Source of the DNA: a virus
Taxonomy: Duplodnaviria > Caudoviricetes
IMG/VR virus record: IMGVR_UViG_3300038321_000202
Coordinates: 1 to 38,611 of that record
Strand: one strand, 5' to 3'
DNA length: 38,611 bases
Numbering within the stretch: position 1 is the first letter of the stretch; each line of letters opens with the position of its first letter. Positions 1-38,611 of this stretch are shown piece by piece. Below the pieces are notes generated by a model. That model saw only the letters and a list, made by a program, of their open reading frames with translations, was not told the origin of the DNA and ran no database searches. The position numbers were made by a program, and so were the translations under genes.

Positions 1-94
1 CTTCAAAATGATTTGCTCGCAACATTCATTTTATCAGAGTCCCCGGTGGTTTCCTATACCTACCTACAAATTGCAAACTTTATTGTACTCTATC
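1..94 (-). mobile_element. IS256-family insertion sequence, left end (partial)
   Basis: 68-94 (rc GATAGAGTACAATAAAGTTTGCAATTT) is an imperfect 27-bp inverted repeat of 38532-38558. It is flanked by GGGTCCGC (95-102), duplicated at 38524-38531. Inward-facing extended -10 TGATAAAAT at 28-36 (minus). Confidence 0.75.
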
Positions 95-348
95 GGGTCC
101 GCGCCCGGATGCTCTTTTTTATAGCGATCCTGATAGTATTTATCCAGGTTGTTATCCTGCCAGGTTTTCAAGGCCTTTTGCGTATGCTTATCCTTTTCGC
201 TGTCCAGCCATGCAACAGCGTCCCGATCCTTCCTGACAAAATTCTGTACCCGATCCAAGGTTAACGGGTTGAAACCTGCCACAAATTTTTGAACATCTTC
301 CTGATCCTTGTTTTTTGCCAGAAAATCCTGTACTTCCTGTAAAGTCAT
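95..348 (-). pseudogene. Capsid scaffold protein (DUF4355-like), N-terminal part, interrupted by IS
   Basis: ATG at 348 with GGGGG SD. MTLQEVQDFL...EHPGADP joins in frame through the duplicated 8 bp to KDSKISELE... at 38522, giving about 192 aa. Sits between minor head and major capsid genes. Confidence 0.85.
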
Positions 349-414
349 ACAATTACCCCCGTCTGCTCCCATGACGCTTTTACCCCATGGACGCAATTTT
401 TCATAAAAATTGAG

Positions 415-446
415 TATAAAAAAAGCGCCCGTTTCCGAGTGCCTTT
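415..446 (-). terminator. Intrinsic terminator-like hairpin
   Basis: Minus strand AAGGCACTCG-GAAA-CGGGCGCTTT (one mismatch) followed by a T run. Confidence 0.55.
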
Positions 447-476
447 ACACGCGTTTGTTTCTTTCTTTTTTTGTTT

Positions 477-508
477 ATTCCAATCTACACTCCCGCGCAA
501 GGAGCGAC
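477..508 (-). CRISPR. Solitary type I-C CRISPR-repeat-like unit (no array, no cas genes)
   Basis: Minus strand GTCGCTCCTTGCGCGGGAGTGTAGATTGGAAT: 32 nt, GTCGC start, 7-bp stem pairing positions 3-9 with 15-21, and an 11-nt tail resembling TGGATTGAAAT of I-C repeats. Confidence 0.75.
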
Positions 509-520
509 TTATCGTAGGGT

Positions 521-730
521 TTAAGGCTCTAAAGCAAGCAAATTACTTTGGGAAACCTCTATCAGCGATCCCGCCTTAAATTCGTCCTGGTCCTGCTCAA
601 CCCGGCACATATAGGATTCATAATCTTCTTCAAGCGGCTGAATGACACTGACTTTTACGAAACCAGAGGAACCCCAATTTAATTTTACTTTTATAGTTTT
701 CCCGATGCTTTTTCTTAATGCCTTAATCAT
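521..730 (-). CDS. Small protein, putative immunity protein of the MuF toxin
   Basis: 69 aa, overlaps the stop of the toxin-bearing muf gene. The function is inferred from position only. Confidence 0.55.
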   Translation of the reverse strand: MIKALRKSIGKTIKVKLNWGSSGFVKVSVIQPLEEDYESYMCRVEQDQDEFKAGSLIEVSQSNLLALEP

Positions 731-1997
731 TGCCGCTCATCTCCTTTACCGGATATACATGCGTACCCGAATTTGAATATACGATCATAGCCTTATGCGT
801 AGCAATCCATCCCCCGGTTTTTTGATCCTGGTATTGACCGATAACACGGTCTGCCGTTATCACTTCTTTCGGAGGCTGCGATGGTGACTGTATCACAATA
901 CGACCGGTTCCGTGGTATTTGTCTATCAACGACTGGGCGTCAACACTTAATTTACTGCGACCATTTACATACCTTCCCGATTGCGGGTCATGCCGTGCCT
1001 GTAAATCCTTGTTGACAGACAGATTATATCCCCCTGACATAATCTTATCCCGAAAATTAGATTCCAAAGTTATTATATCACTTTTATCGGCCGGGGAAAC
1101 AATTTTTCCACTACTTTTAATACCTTTTTCTTCTGCCCATTGATCATAGCTTTTATACCCGGTATTTTTGCCGGTTTCATTGTCCCGGCGCCGCTGCGGC
1201 TGCCAATTACCGGTCGGCACGTTGATATAGACACACCGACACTCGGGATGAATCGGGATTTCCGGTTTAGCGACATCGTCAATATCAAAATATTTCCCAT
1301 CCAGCCCAGCACATACAGCGCAAGTGTTGGATTCCAGCGTCGCGCAGAACATCTGCCGCACGCATCCGGCGGATTCCCCGATGTCGTCAATAGCCGCAGA
1401 CTGGATACGAGCGTTTTCCGTATGCACCAGCCGCTGGGATTCATATGCCTGCACGTTAAACGTCTGCCGGAGTTCCTGCCCAATCTGATCGATCGTAACG
1501 CCACCGTTTAAAGCATCCAGGAAGGATCCTTTCAGCCTATCAGCGACTGCGGCTTTATTATTCCATATCCGATTGGAAAACAGCTCTCCTTTAACCGGAC
1601 TATTTACAGCGGCGTCAATGTATTCCTGTTTCAACATTCCAAACTTAATTCCGGTTTTTAACCCGGAATCCAGAACATACGCCGTTTTATAATAGGCATC
1701 CTCATAGTTATGCGCTAAAATATTGGATATAGTCCTGATCTCTGCATCACCGATACTCTTCTGCGCCGATAAAATCTGCTTATCGACGTCGGAAAGAATT
1801 GCCGCTTTCTGCGCCGCGGAAACATGCAGCATCCCATCAACCGCGTGCTTCACGTACAGCAGCCCAAGATATTGATGCAGCCCGGTCAGACGGCTCTTTT
1901 GTTCACTGTAAACGATCTGCATTTGCCGATCCGCATACTTTTCACCGTCCTGCTTAATCTTCAAAATCAATTTTTGATATTCCGGATTGATTTTCAT
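723..1997 (-). CDS. Minor head protein (MuF/SPP1 gp7-like) with C-terminal Ntox50-like toxin domain
   Basis: TCAVC...PIHPECRC MuF motif. C-terminal QARH...GRSKL...LIDKYHGTG...KEVI...IVYSNSGTHVYP matches the Ntox50 pattern. Follows the portal. Confidence 0.85.
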   Translation of the reverse strand: MKINPEYQKLILKIKQDGEKYADRQMQIVYSEQKSRLTGLHQYLGLLYVKHAVDGMLHVSAAQKAAILSDVDKQILSAQKSIGDAEIRTISNILAHNYEDAYYKTAYVLDSGLKTGIKFGMLKQEYIDAAVNSPVKGELFSNRIWNNKAAVADRLKGSFLDALNGGVTIDQIGQELRQTFNVQAYESQRLVHTENARIQSAAIDDIGESAGCVRQMFCATLESNTCAVCAGLDGKYFDIDDVAKPEIPIHPECRCVYINVPTGNWQPQRRRDNETGKNTGYKSYDQWAEEKGIKSSGKIVSPADKSDIITLESNFRDKIMSGGYNLSVNKDLQARHDPQSGRYVNGRSKLSVDAQSLIDKYHGTGRIVIQSPSQPPKEVITADRVIGQYQDQKTGGWIATHKAMIVYSNSGTHVYPVKEMSGND

Positions 1998-3331
1998 GCG
2001 GTGTCACCGCCCCCGGCAGGCGGCGGAGTACCGCCAGCGCCGTTAAGCAGTCCGCTGCCAATGGAATTCGCCTTGTTTTCGTCTTTCAGCTGCTTTAGTT
2101 CATTCTCCGGGTTATCCACAAACGACAGTTGCGCAAGTGCGGTCTTTGTAGACAGCTTCCCGTTCAGCTGCGATATAATCTGTGCCGCCATCAGGTCGTC
2201 GGTCGGAATGCACGGAGTGAATTTAATATCAATATCCCGCCAATCGTATTCGCTGCCCTGCTTTTTGTATAAGAACTCAAACAGCAGGCGCAGCCGTGTT
2301 TTAACGCAGTTCGTCATAGCTTCGGTGTTCGTAACACACCGCTGTTCCAGCCCGATCAGCCGGTTACGGAGCGCAAGCGACGAGGTATTTGACACCATCT
2401 TTTCGTTGTTGTTGATATGGCTGGTAAGCTGATAGATTTTATCTTCCAAAGACGCAAGCGTATTCTGGATAAAGCTGTCGTTGATATTCTTTACCAGCCA
2501 CTCGGCTTTCCCATTTTCCGGAACAGTAAGGATCCCGTTTTCCTTCATCCGATCAGCCACAGTTTTCCCATCCGGGTCTTTTTTATCATCCAGCTTGCAC
2601 CCGATCAATTCAAGGTAGGCATTACGAAAGTCCGAAATTTCATTGACTATATCAGACAGGTTCGTTTCATACCCGTCCTGCAGACCCTTGATGATCCAGT
2701 AGATCGTTTCGGTAATCATGCCGGTATCCACAATACCAACCGGCACCTCGTCAAACACATTCCGGTCCAGCGGCTGTCCGTTGATCGGCAGGAAAGCGCT
2801 GCCGGATACCGTAAAATGCCCAATGTCACCATCAGCGCAATACACATCCGCATAGGTTGTTTTTGTATCGTCAAACTTTTTCCGAAAAAACCGGAAAAAA
2901 GCAATAACATTGTCGTCCTCATCCCTATAGACATAAGAATTCAGGGGGGTGCAAATCCGCGCCAGGAAATTCCCGGCGCCGTCGATATAATACAACTCAT
3001 AGGCTTCCGAAAACACGAGCGCGTTTTTGCATAACTCGCGATTATGCTTATCATCCCAGCTCTTTAACGCCAGACGAATATCTTCCGTAACCGTTTTATT
3101 TCCGTTGTGGCTGACATAAGTGATTTTATTCCCACAGACATAGGCGGCTTCTTCCTTGACAAATTTCTGCACATAATTGCAGCGCACTTTATTGTTCGCC
3201 CGGGCGGTAATCATCTTGTAATTTGCCATGGCATCCGTATCGCCGTTATAATACCGCAGCATCTTTTCGTAGCCGGCATGATGAGCATCATAATCTTCTT
3301 TACATTTTGCCAAAAGCATACTGCTAAGCAT
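1994..3331 (-). CDS. Portal protein, SPP1 gp6-like
   Basis: 445 aa after terL; YYNG...NNKV.CNY, EWLVKNIND, SSLALR, LSTKTALAQL motifs. Confidence 0.9.
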   Translation of the reverse strand: MLSSMLLAKCKEDYDAHHAGYEKMLRYYNGDTDAMANYKMITARANNKVRCNYVQKFVKEEAAYVCGNKITYVSHNGNKTVTEDIRLALKSWDDKHNRELCKNALVFSEAYELYYIDGAGNFLARICTPLNSYVYRDEDDNVIAFFRFFRKKFDDTKTTYADVYCADGDIGHFTVSGSAFLPINGQPLDRNVFDEVPVGIVDTGMITETIYWIIKGLQDGYETNLSDIVNEISDFRNAYLELIGCKLDDKKDPDGKTVADRMKENGILTVPENGKAEWLVKNINDSFIQNTLASLEDKIYQLTSHINNNEKMVSNTSSLALRNRLIGLEQRCVTNTEAMTNCVKTRLRLLFEFLYKKQGSEYDWRDIDIKFTPCIPTDDLMAAQIISQLNGKLSTKTALAQLSFVDNPENELKQLKDENKANSIGSGLLNGAGGTPPPAGGGDTA

Positions 3332-3343
3332 TTTCCCACCCCC

Positions 3344-5056
3344 TTAAAACAACAGCCGGCGCGGATAAAATCCAACAGCCGGCAGGACCGGCTGTATCTG
3401 CCCGATCCGGGTATCAAATTCCGCGACAATATCCGGGAAGTCGTCATGCAGGCTCTGCGCCCCCTGATAATCGGCTAGCTGTTGCAGCGCTTCCGTATCC
3501 GCCGCGTTAAAAATCAACCGCCCCATCAGGACATCGCCGGTAATCGCGTCGATTTTATCCACTTTATTCTTTTTCTGCATATCATTCTGAAAAATAAACG
3601 GGCGGCTGCATAGCTGGGGATCCCGCTGAATCCACTCTTTCAGCCGCAGCACGTCCGTGCCCATATACAAGTTTTTTTCGATATAGATATGCGTTATCTC
3701 ATCGTACCGCTTTAACAGGGCCACCGCATGAGCGATATAAGCGTCAAAATTCAGACGGCTTATTTCACCCTTCCGGACGTATTTCACGCCCGTAGGGCCG
3801 CGAGAGCCAACGAGAAACGCGGTATAGTCGTTTTCTTTTCCGGTTGAACTCGCCGGGTCAATACAAAGCATCGTCTGCTGGAAGTCGTGCGCCTCTATAA
3901 CCTTCGGTGGTTCCGTGATAATTGTAGTGAACCGCCGCATCCCGATATGATCCACGTCACACTGCATTTCCTGCTTGAAAGATACGGGATTAGAATAATA
4001 CGAAAGCGCCACGTCCAGGCAGTTAAACCATTGCGACCACTGCAGCGGATACTGCATCTCATTTTCATGGTCGTAATAATATCCGCGTGCGGTTTCCAGC
4101 CTGTCCGGATCCTTCGCATCATAAATCCGTTTCTTAAACTCCCCCCAGCGGCCGGAATCAAATAGCCGGTCCACGTCCTTTACGGGTATCGCGATCGTCA
4201 CACTGTGCGGCCAGGTAGGATCATGCAGCAGCCGGTCATAAAAATCATCCTTGTGCTGAATCGTCCCACAGGCGATCATCACGCAGGAATTCTGCTGGAC
4301 GGATTTCATCACGTCGTCCTGGAAGCGTTTCCACTTCTTATCCCGTTGTTCCGGCGTTGCCACGTCGTCGTCTTTCTGATAATCGTCCAAAATAACCAAT
4401 TCGGGGCGAACGTTCGCAAAATTCTTGCCGCGGAAAACCGACGCAGACGAAATGCTTTGAATCCGTACGGAATTCGCGAGATCGATAATCTCGTTATTAC
4501 AGGTATAATGCTGCGGATCATACAGTTTTCCAAATGCCTTTTCAATCCGGGCGTTTTCTTTCAGAGCGAGCTTAATATTATTGACGAAGGCGTCCGCCGT
4601 GTCCCCTACGGCGCTGCACAGGATAATATACCGCTTTTGCCCATACACAGCGGCCCAAATCGCGGACGACTGCGAAATAAAAGTGGTCTTGCCCCACCCG
4701 CGGTATTTAATATACAGCATCCGGCCCGGCTTTCCACTGCTGATAAGACTTTGGAGTTGCATCCAGGCGGTTTTATGGTCCGCGGAGATTTCCGCTTTCC
4801 CCGGCCCGATAAAAACATTCTGCAAAAAATACAAATTAAAAAATTCCAGGTCCAACCGGCCCAGGCTCCACGCCAATCCGTGATACCCGAACAGGTTCTT
4901 GCTGTTCTGGGTAATCATGTGCTCCGCGGCGGCCGCGGCGTCTTCCGGGGATGCCCCGTTTAGCCGGCAGCCGCGCAGCAAATACTTGTACAGCAAATAG
5001 CTGTTGAATTCATCGTCGCTGTCAAAGTCGATCCCGTCATACCGCACAAGCATCAC
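3344..5056 (-). CDS. terL: Terminase large subunit
   Basis: Walker A RGWGKTT, Walker B VILDD, GT coupling motif, C-terminal nuclease IDPA...HDDFPD. Confidence 0.92.
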   Translation of the reverse strand: MMLVRYDGIDFDSDDEFNSYLLYKYLLRGCRLNGASPEDAAAAAEHMITQNSKNLFGYHGLAWSLGRLDLEFFNLYFLQNVFIGPGKAEISADHKTAWMQLQSLISSGKPGRMLYIKYRGWGKTTFISQSSAIWAAVYGQKRYIILCSAVGDTADAFVNNIKLALKENARIEKAFGKLYDPQHYTCNNEIIDLANSVRIQSISSASVFRGKNFANVRPELVILDDYQKDDDVATPEQRDKKWKRFQDDVMKSVQQNSCVMIACGTIQHKDDFYDRLLHDPTWPHSVTIAIPVKDVDRLFDSGRWGEFKKRIYDAKDPDRLETARGYYYDHENEMQYPLQWSQWFNCLDVALSYYSNPVSFKQEMQCDVDHIGMRRFTTIITEPPKVIEAHDFQQTMLCIDPASSTGKENDYTAFLVGSRGPTGVKYVRKGEISRLNFDAYIAHAVALLKRYDEITHIYIEKNLYMGTDVLRLKEWIQRDPQLCSRPFIFQNDMQKKNKVDKIDAITGDVLMGRLIFNAADTEALQQLADYQGAQSLHDDFPDIVAEFDTRIGQIQPVLPAVGFYPRRLLF

Positions 5057-5205
5057 CCCGGTTCCAAATCCGCAGTCTAGAAAAATTGAAAAAAATTTAT
5101 AGTATCAAATCCACGGCTCCGGCCGGACGCCTGGTTAGAATGCCACGGGTCCGACGACCAGAAGCAAACGAACCCGCGGCCGTTTTATTTTCCGCTGCCG
5201 CATAC

Positions 5206-5402
5206 TATGCAGCTTTTATAATTATACAAAATACGCATTTTGTAGAATTGCGTTCGTCATTTTGACGAACGCACAAATGCCTTTGCTATGAGATATACTA
5301 TGTCATGCCATCCTAAATTCCTCTTTTCGTTGTGCATATTGCACAACGCTATTATAATTATGCAATGCATAAATGCTGTGATATTCAGACAAAAGCTGCA
5401 TA
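5206..5402. repeat. Nested inverted repeats in the terS-terL gap
   Basis: 12-bp IR 5206-5217/5391-5402; 11-bp hairpin 5249-5273; 9-bp hairpin 5328-5348. Confidence 0.8.
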
Positions 5403-5403
5403 A

Positions 5404-5817
5404 CTATTCCTTTCCCACACCCGCACGAAACTTCTTGAATTCCAACTGCAGCTGTTCCGGTGACTGAGTAACAACTACCTTATCACCCTCGGCCGTCCTC
5501 TCAACCTGTGCGGATGAGGGGACACCACAAACCCGATTCACCAGGTATTGCAGGCAGTCAGCACGTACCTTCTCCGAGCGCCCCTCAAAGGCCAGCCGTT
5601 CCAACTCCCCGATATAATCGCCCAGCCGGGCAGTAATTTTGTGCTGCCCCGTGGTCTTAATCTCCTGCGACCGCCTGTCAATCTCAGCCTTAAATTCTAC
5701 ATCGGATAGCCAGGTATAAATACAGTTCCGTGATACCCCCGCGTATTTTGCGACATCCGTAATTCTGTCGCCCATGATCAGCCGTTCAATCGCACGCTCT
5801 TTTCGCTCGTCAATCAT
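5404..5817 (-). CDS. HTH protein, putative terminase small subunit (phBC6A51-like)
   Basis: N-terminal HTH ITDVAKYAGVSRNCIYTW; first late gene, upstream of terL. Confidence 0.75.
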   Translation of the reverse strand: MIDERKERAIERLIMGDRITDVAKYAGVSRNCIYTWLSDVEFKAEIDRRSQEIKTTGQHKITARLGDYIGELERLAFEGRSEKVRADCLQYLVNRVCGVPSSAQVERTAEGDKVVVTQSPEQLQLEFKKFRAGVGKE

Positions 5818-5904
5818 CCGTCCTATCTCCCCCCGGGATAAAAAACAAATCGTTTACAGAATTACAAAGAGGGCAGGCGCTTTTGCCTGTCCTCCTAAAG
5901 TTCC

Positions 5905-5946
5905 ATGATATATAATACCACACACAAAGTATCAATTACTATCAAC
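5905..5946 (-). promoter_or_regulatory. Putative activator-dependent late promoter
   Basis: Minus strand TTGATAGTAA-TTGATACT direct repeat at the end of the activator gene, then extended -10 TGGTATTAT. Confidence 0.5.
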
Positions 5947-6373
5947 TGCCCAAAACTTTTTTCGGAATCTTTTGCAGCGCCCGTCCATGCAATTCACAGA
6001 CCCACTGATAGGACTTATCCAGTTTCACCGCAATCTTTTCCCATGTCAACCCGTCTATGTACCGCATCCGTAGCAGCGTTTGCAGCGTAATATCCGGAAT
6101 ATTTTTAATAGCCCCTTCGATTTCCGTTTGAATCCCCACAAGCCGATCGATTTTAGTATTAATCATGAACTCGATCTCCACAATCTTTTCAACGGCATCC
6201 TGTATCCGGTCACTGCTCTCATTGCCGCCCGGCACCGACGAAATCGTCGGCGTTATTTTTTCGGCCCTGCTATGCCACCGGGAAAGCTCCTCACAATCCC
6301 GGTTAATCTCGCAGTCCAGCTTTTTATACCGGTTCAGCCAATCAATTTTAGCCTGATTTTCAGGTGTTGCCAT
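5942..6373 (-). CDS. Late transcriptional activator (ArpU/RinA/DUF1492-like, sigma region 4 HTH)
   Basis: LLRMRYIDGLTWEKIAVKLDKSYQWVCELHGRAL; last early gene before terS. Confidence 0.85.
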   Translation of the reverse strand: MATPENQAKIDWLNRYKKLDCEINRDCEELSRWHSRAEKITPTISSVPGGNESSDRIQDAVEKIVEIEFMINTKIDRLVGIQTEIEGAIKNIPDITLQTLLRMRYIDGLTWEKIAVKLDKSYQWVCELHGRALQKIPKKVLGS

Positions 6374-6677
6374 AAATCCCATCCCTTTCCTTCATTGGCT
6401 CCGGCGTTTCCAATGCGATTAAAAAGGCCACATTGCACGCTAAATGCCATAAATGCGGATAACCGCTTTCTTCATCCACACCGCCGGGATCGCGCAAATA
6501 CCGGCACAAATGCCGCATCATAGCCGCTCGGTAGCGCGCCGGTGATACCTGCCGCCAGTTATCCGGATCATGGTACTTCCGCGTGCCGTAATCCCGAATA
6601 ATCCCCACGGCTTCGATCAGCGCCGGCGGAACTAAATCCAGCCTGATTTTATGGGCATCGTCTTTTGCAACAGCCAT
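6360..6677 (-). CDS. DUF5664 / dATP-dGTP diphosphohydrolase-like protein
   Basis: KDD..K..LDLVP...YGTRKY..DNW...RY..AMMRH...DEESGYPHLWH.ACN pattern. Confidence 0.8.
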   Translation of the reverse strand: MAVAKDDAHKIRLDLVPPALIEAVGIIRDYGTRKYHDPDNWRQVSPARYRAAMMRHLCRYLRDPGGVDEESGYPHLWHLACNVAFLIALETPEPMKERDGIYGNT

Positions 6678-6683
6678 TTCGTA

Positions 6684-8057
6684 TTATTCTCCCTTCGCCC
6701 TACAAATTCTTACCTTCAACAGTTGCAGTAACGTATCCTGCGCGTGTGCTTTATCCCGCAAAGCCGCAATCACGTCTTCATCGACCCCGCCCTTTACGAT
6801 CAGCTGATGAATGACAACCGGTTCCTTCTGGCCCGGACGATGAAGCCTCTCGTTTGCCTGTTGATATAATTCAAGGCTCCACGGCAGACCGAACCAGACA
6901 ACGTGGTGCCCGCCCTGCTGCAGATTCAGCCCATAGGCACAACTCATTGGGTGGGCCAATAAAACATCAATCCGCCCAACGTTCCAGTCATGTTCGTCCT
7001 GCGCCCCATGAAACACACGGACCCGCAGCGGCGTTCGGGACAGCAATTTCAAAATGCGGTCACGATCATGCTGAAAATTATAAAAAACAAGCGCATGCTG
7101 CCCGTTTAGGGCCTCTATCAATTCCGCAAGAGCTTCCAGCTTGCACCTGTGGACTTCCACGACCCGGTGATGATCATCATAGACGGCGCCGTTGCACAGC
7201 TGCAGCAGTTTATTCGCCAGGACCCCGGCGCTGCCCGCGTCAATCAGATGCTCGTCCACCTGCAGCAGCGCTTCTTTTTCCAGCTTGCGGTAAACCCGCG
7301 CCGCGGTCGGCGTAAGGACAACCGGGAAGGGATCCGGTATTTCCGGCGGCAGCGTTAATCCATCGTTGGCCCCCAGGCTGATGCAAATATCCGACAACAA
7401 GCTTTTGATGGACCGCTCCGCACCCTGCTTCGGCTTATATGTAAAAATCTGTGTGGCGCACCGCTTGTCCGGATCAAAATACCGTTCCCGGAATTGGCCA
7501 ATCGACTTCCCCAAACGCTGACCGCCGTCCAGCAAAAACACCTGCGGCCATAAATCCAACAGACTATGCGACGCCGGGGTCCCAGTCAGCTCGACGATCC
7601 TTCGGACATGCCCCCGAATCGACTTCAAGGCCTTCCACCGCTGGGCCTTGTTGCTCTTAAAGCTGCTCGCTTCGTCCACCACCACCATGTCGAAGGGCCA
7701 GTCATTCCGGTAAAGGTCCACCAGCCACGTAACATTATCGCGATTGATAATATAAATATCCGCCGGCGTATTTAAGGCCCTGATCCGCTGCGCCTGGCTG
7801 CCCAGTACCGTCGAGAATTTCAGCCGCCGGGTATGGTCCCATTTCAGCGCCTCATCCTGCCAAGTCGCTTCCGCTACTTTTTTTGGCGCGATGATCAGCA
7901 CCTTGTACACGGCAAAGCGGTTATACCGCAGCTCGTGGATGGCGGAAAGAGTGATGATGGTTTTACCCCTCCCCATCCGCAGCCACAACGCCAACGCTGG
8001 CTTGTCCAGTATCTGCTGACAGCAAAACCGCTGATACGGACGCGGGTTATACTGCAT
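6684..8057 (-). CDS. SNF2-like DEAD/H helicase
   Basis: MGRGKT, VVDEAS, LTGTP, GLNLQ, QANERLHRPGQ motifs. Confidence 0.92.
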   Translation of the reverse strand: MQYNPRPYQRFCCQQILDKPALALWLRMGRGKTIITLSAIHELRYNRFAVYKVLIIAPKKVAEATWQDEALKWDHTRRLKFSTVLGSQAQRIRALNTPADIYIINRDNVTWLVDLYRNDWPFDMVVVDEASSFKSNKAQRWKALKSIRGHVRRIVELTGTPASHSLLDLWPQVFLLDGGQRLGKSIGQFRERYFDPDKRCATQIFTYKPKQGAERSIKSLLSDICISLGANDGLTLPPEIPDPFPVVLTPTAARVYRKLEKEALLQVDEHLIDAGSAGVLANKLLQLCNGAVYDDHHRVVEVHRCKLEALAELIEALNGQHALVFYNFQHDRDRILKLLSRTPLRVRVFHGAQDEHDWNVGRIDVLLAHPMSCAYGLNLQQGGHHVVWFGLPWSLELYQQANERLHRPGQKEPVVIHQLIVKGGVDEDVIAALRDKAHAQDTLLQLLKVRICRAKGE

Positions 8058-8340
8058 CGGATTTCACCCCCAGACTGGACAGGAACTTATCGGCGGCAGC
8101 CCTACTGTCAATCACGCATACCCGAAATCCTAATTTCCGTAATTCTGCCTGCGCGGCGATCTGCAGGGGCCGCGGCTTTTTCCCGGGCGCTTTCAACTCT
8201 GCAAATACCGCCCGCCCCCCGGGTAAACATATCAGCCGGTCAGGCACACCTGCATTCCCAGGTGAAACGAATTTATACGCCCGGCCCCCCAGCCGCTTCA
8301 CACGTTCCGCCAAATATTTTTCAATCGTGCTTTCCCGCAT
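8047..8340 (-). CDS. VRR-NUC nuclease
   Basis: E..IE...KFVSPGNAGVPDR...FAELKAPG..PRPLQ. Confidence 0.92.
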   Translation of the reverse strand: MRESTIEKYLAERVKRLGGRAYKFVSPGNAGVPDRLICLPGGRAVFAELKAPGKKPRPLQIAAQAELRKLGFRVCVIDSRAAADKFLSSLGVKSDAV

Positions 8341-8557
8341 TTGTATCGTCTTCTTTCGGTATTAGCCAAAACCAATTCTTGGCTTTCCTGTTTTCCTGTA
8401 GGGATATATCACTGATTGTTGCTACACCACATATGGTTCTTGCTTTATTGAGTTGCCCCTTTGAATATCCTGCCTTTTTTGCTTTTTTCCTTATCACCTC
8501 ACAATTTAAAAACTTCTGCCCACTTAAAAGTTTGATTAGCCAATCCTCACAAGTCAA
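8321..8557 (-). CDS. Small basic protein, winged-helix-like
   Basis: TTG start with AAAGG SD; overlaps the VRR-NUC start; 78 aa, Lys-rich. Confidence 0.55.
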   Translation of the reverse strand: MTCEDWLIKLLSGQKFLNCEVIRKKAKKAGYSKGQLNKARTICGVATISDISLQENRKAKNWFWLIPKEDDTNAGKHD

Positions 8558-8599
8558 AATTATTAACGCCTTTCAAAAAATACTTGACAAATTCGTAAA

Positions 8600-8896
8600 A
8601 TTGTGCTACGCGTACATGCGTGTAACACGTCATTACTAAAATCCTAAGAGTACTACAAATATAGATTTAAAGGATATAGAATCCTCTTTATTATCTTTAA
8701 TCCTATGTCTGTACCTACATAGGGGATTATTGGTTTACTTAGTTTACCTATATTAAAAACGGCTTATTTATGGGCTTTTTCGGTAAACTAATTTGGTAAA
8801 CCAATTAAATTTATTAGTTTACCTGGTTTACTTTAACAGCTTTAGGTAAACCAACTGGGTAAACCAATAAAAGCCTTTTAGTTTACTTGGTTTACC
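8600..8896. repeat. Putative replication origin with ten GTAAAC-core repeats
   Basis: AT-rich non-coding region directly after the primase-helicase gene; five repeat pairs of alternating orientation at 8731-8896. Confidence 0.75.
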
Positions 8897-11329
8897 CTAT
8901 TTCCCGATATATTTCCAGCCCTTTTGCGTTCCATAACCCGCTCCGAACTTCATAGTACTGGAACGTTTCCACCCCGGCATCTTATCCAGAATCTTTGAAA
9001 CACGGTTGCTTTCCGACCGTTTAACGGTCCATCCCGGACGCCAGCCCAGGCATTCACGACCGATTTCCAGCACGCAAATACGGTCCCGGTGTACCAGGTT
9101 ATCGTCCTTCTCCTGTCCCGCTTCCTGCGAGGCGAGAAATGTTTCGCGGGCGACGGAATCCATCTGCATCCAGTTTCGCGGCACGGGACGGTCCAGGAAC
9201 GCGGCGATCTGTCCTTCGTAGTCGTCCCGTTCCGTGTGGCCCTGCCGGCGTTCCTCGGCTTCCGCCTCTTCTTCCGCGGTAAGGACCAGCGGCTCGCCCA
9301 TCTGCCAGTACAGGTAGGCTTCCGCCCACAACTGCCCCACGGTTTCCGGAGTCATATCATCCCATACGTTTTTTGCCGGGCGGTCCCCGCAGTCGATAGG
9401 CCAGAAGCGGCGGTTGCCGGTCGGGTCTTTTAAGTAGTCGTTGTCGTTTGTGGTACCGAAAAAGACGCATTGGCGCGGGTGTTTTTCGGGTCTGTGGGCA
9501 TAGGCCGTCCGATATTCATCACAGGATTGTGATACCATTTGCTTAACGGTATTGGTATCCGCCCGGCTCATTGAGGACAGTTCCGGGATTTCGACGATCC
9601 AACTGCCCTGGATTACTTCCGCGACGGCTTTCGGGTCGTCGAAGGATACCATAAGCGCGGATGCCCATGGACCGCCCAGGCGGGCGGCGAACGTGCTTTT
9701 ATAGGTGCCCTGCGGGCCGCAGATAACGACCATTTCGTCGTATTTAATCCCGGGCTGCATTGCCCGCGCTACGGCGGCAGCAAGGCTCTTGCGCCCCACA
9801 GCGCGGACGTATGGGGTATCGGCTTCCCCAAAGTAATCCTGGTACAGCGTATCCAGCCGCCGCACGCCGTCCCATTGCAGTCCTTGCAGGTATTCCTGTA
9901 CCGGGTTATAAGCGTTTTCGGTCGCGGTCTGGACCAGGGCGTCGTTTATGGTGTCTGCGTTATGGAACCCGAGCAGCTGTTCTACGCAGTTGCGCAGGCC
10001 GGCGTCGTCCGTGTCGGTCCATTCAAAGGTCCCTGTCCCGTCTTTGCGGCCCGCCCATGGCAGAGGGCAAACCCCTTCAATGCGGGAACTGAATGTGTTG
10101 AGCCGGATTTTATTTTTCAGCAGAGGGCTGTGGTCCAGCATGACTGCTGCGTTATAGATCGTATGTTCGTACCTGCCGTTGTTGGGGGATACTTTCAGCG
10201 CACGCATCCACTGCGTGTCCGGTTTTTCCTCGCCATTCGCCGCCATCATTTCACTGACATCCGCAGTCGCCTGCTTATACCGTTCGGCATTAAGGATGTC
10301 GACGACCTGGGCGTCGTGGCCGGCAAAATTGCACATGGCCGTATAGGACGGCATTTTCCCGATCGGTGTTCCGGGCTTCGCGTTGTCGTCCTGATCTCCA
10401 AACAGATGGATCCGGCACAGGTCGAAGGCGTTGCACAGTTTACCGGATGCGGGGTCGGTAGCGTGGTGGGAATACAAGAATTTCCCTTCATATACGATAG
10501 CGCCGCCGGTTGTGCTGCCCGCCGCATAGGTGTAACGGTTTGGCTTGTCTGTGGGCGTGTAGACGCCGGGCAGGACATTATCGATTGTATCGTAAATGCT
10601 GTGTACTTTGCACCAGGCGCCCACGATGCCGGTCTTTTCTTCCGGGTCCTGCTGCCGTTTGGCCAGGCGGTTATAGGTATCCTGTGCACCGGGTACCTGC
10701 GGCCATGTGCCCCAGTCGTGCCAATCTTCGTACATGCCCAGAATGCCGTCTGCCGACAGCAGCGGCAAATCCGCACAACGGAATATGTATTCGCTCCCGG
10801 CACAGCAGGACGGCCAGTACATGAGCCGCGAGGCTTCAAACGTCGTCGGATCGTAGATTTTCATGCTGGGGTCAATGATAGACGCCACACGGCGTGCTAT
10901 GGGTTCGTATTCGTCCGGGGTCACGCTGTGGTCCAGCGGCAGCAGAATCCGCAGTCGGGGCGCGTCTGGGCGATGCTTGCGGGTGCTGTAGACGGCATAT
11001 CCGCATTGCAGCCCTGCCACGCGGCGCAGGATATCATCCGTTCCGCCGGGTGGGATATTATCGGCGTCCAAGGTTACGCCGTCCCGATACAGGACGGTAT
11101 TCGCCTTTCTGCGGCCGTCCTTTAATTCTCCGAAGATATAGCCGCCGATGTCTTTTAAGTCGTCCTGCCTTGCTTTCGGCAGCCGTAGATAGGCTTCCAT
11201 GCTTTCGGTGCTGCGCGCCGGGATTTTCAACTTCTCGTATAAATCGGCCACGAGCAGTTTTTGTGCCGGCCAGGATGCCGCCCGGCGGGTTCCTGCGGCC
11301 GCTATCGTAATCAATCTGTCGTATTGCAT
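8897..11329 (-). CDS. Primase-helicase (primase-like N-terminus plus VirE/VapE SF3-type ATPase)
   Basis: LDAD and YSTRKH...PRLR primase-like motifs; GPQGTYKST Walker A; WIVEIPEL; GTTN...DPTGNRRFWP. Confidence 0.9.
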   Translation of the reverse strand: MQYDRLITIAAAGTRRAASWPAQKLLVADLYEKLKIPARSTESMEAYLRLPKARQDDLKDIGGYIFGELKDGRRKANTVLYRDGVTLDADNIPPGGTDDILRRVAGLQCGYAVYSTRKHRPDAPRLRILLPLDHSVTPDEYEPIARRVASIIDPSMKIYDPTTFEASRLMYWPSCCAGSEYIFRCADLPLLSADGILGMYEDWHDWGTWPQVPGAQDTYNRLAKRQQDPEEKTGIVGAWCKVHSIYDTIDNVLPGVYTPTDKPNRYTYAAGSTTGGAIVYEGKFLYSHHATDPASGKLCNAFDLCRIHLFGDQDDNAKPGTPIGKMPSYTAMCNFAGHDAQVVDILNAERYKQATADVSEMMAANGEEKPDTQWMRALKVSPNNGRYEHTIYNAAVMLDHSPLLKNKIRLNTFSSRIEGVCPLPWAGRKDGTGTFEWTDTDDAGLRNCVEQLLGFHNADTINDALVQTATENAYNPVQEYLQGLQWDGVRRLDTLYQDYFGEADTPYVRAVGRKSLAAAVARAMQPGIKYDEMVVICGPQGTYKSTFAARLGGPWASALMVSFDDPKAVAEVIQGSWIVEIPELSSMSRADTNTVKQMVSQSCDEYRTAYAHRPEKHPRQCVFFGTTNDNDYLKDPTGNRRFWPIDCGDRPAKNVWDDMTPETVGQLWAEAYLYWQMGEPLVLTAEEEAEAEERRQGHTERDDYEGQIAAFLDRPVPRNWMQMDSVARETFLASQEAGQEKDDNLVHRDRICVLEIGRECLGWRPGWTVKRSESNRVSKILDKMPGWKRSSTMKFGAGYGTQKGWKYIGK

Positions 11330-11340
11330 TTGCGATCCCT

Positions 11341-13326
11341 CTAATTCTTTGTAAAATAATTGCCTTCCCAGCCGTCCGCGTTTAACGGCAGGCCGGGCGC
11401 CCAGCTGATCGGCGTCCGCATAATATCAATGACATCCTGTAAGTGCTGATCAGGCGTTGCATCAATGACGACTTCGTCGTGGATATGGAAGACTACGTTA
11501 TAATCCCTCTCCATGAGCCGGTGAATATTGACGGCCAGGCAGTCGCGGGCGATTGCCTGGGTACAGTTTTCCGTGAGCTTCCCGGCGTAGGTGCCGATTT
11601 CCTGCCACTTTTTTGTGGTTTGGTTTTGCCCCCAGTAATATAGCTTTGGATTCCCGTTTTCGTCCCGCTTTAGGTGCGGGCAGTTATAAAACAGCTTTCG
11701 TCCGGATGGTAGCTGGATCGTCATAAAATAATTATTTTTATCTTCTATCGTGAAAAGCAATTTGCCTTGTACCAGGGTGCTTTTTTTGTATGCCGCGGCG
11801 CGGAAAGCGGCGTTTTCGATCTCTTTCCACAAATGGACGATATGAGGGTTTGCTTTTCGCCAGGCGTCGCGGATTTTCGGCAGATCATCTTCAGGGATGC
11901 CCATACGCAGAGCGTTCATCCGGATGAGGGCGCCGATGCCGCCCTCATAGCCCAGAGCGAGGGTTGCAACCTTGCCGCGCTGCCGTAACGGGTAATTCGG
12001 CTTGCCTTTTGCGATACTGTCCTCGGGGACGTGGAACATCTGGGCGGCGGTAGCCTCATAAATTTTTCCGGTTGTGCGGAACACCTGCAGAGACCAGGTT
12101 TCATTCGCCAGCCAGGCAATGACCCGGGCTTCAATGGCCGAAAAATCCGCGTCGATGAATTTATTGCCGGGCGTCGGGATCAGGGCCGTGCGGATCAGCT
12201 GGGACAGGGTATCGGGTACCGTGCCAAACAGCATTTGGATCCCATCTGCGTCGGCTCGTTTTGCCAATTCGCGGGCGCAGTCCAGCGCCTTTCCCTGTAT
12301 GTAGGTCCGGGGCAGGTTTTGCGGTTGGATAATTTTTCCAGACCATCTTCCAGTTCGGTTGGCGCCATAAAATTGCAGTACGCCCCGGGCCCGTCCATCC
12401 GTACATACGGTTTGCCGCATGGCCTCATATTTTTTAACCGATGTCTTTCCGGTTTCCTTACGGATTTCGAGGATCCGATGCGCATCTGGATCCAGTTTGC
12501 CGCTGTCCAATAGGTCGTCAACATTTTCTTTGCGGAGCGTATCGACTGTATAGCCCCGGCGCTGCATCCAGCCTTTAATTTGGGCCGTGCTGTTTGGGTT
12601 GCCTAACCCGGTAATCCTTTGGGCCTCTTCGATCAACGGCTGCACGGCCTTTTTATTGGCTTCGATCGCTCCGGTAATTAAATCCATGTCCAGCGCTATC
12701 CCACGGGTATTCAGCAACAAATTTTCGATCCACTGTTGTTGGACATCGTCGGGTACGGGAAATTGTTTTAAGCGTTGTCCGATTGTATATTCCGTAATAA
12801 CATCCTGCTTGTTGTAATCACGGAATAATTGCCATTTCTCCGGCTCATCGTGCGGGTTGATCCATGGACGGTGGTCTTTATCCGTTTGCTTATGGGGCGT
12901 GCAGAACAGTTTAATCAGTGCCTTACCGGTTGCCAGCTTGCGTTTATCTTCCGGCAACCCCATGGCCTTGCCGGCGGCGTCCAGGCTTGCAGGATAGCCG
13001 CAGTATAGGCTGTGCAGCATGGTATCCTGCCATTGATTCGGTGGTAAGGTAAGTCCGGTAAGCCGGTACAGGCAATACCATTCAAAGGCCGCGTTATATG
13101 CCCGTTTGACATAATCCGGCTCGGTTAGCAGTTGTTTAAATGCGGTAAATTCGGGTTCCCACTCGCCCCGGGATCCAGTAAAGTCAATCTGCTGGACTGG
13201 GCCGCCGTCTATGCTGTATCCGCAAAGCAGGACGGTAAAGTCCGGTGACTGCGCGTATTTATATAGTCCTGTTTTTCCAATTGGTTCACTGGATCGAGTT
13301 TCGATATCTATTGAGAGGTAATGCAT
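11341..13326 (-). CDS. Phage family A DNA polymerase with 3'-5' exonuclease
   Basis: Exo DIET and AYNAAFE; motif A DFSAIEAR; motif B RQRGKVATLALGY; motif C HIHDE. Confidence 0.95.
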   Translation of the reverse strand: MHYLSIDIETRSSEPIGKTGLYKYAQSPDFTVLLCGYSIDGGPVQQIDFTGSRGEWEPEFTAFKQLLTEPDYVKRAYNAAFEWYCLYRLTGLTLPPNQWQDTMLHSLYCGYPASLDAAGKAMGLPEDKRKLATGKALIKLFCTPHKQTDKDHRPWINPHDEPEKWQLFRDYNKQDVITEYTIGQRLKQFPVPDDVQQQWIENLLLNTRGIALDMDLITGAIEANKKAVQPLIEEAQRITGLGNPNSTAQIKGWMQRRGYTVDTLRKENVDDLLDSGKLDPDAHRILEIRKETGKTSVKKYEAMRQTVCTDGRARGVLQFYGANRTGRWSGKIIQPQNLPRTYIQGKALDCARELAKRADADGIQMLFGTVPDTLSQLIRTALIPTPGNKFIDADFSAIEARVIAWLANETWSLQVFRTTGKIYEATAAQMFHVPEDSIAKGKPNYPLRQRGKVATLALGYEGGIGALIRMNALRMGIPEDDLPKIRDAWRKANPHIVHLWKEIENAAFRAAAYKKSTLVQGKLLFTIEDKNNYFMTIQLPSGRKLFYNCPHLKRDENGNPKLYYWGQNQTTKKWQEIGTYAGKLTENCTQAIARDCLAVNIHRLMERDYNVVFHIHDEVVIDATPDQHLQDVIDIMRTPISWAPGLPLNADGWEGNYFTKN

Positions 13327-13394
13327 TTAACCGTTCGTCCTTTCCTCTTGTCCTTTTGGGGCGGGGCCTTGTACGGTGGCTCCGCTAGGAACGT

Positions 13395-14048
13395 TTAGCC
13401 GTAGATCGGCTGAAATGTATTCGGATCATAGCCTACAAGGTGTTTACCGGTCGGGGCAGGCGTATTATAGGTTGTATGCGGTGTTGTTGCCTGAGTATCG
13501 GGGATGAGGCCTGCGAAGTCGTCGTCTGCCGATGCACGGCCGCCGCCGAGCGGCTCATCATCGCGTACCTTCATCAGTGTTTCCAGCCCGACGCCGATCC
13601 CCTTATTTTGTGGGTTGTTATAACCGAAAAACGTGACCCCGACATGCGCCCATACGCCGGAGTAGATCGCGGACATATCCAGCAGCTTCTGCCCGTATTC
13701 ATCGCGCATATCGGGCTGCTGCTTGCTGGATGTCGTAAAAACCCACATGCCTTTGCACTCCTCGCCAAATGGCTGCCCATCGGATGGACGGACACCGTCG
13801 CCGTCGTGTACGGATACTTTCGGTTGGGCCGGGAAGCCTTTGCCGAACTTCTTGAGCGCTTTCTGCGTGGCAATGGCAACGGCAGCGTCGATCCGCTGTT
13901 TATTTTTTACATCGTTTTTCGGTACCAAAATGGTTGCGGAGTATTTTGGGCCCTGGGTACCGGTAGTACCGGTATAGGGCTTGTCCAAATGGACATAGGA
14001 CAGGCGGACGTTTGTCAGCACGATGTGTGCAGGATTGTTATTAGGCAT
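13395..14048 (-). CDS. ssDNA-binding protein, DUF2815 (T7 gp2.5-like)
   Basis: VRLSY...KYSATILVPK...HDGD...IYSG...NKGIGVGL...DEPLGG..ADDDF. Confidence 0.9.
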   Translation of the reverse strand: MPNNNPAHIVLTNVRLSYVHLDKPYTGTTGTQGPKYSATILVPKNDVKNKQRIDAAVAIATQKALKKFGKGFPAQPKVSVHDGDGVRPSDGQPFGEECKGMWVFTTSSKQQPDMRDEYGQKLLDMSAIYSGVWAHVGVTFFGYNNPQNKGIGVGLETLMKVRDDEPLGGGRASADDDFAGLIPDTQATTPHTTYNTPAPTGKHLVGYDPNTFQPIYG

Positions 14049-14051
14049 AGA

Positions 14052-14480
14052 TCATTTCTCCTTATTTTGAATTTCTTGAAAGATGAATTGAATCTTTTGG
14101 GTGCGCTCGAAATTTGCTTTGGCTTTTTTCACTGCCAAAATCAGCGGCCTGTTGATTTTCTTTTGTCGGGCTTCGGGTATGGCGGAGCCATTTAGATAGG
14201 TAGCCCGGTAGTTGTTTTGATAGTCTTTGCTTGCTTTGTGCCATACGTCTCTTGCTTCGGTAGCTTCCCGTGGCAGGTAACTCGTGATTGCCTGGATCGC
14301 TTCTGCATTTCTCTGCGGGTCCGATAAAATGAGTTTAAACAGCTTGCGGATTTTAAAGAGCGTTAATACTGGTATTGCTTCAAGAATCATAGTGGCCTGG
14401 AAGGCTCCCCCGTGGGCTTGAAAATGGATCATGGTTTCCGTTGGTGCTTCTTTATTTGGGCGCAGGTAGAAGGTGGTCAT
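14052..14480 (-). CDS. Hypothetical basic protein
   Basis: 142 aa, start overlaps the upstream stop and it fills the gap exactly. Confidence 0.65.
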   Translation of the reverse strand: MTTFYLRPNKEAPTETMIHFQAHGGAFQATMILEAIPVLTLFKIRKLFKLILSDPQRNAEAIQAITSYLPREATEARDVWHKASKDYQNNYRATYLNGSAIPEARQKKINRPLILAVKKAKANFERTQKIQFIFQEIQNKEK

Positions 14481-15673
14481 TTTGTTATCAGGTCCTTAAA
14501 ATCATCATCCGCAGTAGCCTGGGGTGAATATGCCGGGCGTTTGTCGGTTTCGGGTACCGGTGTAGGGCTGCCCGGTTGTTTTATGACATGCTTTCCAGCG
14601 ATCTCTGTGAATTGTTTTTTCCCAATTTGTTTTTCCAGTTGGGATAGGGTGTACGGTTCTCGGTGGTACAGCATTTCCGGCTTTATGCCGGCAGCTTTCA
14701 GATCGTTGAAAGCAGCGTCCTGATTGTCCCATATGCGTTTGCTTCTGCCCTCAACTAACTTCCAGCCGGGGATTTTCTTGCCCTGCATCAGGGAATCCAG
14801 AGCATACTGTTTAGCTTTTCTCGCGTATTCCAATAACGGTTCCAGTTTGTGGAGTAAGTCCCCAAATTCCTTTGCCGACAGTTTCGGGGGCAACAGCCTT
14901 TTAAAATCCTTAACCGCCTGCGTTACGTCGGTAGCGTATTTGCGGCAGGTAGCGCCCGCTCTGCACCATCGGCACCAATCGCCGGGATGATATTCCCCGC
15001 AGCCATTAAATGCTTTTTCTGCGGCGGGTTTTACAATGTTTTCTCCCCAAGCGATCAGATCGGCGGCGGGGATCGCGTCCCCCGTGATGGAATCCAACCT
15101 GGGTTGGACAATCGTTGTATGTACAGTGTTGATTACCCAAAACTGTTGGAATGCTCGTAAGGCCCCCAAGCCGTATAGCCGTAGCTGCGGATTGCCTGCC
15201 GCGACTACCGGAACGCCTTTGCCGTATTTGAAATCGAAAACGTATAGGTCGTTGCCGTACAGCATAATGCAATCTGCCTGCCCAAAGGATTCCGGCGCGA
15301 TATTGGATAAATTCAGTGAGACTTCAGCGAAAATCGCGGGCCGGCGGTCAAAGCTGTTTGCTACGTCGGTTATATGATCAATATAGATGTCCGTATAGCC
15401 GTCCATTTCTGGGTTGTACAGTTCGTTGGCCTGCAGCTTCGATAGTTCAGCTTTATACTTTCGTGGCCCCAGTGGCCGTTTATGACCATCCGGGCAAATA
15501 CCGAACCGCTTCTGTAGTTTCAGCTCGGCAATCGCGTGCGCCAAGGTGCCCTCACGGGTGTAGACCGTGTCTTTGTCCGGTAAATTCTTTGTCAGGGCTA
15601 CGGATCCCGGGCAGTGAATCCATCGATCAGCGGCAGACGGAGCAAGGATCGCATGCTTTATCGGGGTCGGCAT
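14477..15673 (-). CDS. DUF2800 Cas4-like PD-(D/E)xK exonuclease
   Basis: HA.LAPSAADRW..CP, EGTLAH, GQADC...DFKYGKG, NPQL, WCRWC...C. Confidence 0.9.
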   Translation of the reverse strand: MPTPIKHAILAPSAADRWIHCPGSVALTKNLPDKDTVYTREGTLAHAIAELKLQKRFGICPDGHKRPLGPRKYKAELSKLQANELYNPEMDGYTDIYIDHITDVANSFDRRPAIFAEVSLNLSNIAPESFGQADCIMLYGNDLYVFDFKYGKGVPVVAAGNPQLRLYGLGALRAFQQFWVINTVHTTIVQPRLDSITGDAIPAADLIAWGENIVKPAAEKAFNGCGEYHPGDWCRWCRAGATCRKYATDVTQAVKDFKRLLPPKLSAKEFGDLLHKLEPLLEYARKAKQYALDSLMQGKKIPGWKLVEGRSKRIWDNQDAAFNDLKAAGIKPEMLYHREPYTLSQLEKQIGKKQFTEIAGKHVIKQPGSPTPVPETDKRPAYSPQATADDDFKDLITK

Positions 15674-16092
15674 CAGATTTGCGCCCCCAGTCCGCGAATA
15701 TCCGCGGCGAATAATCCGCGTTTATCGTCCGGTAAATCCGGCAGCCGCTGGACGCCGTATTTTTTCAGCAGACCCTGCAGCTGTGGTCCTTTGCCCTGCA
15801 TCAGCAGGGGGCCGACAGCGGCCTGCAGGTCTTCCAGCTTATAAGCTGGCGCTGCTGCCGTAGGCACAGGTGCCGGTTGTGCCTGTGGTGCTTGTGCGGG
15901 CGCTGCGGGGGCTGCTGTCTGCGCAGCAGGCGTTCCTGTCGCCGCTGCTGCCGGCGCAGTCGGCGTTGTTGCTGCCGATTTTGCTGTTGGAAAGGCTGCC
16001 CGTTTGGACTGGTTATCCAAAGTTGTGCAAAATTTTTGGATAAGCGCTTGTAAGACCTGATCAGCGGTTAAGGTAATTTTGATTTCAAACAT
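15673..16092 (-). CDS. Hypothetical protein with Ala/Pro/Thr linker, typical of this replication module
   Basis: SD AAGGAAG; C-terminal LLKKYGVQRLPDL motif; precedes DUF2800. Confidence 0.75.
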   Translation of the reverse strand: MFEIKITLTADQVLQALIQKFCTTLDNQSKRAAFPTAKSAATTPTAPAAAATGTPAAQTAAPAAPAQAPQAQPAPVPTAAAPAYKLEDLQAAVGPLLMQGKGPQLQGLLKKYGVQRLPDLPDDKRGLFAADIRGLGAQI

Positions 16093-16108
16093 GTGAGGTA
16101 CTTCCTTT

Positions 16109-16517
16109 CTATTCATCATCGGATTTCACTTCGACGAACTTCCCGTTTTTCAGTGTGTAGTAGGTATCCGGTTTGATTTTTTCGCCGTCCACTACGGTTG
16201 CTTTCCATTCTTTGATGCTGAAAGTATTATCATGCTCTTCGCAAAGGACAAGCACGGCGCCGAGGCCGCCGCGTGCCTTCGGATACGGAGCCACGTGACG
16301 TCGTAGCACCGCAAGTCCCGGCGGTCGCAGCACCGTAATTCCCGGCGGTCGCAGGGGCGTAGTGGCTCAAGACGTCAAGGGGGCGTTCACAGGCGTGGAA
16401 CCCACGTCGGCAAAGAACAGCTTCGGGTTCCTCGTAGGTCTTGCCGATTTTATACTGGAAGGGTGTTCCGCAAGGGTTGCCTTGCAGATTTTTATCGAAC
16501 CCCTTATAAGCCTTCAT
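16109..16517 (-). pseudogene. Internally deleted, frameshifted phage protein (KAYKGF...GFHAC family, DUF7666-like)
   Basis: N-terminus MKAYKGFD...GFHACERPLD in one frame; C-terminus KARGGLG...VDGEKIKPDTYYTL in another frame. Confidence 0.7.
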
Positions 16518-16518
16518 G

Positions 16519-16608
16519 TTGACAGATCCTTTCCCTTTGTGTATTATTGTCTTAAGTGCATTTTCTTTGCCGCTTCTCCTGTGTCGTCAGAAAAGCGGCT
16601 ATTTTGTT
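16519..16608 (+). ncRNA. Putative short antisense RNA unit (promoter plus terminator)
   Basis: TTGACA(16519)-N17-TATTAT(16542); hairpin GCCGCTT/AAGCGGC 16569-16599 followed by TATTTTGTT. Confidence 0.55.
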
Positions 16609-16754
16609 CGCCAAAGCCGGAAATGCGTGTCGCATCGGATTTCACTCATCCCGATCCGGACATCCGCCGCAACGGCACGTTTATATTTTTTACAGCATTT
16701 ACGGCAGGTGCGCTGATGCTTGCGGCAAGGGCAACGGGTACAGGGATTATACAT
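16599..16754 (-). CDS. Small Cys-rich basic protein (51 aa), not in the ORF track
   Basis: MYNPCTRCPCRKHQRTCRKCCKKY...; overlaps the upstream small ORF. Confidence 0.5.
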   Translation of the reverse strand: MYNPCTRCPCRKHQRTCRKCCKKYKRAVAADVRIGMSEIRCDTHFRLWRTK

Positions 16755-16869
16755 CACGGCATGCCCTTACATAAGCAATAAGGCCGTTGACGGTTGGCAT
16801 CTCACGGTTCACGTGGCACAGCCAGATATAATCGTTTGCCTCGTGGCAGTTAATACGGTATGTAGTCAT
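16747..16869 (-). CDS. Small hypothetical protein (40 aa), not in the ORF track
   Basis: MTTYRINCHEANDYIWLC...; AAAGGA SD. Confidence 0.5.
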   Translation of the reverse strand: MTTYRINCHEANDYIWLCHVNREMPTVNGLIAYVRACRDV

Positions 16870-16875
16870 TGATAT

Positions 16876-17406
16876 TCAGTCCTTTCTTTTTAATCGTGCT
16901 TCGGGGCTCCGCGGCTCAGCTCCTTCACCATTCTTTGAAAAACGCAGCGCATGTTGAAGCGCCTGCTCAGCAGCTGCCTCGGTCGGGCGCAGTCTGCTAA
17001 TATTGACTATAATTACACGTGTTTTTGATACCTTGATGCTCGCCCAGATTGTTTTTTCACCTATGCCATATTGCCAGATGGTTCCGCATTGTACGGTGTC
17101 CTTTTCCCCTCGCACTGCCCAGTATACCTTTTGACCTATTCTGTATGGCAGCGTGATTGTAAACGGAGGATTAGGGTTCGGAGTTTCCCTGCTTCCATCG
17201 TCATTTACGATAATGCGCGGAGCCCCGCAGCGTGGACAGAAACGATTTTCCAGGATGATGCCTTTGTGCTCTTTCATTGTGCCATTCTCCCTGAAGATGG
17301 CAGCGAGGCCAACCACGACACCATTATTCAGCCAGGTTTTCATGCCAGGGATTTCTCCACAATCGCAGGTTGGGATGTATTCTTTAACTAAAACTGCCTT
17401 GTTCAT
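16876..17406 (-). CDS. Hypothetical protein with CxC...FCPRCG Zn-binding motif
   Basis: AAGGA SD; typical early-region accessory gene. Confidence 0.65.
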   Translation of the reverse strand: MNKAVLVKEYIPTCDCGEIPGMKTWLNNGVVVGLAAIFRENGTMKEHKGIILENRFCPRCGAPRIIVNDDGSRETPNPNPPFTITLPYRIGQKVYWAVRGEKDTVQCGTIWQYGIGEKTIWASIKVSKTRVIIVNISRLRPTEAAAEQALQHALRFSKNGEGAEPRSPEARLKRKD

Positions 17407-17510
17407 GCTTTTTTCCTTTTGATTGCGCTTCACTGCGCGATCTGTCGTCGGGCGGCAATGTGCTGGCGTAGTTTTGTGACGCCTTAAACGTCCGGGGCTT
17501 TAAGCTGTCT

Positions 17511-17723
17511 TCATTCAATTTTCAGCGTCCCCCGCTTGTATGCAACCAGCAACCCCGGGCTGATGTGGTATGACCACTTTCCGCTCCGATTCTGCACGGC
17601 GACACCGAATGGTAGCCTGCCCTGCTGTAAACCGAGACGAATAAACACCGGTGTCTTGCCTATGTATGCAGCTGCTGCGGTAGGGAGCACGTTATCCATT
17701 ATGAGGATGTCTAAATCAGTCAT
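17511..17723 (-). CDS. Small HTH/excisionase-like DNA-binding protein
   Basis: AAAYIGKTPVFIRLGLQQGRLPFG..V...WSYHISP; AGGTGA SD. Confidence 0.7.
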   Translation of the reverse strand: MTDLDILIMDNVLPTAAAAYIGKTPVFIRLGLQQGRLPFGVAVQNRSGKWSYHISPGLLVAYKRGTLKIE

Positions 17724-17746
17724 TCAGATCACCTGCTTTTTTCATT

Positions 17747-18466
17747 CTATGCCCCGGCTATTAAAAGTCGAAAGGTTTCACGGCCTTTGGGCGTGACAAG
17801 GGTTTGTGTTCCGCGCCAATTTGTCTTTTCGTTGTAGGTTTCTTTTACTTCAAATAAATCAGTTTGCTTGTCCGCGTACGGCTTCAAGTTTCCCTTTTTA
17901 TCCCGGTAGAGATATTTTCTGCCGAGTAAAAAAGATACGAACGCTTTTGGCCCAATATGAAGCTCTTTCGCAGTGTCGCGGAAATTCGTCAGCAGATTGC
18001 GGTCAACCAGTTCATCAAAATATTCGGCTTTCGGCTGCATAATCTGCTTGTCCACAGCTAAGGCAGAGTTTGTAGTTTTGAGCTTTTTGTTCTCGCCTTT
18101 CAGCGATGCTAACTCTGCATTGGCCACTTTCAATGCCCGCGCCATGATCTGCTCGGGGCTGTTCCAGCTGTTTTCCACGGAGATAAAATACTGCCGCGCC
18201 TGTTTGCCGCGTTCGGTGCGTTGAATCATACAAAGCTCTTTCGCCATGTCGATGGTAAGCTGATAATCGGTGGATGGCCTGCCGCCCTTTGGGTTATAGT
18301 CATTTTCAGCTAAAACCTCATAATCGGCGCTTTGGGCAAAGCCATATCCTTTCATACGGTCAAACCAATGGGAAAATTGCTCGCCAACTTCCAGAAACCC
18401 GTGAAGTTCTCTTGCCGATACTGTCGGCTTGTCCGAATCATAATTGATAGGAATTAAAGCGTTCAT
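17747..18466 (-). CDS. Antirepressor (AntA/AntB N-terminus plus KilAC C-terminus)
   Basis: VSARELH..L...F..WF.RM, MAKELCMIQR..GKQARQYF; PKAEYFD...QTLVTPKGR. Confidence 0.9.
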   Translation of the reverse strand: MNALIPINYDSDKPTVSARELHGFLEVGEQFSHWFDRMKGYGFAQSADYEVLAENDYNPKGGRPSTDYQLTIDMAKELCMIQRTERGKQARQYFISVENSWNSPEQIMARALKVANAELASLKGENKKLKTTNSALAVDKQIMQPKAEYFDELVDRNLLTNFRDTAKELHIGPKAFVSFLLGRKYLYRDKKGNLKPYADKQTDLFEVKETYNEKTNWRGTQTLVTPKGRETFRLLIAGA

Positions 18467-18510
18467 TTTGTACCTTCTTTCTGCCGCTTTTAGTAAAATC
18501 ATGGGCGCAG

Positions 18511-18666
18511 TTAGCAAGGATGAATAGTCTTTTCTAATTCAACCAGGGATGAAACGACACTTGGAAGCACTGTAACTGCTTCGGATGCCGCTTTGTCGTT
18601 TTCAGCTGTCCGAATAATGAAATCAATCATGGCTCGCTCGATTGCGCTTTTCTGTGCGGAATTCAT
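18511..18666 (-). CDS. Small hypothetical protein (51 aa), not in the ORF track
   Basis: MNSAQKSAIERAMIDFIIR...; AGGTGA SD. Confidence 0.55.
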   Translation of the reverse strand: MNSAQKSAIERAMIDFIIRTAENDKAASEAVTVLPSVVSSLVELEKTIHPC

Positions 18667-18794
18667 GTTGCTCACCTGCCTTTCTTGTAACTTTACTGCC
18701 CCTTTTATGGCACAGATGCTTTCAATGGTATTGAATTTTTTCTGTGGGGTGATATGCTGAACTTATCCAGCTTGTTTCTGGCGGATAAGCTCTC

Positions 18795-19637
18795 CTACTG
18801 ATAGACGACCACATAGTGTTTTCCACCCAAAGAAATAGGAGTCGGGCTATGATGCTCGGAGAGCCAGCTTCTCACCATATCCAGTACTGGGGCCCTGAAG
18901 CGGTCGTAGTCGTCGGAATGGCCGTTCGCGGCAAATGGCGAATGTTCAATCAGTCCTGTCGGAACATTCAGTGTGTGGATGATGGCGGCGATGGCCTGTG
19001 AATGGGGTTTACCGGCTTTGGAATAGACGCCGAGTGCTTTCGCGATCTGTTCCTTGTCGTAGGTCTTTTCACACTCAGCCGGTACGCCGGGAATGTCGAT
19101 TCCAAGTTCGCCATAGACCCGTTTGTAGATTCCGGATACGGCGGCAGCGGCGCGCTTTTTATCAACCCCGGCTGCTTCCCATGCTCGCCGTAAAATTTCC
19201 ATGGAGTGATTTACTGATGGCAGGGCACGGTATTTTGATTTTCCGGAAGGCTCTTTATGATGCAGGAATGCATTGGCAAGAACTTTCTGTGCTTTCAACT
19301 GATACTGGATAAGCTTGTTTGTAACTTCTGGATGCTCTTTCTTCATCGTTGGGGTGATACTGATTTTGGCAAGCCAAAGAGGAATGAAGTCGTTGTCGAT
19401 AGCGATAGCTTCATTGTTCTGGTCGAATACCCCTGCCTCAAATTTGAGGCACCCGCGTTTAAGGACCTCGTCCTTCTGGATATTCGCCACCTGCCGGTCT
19501 TTTTCATGCTTTGAAAACCCGATTCCTTTGCAGATGTAAGAAACACCTGCATAGATTTTTCCGGTTTTATCGTCGCGGGCTGCCATGAGCTCATCTCCCA
19601 TGAAAGGAACCGTTTTGATCGATAACTGAGTGTTCAT
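18795..19637 (-). CDS. Antirepressor with P22 Ant N-terminal-like domain
   Basis: VPFMGDEL...IYAGVSYIC.GIG...IPLWLAKI...LIQYQLKA..VLA.AF. Confidence 0.85.
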   Translation of the reverse strand: MNTQLSIKTVPFMGDELMAARDDKTGKIYAGVSYICKGIGFSKHEKDRQVANIQKDEVLKRGCLKFEAGVFDQNNEAIAIDNDFIPLWLAKISITPTMKKEHPEVTNKLIQYQLKAQKVLANAFLHHKEPSGKSKYRALPSVNHSMEILRRAWEAAGVDKKRAAAAVSGIYKRVYGELGIDIPGVPAECEKTYDKEQIAKALGVYSKAGKPHSQAIAAIIHTLNVPTGLIEHSPFAANGHSDDYDRFRAPVLDMVRSWLSEHHSPTPISLGGKHYVVVYQ

Positions 19638-19840
19638 TATGTACCTTCTTTCTGCTTTTCTTGGATAAGCTCATCCAGAGCTTTTGAAAATTCTTTTTTT
19701 GCCCCATTTGGGTTTCTATGCCCGTTGAGTACCATGCTCACATATTCCGGCGTATATCCAAGCTGCGCTGCAAGACGTTTTTTGGAGATACGATTCATAT
19801 GCAATTTAGCAATTAGTTTGGCGGTCCAATTTTCAGGCAT
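19637..19840 (-). CDS. cro: Cro-like HTH regulator
   Basis: 67-aa XRE HTH, divergent from the repressor. Confidence 0.8.
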   Translation of the reverse strand: MPENWTAKLIAKLHMNRISKKRLAAQLGYTPEYVSMVLNGHRNPNGAKKEFSKALDELIQEKQKEGT

Positions 19841-19868
19841 TAAAAATTCACCTTCTTTGGTTTTATTG

Positions 19869-19897
19869 TTGCATTTCTTAAACTAATGTGTTATTAT
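19869..19897 (+). promoter_or_regulatory. Putative lysogenic (repressor) promoter
   Basis: TTGCAT-N17-TATTAT with TG extension. Confidence 0.55.
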
Positions 19898-19912
19898 CTG
19901 TTTGTGGCAACA

Positions 19913-20043
19913 AGAACATAAACTCTGCTGGCTGCTATTCAGCGGAGTAGGCGTGTTATTAGTTTATGTACTGCAACTTTGTGATTTACAGTATAGTACA
20001 TGAACATAAACTTGTCAACACCTTTTTGATATGTTCATAAACT
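19913..20043. promoter_or_regulatory. Four operator-like repeats WGWWCATAAACT
   Basis: 19913-19924, 19961-19972 (reverse), 20001-20012, 20032-20043. Confidence 0.65.
19990..20018 (-). promoter_or_regulatory. Early lytic sigma-A promoter
   Basis: TTGACA-N17-TATACT on the minus strand, with one operator-like repeat inside the spacer. Confidence 0.8.
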
Positions 20044-20076
20044 TTTTATATCGTACATTTTTGGGGGAACGGATTT

Positions 20077-20658
20077 ATGTTTTATGACAGGTTTTTGGAA
20101 TTGTGTAAGCAAAAGGGCGTAAGGCCCAGTAGAGCAGCAGAGGAATGCGGAATAAATAAGTCGAATGTTAGTAACTGGAAAAACAACGGGTACATGCCAC
20201 GCGGTGATACCCTCAATCGAATCGCCGCATACTTTGATGTTCCAACCGACTTTCTTTTAGGTAACGGCGCTTTCGTTTGTTGGAAAGAAATAAATGCAAA
20301 TCGAAGAGCTTTTCTTGAATATACAGGTATTCCCGAAGCTACGTTATATCAGCAGTGGGGCATCATAAATGAAAACGTTGATTCGATTTCTCTCCACGAT
20401 TTCATCCATTTCATTAATGCAGCGGTAAAGAATGTTACGCTTACAGCAGATGGCGATTTCGATGTAGAACTTAACAACAGCATTCAAGAGCCAAAAGAAA
20501 AGCCCTCCGGCAAAGCCGAAGGGCGGGGCGTTACATTTGACGATTTCACCTACGCGCTGCACGACGAAACGAAGGAGCTGACGGAGGAAAACAAGCAGAA
20601 ACTGCTGGAAATGGCGCGGTTTTTCAAGGAGCAGCAGGACAAAAAGAAAAGGGAATAG
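20077..20658 (+). CDS. Phage repressor (CI/ImmR-like XRE HTH)
   Basis: N-terminal HTH ...IAAYFDVPTDFLLG; no S24 peptidase domain seen; followed by an ImmA-like gene. Confidence 0.85.
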   Translation: MFYDRFLELCKQKGVRPSRAAEECGINKSNVSNWKNNGYMPRGDTLNRIAAYFDVPTDFLLGNGAFVCWKEINANRRAFLEYTGIPEATLYQQWGIINENVDSISLHDFIHFINAAVKNVTLTADGDFDVELNNSIQEPKEKPSGKAEGRGVTFDDFTYALHDETKELTEENKQKLLEMARFFKEQQDKKKRE

Positions 20659-20679
20659 CCTTTCCGGGGAGGACGTGCT

Positions 20680-21099
20680 ACGGAAGTATCTGATTTGGCA
20701 GACGACCTGAATTCTGCCGGCGCTGACCTTTACTGGTATCCGATCGGGTTCAGCGACGCGGCCACGTTGGAGATGGGCAAACAGTACGGCGTATTTATCG
20801 ACCAGTCGAAATTTTCAACAGTTCGCCGGATGAAAAGTGCCATCGCGCACGAGATTGGCCATTGTGCCACCGGCTGCACGCACAAGGTGAGCAGTCCGCT
20901 TGACCTTATAGAGAAACACGAATATGAGGCAAACCGCTGGAAGATTGAGCATTACCTGCCTTTTGAAGTGCTGAATGACGCCATAAAGCGCGGGTATGTA
21001 GAACCTTGGGCGCTTGCGGATTATTTCGACGTGCCGGAAGAGGACATCATCATGGCCGTCCGGTACTACATAAACCGTCGCGGGATGAAATTCGGATAA
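20680..21099 (+). CDS. immA: ImmA/IrrE-family metallopeptidase (start uncertain: ACG 20680 or TTG 20695)
   Basis: AHEIGH zinc motif, E.EAN.W, LADYFDV. Confidence 0.85.
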   Translation, partial: TEVSDLADDLNSAGADLYWYPIGFSDAATLEMGKQYGVFIDQSKFSTVRRMKSAIAHEIGHCATGCTHKVSSPLDLIEKHEYEANRWKIEHYLPFEVLNDAIKRGYVEPWALADYFDVPEEDIIMAVRYYINRRGMKFG

Positions 21100-21203
21100 A
21101 AAAATCCGCCTATCCCTACTCGCAATAAGGATGGGCGATGAACAGAAAATTCCCGGATGGAATCTCCCAAATCTTATTATAATTCTTTGACAAATATTGT
21201 CAA
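21098..21203 (-). ncRNA. Putative short antisense RNA unit
   Basis: Minus strand TTGACA-N16-TATAAT (21203-21176); hairpin 21107-21137; T run at 21098-21104. Confidence 0.5.
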
Positions 21204-21220
21204 GGGAAAGGGAGAGTAAA

Positions 21221-21946
21221 ATGTCAGAACCGAATGGTGTCCCAACAGTTAAAAAGAAAAAGAAGAAATGGCCATGGATTATTATTGCCGTCGTCGTAAT
21301 TATCATCATAATTGCGGCTGTCAACGGCGGGAATAGCGGTGGAAGTTCAGGCAATTCCCCGACCGTATCGAATGCCACAGATGCTTCCGCAGGCAGTACT
21401 GCGGTCAGCGCCGCTACCACGAATGCAAAAAAGCCGTATAGTGCCACACTGGAATCCGGTTTCTATGAAGTAGGTGTTGACATTCCGGCAGGAACGTATG
21501 ATTTTGAGATTGCATCGGGAACGGGAAATGTCGTTGACATAGGCGACGATATAAATCTTATGATGGGTAAAGGCGACAGCAGCTACCAAAAGGATTATAA
21601 AAACGCGGACCTGACTGATGGCAATACTTTGATGGTTATGCAGTGTAGTATCAAGATAAACTCAAAAGCTGCCAGCACGGCTATTAAAAAGCGTGATAAT
21701 TCATCCGCAAAAGCTACTACGCTCTCATCAGGGAAATATACGGCAGGAAAGGATTTTCAACCTGGGTATTACGATATCTCGATCGTTTCGGGGAGCGGAA
21801 ACGTAATTTGTCAGGATAATGAACTTAACGCCATGATGGGTAAGGATACATCAATGTACGTTAAAAAATATAAAAACGTGCATTTCGACAAAGATTATAA
21901 ACTTGATATCGAAGGGCCTAAAGTCAAATTAACGCCAAGTAAGTAA
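21221..21946 (+). CDS. Membrane-anchored protein with two tandem extracellular repeats
   Basis: KKKKKK-WPWIIIAVVVIIIIIAAV anchor, Ser/Thr/Ala linker, duplicated L.SG.Y..G.D...G.YD..I.SG.GNV domain. Confidence 0.8.
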   Translation: MSEPNGVPTVKKKKKKWPWIIIAVVVIIIIIAAVNGGNSGGSSGNSPTVSNATDASAGSTAVSAATTNAKKPYSATLESGFYEVGVDIPAGTYDFEIASGTGNVVDIGDDINLMMGKGDSSYQKDYKNADLTDGNTLMVMQCSIKINSKAASTAIKKRDNSSAKATTLSSGKYTAGKDFQPGYYDISIVSGSGNVICQDNELNAMMGKDTSMYVKKYKNVHFDKDYKLDIEGPKVKLTPSK

Positions 21947-22062
21947 AAAAAAATACCGCCCCTTCTCGGGTACCAGCCGAGGAAAGGCGGTCGACAGTCA
22001 GCAGGGCTGACAATACAATGTTATCGTATAGATATTGTACCAGTTCAGCCCTCTAAAATCAA
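21945..22062 (-). ncRNA. Putative antisense RNA over the integrase leader
   Basis: Minus strand TTGATT-N17-TACAAT with TG extension (22062-22034); hairpin 21955-21991; T run at 21945-21953. Confidence 0.55.
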
Positions 22063-22077
22063 TAGGGGACTATAATT

Positions 22078-23274
22078 ATGTCTATTTGCAAAAAGTGCCG
22101 CCGTATCATCCCCGACGGCGCGGTTTGGTGTCCGTGGTGTGGGAAAAAACAGATTTCCATGCGGCGACGGACGATTAAACGGGAAAACGGAACCGGTTCC
22201 GTTTATAAGCGTACTGATCTCAAAAGCCGGCCGTATGTGGCCGCAACGCCCGCTAAGAAGGGTAAAAGGCCGGAGATAATCGGATGCTATGCCACAGCGC
22301 AGGAAGCTAAGGACGCCATAGACGAATACCGGAAGAACCCGACTGACCGACTGAATATCACTCTCAAAGAGTTATATGAGGAATGGAAGCCAATCGGCTT
22401 AAAGGATAAGTCGAAGCAGCTCGGAGATAGTTACCACGCTGCGTTCAATAAATTAGTTCCGTTGTACGGTGTAAAATTCCGGGAAATTGGATACGGTCAA
22501 GTTCAGTCGATCATCGAGGCACTTCAAAAAGAGCGACCAAAGTTAAACAAAAAAGGCGAGCCTGTCTTGCGGGACGGCAAGCCCATTATACTGCCGCCAG
22601 CGTCATATTCGTCGCTTCACGATATCAAGGTGTTGTGTGGGCTGCTCTGCAAATATGCCATGAAAAATAATATCATCTACAAGGACTGGGCATTGTTACT
22701 GGACCTGCCGAAGAACGTGGGTGGCGTGAAGGATTGCTTTGATGAACTGGAACGTAAAAAGATTGAGGACGCTGCCTTCGGCACTGGGCAAGGAAAGGTG
22801 CCTTTTGCTGATTGCATTTTATTTTTGTGCTATACTGGCTTGCGGATAACGGAATTTTGCAAGCTTAACCGTTTCTCGGTCCACAAACAGGATGGTGTTT
22901 GTGCTCTTTATGGCGGGATTAAGACTGACGCCGGGAAGAACAAGGTGGTGCCGGTCCATCATAAAATACAACCAATCCTCGATGAGTGGTTGGACAAGGG
23001 TGGCCAAACAATTTTCTGCCGCCCGGATGGTCGGTCATACTCGTCAAAATATTTTCGCGAAAAATGTTACTACCCTGCGCTGGAGAAAATTGGAGTTCGC
23101 CGGCTGTCTCCACACGCCTGCCGCCGCACGTGCGCGACAATGATGTCTGCTGCCGGCGTGCAGGAGGAGGATTTTATTGCGATCATGGGGCATGCGGATT
23201 TCCAAGTTGATATTGATAGTTACATTTTCCAGACTGCCGAGAAACTTGCGCCGGCGGTTGAAAAGATGCCGTGA
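22078..23274 (+). CDS. int: Tyrosine integrase with N-terminal Zn ribbon
   Basis: YTGLR, KT.AG, HACR, MGH and Y catalytic residues; CKKC...CPWC at the N-terminus. Confidence 0.93.
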   Translation: MSICKKCRRIIPDGAVWCPWCGKKQISMRRRTIKRENGTGSVYKRTDLKSRPYVAATPAKKGKRPEIIGCYATAQEAKDAIDEYRKNPTDRLNITLKELYEEWKPIGLKDKSKQLGDSYHAAFNKLVPLYGVKFREIGYGQVQSIIEALQKERPKLNKKGEPVLRDGKPIILPPASYSSLHDIKVLCGLLCKYAMKNNIIYKDWALLLDLPKNVGGVKDCFDELERKKIEDAAFGTGQGKVPFADCILFLCYTGLRITEFCKLNRFSVHKQDGVCALYGGIKTDAGKNKVVPVHHKIQPILDEWLDKGGQTIFCRPDGRSYSSKYFREKCYYPALEKIGVRRLSPHACRRTCATMMSAAGVQEEDFIAIMGHADFQVDIDSYIFQTAEKLAPAVEKMP

Positions 23275-23372
23275 AACTGATTTTCAAGAGAAATCAACAC
23301 GTAGTAACCCCGTAGTAACCGCCCCGTTTTACAGCATTTTTCAGCGATTTTAGGCAACAAATTTCCATAAAT

Positions 23373-23418
23373 GAAAGCCGCGTAAATTCTTGAAAAGCTC
23401 AGGATTTACGCGGCTTTC
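23373..23418. terminator. Long hairpin, probable terminator for int and for the restored tRNA
   Basis: 15-bp IR GAAAGCCGCGTAAAT/ATTTACGCGGCTTTC. Confidence 0.7.
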
Positions 23419-23430
23419 TGCAATTTTCTC

Positions 23431-23482
23431 TGGTCCGAGTGACAAGACTTGAACTTGCGGCCTCTTGACCCCCAGTCAAGCG
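23431..23482 (-). tRNA. 3' fragment of tRNA-Pro(GGG), the att core (not a full tRNA)
   Basis: Anticodon arm CTTGA-CTGGGGG-TCAAG, T arm with GTTCAAG, ends CACTCGGACCA; no 5' acceptor strand or D arm. Confidence 0.88.
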
Positions 23483-23783
23483 ATGCGAGTAAAAAATCCA
23501 GCATTCATGCGGATTTTACGACTTTCACGTAGTAACGCCGTAGTAATAGAGACCATACCACCCAAGACTTTCCCCATAGTTTAATGCGTTCCGAAAATCC
23601 GAAGATACTTCAACAACTGCAGGTACTTGGTTTGAAAAAGGATGAAAACCATCTGAATTTTCTCTTGTATTCTCACTTAACCCGCTTTTGTCTATATCCT
23701 CTGCTATCTCTTTGCTATGGGTCACGATTTCAAACCTTTGGCCGCCCGGGTCCATCAAATCAGTTCAAAAAGGTCTATATAAT

Positions 23784-24875
23784 TCATACATCTTTTGTAT
23801 AGTTCAAACAAATCCAGCCGGATCCGCGATAGACGTGACCCCAGCGGCCGGCAATCCGATCGATCAGATAGTTCCAGCCGTATCTGGTGGTACCGACAAT
23901 CGGGAACTGCGTACCGGAATTCTTACGGATGTTCAAAATATCCGCAGTCACTTTCACCCGGCGGACAACAATTCCAATCGCTACGGGCTTTTTGGAGCCC
24001 TCGAGATAAAATCCGCAGCTATCGCCCATGTTTCCGCAGGCAAGGAATTTTGGATAGTAATTCCCACACTCGTCCGTTGCACAGCTAACATAGCGGAAAG
24101 ATGGGGAACCCGCAACAATCTGGGGCATGTGCCCGCAGGTAACCCGGAAGGTGTAAGTGGATCCTTTTGGAATCGGAAACTCCCCGTGGGTATCAATAGA
24201 CAGCTTTGTCTTTGCGGTGCCTTTCGGCCAGTCGTTCAGACCCGCGGCCTTAATAATGGCCGGATAATTTCTATACGAAATATCCAGATCACACCCGCCG
24301 CCGGGAATGTTTGCCCCGGGCCAGCGGCCACCGGTATCCGGGAAGCTGCTCTGCCAGATGCCGCATTTACGGTCCGGGGTACTCACCCCCGGACGGGCAA
24401 ACCAAAAATCGTATGCGGACAGTTCGGACAGATTCAAGACGCTGTCATGCCAACAGCGATTACAGTAGTATCCGACGTAATACTTATTGGCTTCCAGTGT
24501 TGCGCAAAACGTCTTAATAATCCGTGTGCAGGTCGTACCGTTCACCCCGCCGTGCCGCGCCTTGTACCCGTCGGCATCTTCCATGTCGATAACTATCGGG
24601 TAAGTCGGACGTTTGCCCTTCAGCAGCCGCAGGGCATGTTTTGCTTCGCTCAATGCGTCAGTAGTGTTTAGGGCATAGCTGTACAGGTAAGCGCCCCACG
24701 GAACGCCGAGGCGTTCGCACTCTGCTACATTGCGTGCAAACTGCTTATCATCCTGATTGGTTTGGTCTGCGCCGAAGCCGAGCCGCAGGATTGCAAACTG
24801 CAGCCCCGCAGCCTTCGCTTTACTCCAGTCTACGCATCCGTTATGTTCGGATACGTCTATTCCTTTATAAGCCAT
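23784..24875 (-). CDS. Endolysin: GH25 muramidase, middle domain, SH3b
   Basis: GIDVSEHNG, GAYLYSYA, IDMED; C-terminal LNIRK...WG...GWICLNYT. Confidence 0.92.
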   Translation of the reverse strand: MAYKGIDVSEHNGCVDWSKAKAAGLQFAILRLGFGADQTNQDDKQFARNVAECERLGVPWGAYLYSYALNTTDALSEAKHALRLLKGKRPTYPIVIDMEDADGYKARHGGVNGTTCTRIIKTFCATLEANKYYVGYYCNRCWHDSVLNLSELSAYDFWFARPGVSTPDRKCGIWQSSFPDTGGRWPGANIPGGGCDLDISYRNYPAIIKAAGLNDWPKGTAKTKLSIDTHGEFPIPKGSTYTFRVTCGHMPQIVAGSPSFRYVSCATDECGNYYPKFLACGNMGDSCGFYLEGSKKPVAIGIVVRRVKVTADILNIRKNSGTQFPIVGTTRYGWNYLIDRIAGRWGHVYRGSGWICLNYTKDV

Positions 24876-25297
24876 TAGCCCTTCGCCCCTTCATTTTTGG
24901 CGTCAGCCGTGCTCGTATCGGCTGTAGCAGCCGTGTTACCCTGTGCCGCCGTATCCTTTGCCGAGGGAGTAGTTTCCGCGGTGTCGGCTTCCGTGCCTGC
25001 GGCAGTCACATCGGCCCGGTTATATGTAGGCTCCTCATCGTCGATCCTGGGCGCCGCGTAGGACAGGGCAAGAGCGGAATCGCTGGTACCGGCCGTCGTC
25101 GGGTCGTTGACCACGCCCAGCACAGCCAGCAAGCCGAACACGGCATTGACAACAGCCATCAGCTTATTCCCGAAGTCGCCTAAATCCAGCTTATACCCAA
25201 AGACCGCGGCGGCCACCTGCACCAGCAGCAGCACGGCGGGGATAAGCGCCACCCAAAAAGCCTTGTTTTTCAGTCTTACAGTCCAGTTGATCTTCAT
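24875..25297 (-). CDS. Holin (phi LC3-like) with acidic low-complexity tail
   Basis: MKINWTVRLKNKAFW...GVVNDPTTAG.SDS..AL.Y. Confidence 0.9.
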   Translation of the reverse strand: MKINWTVRLKNKAFWVALIPAVLLLVQVAAAVFGYKLDLGDFGNKLMAVVNAVFGLLAVLGVVNDPTTAGTSDSALALSYAAPRIDDEEPTYNRADVTAAGTEADTAETTPSAKDTAAQGNTAATADTSTADAKNEGAKG

Positions 25298-25641
25298 ACA
25301 GCAACATCCTTTCTTGCGTCGGGTTTATCCGGCATGCTTTTAATTCGCTCGTACAATTCGGTACCCGTCCCATTCCCACCTAACGCATGGTATGGACGGT
25401 ATAGGTATTCCAGATTTTTAATATCGTCTATGGTTGCATATCTCTTTATCTTACATTCCGCGTAACAACTATAAATACGGTCATGCATCAGCGCCAACAG
25501 TCCGTCTTTTATGGCGGTCTGCTCGTCCTGCTGGGTTTTCTGCCGTTTATGCAGTTGGCTGACGGCTACCCCTATCGCGCCGGTAGCGGCGCCTAAGGCA
25601 GCACCCAGCAGATATTTGATCACCCATATGATCCAATCCAT
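25294..25641 (-). CDS. Lysis-module membrane protein
   Basis: N-terminal TM segment; LY.PYHALGGNGTG motif common upstream of holins. Confidence 0.75.
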   Translation of the reverse strand: MDWIIWVIKYLLGAALGAATGAIGVAVSQLHKRQKTQQDEQTAIKDGLLALMHDRIYSCYAECKIKRYATIDDIKNLEYLYRPYHALGGNGTGTELYERIKSMPDKPDARKDVAV

Positions 25642-25658
25642 AATTTGAATAGCCCCCG

Positions 25659-26690
25659 TTACAGCGCATAGCCCCATACTTCCCAGCGCACGTCCGTTGT
25701 CAATGTTACCTTTGCGCCGGATGCGGCACGGAAATACAAATCGGATTTTTCCGTGGCGCCGTTCATGCTGTTTTGGATAAACGTATTTGTATTGAACAGA
25801 ATTCCGGTTGATCCAAACGATACATGCGCAAAGTATTTTTTGCCGTTATCGATCGCGACTGGCAGCGTCACATGGGTATCGTTTGTATCGCTGTGGAACC
25901 AAATATTTTGGTATTGTGTGGTGTAAGCAATATCTTCCACATAGCCGCCCCATTCATGTATGCGGCCGTCGTTATATTTTTCATAGTGACTATCCCCGGT
26001 TCCGTCGTCCATGGTAGGGACTGCATTATTCCACTTTGTGCGCTCCGCTGCGGTAATATGTCGGATTGAATCGGTATCATGCGACGTGAACGTTTCGTAT
26101 TTTGTGATCCCGCCGGTAGTGTCCTTTTGCGCGCTAATTCGGGCATCAACCTTAGTATCAAAGCCGTCGATTGTTTGGTTTGCCCGGTCGGCTGCGGCAT
26201 TTGCCGCGGAAGCTGCGTTATTGCAGTTCGTTACCGATCCCAGGGCCTGGACGAGGGACATAAAGTCGTCACTGGAAACAACGGTTTCTTCCATATCGCT
26301 GTCGGAGATTGTTAAGGTGAAGCCTGTAGCTTTCAGCGCTGTACTGCCTGGGCTGATAATGGACACCGTACAGTCGGCGGTCCCGGATGCCGCTAAAGCC
26401 TGATCCGGCAAGACGAACAGAACCGTATTCCCGGTTGGATCGACAACGTTTCCGTCGATCATGACATTTGTTCCGTCCGGTTTTTTGATATACAGACGGC
26501 ACGAGCACCCGGTAAGGTCAAGCGGTTCCTGCTGGGTCCCGGTTTGCCCGCTTTCATTTGTTACGGTAACCGTATGTACCAGATGAATTTTTAGGATTCT
26601 GGAATTACTTTCTCCCTGGACGGCATAGGAAGTTCCCGTATTGTCGTTTGATACGTTCAAAGTGTGGTCCGACGTTTCAGTTCCCGCCAT
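25659..26690 (-). CDS. BppU-like baseplate/fibre protein with C-terminal tip domain
   Basis: AVQGESNSR.L...LDLTG...LYIKKPDG N-terminus; start placed at 26690 by the G-rich SD. Confidence 0.8.
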   Translation of the reverse strand: MAGTETSDHTLNVSNDNTGTSYAVQGESNSRILKIHLVHTVTVTNESGQTGTQQEPLDLTGCSCRLYIKKPDGTNVMIDGNVVDPTGNTVLFVLPDQALAASGTADCTVSIISPGSTALKATGFTLTISDSDMEETVVSSDDFMSLVQALGSVTNCNNAASAANAAADRANQTIDGFDTKVDARISAQKDTTGGITKYETFTSHDTDSIRHITAAERTKWNNAVPTMDDGTGDSHYEKYNDGRIHEWGGYVEDIAYTTQYQNIWFHSDTNDTHVTLPVAIDNGKKYFAHVSFGSTGILFNTNTFIQNSMNGATEKSDLYFRAASGAKVTLTTDVRWEVWGYAL

Positions 26691-26736
26691 TTGATTTACC
26701 CCCCCAAAAATTTTTATCTCATTGCCTGTCATATGT

Positions 26737-29415
26737 TTATTTCCACCGTCCCCAAATATCGTAATAATGCTCCGTATGCGCATTTGAAAACGAAGTTGGT
26801 GAAAACACATCGTAATAAATTGTGTTGCCGTTCGGAATATGGATTCCGGATGCCCAAGCATTGTGTCCAGTAACGTATATATTCATGGTGCATGTAGCTG
26901 TTCCTACAAGGGCAACTTGCAAGCCAAAGGAATAATCCTTATATCGATATACAGAACCAACGCCAACGGTTATCGACATAGCAACATCGATTCTTCCCCA
27001 TTGGTGAACTGTGCCGTCTGGATACTTGTGCCAGTGCCTCATTGTGCTCCCGTCATCGTAGGATTCATCTTTAACTGTGAGTTTTCCCTGAAGATCAATG
27101 TTTCCCGCCGACAAACTTAGATGGCCTTGTGTATCAGTGCTGTAACCAATAGAAACGCTGCCGCCTGGACCGAATGCACTGAATCCACCATATGGATCCG
27201 TTCCGGTATTCCCAGCAATCATTTCTAATCTCGTCATGTTGTTTTTATGGTCCACTCCAAAAAGATTTATTTGAAAATCAGCGCCATCAATGCTTGTACC
27301 GATGTGATCCGATATTAAAATATTGCAATTTCCGGATGCGCTTTGGATGGAAATACTCTCAAATTCACCATCGTCGGTATTATACTTTTTTGATACTATG
27401 CTTCCGACTTTACCACTCGGATCATACATAACGATTCCGGAACCCGTTTGACTGGTTCCACCATATCCCGTAAAACTTGCGGAACCAATAACGGAATAAT
27501 ATCCCAGATTCACGCTATATATCTTTTGCGCCTGCAAATTGGTTGTGTCGATTCGGTCAGCAGATATTTTTCCCGTCGTAATCGTCCCCGCGTCAATGCT
27601 CTGGATGATGCCGCTTTCTGCTGTTATTGTCCCGACCGCAAGCTCGTTAGCGGTGATCGTGTGAGCCGCGATCTCATCGGCGGTAATCGCCCCAGCGACG
27701 ATCCGGTCGGCGGTAATGCTCCGCTGGGTCAGGCTCCCGCCGTCGATAGTGGTTTGGCTAAGCTGTGCCGTACCGTTGGCCTCGTTGATGGTGTAAACGA
27801 TACTCTGATCAGTGCCGGTGATGATAAGGCGCTCGACGGACAGCGTTCCAGCCGTGATCTTGTCAGCGGTGAGGTTGACGATTTTCGCGTCGGTGATACT
27901 GCCGTCCGCAATCTGCGCCGTCCCAACTGCCCCTGTGTCGATCATGGCGGTTTTGATGGTGCCAGCCGCGATGTTGGCAAGGTCGATTTTGGCGTAGTTG
28001 GCTTCCAAGTAGTCTGTTGTGACCGTCCCTGCGGTTATATTGTCAATCCGCGCGTTTGTCGCGTTAAGATTTTCAATGGTCGCGTAGGTGGATTGGATGG
28101 AATCAGCCTTTAAGTAATCGGCTTCCAGGTTATCAATTGTCGCGTAGGTAGACTGAATTGCATCCGCCATAACGTAATTGGCGGTCAGGTAGTCCGTCGT
28201 AACCGCGGTGGCCTGCAGGTTATCAATTTGCGCGTTGGCGGCCGTCAGGTCGATAATGTCTGCCTTTTGCGCAACCAGTGTACCGATTTCTGCGGTTTTT
28301 GCGTTTAGGCTGCTGTAAGTACCATCACCATTTGATACCGCTACGCGGCTGCCCTGTACATCCCCCGTGCTGTCCGTTACGTTATCCACGGCATCCGCTG
28401 TATCGGCAACGTGCAGGATAATATCATCCAGGCTCGCGATACGGTTAGCAAGTTCCACCGTGGTTTTGTCCGGCTCATCCGGATACCGATTGAGTTTAAC
28501 AATTCGCTGCTGCTCCCGAACGCCCGTGCTTTCCGATACCAGCGTAATCCAATCCCCGAGCGCGAAGTCCAGCACGGACCATTTACCGTCCGACGCCTTT
28601 GCCAAATCAATAATATCTGCCGAGTAGGCGACGGTCGGCTTACTAAGATAATCCAGCCGCTCTTTAGCGTCTGCCAGCAGATCGGCCTTTAGGGTGTACC
28701 GATTATCGATCCAGTAGGCGGATATATCCTTTTTACTGTACTGATAATTATGGATGAAGGGGTCCCCGCCATTAATGGACGCAACCGTCATACCATCCTT
28801 ACCGAGAGGAAGCAGACGGGTAATGTAATCACGGCTGTTGCCCTGGATTTGCAGCTGGACCAGATTTAATTGTTCAGCAAAATATACGCCCCGGTCAGCA
28901 CCCTGTTTCTGGTGCAGACTGATAAGATGCCGCAGACTGTCAAACGTGACCTCGCAATCATAGGCGTTTGCTATATCACAAATCACATCAAACACCGTAC
29001 ACTGCTTCTTCGCGGCAGTGCGGCGCTTTGTTACGTCGCAATACCCGACATCCCAGCCTGTACCGGCAAGGGCAAGCCGGGCCGCATCGGACGCGGGAAT
29101 ACTGCCGGGTTCAAAATCATCCAGCAGCGTGCCTTTCAGCGGCTCCACGTTAAGATCACAGACGAATTCAACGGCCGTTATACCGTTATCTGCCGTTTGA
29201 AGGTTGCTTTCCTTAACCACATACTCCGCTGTTTCCGTACGCACATAGCATTCATACCGAATCAACCCGCAGGCGTTATCTTCCATCGGATAGGTAAAAT
29301 GCAGCTTGTCCAGCGTAATGCTGTCCCCGCTGGAAAGCTCCTGCTCGATATGTAAATCCGAATAGTTCGGAAGCGCGCATAATTTCTCATGCGCCGTATT
29401 ATATAAAATCAGCAT
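26737..29415 (-). CDS. Tail spike / Tal-like protein with repeat shaft and tip domain
   Basis: ITRLLPLGKDG, ALGDWITL; ITADKITAG-type repeats. Confidence 0.85.
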   Translation of the reverse strand: MLILYNTAHEKLCALPNYSDLHIEQELSSGDSITLDKLHFTYPMEDNACGLIRYECYVRTETAEYVVKESNLQTADNGITAVEFVCDLNVEPLKGTLLDDFEPGSIPASDAARLALAGTGWDVGYCDVTKRRTAAKKQCTVFDVICDIANAYDCEVTFDSLRHLISLHQKQGADRGVYFAEQLNLVQLQIQGNSRDYITRLLPLGKDGMTVASINGGDPFIHNYQYSKKDISAYWIDNRYTLKADLLADAKERLDYLSKPTVAYSADIIDLAKASDGKWSVLDFALGDWITLVSESTGVREQQRIVKLNRYPDEPDKTTVELANRIASLDDIILHVADTADAVDNVTDSTGDVQGSRVAVSNGDGTYSSLNAKTAEIGTLVAQKADIIDLTAANAQIDNLQATAVTTDYLTANYVMADAIQSTYATIDNLEADYLKADSIQSTYATIENLNATNARIDNITAGTVTTDYLEANYAKIDLANIAAGTIKTAMIDTGAVGTAQIADGSITDAKIVNLTADKITAGTLSVERLIITGTDQSIVYTINEANGTAQLSQTTIDGGSLTQRSITADRIVAGAITADEIAAHTITANELAVGTITAESGIIQSIDAGTITTGKISADRIDTTNLQAQKIYSVNLGYYSVIGSASFTGYGGTSQTGSGIVMYDPSGKVGSIVSKKYNTDDGEFESISIQSASGNCNILISDHIGTSIDGADFQINLFGVDHKNNMTRLEMIAGNTGTDPYGGFSAFGPGGSVSIGYSTDTQGHLSLSAGNIDLQGKLTVKDESYDDGSTMRHWHKYPDGTVHQWGRIDVAMSITVGVGSVYRYKDYSFGLQVALVGTATCTMNIYVTGHNAWASGIHIPNGNTIYYDVFSPTSFSNAHTEHYYDIWGRWK

Positions 29416-29443
29416 GATACCATTTCCTTGACGACAGAGGAAA

Positions 29444-29836
29444 TTAATCCTCTATCATATAATCAATGGCCGTCAGCTCCGCAGCAGAAAAGCTGACTTC
29501 GCCAAAATCGGATAACTTAATCTTCCGAATGTCTATATCCGCTTTAATATCCAGCAGGGTATTGAGATCCTTCTGAAATGCTTTCGCTGCCGTGATGCTC
29601 GTAAACTCCACTGACCTACCATCCGAACGAAGAACGAACTTACCTTTCTCATCCTTTTTCGCGTATTTGTCCAACAGCTTTTTCCGCTCTTTGTCGTACA
29701 AAGAAATAGCGGAATCGATATGGCTGATATTCCGTGAAAGCGTATAAGACACTTTCACGGGCAACTGCTTCTGCGATATCTGCCGCATCAGGGTAATATT
29801 TTCAACGAGCTTCCGATTTGTGATATTCATTTCCAA
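29444..29836 (-). CDS. Hypothetical tail-region protein (DUF1617-like)
   Basis: LPVKVSY.LSRN...Y.KER.KLLDKYA.KDE.G. Confidence 0.7.
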   Translation of the reverse strand: MEMNITNRKLVENITLMRQISQKQLPVKVSYTLSRNISHIDSAISLYDKERKKLLDKYAKKDEKGKFVLRSDGRSVEFTSITAAKAFQKDLNTLLDIKADIDIRKIKLSDFGEVSFSAAELTAIDYMIED

Positions 29837-29843
29837 CGCTCCC

Positions 29844-30107
29844 TTATGCCGTGGCCGTTGGCCCGAATTGCGTCAAGCCAATGCTGTTTGACTGTGCCCG
29901 GACTTCGGCAATAAAATCCGTAAACTGCTGTTGGATAACGCTGTCGGCTGGTAAAGCCGTATTCTGGGACAACACGGCATTGATATTAACGGAATTATTT
30001 CCGGTATCGACGGTCGCGCTCATGCTGCCAACCACCGATCCCGTATCCGTCCCATCGTTCGTAATCGTCATGCGATAGCTGTTACTTTCCGTAATAATTC
30101 GATTCAT
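29844..30107 (-). CDS. Small tail-region protein
   Basis: ATG at 30107 with AGGAAG SD, 87 aa. Confidence 0.65.
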   Translation of the reverse strand: MNRIITESNSYRMTITNDGTDTGSVVGSMSATVDTGNNSVNINAVLSQNTALPADSVIQQQFTDFIAEVRAQSNSIGLTQFGPTATA

Positions 30108-30132
30108 AAAAATACTTCCTTTCAGTTTGGCA

Positions 30133-31320
30133 TCACATAAACTTTGGCTTGTATTCGACTTTAACGGTACAATCAGGAGAATCAACGGATACTGTATTTT
30201 TTCCGGGCTGTACCACGGGAAAGGCCCAAAGGTCGGTATCTGAAAATTTATTGACCCGCTGATCCCCGCTCGCATCCCGGGCATGATAGCAATTCAACTG
30301 ATCCACCAGTGCGCTAAGCAGGGGTTGCGTGCCCCAGAATCCGCCGTCACCCAAATGCTGAATCCATAGGATTTCGACCGTATTCCATCCCGCGGTCAAA
30401 GGCAGGGATACGGTCGGGCGCCGCCATACTCCAGCGCTGTAAACCGTGTTGCCGTTCACCAGGATACTGCACCCGTCGTCATGCGATACCCGCCAGGATA
30501 CCGAGGTAGCTTCGGATACATATACGGCCGTTTTGAGATACCCCAGATAGTCGTACCCGGTATCGTGCATAAGGTCCCGCCGGTCAGAAATCAATTCCTG
30601 CATGCTGATGCTGTTCGTCGGAATATCGGCTTTTTGAGGAGCGTAATTTGGACTGTACGCCCCCGGGCTGAAAAACTCCGCCATACTGTATTTCCGGTAC
30701 AGCCATTTCCCGGCTCCGCTGCTTTCAGTAATAATTGTGTCCAGGTCCGGTTCCGTGACCAATCCCGTTTCCCCATCAATCGTAACAGGGGATCCGGTAT
30801 GCAGGTGCTGTATGGTAATCGGCTTTTTCGTCAACCCGGATAACTGCAACCTGTCAATATAAAAGCTGGGCTGGATTGTCACCACTGCCGACGCGGGCAG
30901 ATTCCCACGGGCGGCAAATGTTATGGAGCCGGTGAAAGTAATCCGCTCTGGAAGCTGATAAGCGTATCCACTTTGCAGGGATACGCTTACCTGATAATTA
31001 CTATCATCAATATATTCCGGCTCCGTACCCGTTAAGGTAGCGTCGTAAAACAAATTAATATCCGGAAATTTCAGCGTACACTTTTCCAACGCCCGTACCA
31101 GGTTTGACGTGTCGATAAGACACGCTTCCCGGCTGTGATCGCGTATCATGAAAACCAGCTTAATGTCCGCATAAGTTTCTTTTTTCCCGTAATATTGGGG
31201 AACTAATCCCTGTCGGGTCCAATTCTCATAAATCGTCACTTTAGATGGTGAAATGGACTTTGACAGCAGCAGCGCATGATAAGCCTTCGCATCGGTACCG
31301 TCTATATTAACGCCATCCAT
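30133..31320 (-). CDS. Distal tail protein (Dit) with inserted PA14-like domain
   Basis: Follows the tape measure gene; Dit end FPVVQPGKNTV...VEYKPKFM; insert SHDDG.SILVNG...LTAGWNTVEI. Confidence 0.8.
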   Translation of the reverse strand: MDGVNIDGTDAKAYHALLLSKSISPSKVTIYENWTRQGLVPQYYGKKETYADIKLVFMIRDHSREACLIDTSNLVRALEKCTLKFPDINLFYDATLTGTEPEYIDDSNYQVSVSLQSGYAYQLPERITFTGSITFAARGNLPASAVVTIQPSFYIDRLQLSGLTKKPITIQHLHTGSPVTIDGETGLVTEPDLDTIITESSGAGKWLYRKYSMAEFFSPGAYSPNYAPQKADIPTNSISMQELISDRRDLMHDTGYDYLGYLKTAVYVSEATSVSWRVSHDDGCSILVNGNTVYSAGVWRRPTVSLPLTAGWNTVEILWIQHLGDGGFWGTQPLLSALVDQLNCYHARDASGDQRVNKFSDTDLWAFPVVQPGKNTVSVDSPDCTVKVEYKPKFM

Positions 31321-31324
31321 TTAA

Positions 31325-34099
31325 TTACTTCCTTTTAATCGCCCGGGCAAGCGCGTTCGAGATTTTCCGGACATCGGTATCCGCGATTTCTTTGCTGCCG
31401 AAAGAATTATCCTTAAAAACAACAGTAAGCTCGGACGCGCCGCCGATTGTACCGGATGATTCATAAGCGCCGGCAGTTGCAACAGCTATCTGAGGTTTTA
31501 CTTTCATACCGGCTGCCACGTCCGAAGCGACATCCTGTACGGCTGAAATCAGTTTATACCGATTTTGCTGGATACCGGATACCAGGCTGTCCATAAAATC
31601 GGGCATCCAAGTATCATCGTCAGCAAGGGGTCCTTCGTCCGGCCGCGAATGATGCAGCACGGCATGAATCTTATCCGCTACCCAACCAACAGCGTTCTGC
31701 ACAGCTTGGAACCCGGATTTAATCCCGTTGACGAAGTTATTTATCAGGTCTTTGCCCCACTGCATGGGGTTCAGCTTTGAAAATCCGTTTTTAATCGACT
31801 GCCATACGCCGCCGAACCATGCCCCGGCGTTACTCCATGCGCCTTGTATTTTGCCCCAGGCGTCACGGAAACCGTTGGAGATCATATCGGGCTTGAACGC
31901 TTTTTTGATTCCACTCCAAATATTGCCGAACCACCCGGTAGCTTTACCCCAAACGCCTTGAATACCGCTCCACGCGCTGCCAAAGGCACTGGAAATCAGG
32001 TTAGGCTTGAATGCATTTTTGATTCCACTCCAAATATTGCCAAACCATCCAGTGGCTTTACTCCAAATATTTTGAATACCGCTCCATGCCGACCCAAATA
32101 TATTAGCAAACCAGCCACCCACGTTTGAAAAAACAGACGAAATGCCCTTCCAGATTCCACTAAAGAACCCGGTTACTGAATTCCAGGCCCCCTTAACCCC
32201 GTTCAGCGCAGCTAAGAACACACTTTTAACGCTATTGCATAAAGCTGTAGCACCCGCTTTAATCCCGTTGATTGCGCCCAACACGACGGCCTTAACCTTC
32301 GCAACGGCGTTATTGACCCAGTCATGGAACGCTTTATTTTTATTATACAGAACCACCAGAGCAACTACTAAAGCAGCGATCGCTGCAATCACAATGGTAA
32401 TCGGGTTTGCCAGCATAAAAGAACCCATAGCCTGAAAGGCTGATCCAACGCGTTTCACTGCGGAAAGCAATCCAGTACCAATCTTGCTCCCCAAACCGGA
32501 AATCGCGCTCCCAGCTTTTTGAGCAGCAGACAGCAGCCCGCTGCCCACTTTACTGCCCAGACTGGAAATTGCACCCCCGGCTTTTGACGCGGCAGACCCA
32601 ACAACGGAACCGAAAGACTTGAACTTATCTCCCGCCCGCACAGCACTGTCACGGATGGTATCGAGATTACCCTTCGTCTGTTTAAACGGCTTAGCCAGCC
32701 TTGATAGAATACCACCCGTATTCTGGAGCTTACCCACTACTCCCGCCACTACATCCAATCCTTTGAACGCGCCCTGTAACCCTTTCACCGCGCCGATCAA
32801 TCCAAGAAATATCCCCGCGGGCGGGCTTTGTTTCATCAGGGCACTGAAAAAGGCTCCGGCCAATTGTACGGCCGCTTGCGCAAGCTGCGGCGCGGCTTTA
32901 AGCAGACCGCCGACTAAAGCGCTGATTAAGGCAGAAGTCCCGCTGACAATCTGGTCTGCATGCTCGGAAAGCCCTTGCGCCAAGGCCAAGATAAGTTTCA
33001 CGGCCAGGTTAAGCACCTGCGGAAGCGTTGTCGCTATCCCGTTGGCAAACGACCCGATGATCGCCGGGGCCGACTTTACCAGCTGGGGTGCATTATCAGA
33101 TAATCCCTTTACCAGACTCTGCACGATGGCCACGGCAGCGGAAGTTAGTTTCGGAAGGATGGTCGTAACAAGTTTTGGAATTTCTTCCGCGACCTTCGGA
33201 GCCAGCTTCGCTATGAGCGTGGCGACCCCGCCCAATACAATTTCAATGCGGGGCAGTAGGTTTTGTGCAAAGGTCCCGGCGCTGTCCAAAACGTTCTGTA
33301 ACAGCTTGTCAAAATTCTGCGTCGGGTCTGCCATGCCGGTAAGCAGGTTTTGCCATGCGGATTTCATAGCCATTGCGGATCCTTGTAAGGTGGAGCTTGC
33401 TTCTTTTGCGGTCGTACCCGTAATTCCAAGTTGTCCCTGAATTACATGGATAGCCTGGTAAACGTCGTTTAGGTTCTTGATGTTATACTTGACTCCGGTA
33501 ATTTTTTGCGCATCAGAAAGCAGGCGCTGCATCTCTTCTTGCGTGCCACCATAGCCGAGCTTTAAGTTGTCGAGCATAGTATAGTTTTGTTTTGCAAAGC
33601 CTTGATAGGCATACTGGATAGACCCCATGTCGGTGCCCATTTTGTTGGCGTTGTCCGACATATCGGTAAGCGCCATGTTGGCTACCTGCGCAGCCTTTGC
33701 CGTGTTGCCGCCAACGCTTTGCAGCAGGCTTGCTGAAAAGCCCGTAACCGTCTCCATGTACTCGTTTGCAGACATGCCGGCTGTTTTATATGCGTTCGCA
33801 GCATAGCTTTCAACCAATGGAGCGCTCTTTTTAAAAAGAGTTTCCACACCGCCAGTCAACTGTTCGTAGTCAGAATACGCTTCAACCGACTTTTTCCCAA
33901 GGGCAATGACCCCGGTCACACCAGCGCCAACAGCAACGGCCATTGTACTCAACACATTTTTTGCAACGTTTCCGACCTTCGACATCCCGCTTACGAAACT
34001 ACCGTGAAAGCTTTTTGCCTGCCCGTTGATCGCAGATAATTTTGACGACACCCCACCATCCTGCAGGATAATACGGCCCATAATCGAAAACAGTTCCAT
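31325..34099 (-). CDS. Tape measure protein
   Basis: 924 aa; KQNYTMLDNLKLGYGGT motif; Trp/Phe periodic repeats including three 38-aa units. Confidence 0.93.
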   Translation of the reverse strand: MELFSIMGRIILQDGGVSSKLSAINGQAKSFHGSFVSGMSKVGNVAKNVLSTMAVAVGAGVTGVIALGKKSVEAYSDYEQLTGGVETLFKKSAPLVESYAANAYKTAGMSANEYMETVTGFSASLLQSVGGNTAKAAQVANMALTDMSDNANKMGTDMGSIQYAYQGFAKQNYTMLDNLKLGYGGTQEEMQRLLSDAQKITGVKYNIKNLNDVYQAIHVIQGQLGITGTTAKEASSTLQGSAMAMKSAWQNLLTGMADPTQNFDKLLQNVLDSAGTFAQNLLPRIEIVLGGVATLIAKLAPKVAEEIPKLVTTILPKLTSAAVAIVQSLVKGLSDNAPQLVKSAPAIIGSFANGIATTLPQVLNLAVKLILALAQGLSEHADQIVSGTSALISALVGGLLKAAPQLAQAAVQLAGAFFSALMKQSPPAGIFLGLIGAVKGLQGAFKGLDVVAGVVGKLQNTGGILSRLAKPFKQTKGNLDTIRDSAVRAGDKFKSFGSVVGSAASKAGGAISSLGSKVGSGLLSAAQKAGSAISGLGSKIGTGLLSAVKRVGSAFQAMGSFMLANPITIVIAAIAALVVALVVLYNKNKAFHDWVNNAVAKVKAVVLGAINGIKAGATALCNSVKSVFLAALNGVKGAWNSVTGFFSGIWKGISSVFSNVGGWFANIFGSAWSGIQNIWSKATGWFGNIWSGIKNAFKPNLISSAFGSAWSGIQGVWGKATGWFGNIWSGIKKAFKPDMISNGFRDAWGKIQGAWSNAGAWFGGVWQSIKNGFSKLNPMQWGKDLINNFVNGIKSGFQAVQNAVGWVADKIHAVLHHSRPDEGPLADDDTWMPDFMDSLVSGIQQNRYKLISAVQDVASDVAAGMKVKPQIAVATAGAYESSGTIGGASELTVVFKDNSFGSKEIADTDVRKISNALARAIKRK

Positions 34100-34100
34100 A

Positions 34101-34439
34101 TTATTTCACTCCCCCACGACGCTGATCCGCGTATTTAATTTGTTCGGCCTTCCGGATAATTTCACCCGCCGTCTGCTTCGGGGAAAGTGATTTTTTAGCG
34201 GCGTTATAACACTGCCGGCGGTACTCCGCAAAAGACGGATAGTTTTTCCCACCATAAACGTGTTCAGTATTCCATACCGCAAAAAGCTGCCGATCCGTAT
34301 CCGCCTCATACGCGCGATTAATCAGCGCTAAACCCGTATCAGCCGGCAGTTGCATCACATACGCCATTGCACCGCCATACCGGCTGCATAACAGGTCCAG
34401 CGTGTTTACTGCGTCGCTTTGGCTGCCGTAGATAAAAAA
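34101..34439 (-). CDS. Tail assembly chaperone, -1 frameshift extension (gpT-like)
   Basis: The -1 frame is open from the slippery site into the 34101-34367 ORF. Confidence 0.75.
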   Translation of the reverse strand, partial: FFIYGSQSDAVNTLDLLCSRYGGAMAYVMQLPADTGLALINRAYEADTDRQLFAVWNTEHVYGGKNYPSFAEYRRQCYNAAKKSLSPKQTAGEIIRKAEQIKYADQRRGGVK

Positions 34440-34750
34440 CTTCCGAACCCTTCCTGAGCGAACAGCTCGTTTACCATGTCAAGGGTATTGCCGGCCGGCT
34501 GGTGCTCTATCTCATCCGGGGTCTTTCCGGTCAGGCTCGCTAAAAATTTATAGCATTCTTTTTCGGCATTTCCCATGTTCTCGATAAAGATCAACGGGAT
34601 TTGCACAGATAAATTCTGCTCCGCAGCCGCTTTTTCGTCTTTACTCATGCCGGACGTGTCCTTTGCCAACGAAGCCACGGCGTTGCGGACGCCCATTTTT
34701 TTTAGAATTCGGGACAACGTGAATAGATCGGACGTAATAAGCTGACGCAT
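34406..34750 (-). CDS. Tail assembly chaperone (gpG-like)
   Basis: Between major tail and tape measure genes; T TTT TTA near the 3' end. Confidence 0.8.
   Translation of the reverse strand: MRQLITSDLFTLSRILKKMGVRNAVASLAKDTSGMSKDEKAAAEQNLSVQIPLIFIENMGNAEKECYKFLASLTGKTPDEIEHQPAGNTLDMVNELFAQEGFGSFLSTAAKATQ
34433..34439 (-). other. -1 ribosomal frameshift slippery heptamer TTTTTTA
   Basis: AGT TTT TTA in frame 0 fits X XXY YYZ. Confidence 0.75.
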
Positions 34751-34766
34751 TTATAATTCCTCCCGA

Positions 34767-34797
34767 TAAAACGAAGGGCGCCTGTTTTAGACGCCCC
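34767..34797 (-). terminator. Terminator-like hairpin after the major tail gene
   Basis: GGGCGTCT-AAAAC-AGGCGCCC then TTCGTTTT. Confidence 0.55.
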
Positions 34798-34801
34798 GTA
34801 G

Positions 34802-35695
34802 TTAATTATTTGTCACAGGCAGACCTGGGAAGGCTGCCAACTCGGCACCCGCCGCCGAAACAACCCGCTTAGCCGTATCGGTAGGCTGCGTATACGCAAC
34901 GGTAACAGCCTGTCCGGACGTCGGCACTGTAGTAAGCGTAAGCAGGATAGTATTCTGGGCGTTGATTCCTCGCGATGCCGCCGTAACCGCATCAGCGGCC
35001 CCGTCGACCGTAACCACAAAACCGTCCGCGGGGACCGTTTCTGCGACAGTATCGCTCATAGTCAGCTGGACCTTATCGCTGTCTATGATCGGGGAGCCGA
35101 CCACATAAAACAGCGCCGCAGACGCAACGTCCGACGGATAATGAATTTCCATAGGCAGTTCCTGCGGCTTCTGCGGATCAGCACTCGCCGTAAAAGTTAC
35201 CGGCAGAGTAATATCCTTGCTGTCCTCGGATTTGATCTGCAGGCCGTCCAGCGACAAAGCGTTTTTCAGAATAATCACAATTGGCTTACCGCTGCCGGAG
35301 ATAGTCGTCACCAGGGCGATATTATCAATATAATCACTGTCATGGATTGCTGCCCGCGGGACAATACGATCATACCCGGTAGGTTCCCCGGCATCATCGG
35401 CTACAACGTCGGCATTCAACGCCATCGCCAAAACTTCCTCGGTCGCTTCCAAAAAGTTGCATTTCAACGTGATCGTGATGGAGTCGTACACCTGCAGCCC
35501 TTTTGCGTTTGCGGCTTTCACACCGTCCACGCTAATCTGACGGGCTTTAGGCTTAAAATCGAATTCGTTGCCGCCGGATGTGGCGCCAACCAGCTTTTCC
35601 GACTCCAGGCCATAGTTTTTATACACGGCTCCCGCATCTAACAGCAGATGCTTCGCGGTGTCGGGGCTGAACCCCGTCGTTACTGTACTGTTCAT
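34802..35695 (-). CDS. Major tail protein with C-terminal SwmB/Ig-like domain
   Basis: LLLDAGAVYKN...GATSGG...DYIDNIA; C-terminal F.VTVDG...LTLTT...GQAVTVAYT.P...VTN. Confidence 0.88.
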   Translation of the reverse strand: MNSTVTTGFSPDTAKHLLLDAGAVYKNYGLESEKLVGATSGGNEFDFKPKARQISVDGVKAANAKGLQVYDSITITLKCNFLEATEEVLAMALNADVVADDAGEPTGYDRIVPRAAIHDSDYIDNIALVTTISGSGKPIVIILKNALSLDGLQIKSEDSKDITLPVTFTASADPQKPQELPMEIHYPSDVASAALFYVVGSPIIDSDKVQLTMSDTVAETVPADGFVVTVDGAADAVTAASRGINAQNTILLTLTTVPTSGQAVTVAYTQPTDTAKRVVSAAGAELAAFPGLPVTNN

Positions 35696-36123
35696 ACAAT
35701 CCTGGTCCTTTCATAAATTCGTGCGACAAATTTCAACTGCCGACGCCGTACGGCATCATCCGGATCGGGCAGCGATAGCCGCCAAACCGTATCACGGTAT
35801 AATTCCATAAAAAGCGTATCAGTCAAAAAATGCTGCTTGTTGAGGACATGAAAAACGACGTCCGTTAGCTGCTCCAGCTGCGTGACGTCGCTTCCCTGAT
35901 TATCCCAAATATCAATTTGAAGCGTATATAGGTCGGAAAACTCATTATTCCTTGCGGCGTTACTAAAAGCAATCGTGACGTAAGGATAAAGGTGCTTTCC
36001 ATCTTCTTTCAATTTTTCCGGCGGATACTCATTCGCATAACAAGCGGGAATAATCGGAAGGATTAAAGCCCGGACCAATTTTTGCGCATCCCGTACCACC
36101 GGATTCTGTGTGTCCGGGTCCAT
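35692..36123 (-). CDS. Tail terminator/completion protein
   Basis: YPYVT...LQIDIWD...RRRQL; position upstream of the major tail gene. Confidence 0.75.
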   Translation of the reverse strand: MDPDTQNPVVRDAQKLVRALILPIIPACYANEYPPEKLKEDGKHLYPYVTIAFSNAARNNEFSDLYTLQIDIWDNQGSDVTQLEQLTDVVFHVLNKQHFLTDTLFMELYRDTVWRLSLPDPDDAVRRRQLKFVARIYERTRIV

Positions 36124-36129
36124 TCCATA

Positions 36130-36462
36130 TCACCCCCGCATGTGATTGTGATAAGATTCTTCCGCAAGGCCTTTAATCTGCCCGACGCACCCCTGGATTC
36201 CATCTTCCAGGAAATGCTGGGCCTTCTGCTTCGATGATCCCTGGTCAACATAGATCGAGTACGGAGCATCGTTAGTCACGCCAATGGCTACGGCGTCATT
36301 GGACACAACCTGGGATGTCGTGGATCGGCGCATATTACCGGACTGCACCGGTTCAATCAGCTGTACGTTCGCCGTACACCGCACCCCAATCTGCTGCAAA
36401 GCCTGTCGTTTGCTGCTATCCAACGCCGCGAGAACGGCGCCCAGATTGCTATGGAAGCTCAT
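36130..36462 (-). CDS. HK97 gp10-like neck protein
   Basis: PVQSGNMRRS...YSIYVDQGSSKQKAQHFL. Confidence 0.8.
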   Translation of the reverse strand: MSFHSNLGAVLAALDSSKRQALQQIGVRCTANVQLIEPVQSGNMRRSTTSQVVSNDAVAIGVTNDAPYSIYVDQGSSKQKAQHFLEDGIQGCVGQIKGLAEESYHNHMRG

Positions 36463-36754
36463 AGACCATCACCTCGCTGTAGTTATCCCAGGGAACGGTT
36501 TTTCGAACCTCGTACACCGTACTGCCCTCCCGAAACTGCATGCCCAGGTCAACATCGGACGCATCCCGGATAAATAACCGCTGCGTAACGTCAACATCAA
36601 AACCGTAATCTTTTTTTAACAGCTCACGGCTATATGGCTGAAAATCCATCGGAACGTTTCGGACAAACTCGGCGGTACCCGGATGATAAACGCCGCTATC
36701 ATCAGTTGACCCTGGAGTCAGCCGATACAGCGACAGCGTTTTATTGATATACAT
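36449..36754 (-). CDS. Head closure protein (putative)
   Basis: ATG at 36754; position in the neck module. Confidence 0.65.
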   Translation of the reverse strand: MYINKTLSLYRLTPGSTDDSGVYHPGTAEFVRNVPMDFQPYSRELLKKDYGFDVDVTQRLFIRDASDVDLGMQFREGSTVYEVRKTVPWDNYSEVMVYELP

Positions 36755-36755
36755 T

Positions 36756-37064
36756 TCAGGCCCCCCCATGGAGGCCGACGCAGGGGGCGGGCAGTAACGA
36801 TCGAACTTCTTCCGACAGCCCGGGTTCGTATGATCCCTGCCGGGACCCTTGCATGAATTGGCTAAGGCCCTCATTACCGCGACGCTCCAGGGCTTCCATG
36901 ACCACCAGCAGAACGGCGTCCGGATAATCGGTTTCCGGATTGCAATCCGTGTTTAAATAGAACCGAACAGCCTGACCGGCGCGGCGGATATACAGCTGCA
37001 GGATTGCGTCTTGATCAGATCCCGAAATACCAAGCAGGGTTTTGCAATCATCCAAAACAGCCAT
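36756..37064 (-). CDS. Head-tail connector protein
   Basis: LDDCKTLLGI...QDAILQLYI...GNEGLS...QGSR..SY. Confidence 0.82.
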   Translation of the reverse strand: MAVLDDCKTLLGISGSDQDAILQLYIRRAGQAVRFYLNTDCNPETDYPDAVLLVVMEALERRGNEGLSQFMQGSRQGSYEPGLSEEVRSLLPAPCVGLHGGA

Positions 37065-37082
37065 AACCTTACCGCCTTTCCG

Positions 37083-37247
37083 TTACTTTTTTACCGGCGG
37101 CCGGCCGGGACCGCGCTTTTCCGGTTGCCCGGCCGATTTTACAGCCGGTGAGCCCTGCACCAGCTTATATCCCTGACCGACCAGCGCATCCCGGTCGTGC
37201 TCGCTGTCCACGATCCGGAAAACATTTAGATTCTGCAGCTTAAACAT
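37083..37247 (-). CDS. Small head-associated protein (54 aa) with AT-hook-like end, not in the ORF track
   Basis: MFKLQNLNVFRIVDSE...QGYK...KRGPGRPPVKK directly after the capsid gene. Confidence 0.65.
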   Translation of the reverse strand: MFKLQNLNVFRIVDSEHDRDALVGQGYKLVQGSPAVKSAGQPEKRGPGRPPVKK

Positions 37248-37252
37248 CAGTA

Positions 37253-38185
37253 TTAACCCCCAGTAGTAAGTGCTTCCTGCACGTTCACAAACACGGCAGC
37301 CAGCTTATTTTCCGGAATCCAAAGATCATGGTATTTACGGTAATCCATGCCCCAAGCCCGGGCCTTCTGGTTGGTATTGGGATCAAAAATACGGATTGCA
37401 TCGGTTTTCGACACGGCAATCGGTGCATTCTGCGCAGAAATGATCCAGTTGATGGTCTTAGCCGAGGCGTCCGGAGTAAAGCCGCCGCCTTCCTGCCCGG
37501 TAGTCTTTCCGTCGTTGAATACATAAGCCGTTTTCAGCCGGGCCGAAGGAACAGGCCGGATAACGCAATCGTCAATCGCATTAACCTTTGTCGTGAGATT
37601 GCCCTGCGTAAAGTCGACAACCGGCAGCTGTTTGGTAATTTCGGTCGAATTTTCAAGAACATTCTTTACCATCCGGTTCATGACGATAATAAGCGGAAGG
37701 TCACCGACCACATCCTGCACCGCCGCAATATCCGCTTTCAGCTTGCTGTAGATGTCAGCCACCGCGGGAATATATCCGCCGGACGCCCGTCCCGCAGCAA
37801 TAGCAAGCGCCGCAATCTTACTGTACCGGTAGGCATCCACTTCCGGGATAACATGCAGACGCTGGAATTCCGACATCACCGTGCCGGCGTTTGCCACGAA
37901 ATTGCTTTCGTTGACGGTATTCTCGTCAAGCTGGAAGCTGCGGCCGCGGTCCATCGTCATTTCCACAGTTTCATAATCCAGATGGACGCTGCCGGCAGTA
38001 AAGCCGTTATCCCGGTCATAATTTGCCAAGCCATCCATCGTCAGCTTTGGAATTTTGATTTCCTTTCCGCCGTTATAAATCACCCGGCCGGCGTTTGCTT
38101 CCATCCAGCCGGAAGTCGCCTGCTGCTCCATCTGCTGATCCAACGCAGTCTGAAACAGCGTCGCAAACTCAATTACGTTCGCCAT
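37253..38185 (-). CDS. Major capsid protein
   Basis: GGKEIKIP...GLANYDR..G...DRGRSF.LD...PEVDAYRYSK...YRKYHDLW. Confidence 0.9.
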   Translation of the reverse strand: MANVIEFATLFQTALDQQMEQQATSGWMEANAGRVIYNGGKEIKIPKLTMDGLANYDRDNGFTAGSVHLDYETVEMTMDRGRSFQLDENTVNESNFVANAGTVMSEFQRLHVIPEVDAYRYSKIAALAIAAGRASGGYIPAVADIYSKLKADIAAVQDVVGDLPLIIVMNRMVKNVLENSTEITKQLPVVDFTQGNLTTKVNAIDDCVIRPVPSARLKTAYVFNDGKTTGQEGGGFTPDASAKTINWIISAQNAPIAVSKTDAIRIFDPNTNQKARAWGMDYRKYHDLWIPENKLAAVFVNVQEALTTGG

Positions 38186-38198
38186 AAGTCATTCTCCT

Positions 38199-38531
38199 TT
38201 ACTTTAAATCAAAAATCGAATTAATTTCCTGTTGCGCCTTGTCCTTATCCGTGGCGGGATCTTCATCGGCTTTCGGCGGCTTGTATCCGGCCTTCAACCG
38301 TTCCTCGGCAACGGAATTTACGCTTTTGGTAAACGCGGATTCCAGCGCATTTAAATTGTTTTTCGTTGCGTCCTCATCCTTACCGATGAAAAAGCTGACA
38401 AGTTCCGACGGCAGTTTCTTTTCCCCAGCGTATTTTAACGCCTTTGCCGTCAGATCCTTCTTCGCGGCTTCCGCCCGGATCTCAGCGACCTGTTTTTCAA
38501 GTTCAGAAATTTTACTGTCCTTCGGGTCCGC
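38199..38531 (-). pseudogene. Capsid scaffold protein, C-terminal part
   Basis: ADPKDSKISELEK...AEERLKAGYKP; continues the 95-348 fragment. Confidence 0.85.
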
Positions 38532-38611
38532 GGTAGTGTCAAGAGAAGTTTGCAATTTAGGGGCTCCGAGAGAATGAATTATGCGGCGGTTGGGAAAGCG
38601 TTCTGCATAGA
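38532..38611 (-). mobile_element. IS256-family insertion sequence, right end (partial)
   Basis: GGTAGTGTCAAGAGAAGTTTGCAATTT terminal repeat; possible transposase end ...SMQNAFPTAA* on the minus strand; 8-bp TSD. Confidence 0.75.

Follow-up and report, generated by a model that had tools for sequence, protein, structure and literature searches.

A solitary type I-C-like CRISPR repeat before a terminator-like hairpin in a temperate tailed phage, and its possible role as an RNA decoy

Overview of the element

A single type I-C CRISPR repeat is found on the minus strand of a temperate tailed phage, between a toxin-bearing head gene with its small neighbour and the head scaffold gene, and is followed by an A-rich tract of about spacer length and a terminator-like hairpin. 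The element is a real feature with a putative function that is possibly fading. Our preferred reading, to which we give a probability of about 0.42, is that the repeat yields an RNA decoy of the Racr type that ties up Cascade proteins of the host; the anatomy is observed, and each step of the mechanism is one that we infer. Published examples of this layout (repeat, spacer-like tract, terminator) exist both in phages and in type I-C loci.

In minus-strand order, the region comprises the MuF-Ntox50 gene (1997-723), a 69-aa ORF (730-521), 12 nt, the repeat (508-477), 34 nt, a G-C stem with a GAAA loop (442-425), U7 (424-418), 70 nt and the scaffold start at 348. The features are listed below.

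723..1997, minus strand: MuF minor head protein with a fused Ntox50 toxin domain (PF04233, PF15542)
521..730, minus strand: 69-aa ORF, likely immunity protein of the MuF toxin tip; overlaps the MuF stop and ends 12 nt before the repeat
477..508, minus strand: solitary type I-C CRISPR repeat of 32 nt, assigned by sequence, fold and comparison with array repeats
477..487, minus strand: predicted 5' handle of 11 nt; positions 23 and 29 of the repeat read A and G, against G and A in arrays
443..476, minus strand: A-rich, spacer-like tract; 34 nt lie between the repeat and the G-C stem, of which 30 nt (476-447) are unpaired in the fold
418..446, minus strand: terminator-like hairpin (446-421) with GAAA loop (435-432), one A-C mismatch and U7 (424-418); the stem ends 76 nt before the scaffold start
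92..348, minus strand: head scaffold gene, 5' part, lying after the terminator and broken by an insertion-sequence end in this assembly

The phage and its likely host

The window, meaning the whole stretch of DNA analysed, is the entire virus record of 38,611 bases, with a G+C content of 50%. Profile and ORF annotation gives the gene set of a temperate tailed phage, namely terminase, SPP1-type portal, MuF, scaffold, capsid, tail, lysin, integrase and repressor. Both contig ends (1-91 and 38532-38611) are ends of an insertion-sequence-like element with a 28-nt inverted repeat, which splits the scaffold gene with a target duplication of ~10-11 nt. In L029, another assembly of this phage (99.9% identity), the scaffold gene is intact (192 aa) and the repeat-bearing element is unchanged. 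The sequencing runs that contain the phage are mostly fermentation metagenomes, and no RNA run was found among them.

The attP core lies at 23431-23482, between integrase and lysin, and is identical to the 3' part of a tRNA-Pro gene, whose identity was read directly from the sequence. This core is found exactly in 4/401 Oscillospirales genomes and in four further relatives of one of these; the matches spread across several Oscillospirales lineages and thus do not pin the host. Searches by the attP core, integrase, lysin and tail DNA returned distant prophages only, at 64-77% DNA identity. The host probably belongs to the Oscillospirales, the sole order searched. By Pfam, Cas5d is present in 100/401 genomes of one family of this order, and it occurs in 6/10 genomes of a second Oscillospirales group. 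Among 964 and 227 spacers, none matches the phage convincingly, the best matches being partial and 17-20 nt long.

Two other regions of the window are repetitive. Short direct repeats of 32 nt at 63-nt spacing adjoin a primase-like gene at 8730-8910 and are possibly a replication origin. At 17747-19637 are two antirepressor genes, each preceded by a common 27-nt repeat (at 18458 and 19629; 93% alike).

The repeat and its predicted handle

The repeat is full length (32 nt, no indels). Compared by eye, it differs at 4/32 positions from the array repeat of an Intestinibacillus (L030), its nearest array repeat, and all four differences are transitions. Several other array repeats adjoining cas5d-cas8c-cas7 are 5-7 differences away, and similar repeats occur in arrays beside cas5d-cas8c-cas7-cas4-cas1-cas2 (these gene names were read from translations; Cas5d was confirmed by Pfam for other loci). 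The match is above chance: with a probe offset by one base, the real window has 5 mismatches, and 100 shuffled windows never have fewer than 10. The repeat is also single, as every other site in the window has at least 14 mismatches, and no Cas family was found among the 45 ORFs scanned of 209 listed.

The repeat folds into a 7-bp stem with two G-U pairs, a 5-nt loop and an 11-nt 3' tail. Among 18 consensus repeats of 32 nt, the stem changes T9 and T20 occur in 2 and 4, respectively. The cut site G21/U22 is kept, as it is in all 18. Cas5c is reported to cut after nucleotide 21, leaving an 11-nt handle (PMC8524198), and by analogy a Cas5d cut is predicted between 488 and 487. An earlier note on this DNA had likened the expected RNA to a mature I-C crRNA, and the type I-C repeat with its intact stem and retained G21/U22 supports that comparison.

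The predicted handle is less typical. A23 occurs in 1 and G29 in 0 of 1411 array copies, both are absent from the 18 consensus repeats, and 13/13 lone repeats of host loci keep the array letters at positions 23 and 29. Recognition by Cas5c of B. halodurans is reported to centre on U22-G23-G24, and that of S. mutans to have tolerated G23U (PMC8524198). On sequence grounds, the two handle changes appear to be the main sign of decay, although the repeat of the phage's own host could share a change.

The A-rich tract and the hairpin

The tract is the sole site in the 38.6 kb, on both strands, with at least 17 A in 23 nt. It has 19, a value reached in 0/200 shuffled windows. Among 964 real spacers, none has 19 A in 23 nt, and three have 19 A in 30 nt. 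The length of the tract is near that of spacers (mode 34, n=964), and its first 18 nt hold 15 A and no T. As an alternative, the tract was considered as the U-tail of a plus-strand terminator; this is not favoured, given that the plus strand folds poorly (z 0.34) and that 7 nt lie between tract and hairpin.

The hairpin has a folding energy of -11.2 kcal/mol, and by itself it stands out from its shuffles (z -4.64; 0/200 equally good). The complete 73-mer is not unusually stable (z -1.28; 18/200 shuffles). The minus-strand hairpin is absent from the output of a terminator scan. A related contig matches the hairpin only and was not counted as evidence.

A hairpin at this place is an ordinary feature of related phages. 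Relatives were taken as the best 80 of 539 MuF-related viral loci and one prophage locus (L145), of which 70/81 have a scaffold relative; after removing duplicates and leaders without a recognisable start, 52 distinct scaffold leaders were compared. The related head modules are distant (35-60% protein identity); closer MuF relatives (P0026-P0030, 55-75%) are on record as proteins only. A hairpin with a U tail is found in 41/52 leaders, ending 63-133 nt before the scaffold start (76 in the phage), against 3/260 shuffles, and that of L085 is nearly identical to the phage hairpin. The 34 nt before these stems are A-rich in the relatives as well (median 16 A, maximum 22; the phage has 22). By the best 23 nt, the phage has 19 A against at most 17 in the 41 relatives, many of which look A+T-richer overall. 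A repeat between MuF and scaffold was found in 0/81 related MuF loci, and none was found at this position in 16 related portal loci.

This comparison suggests that the hairpin was probably there first and that the repeat landed in front of an existing terminator. Because the hairpin is common to relatives without the repeat, its presence can be understood without CRISPR. The spacer-like distance may be accidental, or selection may have acted on it once the repeat was in place. The crRNA-like shape is therefore weaker evidence than it looks, and genome scans call for the same caution, since the "spacer-length tract and hairpin" of a lone repeat can derive from an older terminator.

The succession of repeat, A-rich tract and GAAA hairpin with U tail that the earlier note had described is borne out, its 31-33 nt for the tract agreeing well with the 30-34 nt found here, and nowhere is the genome richer in A than in what it called a low-complexity guide (19 A in 23 nt). 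It had also proposed a crRNA-like RNA of ~70 nt. The intact stem, G21/U22 and published type I-C units of this layout agree with such an RNA, whereas the ancestral hairpin and the two handle changes weaken the case for it. Its size is also in doubt, because known type I-C RNAs of this layout end in the 3' hairpin loop, which here would give ~54-56 nt.

The upstream toxin gene and its small neighbour

The 69-aa ORF is likely, from its sequence relationships, to encode an immunity protein of the MuF toxin rather than an anti-CRISPR protein. It matches no Pfam, PHROG or PADLOC family, and it has four protein matches, of which only one is a full-length relative (58% identity). The closest MuF toxin tip is 70% identical, and five others are 37-41% identical. 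The small-ORF relative and the MuF with this closest toxin tip each have a single recorded contig, of 44,275 bases in both cases, and are inferred to be neighbours, which suggests that the ORF accompanies the toxin tip in the manner of an immunity gene. An Acr function was considered for the ORF and set aside as less likely. Atlas structure look-alikes of the protein are all below thresholds, and a small beta-barrel is a lead only. The small ORF linked to MuF/Ntox50 is a candidate for an immunity family without a Pfam entry.

Such an arrangement is known. Small ORFs are reported to follow 89.4% of muf toxin genes (PMC5576092). As in the polymorphic toxin and immunity cassettes described there (Jamet et al. 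2017), muf lies directly after the portal gene, has a C-terminal Ntox50 and is followed by a small ORF. The phage differs in having a CRISPR repeat behind the immunity gene, of which the part of the published account considered here makes no mention. Among titles and opening lines of abstracts, none was seen that joins a lone repeat to a MuF immunity gene; those searches were not aimed at the pairing, and no claim of absence is made.

Two consequences follow for the repeat. If its neighbour is an immunity gene and not an acr gene, linkage to acr drops out as support for a decoy, and no acr or aca linkage, which viral Racr-type repeats often but not always show, was found at this locus. In addition, a lysogen should need the immunity protein, which suggests a route by which the repeat might be expressed.

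Candidate promoters

Two promoter-like sites lie upstream of the repeat.

776..805, minus strand: sigma-70-like site (9/12), 46 nt before the 69-aa ORF; the window has 5 such sites against 4.0 expected in shuffles
511..516, minus strand: weak -10-like hexamer (4/6), 2 nt before the repeat, with no well-spaced -35

The first is a candidate, not above chance, for the promoter of a transcript with the immunity gene and the repeat. The second is not convincing as a promoter, judged by its sequence. A contig of a related strain reads 5/6 at this hexamer (position 514), at a depth of 2.3, so the difference may be an error. A clear -10 box is present at most host lone repeats and at an element of another phage (L144), which is described below.

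Searches for homologues

No Rfam family matched the element, and the one match elsewhere in the window is at chance level. Pattern searches of IMG/VR found no exact copy of the repeat and no match to the tract or hairpin patterns (0 loci each), and 21 nt of the tract are absent from that collection, although records closest to the window may be missing from the collections searched; handle plus tract start was found once, in an unrelated phage (L001). With handle and seed, 0 lone repeats were found in GTDB representatives, and the five metagenome matches are the second assembly of the same phage (L029) and four ordinary array spacers. Blastn searches of phage and plasmid sets gave weak partial matches only (E 0.3 or worse). 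Five of 301 Oscillospirales genomes have weak partial matches, and the four loci inspected are arrays or terminators. A viral mini-CRISPR array was considered and rejected, as such an array needs at least two repeats with a spacer matching another element and the phage has a single repeat.

Searches for targets and the regulatory guides of host loci

If the tract serves as a guide, a target next to a PAM might be expected in host loci. The search covered 100 of 106 Cas5d places in the 401 genomes and three added loci, giving 103 type I-C loci (1.16 Mb), and six later loci bring the number to 109. Some of these loci have units resembling the phage element. In 13/103 loci, a lone repeat-like hairpin with a handle is followed by ~20-49 nt rich in A+T and by a terminator; ten of these units are antisense and lie 2.2-2.6 kb into the cas3-cas5 region, two are just before cas3, and one (L234) is doubtful. 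For nine of the 13 guides, a PAM-flanked match occurs in their own locus, and eight of these matches are 15-20 nt long and perfect except at every sixth position; the targets of six of these eight are 106-156 nt away. Thus, the scan detects real targets, and the layout is an ordinary one for type I-C regulation. The host targets are locus-specific, as none of the 13 guides has a match of 15 nt in the 102 other loci.

CreR-like units were observed in Oscillospirales type I-C loci L248, L257, L262, L265, L268, L271, L274, L279, L282, L291, L295, L297, L328, L329 and L330. They are mostly antisense between cas3 and cas5, and many have PAM-flanked self-targets 100-160 nt away.

For the phage tract, the longest TTC-flanked run in the 103 loci is 9 nt, and with a relaxed PAM it is 10 nt; two TTC-flanked matches that were inspected are both inside coding sequence. 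Against 69 cas3 and 94 cas5 upstream regions, the tract agrees at no more than 12/15 positions, and the six further loci offer runs of at most 9 nt. Within the phage itself, the longest TTC-flanked run is 7 nt. A search of five genomes with PAM and 16-nt seed gave one match, which precedes a hairpin and has a mismatch in the seed. The seed is shared with none of 13 and three further lone-repeat guides of hosts. In their first 18 nt, the host guides have 2-8 A and 5-12 T (A+T 10-16), and the phage tract has 15 A+T.

A comparison of the tract with cas promoters next to a TTC PAM, as the earlier note had proposed, thus yields at most 9 nt in 109 loci. As targets are locus-specific, a missing target is expected without the genome of the phage's own host, and the scan does not decide whether the tract is a guide.

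Relation to known RNAs

RacrIC1 is reported to lie 11 nt behind acrIC5 and to inhibit type I-C on its own, and 2,103 solitary repeat units (SRUs) were reported on viral sequences (PMC10651486). The phage element resembles RacrIC1 and these viral SRUs (Camara-Wilpert et al. 2023) in being a single type I-C repeat, intergenic, in a temperate phage, on the same strand as a small gene and 11-12 nt behind it. Compared by repeat and position, it differs from RacrIC1 in that the upstream gene is likely a MuF immunity gene and not acrIC5, in its two handle changes, and in its activity, which is putative. The letters of the phage repeat do not occur in nine supplementary files of that study. As far as its sequence goes, the element can be counted as a viral SRU, being an intergenic repeat match with no second repeat nearby and no cas gene among the ORFs scanned.

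Cracr RNAs, such as CracrVA1 (Liu et al., bioRxiv 10.1101/2024.10.29.618823), share with the phage element a single repeat-like sequence, a spacer-like tract and a rho-independent terminator, and type I-C candidates are reported. As defined in the part of that report used here, they share 9 or more PAM-proximal nucleotides with the spacer of a host CreR/CreA and have a target in a promoter, neither of which was found for the phage in the loci searched. Within host genomes, type I-C SRUs before cas5c reportedly give crRNA-like RNAs of 48-50 nt that end in the 3' hairpin loop (Shu et al., bioRxiv 10.1101/2024.12.27.630466). These SRU RNAs and CreR (bioRxiv 10.1101/2023.03.10.532045) are like the phage element in having a Cas5c cut, which is predicted here, an 11-nt handle, a spacer-like tract and a 3' hairpin that is not a repeat. 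They are host-encoded RNAs of 48-50 nt with a promoter target flanked by TTC or TTA and a conserved last 7 nt; by contrast, the element described here belongs to a phage and is longer, departs from those 7 nt at one position and has no known target. The layout of repeat, tract and 3' hairpin is thus published in type I-C regulation (bioRxiv 2024.12.27.630466; bioRxiv 2023.03.10.532045; PMC10120712). Either of two roles had been suggested beforehand, a non-targeting Cascade or a regulatory guide of the CreA/CreR kind. Both are published kinds of RNA (Racr and Cracr), but no PAM-flanked target was found.

Interpretations

If the element is a Racr-type decoy, the repeat would be transcribed with the immunity gene or with the late operon, and Cas5d would cut at 488/487, after G21. 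The 3' end would fall at the terminator (~70 nt) or in the hairpin loop (~54-56 nt), a pre-existing terminator probably having been co-opted as the 3' hairpin. The handle-bearing RNA might then load Cas5, Cas8 and Cas7 on the unstructured tract and guide them to no target, and its competition with true crRNAs would lead to a loss of immunity. Consistent with this are a repeat only 4/32 from a real array repeat, with stem and G21/U22 kept; a position like that of RacrIC1, intergenic, on the coding strand and 12 nt behind a small gene; the frequency of type I-C in the likely host order; and a tract that is unpaired and of spacer length. The 15 A and 0 T of the tract, unlike 13 host guides, suit a non-targeting filler, and a spacer-mutated Cracr is reported to still compete for the effector in type V-A (bioRxiv 2024.10.29.618823). 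Arguing against a decoy are the handle changes A23 and G29 (1 and 0 of 1411 array copies, and 0/13 host lone repeats), the want of a convincing promoter of its own, a neighbour that is likely an immunity gene and not acr, and the count of 0/81 MuF loci with the repeat, which gives no sign of conservation. Expression from the late operon only would, moreover, come late for protection.

The same handle changes suggest that the repeat might instead be a relic, which we consider somewhat unlikely. In such a case, a repeat, either with some spacer sequence or as what had once been a decoy or regulatory unit, would have recombined into a variable toxin-immunity cassette and would now be drifting, poorly cut or loaded, with the hairpin serving the head operon only. 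All four differences being transitions, two of them at nearly invariant handle positions, fits this account, as do the lack of a good promoter and the absence of homologues from the 81 MuF loci, IMG/VR, GTDB representatives and the phage and plasmid sets; a hairpin with A-rich DNA before it is also normal here (median 16 A, maximum 22, the value of the phage). Yet the stem pairs fully, the cut site is intact, and no indel has altered the 32-nt length of the repeat. The tract is also A-richer than those of 41 relatives by the 23-nt measure, in a genome of 50% G+C, and the host's repeat might share a change. It is unlikely, and more so than a relic, that the RNA acts as a guide of the Cracr/CreR type, loading Cascade and, through partial pairing by a TTC PAM, repressing either the promoter of cas5 or cas3 in the host or a defence gene under CRISPR supervision. 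The layout is that of CracrVA1 (single repeat, spacer-like tract, terminator) and of type I-C SRUs, as far as these are described in the sources cited above, and it recurs in 13/103 type I-C loci, 9/13 with a PAM-flanked match in their own locus. Host guides are A+T-rich too (10-16 of 18, against 15 in the phage), and with locus-specific host targets (0/102) a missing phage target is expected without the host. However, the best runs are 9 nt (TTC) and 10 nt (relaxed PAM) in 103 loci and at most 9 nt in six more, lone repeats with this seed are absent from GTDB representatives, the metagenome matches are the phage itself and four array spacers, and the strand composition is unlike that of all 13 host guides. 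Very unlikely is a processing site, at which Cas5d cleavage, or the two hairpins alone, would separate the MuF-immunity message from the scaffold-capsid message and tune their levels, with no anti-CRISPR role. The repeat does lie on the coding strand at the joint of two parts of the head operon, where hairpins are conserved, but relatives do without the repeat, and head assembly is unlikely to depend on a patchy host enzyme (100/401 genomes).

If active as a decoy, the element would add a type I-C RNA anti-CRISPR from a phage of anaerobic fermentation. It could also test whether decoys of type I-C assemble a whole Cascade that lacks a target or, like RacrIF1, an aberrant filament, a matter that we did not find settled in the parts of the literature considered. 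A complete targetless Cascade is conceivable in type I-C, where the handle is bound by Cas5 and no Cas6 is needed. A specific form of the decoy, which we hold to be quite improbable, is a "null-guide" anti-CRISPR RNA, in which the repeat sits one spacer length before the phage's own terminator with a purposely targetless, unstructured A tract in the gap, and lysogens would make full-size targetless Cascade along with the MuF immunity mRNA. If true, this would combine toxin immunity and CRISPR suppression in one transcript, and a whole-complex decoy would have arisen by terminator co-option.

Other lone repeats

Lone type I-C repeats were also seen elsewhere. In a related phage (L144, 2147-2055, minus strand), an insert between portal and MuF has small ORFs, one of them ribbon-helix-helix-like by eye, followed by a near-consensus promoter, a trimmed type I-C repeat with an intact handle, ~33 nt and a strong terminator. 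No target for this element was found in the 103 loci. On sequence, it is a better Racr/Cracr candidate than the element of the window. In another phage (L001, 1650-1700), a shortened lone type I-C repeat lies behind a -10-like box, directly before a gene start.

In three related bacteria (L152, L153 and L154, near 4020-4050; G793, G794 and G791), a lone full-length type I-C-like repeat lies ~20 nt before the start of the yidC-like gene in the rnpA-yidD-yidC operon, whose gene names were read from translations. It is possible that this repeat is a Cas5d site in a housekeeping mRNA. Lone repeats ahead of yidC in two bacteria carry A23 as well.

Follow-up and report, generated by a model that had tools for sequence, protein, structure and literature searches.

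A solitary type I-C CRISPR repeat behind a MuF toxin gene and its likely immunity gene in a temperate siphophage

The DNA analysed here, called the window, is the whole 38,611-nucleotide IMG/VR record IMGVR_UViG_3300038321_000202. Its 38.6 kb make up a temperate siphophage, whole or near-whole, and PHROG matches among the 45 ORFs scanned identify terminase, portal, MuF, scaffold, capsid, tail, lysis, integrase, repressor and replication. The record opens within the scaffold gene, at the end of an insertion sequence, with inverted repeats at 68-95 and 38531-38558. The insertion-sequence ends (1-92 and 38543-38611), with a target duplication of approximately 11 nt, interrupt the scaffold gene in the record; this gene is unbroken in L027, L029 and run X12. 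An attP-like tRNA 3' half, which from its sequence may be read as tRNA-Pro, lies intact between integrase and endolysin, so the record appears to be the excised form. At the end of the primase-helicase gene (8730-8910), short motifs of the TTGGTTTAC-type are repeated, and these are likely the replication origin.

The named relatives of the integrase (65-76%) point to Caproicibacterium and Caproiciproducens, and integrase relatives at 60-75% were present in 4 of the 20 genomes of the genus of G505. The 53-nt tRNA-like stretch beside the integrase, a likely attP core, also helped to place the family (Table 1). We infer that the host is likely kin of these two genera, a placement at the family level only, because the family was reached via a host-like gene on L029. 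Features of the locus are collected in Table 1.

Table 1. Features of the MuF locus and other landmarks in the window
Feature	Coordinates	Strand	Remarks
Scaffold gene, 5' part	93..348	(-)	downstream of the terminator; 3' part at 38199-38532
Predicted intrinsic terminator	418..442	(-)	hairpin with a GAAA loop and a single A-C mismatch, followed by T7
A-rich stretch, 34 nt, in the place of a spacer	443..476	(-)	unpaired in the predicted fold; no target found
Solitary type I-C CRISPR repeat	477..508	(-)	7-bp stem, pentaloop, 11-nt handle
69-aa ORF, small Sm/SH3-like beta-barrel	521..730	(-)	overlaps the toxin stop
MuF, a minor head protein like SPP1 gp7, carrying Ntox50 at its C terminus (residues 328-416)	723..1997	(-)	Pfam PF04233, PF15542; PHROG minor head protein
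Likely attP core (tRNA 3' half)	23430..23482	.	52/53 bases matched in 8/401 genomes of the family searched

The Ntox50 domain of the MuF protein is a predicted RNase toxin. Among 1.84 billion representatives, the 69-aa ORF that follows had one close homolog, P0145 (58%), and for MuF-Ntox50 the only other match was P0144; both are recorded on a contig of 44,275 nt, likely the same one. A model of the 69-aa protein, built from a two-row alignment, is a small barrel with a pLDDT of 90. Foldseek returned weak Sm/LSm matches (E 0.02 or worse), and the best ESM Atlas match (0.89) is unnamed. When residues 305-424 of MuF were modelled together with the 69-aa protein, the complex scored 0.85, against 0.00 for the best of 3 controls, at least 93% of the contacts agreed between runs, and partner pLDDT was at least 89. 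Of 157 solved complexes, 116 reach the mark that it passed, as do 2 of 215 mismatched pairs; these rates are only rough with alignments of our own. The modelling thus suggests that the 69-aa ORF probably encodes immunity to the Ntox50 toxin, which its product is predicted to bind. It belongs to no known family and is a candidate new immunity family for Ntox50.

This arrangement resembles the MuF polymorphic toxins described by Jamet et al. 2017 (PMC5576092), in which a MuF protein with C-terminal Ntox50 is followed by a small ORF within the head module, and where a downstream immunity protein is expected. Here the MuF domain, the toxin tip and a small downstream ORF with predicted binding are all present, and in the relative L029 MuF tip and small ORF are swapped. 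A repeat at the end of the cassette is an extra relative to the published toxins, and the main text of that paper never mentions the word CRISPR. The possibility that the 69-aa ORF encodes an anti-CRISPR (Acr) protein was considered and rejected: no family matched over the cut-off, and no Acr was among the fold matches listed. The Ntox50 domain was not found in a scan of viral contigs. Searches for the 69-aa ORF in 401 family genomes and for the DNA in 20 genus genomes gave no match; having no positive control, they carry no weight. The Sm-like fold of a protein encoded beside A-rich and U-rich RNA is suggestive and unsupported.

The 32-mer behind this ORF reads from 508 to 477 on the coding strand and starts 12 nt past the ORF stop, sequence and spacing being just as the original prediction had them. 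It folds into a 2-nt 5' end, a 7-bp stem with two G-U pairs, a pentaloop and an 11-nt tail (-8.9 kcal/mol), in agreement with the proposed type I-C geometry (C3-G21 stem, two G-U pairs, 11-nt tail). The fold energy by itself is ordinary (z -1.1). A covariance model built from 13 I-C repeats gave the element 38 bits, and the runner-up site in the window 11 bits. The E-value of 2.3e-7 leans toward the element, because the training repeats, most of them true array repeats, had been gathered by a pattern drawn from it. Over 38 other loci (345 kb) the model found nothing in 36, and the two that scored, L023 and L025, carry clear repeats. Repeats of type I-C, such as those of arrays near cas5c and cas8c, have 32 nt, a 2-nt 5' end, a 7-bp stem, a pentaloop and an 11-nt tail, and 477-508 has them all. 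Solitary repeat units are defined as intergenic, lacking even a partial repeat within 100 bp, and belonging to an element without cas genes, and this too describes 477-508. That it is single, in a window free of cas genes, had been stated beforehand and held: the next-best ungapped match in the window has 14 mismatches, and no PHROG match to a cas gene occurred among the 45 ORFs. Given the model score, the few matches in other loci, and host-family repeats only 4 changes away, the element is a true solitary type I-C repeat and not a chance likeness.

It is, however, a degenerate one. Among 41 distinct repeats the closest is 4 changes away, and repeats of the likely host family are 4-5 changes away. 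Against the 41 repeats collected, the element reaches 89.3% over 28 nt and 32.2 bits, which is under the SRUFinder cut-offs of 90% identity, 90% coverage and 41.1 bits to a known repeat (the published library holds 17,823 repeats). The exact sequence was absent from 9 supplement files of PMC10651486 and had 0 matches in IMG/VR. There were likewise 0 matches for a motif joining handle and A-rich stretch, and 0 in Rfam at the gathering cut-off.

A host lineage with an I-C system and a similar repeat had been set beforehand as a test of the prediction, and such systems were found for the likely host at the family and genus level. Repeats of this type occur in 11 of 121 relatives of G436 and, within the genus of G505, in 5 of 20 genomes. 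In G436, genes for Cas3, Cas5c, Cas8c, Cas4, Cas1c and Cas2 adjoin an array of 72 repeats. No host-family spacer among 374 matched the phage (0/190 and 0/184 closer than 9 mismatches).

Outside the loop, four changes separate the element from the host-family consensus: C9T and C20T in the stem, both giving G-U pairs, and G23A and A29G in the handle. The latter place at positions 23 and 29 the two tail differences already noted in the prediction. T9 and T20 are also found in degenerate repeats of host arrays (L162 and L063) and in viral copies. The handle changes are almost absent from other repeats: none of 184 host copies and one of 65 viral copies has G23A (1/249 in total), and A29G is in neither set (0/184 and 0/65; 0/249). 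Neither variant is in the published table of solitary repeat units (SRU; 2,194 rows; PMC10651486), where the normal tail appears 347 times; this table is biased against variants, as it was filtered at 90% identity. The stem of the element (-8.9) is weaker than that of host repeats (-11.1 to -13.0). Both stem changes preserve pairing, for which the chance is about 0.23 given transitions. The handle has 2 changes per 11 positions, and the 5' end plus stem 2 per 16. The sequence thus gives no sign that selection protected the handle, and since handle and stem have changed to the same extent, selection for an RNA anti-CRISPR (Racr) role is likely relaxed.

Cas5c is described as cleaving after nucleotide 21 and retaining the 11-nt handle (PMC8524198; review PMC5965381). 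Recognition by BhaCas5c centres on U22-G23-G24, and SmuCas5c cleaves C20G, G21U and G23U substrates nearly normally (both PMC8524198). In the element, length, G21, the C3-G21 pair, U22 and G24 are intact. Thus, among the bases that Cas5c reads, C3-G21, U22 and G24 are kept and G23 and A29 are changed, and according to the enzymes compared in PMC8524198 tolerance of such changes depends on the enzyme.

The original prediction was silent on the 34-nt A-rich stretch, on the terminator, and on the upstream MuF toxin and likely immunity gene. Repeat, A-rich nucleotides and terminator form a crRNA-like layout, with a handle-to-hairpin distance of 34 nt, near that of real crRNAs and of the viral locus L097 (37 nt). 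The terminator hairpin is common to L029 and occurs in perfect form in 10 viral loci (two of them duplicates) in varied contexts; its stem mismatch is missing from L029 and from those 10, which have no repeat nearer than 12 mismatches. We considered whether this hairpin could be a second degenerate repeat, as it resembles some I-C stems, but rejected this, as it is a generic terminator in the 10 loci.

A search around the repeat revealed no promoter belonging to it, the best pair within 60 nt scoring 7/12. Sites with 9 of 12 matches lie at 776, 690 and 895 and are at chance level. For transcripts starting at 730 or later, the repeat stem is predicted to pair with a probability of 0.86-0.94, but 70 extra upstream bases are predicted to disrupt it mostly (0.2). 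Handle and A-rich part are predicted unpaired (0.84-0.87), and in an RNA cut after G21 the terminator would be the 3' hairpin.

As for targets of the 34 nt, the longest TTN-flanked seed that the window offers has 7 nt, which is also the commonest value among 348 real spacers; moving the register by one gives a 9-nt seed inside the integrase gene. Over 21 host I-C loci the best seed is 9 nt, within an array spacer, and in 10 I-C genomes the first 20 nt have 1 match with two mismatches. The stretch is unusual in composition, with A at 19 of its first 24 nt, compared with a maximum of 16 among the 348 host spacers. A CreTA-like self-target on the toxin was also sought, and no match rose above chance.

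Conservation in related phages had been proposed as a check, and the outcome went against the prediction. The element is unchanged in L027 (301-2000), which may be where the window itself comes from, and in X4 (361-2123, a contig of a separate study), both of the same strain. In L028/L029, the nearest different phage (MuF 74%), toxin tip and small ORF are different, and at the place of the repeat there is an unrelated hairpin. L029 (182-1594) keeps MuF, with its C-terminal tip replaced together with a 74-aa acidic ORF, a cassette swap at approximately residue 295. Ten further MuF loci, two of them with little or no downstream DNA, have no repeat behind MuF. Relatives by portal (40-53%) and by capsid (54-64%) have none either, and INPHARED holds no close relatives. 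A contig in run X12 aligns to 483-673 with 7 differences, and the 24 letters that it has past 483 stay unaligned, which could mean a different handle end; run X14 has an unaligned end behind 442.

A placement in the late structural operon had been thought unusual. This view is weakened by L097, L023 and L025: as all three carry I-C repeats in head or tail modules, such placement is not rare. In L097, a MuF relative (54%), an insert lying on the opposite strand separates MuF from a portal-like gene. On its minus strand (1560-2460), a 12-of-12 promoter is accompanied by three small ORFs (65, 83 and 45 aa), the 45-aa one being ribbon-helix-helix-like (Pfam, at cut-off). A second 12-of-12 promoter precedes a 28-nt short-stem I-C repeat (1621-1648) whose handle is perfect and which is followed by 37 nt and then a strong hairpin. 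This insert is a better candidate than the element in the window for a Racr or Cracr, and for acr-aca genes, and it illustrates the form of an intact unit among these phages. In L023 (2501-2532; also L024 and L026), a perfect I-C repeat stands 4 nt ahead of the start codon of a glycosyltransferase-like gene that comes after the capsid gene, and a cut in this repeat would hit the translation start region. L025 (2245-2532), in the tail region of a provirus, has five I-C repeats whose leader resembles that of the host and whose spacers are short or odd; a promoter and small ORFs precede them. One of these spacers looks A-rich like the stretch in the window, a likeness of low complexity. A phage mini-array in L115 (1950-2150, minus strand) has three degenerate I-C repeats with promoter-like sequence ahead, the middle one carrying T9 and A23 as in the element. 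A broader motif matched 32 viral loci, many of them solitary.

Of the known systems, the nearest is RacrIC1 among the solitary repeat units of Camara-Wilpert et al. 2023 (PMC10651486), also a single I-C repeat in a temperate phage without cas genes; its host lineage has type I-C, as does the likely host family here. As reported there, RacrIC1 lies 11 nt behind an ORF, acrIC5, and shares its transcript; the spacing in the window is 12 nt. Unlike RacrIC1, the element has two handle changes. Its neighbour is probably an immunity gene, not an Acr, so the locus is unlike the acrIC5-RacrIC1 operon. An acr or aca neighbour, common for Racrs but not required, was not seen, the adjoining ORF being the likely immunity gene. 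The element would work, if at all, like RacrIC1. With Cracr/crlRNA (Liu et al., bioRxiv 10.1101/2024.10.29.618823) it shares a layout of one repeat, a spacer-length stretch and an intrinsic terminator. For a Cracr, the spacer-like part should match a cas or creT promoter over at least 9 PAM-proximal bases; no such target was found in the window, in 21 host loci or in 10 I-C genomes, among which the true host apparently is not. With no promoter, no 9-base PAM-proximal target outside an array and a stretch of low complexity, a Cracr role is not supported by the sequence. Viral mini-arrays, as reviewed in PMC11656645, are similar in having a repeat with one spacer-length stretch in a virus, but there the repeats are described as matching those of the host exactly and the spacers as directed at related viruses, whereas the repeat in the window is not host-identical and its stretch has no related-virus target. 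Among the papers covered by our literature search, none pairs solitary repeats in phages with MuF.

The reading we prefer, which holds about half of our confidence, is that 477-508, which closes a MuF toxin-immunity cassette at its 3' end, is a solitary repeat of the Racr type that is drifting and has little or no activity left. Its RNA would be made solely by head-operon read-through, or from a weak promoter upstream of the immunity gene. Provided that it tolerates G23A, the Cas5c of the host would cleave behind G21 and release an RNA of approximately 70-71 nt, made of the 11-nt handle, 34 unpaired A-rich nt and the terminator hairpin in place of the 3' repeat hairpin. Such an RNA could sequester Cas5c and Cas7 and guide them nowhere. 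Rather than a decaying unit, the element may be an active Racr. It would then be transcribed together with the immunity gene, plausibly in the lysogen too, be cut by Cas5c and bind Cas5c/Cas7 in a dead-end complex, in the manner of RacrIC1 behind acrIC5; we regard this as a possible reading, and a doubtful one. The intact cut-site geometry, the predicted pairing of the stem in transcripts from 730 or later with handle and A-rich part free, the crRNA-like distance to the hairpin, and the I-C arrays in the likely host family all fit it. So do the precedent of RacrIC1, which worked at 29/34 identity (PMC10651486), the tolerance of SmuCas5c, the presence of G23A in the L115 mini-array, and the unchanged element in X4, though this is the same strain. 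However, the handle changes are almost never seen, longer transcripts would mostly lose the stem, and with the handle changed, promoter and acr context absent and conservation lacking, a drifting unit is somewhat favoured over an active one. Thus, of the decoy originally proposed, a real solitary I-C repeat in a phage whose likely host family has type I-C stands. A working decoy is made doubtful by the missing promoter, the two rare handle changes, the absence in the nearest relative and a neighbour that is likely an immunity gene.

It is improbable, in our estimate, that the RNA never mattered and the repeat is a scar, copied in by spacer-protospacer recombination or by stray Cas1-Cas2 integration and replacing the PAM, with the 34-nt 'spacer' being old phage DNA. 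The last bases ahead of the terminator do resemble the same place in L029, no leader-like sequence was seen upstream (by eye), and the X12 match ends in unaligned letters, but no empty-site allele of the cassette was found, in searches partly without positive control, and none of the host-family spacers matches the phage. Slightly less probable again is a guide RNA, of the Cracr kind or an anti-phage mini-array, whose 34 nt would lead the Cascade of the host to the promoter of a cas or toxin gene, or to a competing phage. Its layout equals that of CracrVA1 as described by Liu et al. (bioRxiv 10.1101/2024.10.29.618823), and a target may have been missed if the genomes searched omit the true host; the short seeds, the single two-mismatch match and the run of A argue against it. 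That a 3'-UTR hairpin came to resemble a repeat by chance is scarcely credible: L029 has an unrelated hairpin at the same place and the fold energy is unexceptional, but the score is far above the next site, and outside the window the model picked out only clear repeats.

Phages with a lone I-C repeat are already known and are common, and a single degenerate copy therefore adds little. The element would matter if a handle changed in this way can still bind Cas5c, since such a class would escape published searches, and if the toxin-immunity transcript doubles as a Racr carrier. In the latter case, to which we give an outside chance, the toxin-immunity cassette would carry its own anti-CRISPR RNA: Cas5c would trim the 3' end of the immunity mRNA and free a guide-less, poly-A-like crRNA mimic. 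If this is true, a lysogen obliged to express immunity would also damp its own I-C system, and polymorphic toxin cassettes would be vehicles that shuffle Racrs among phages.
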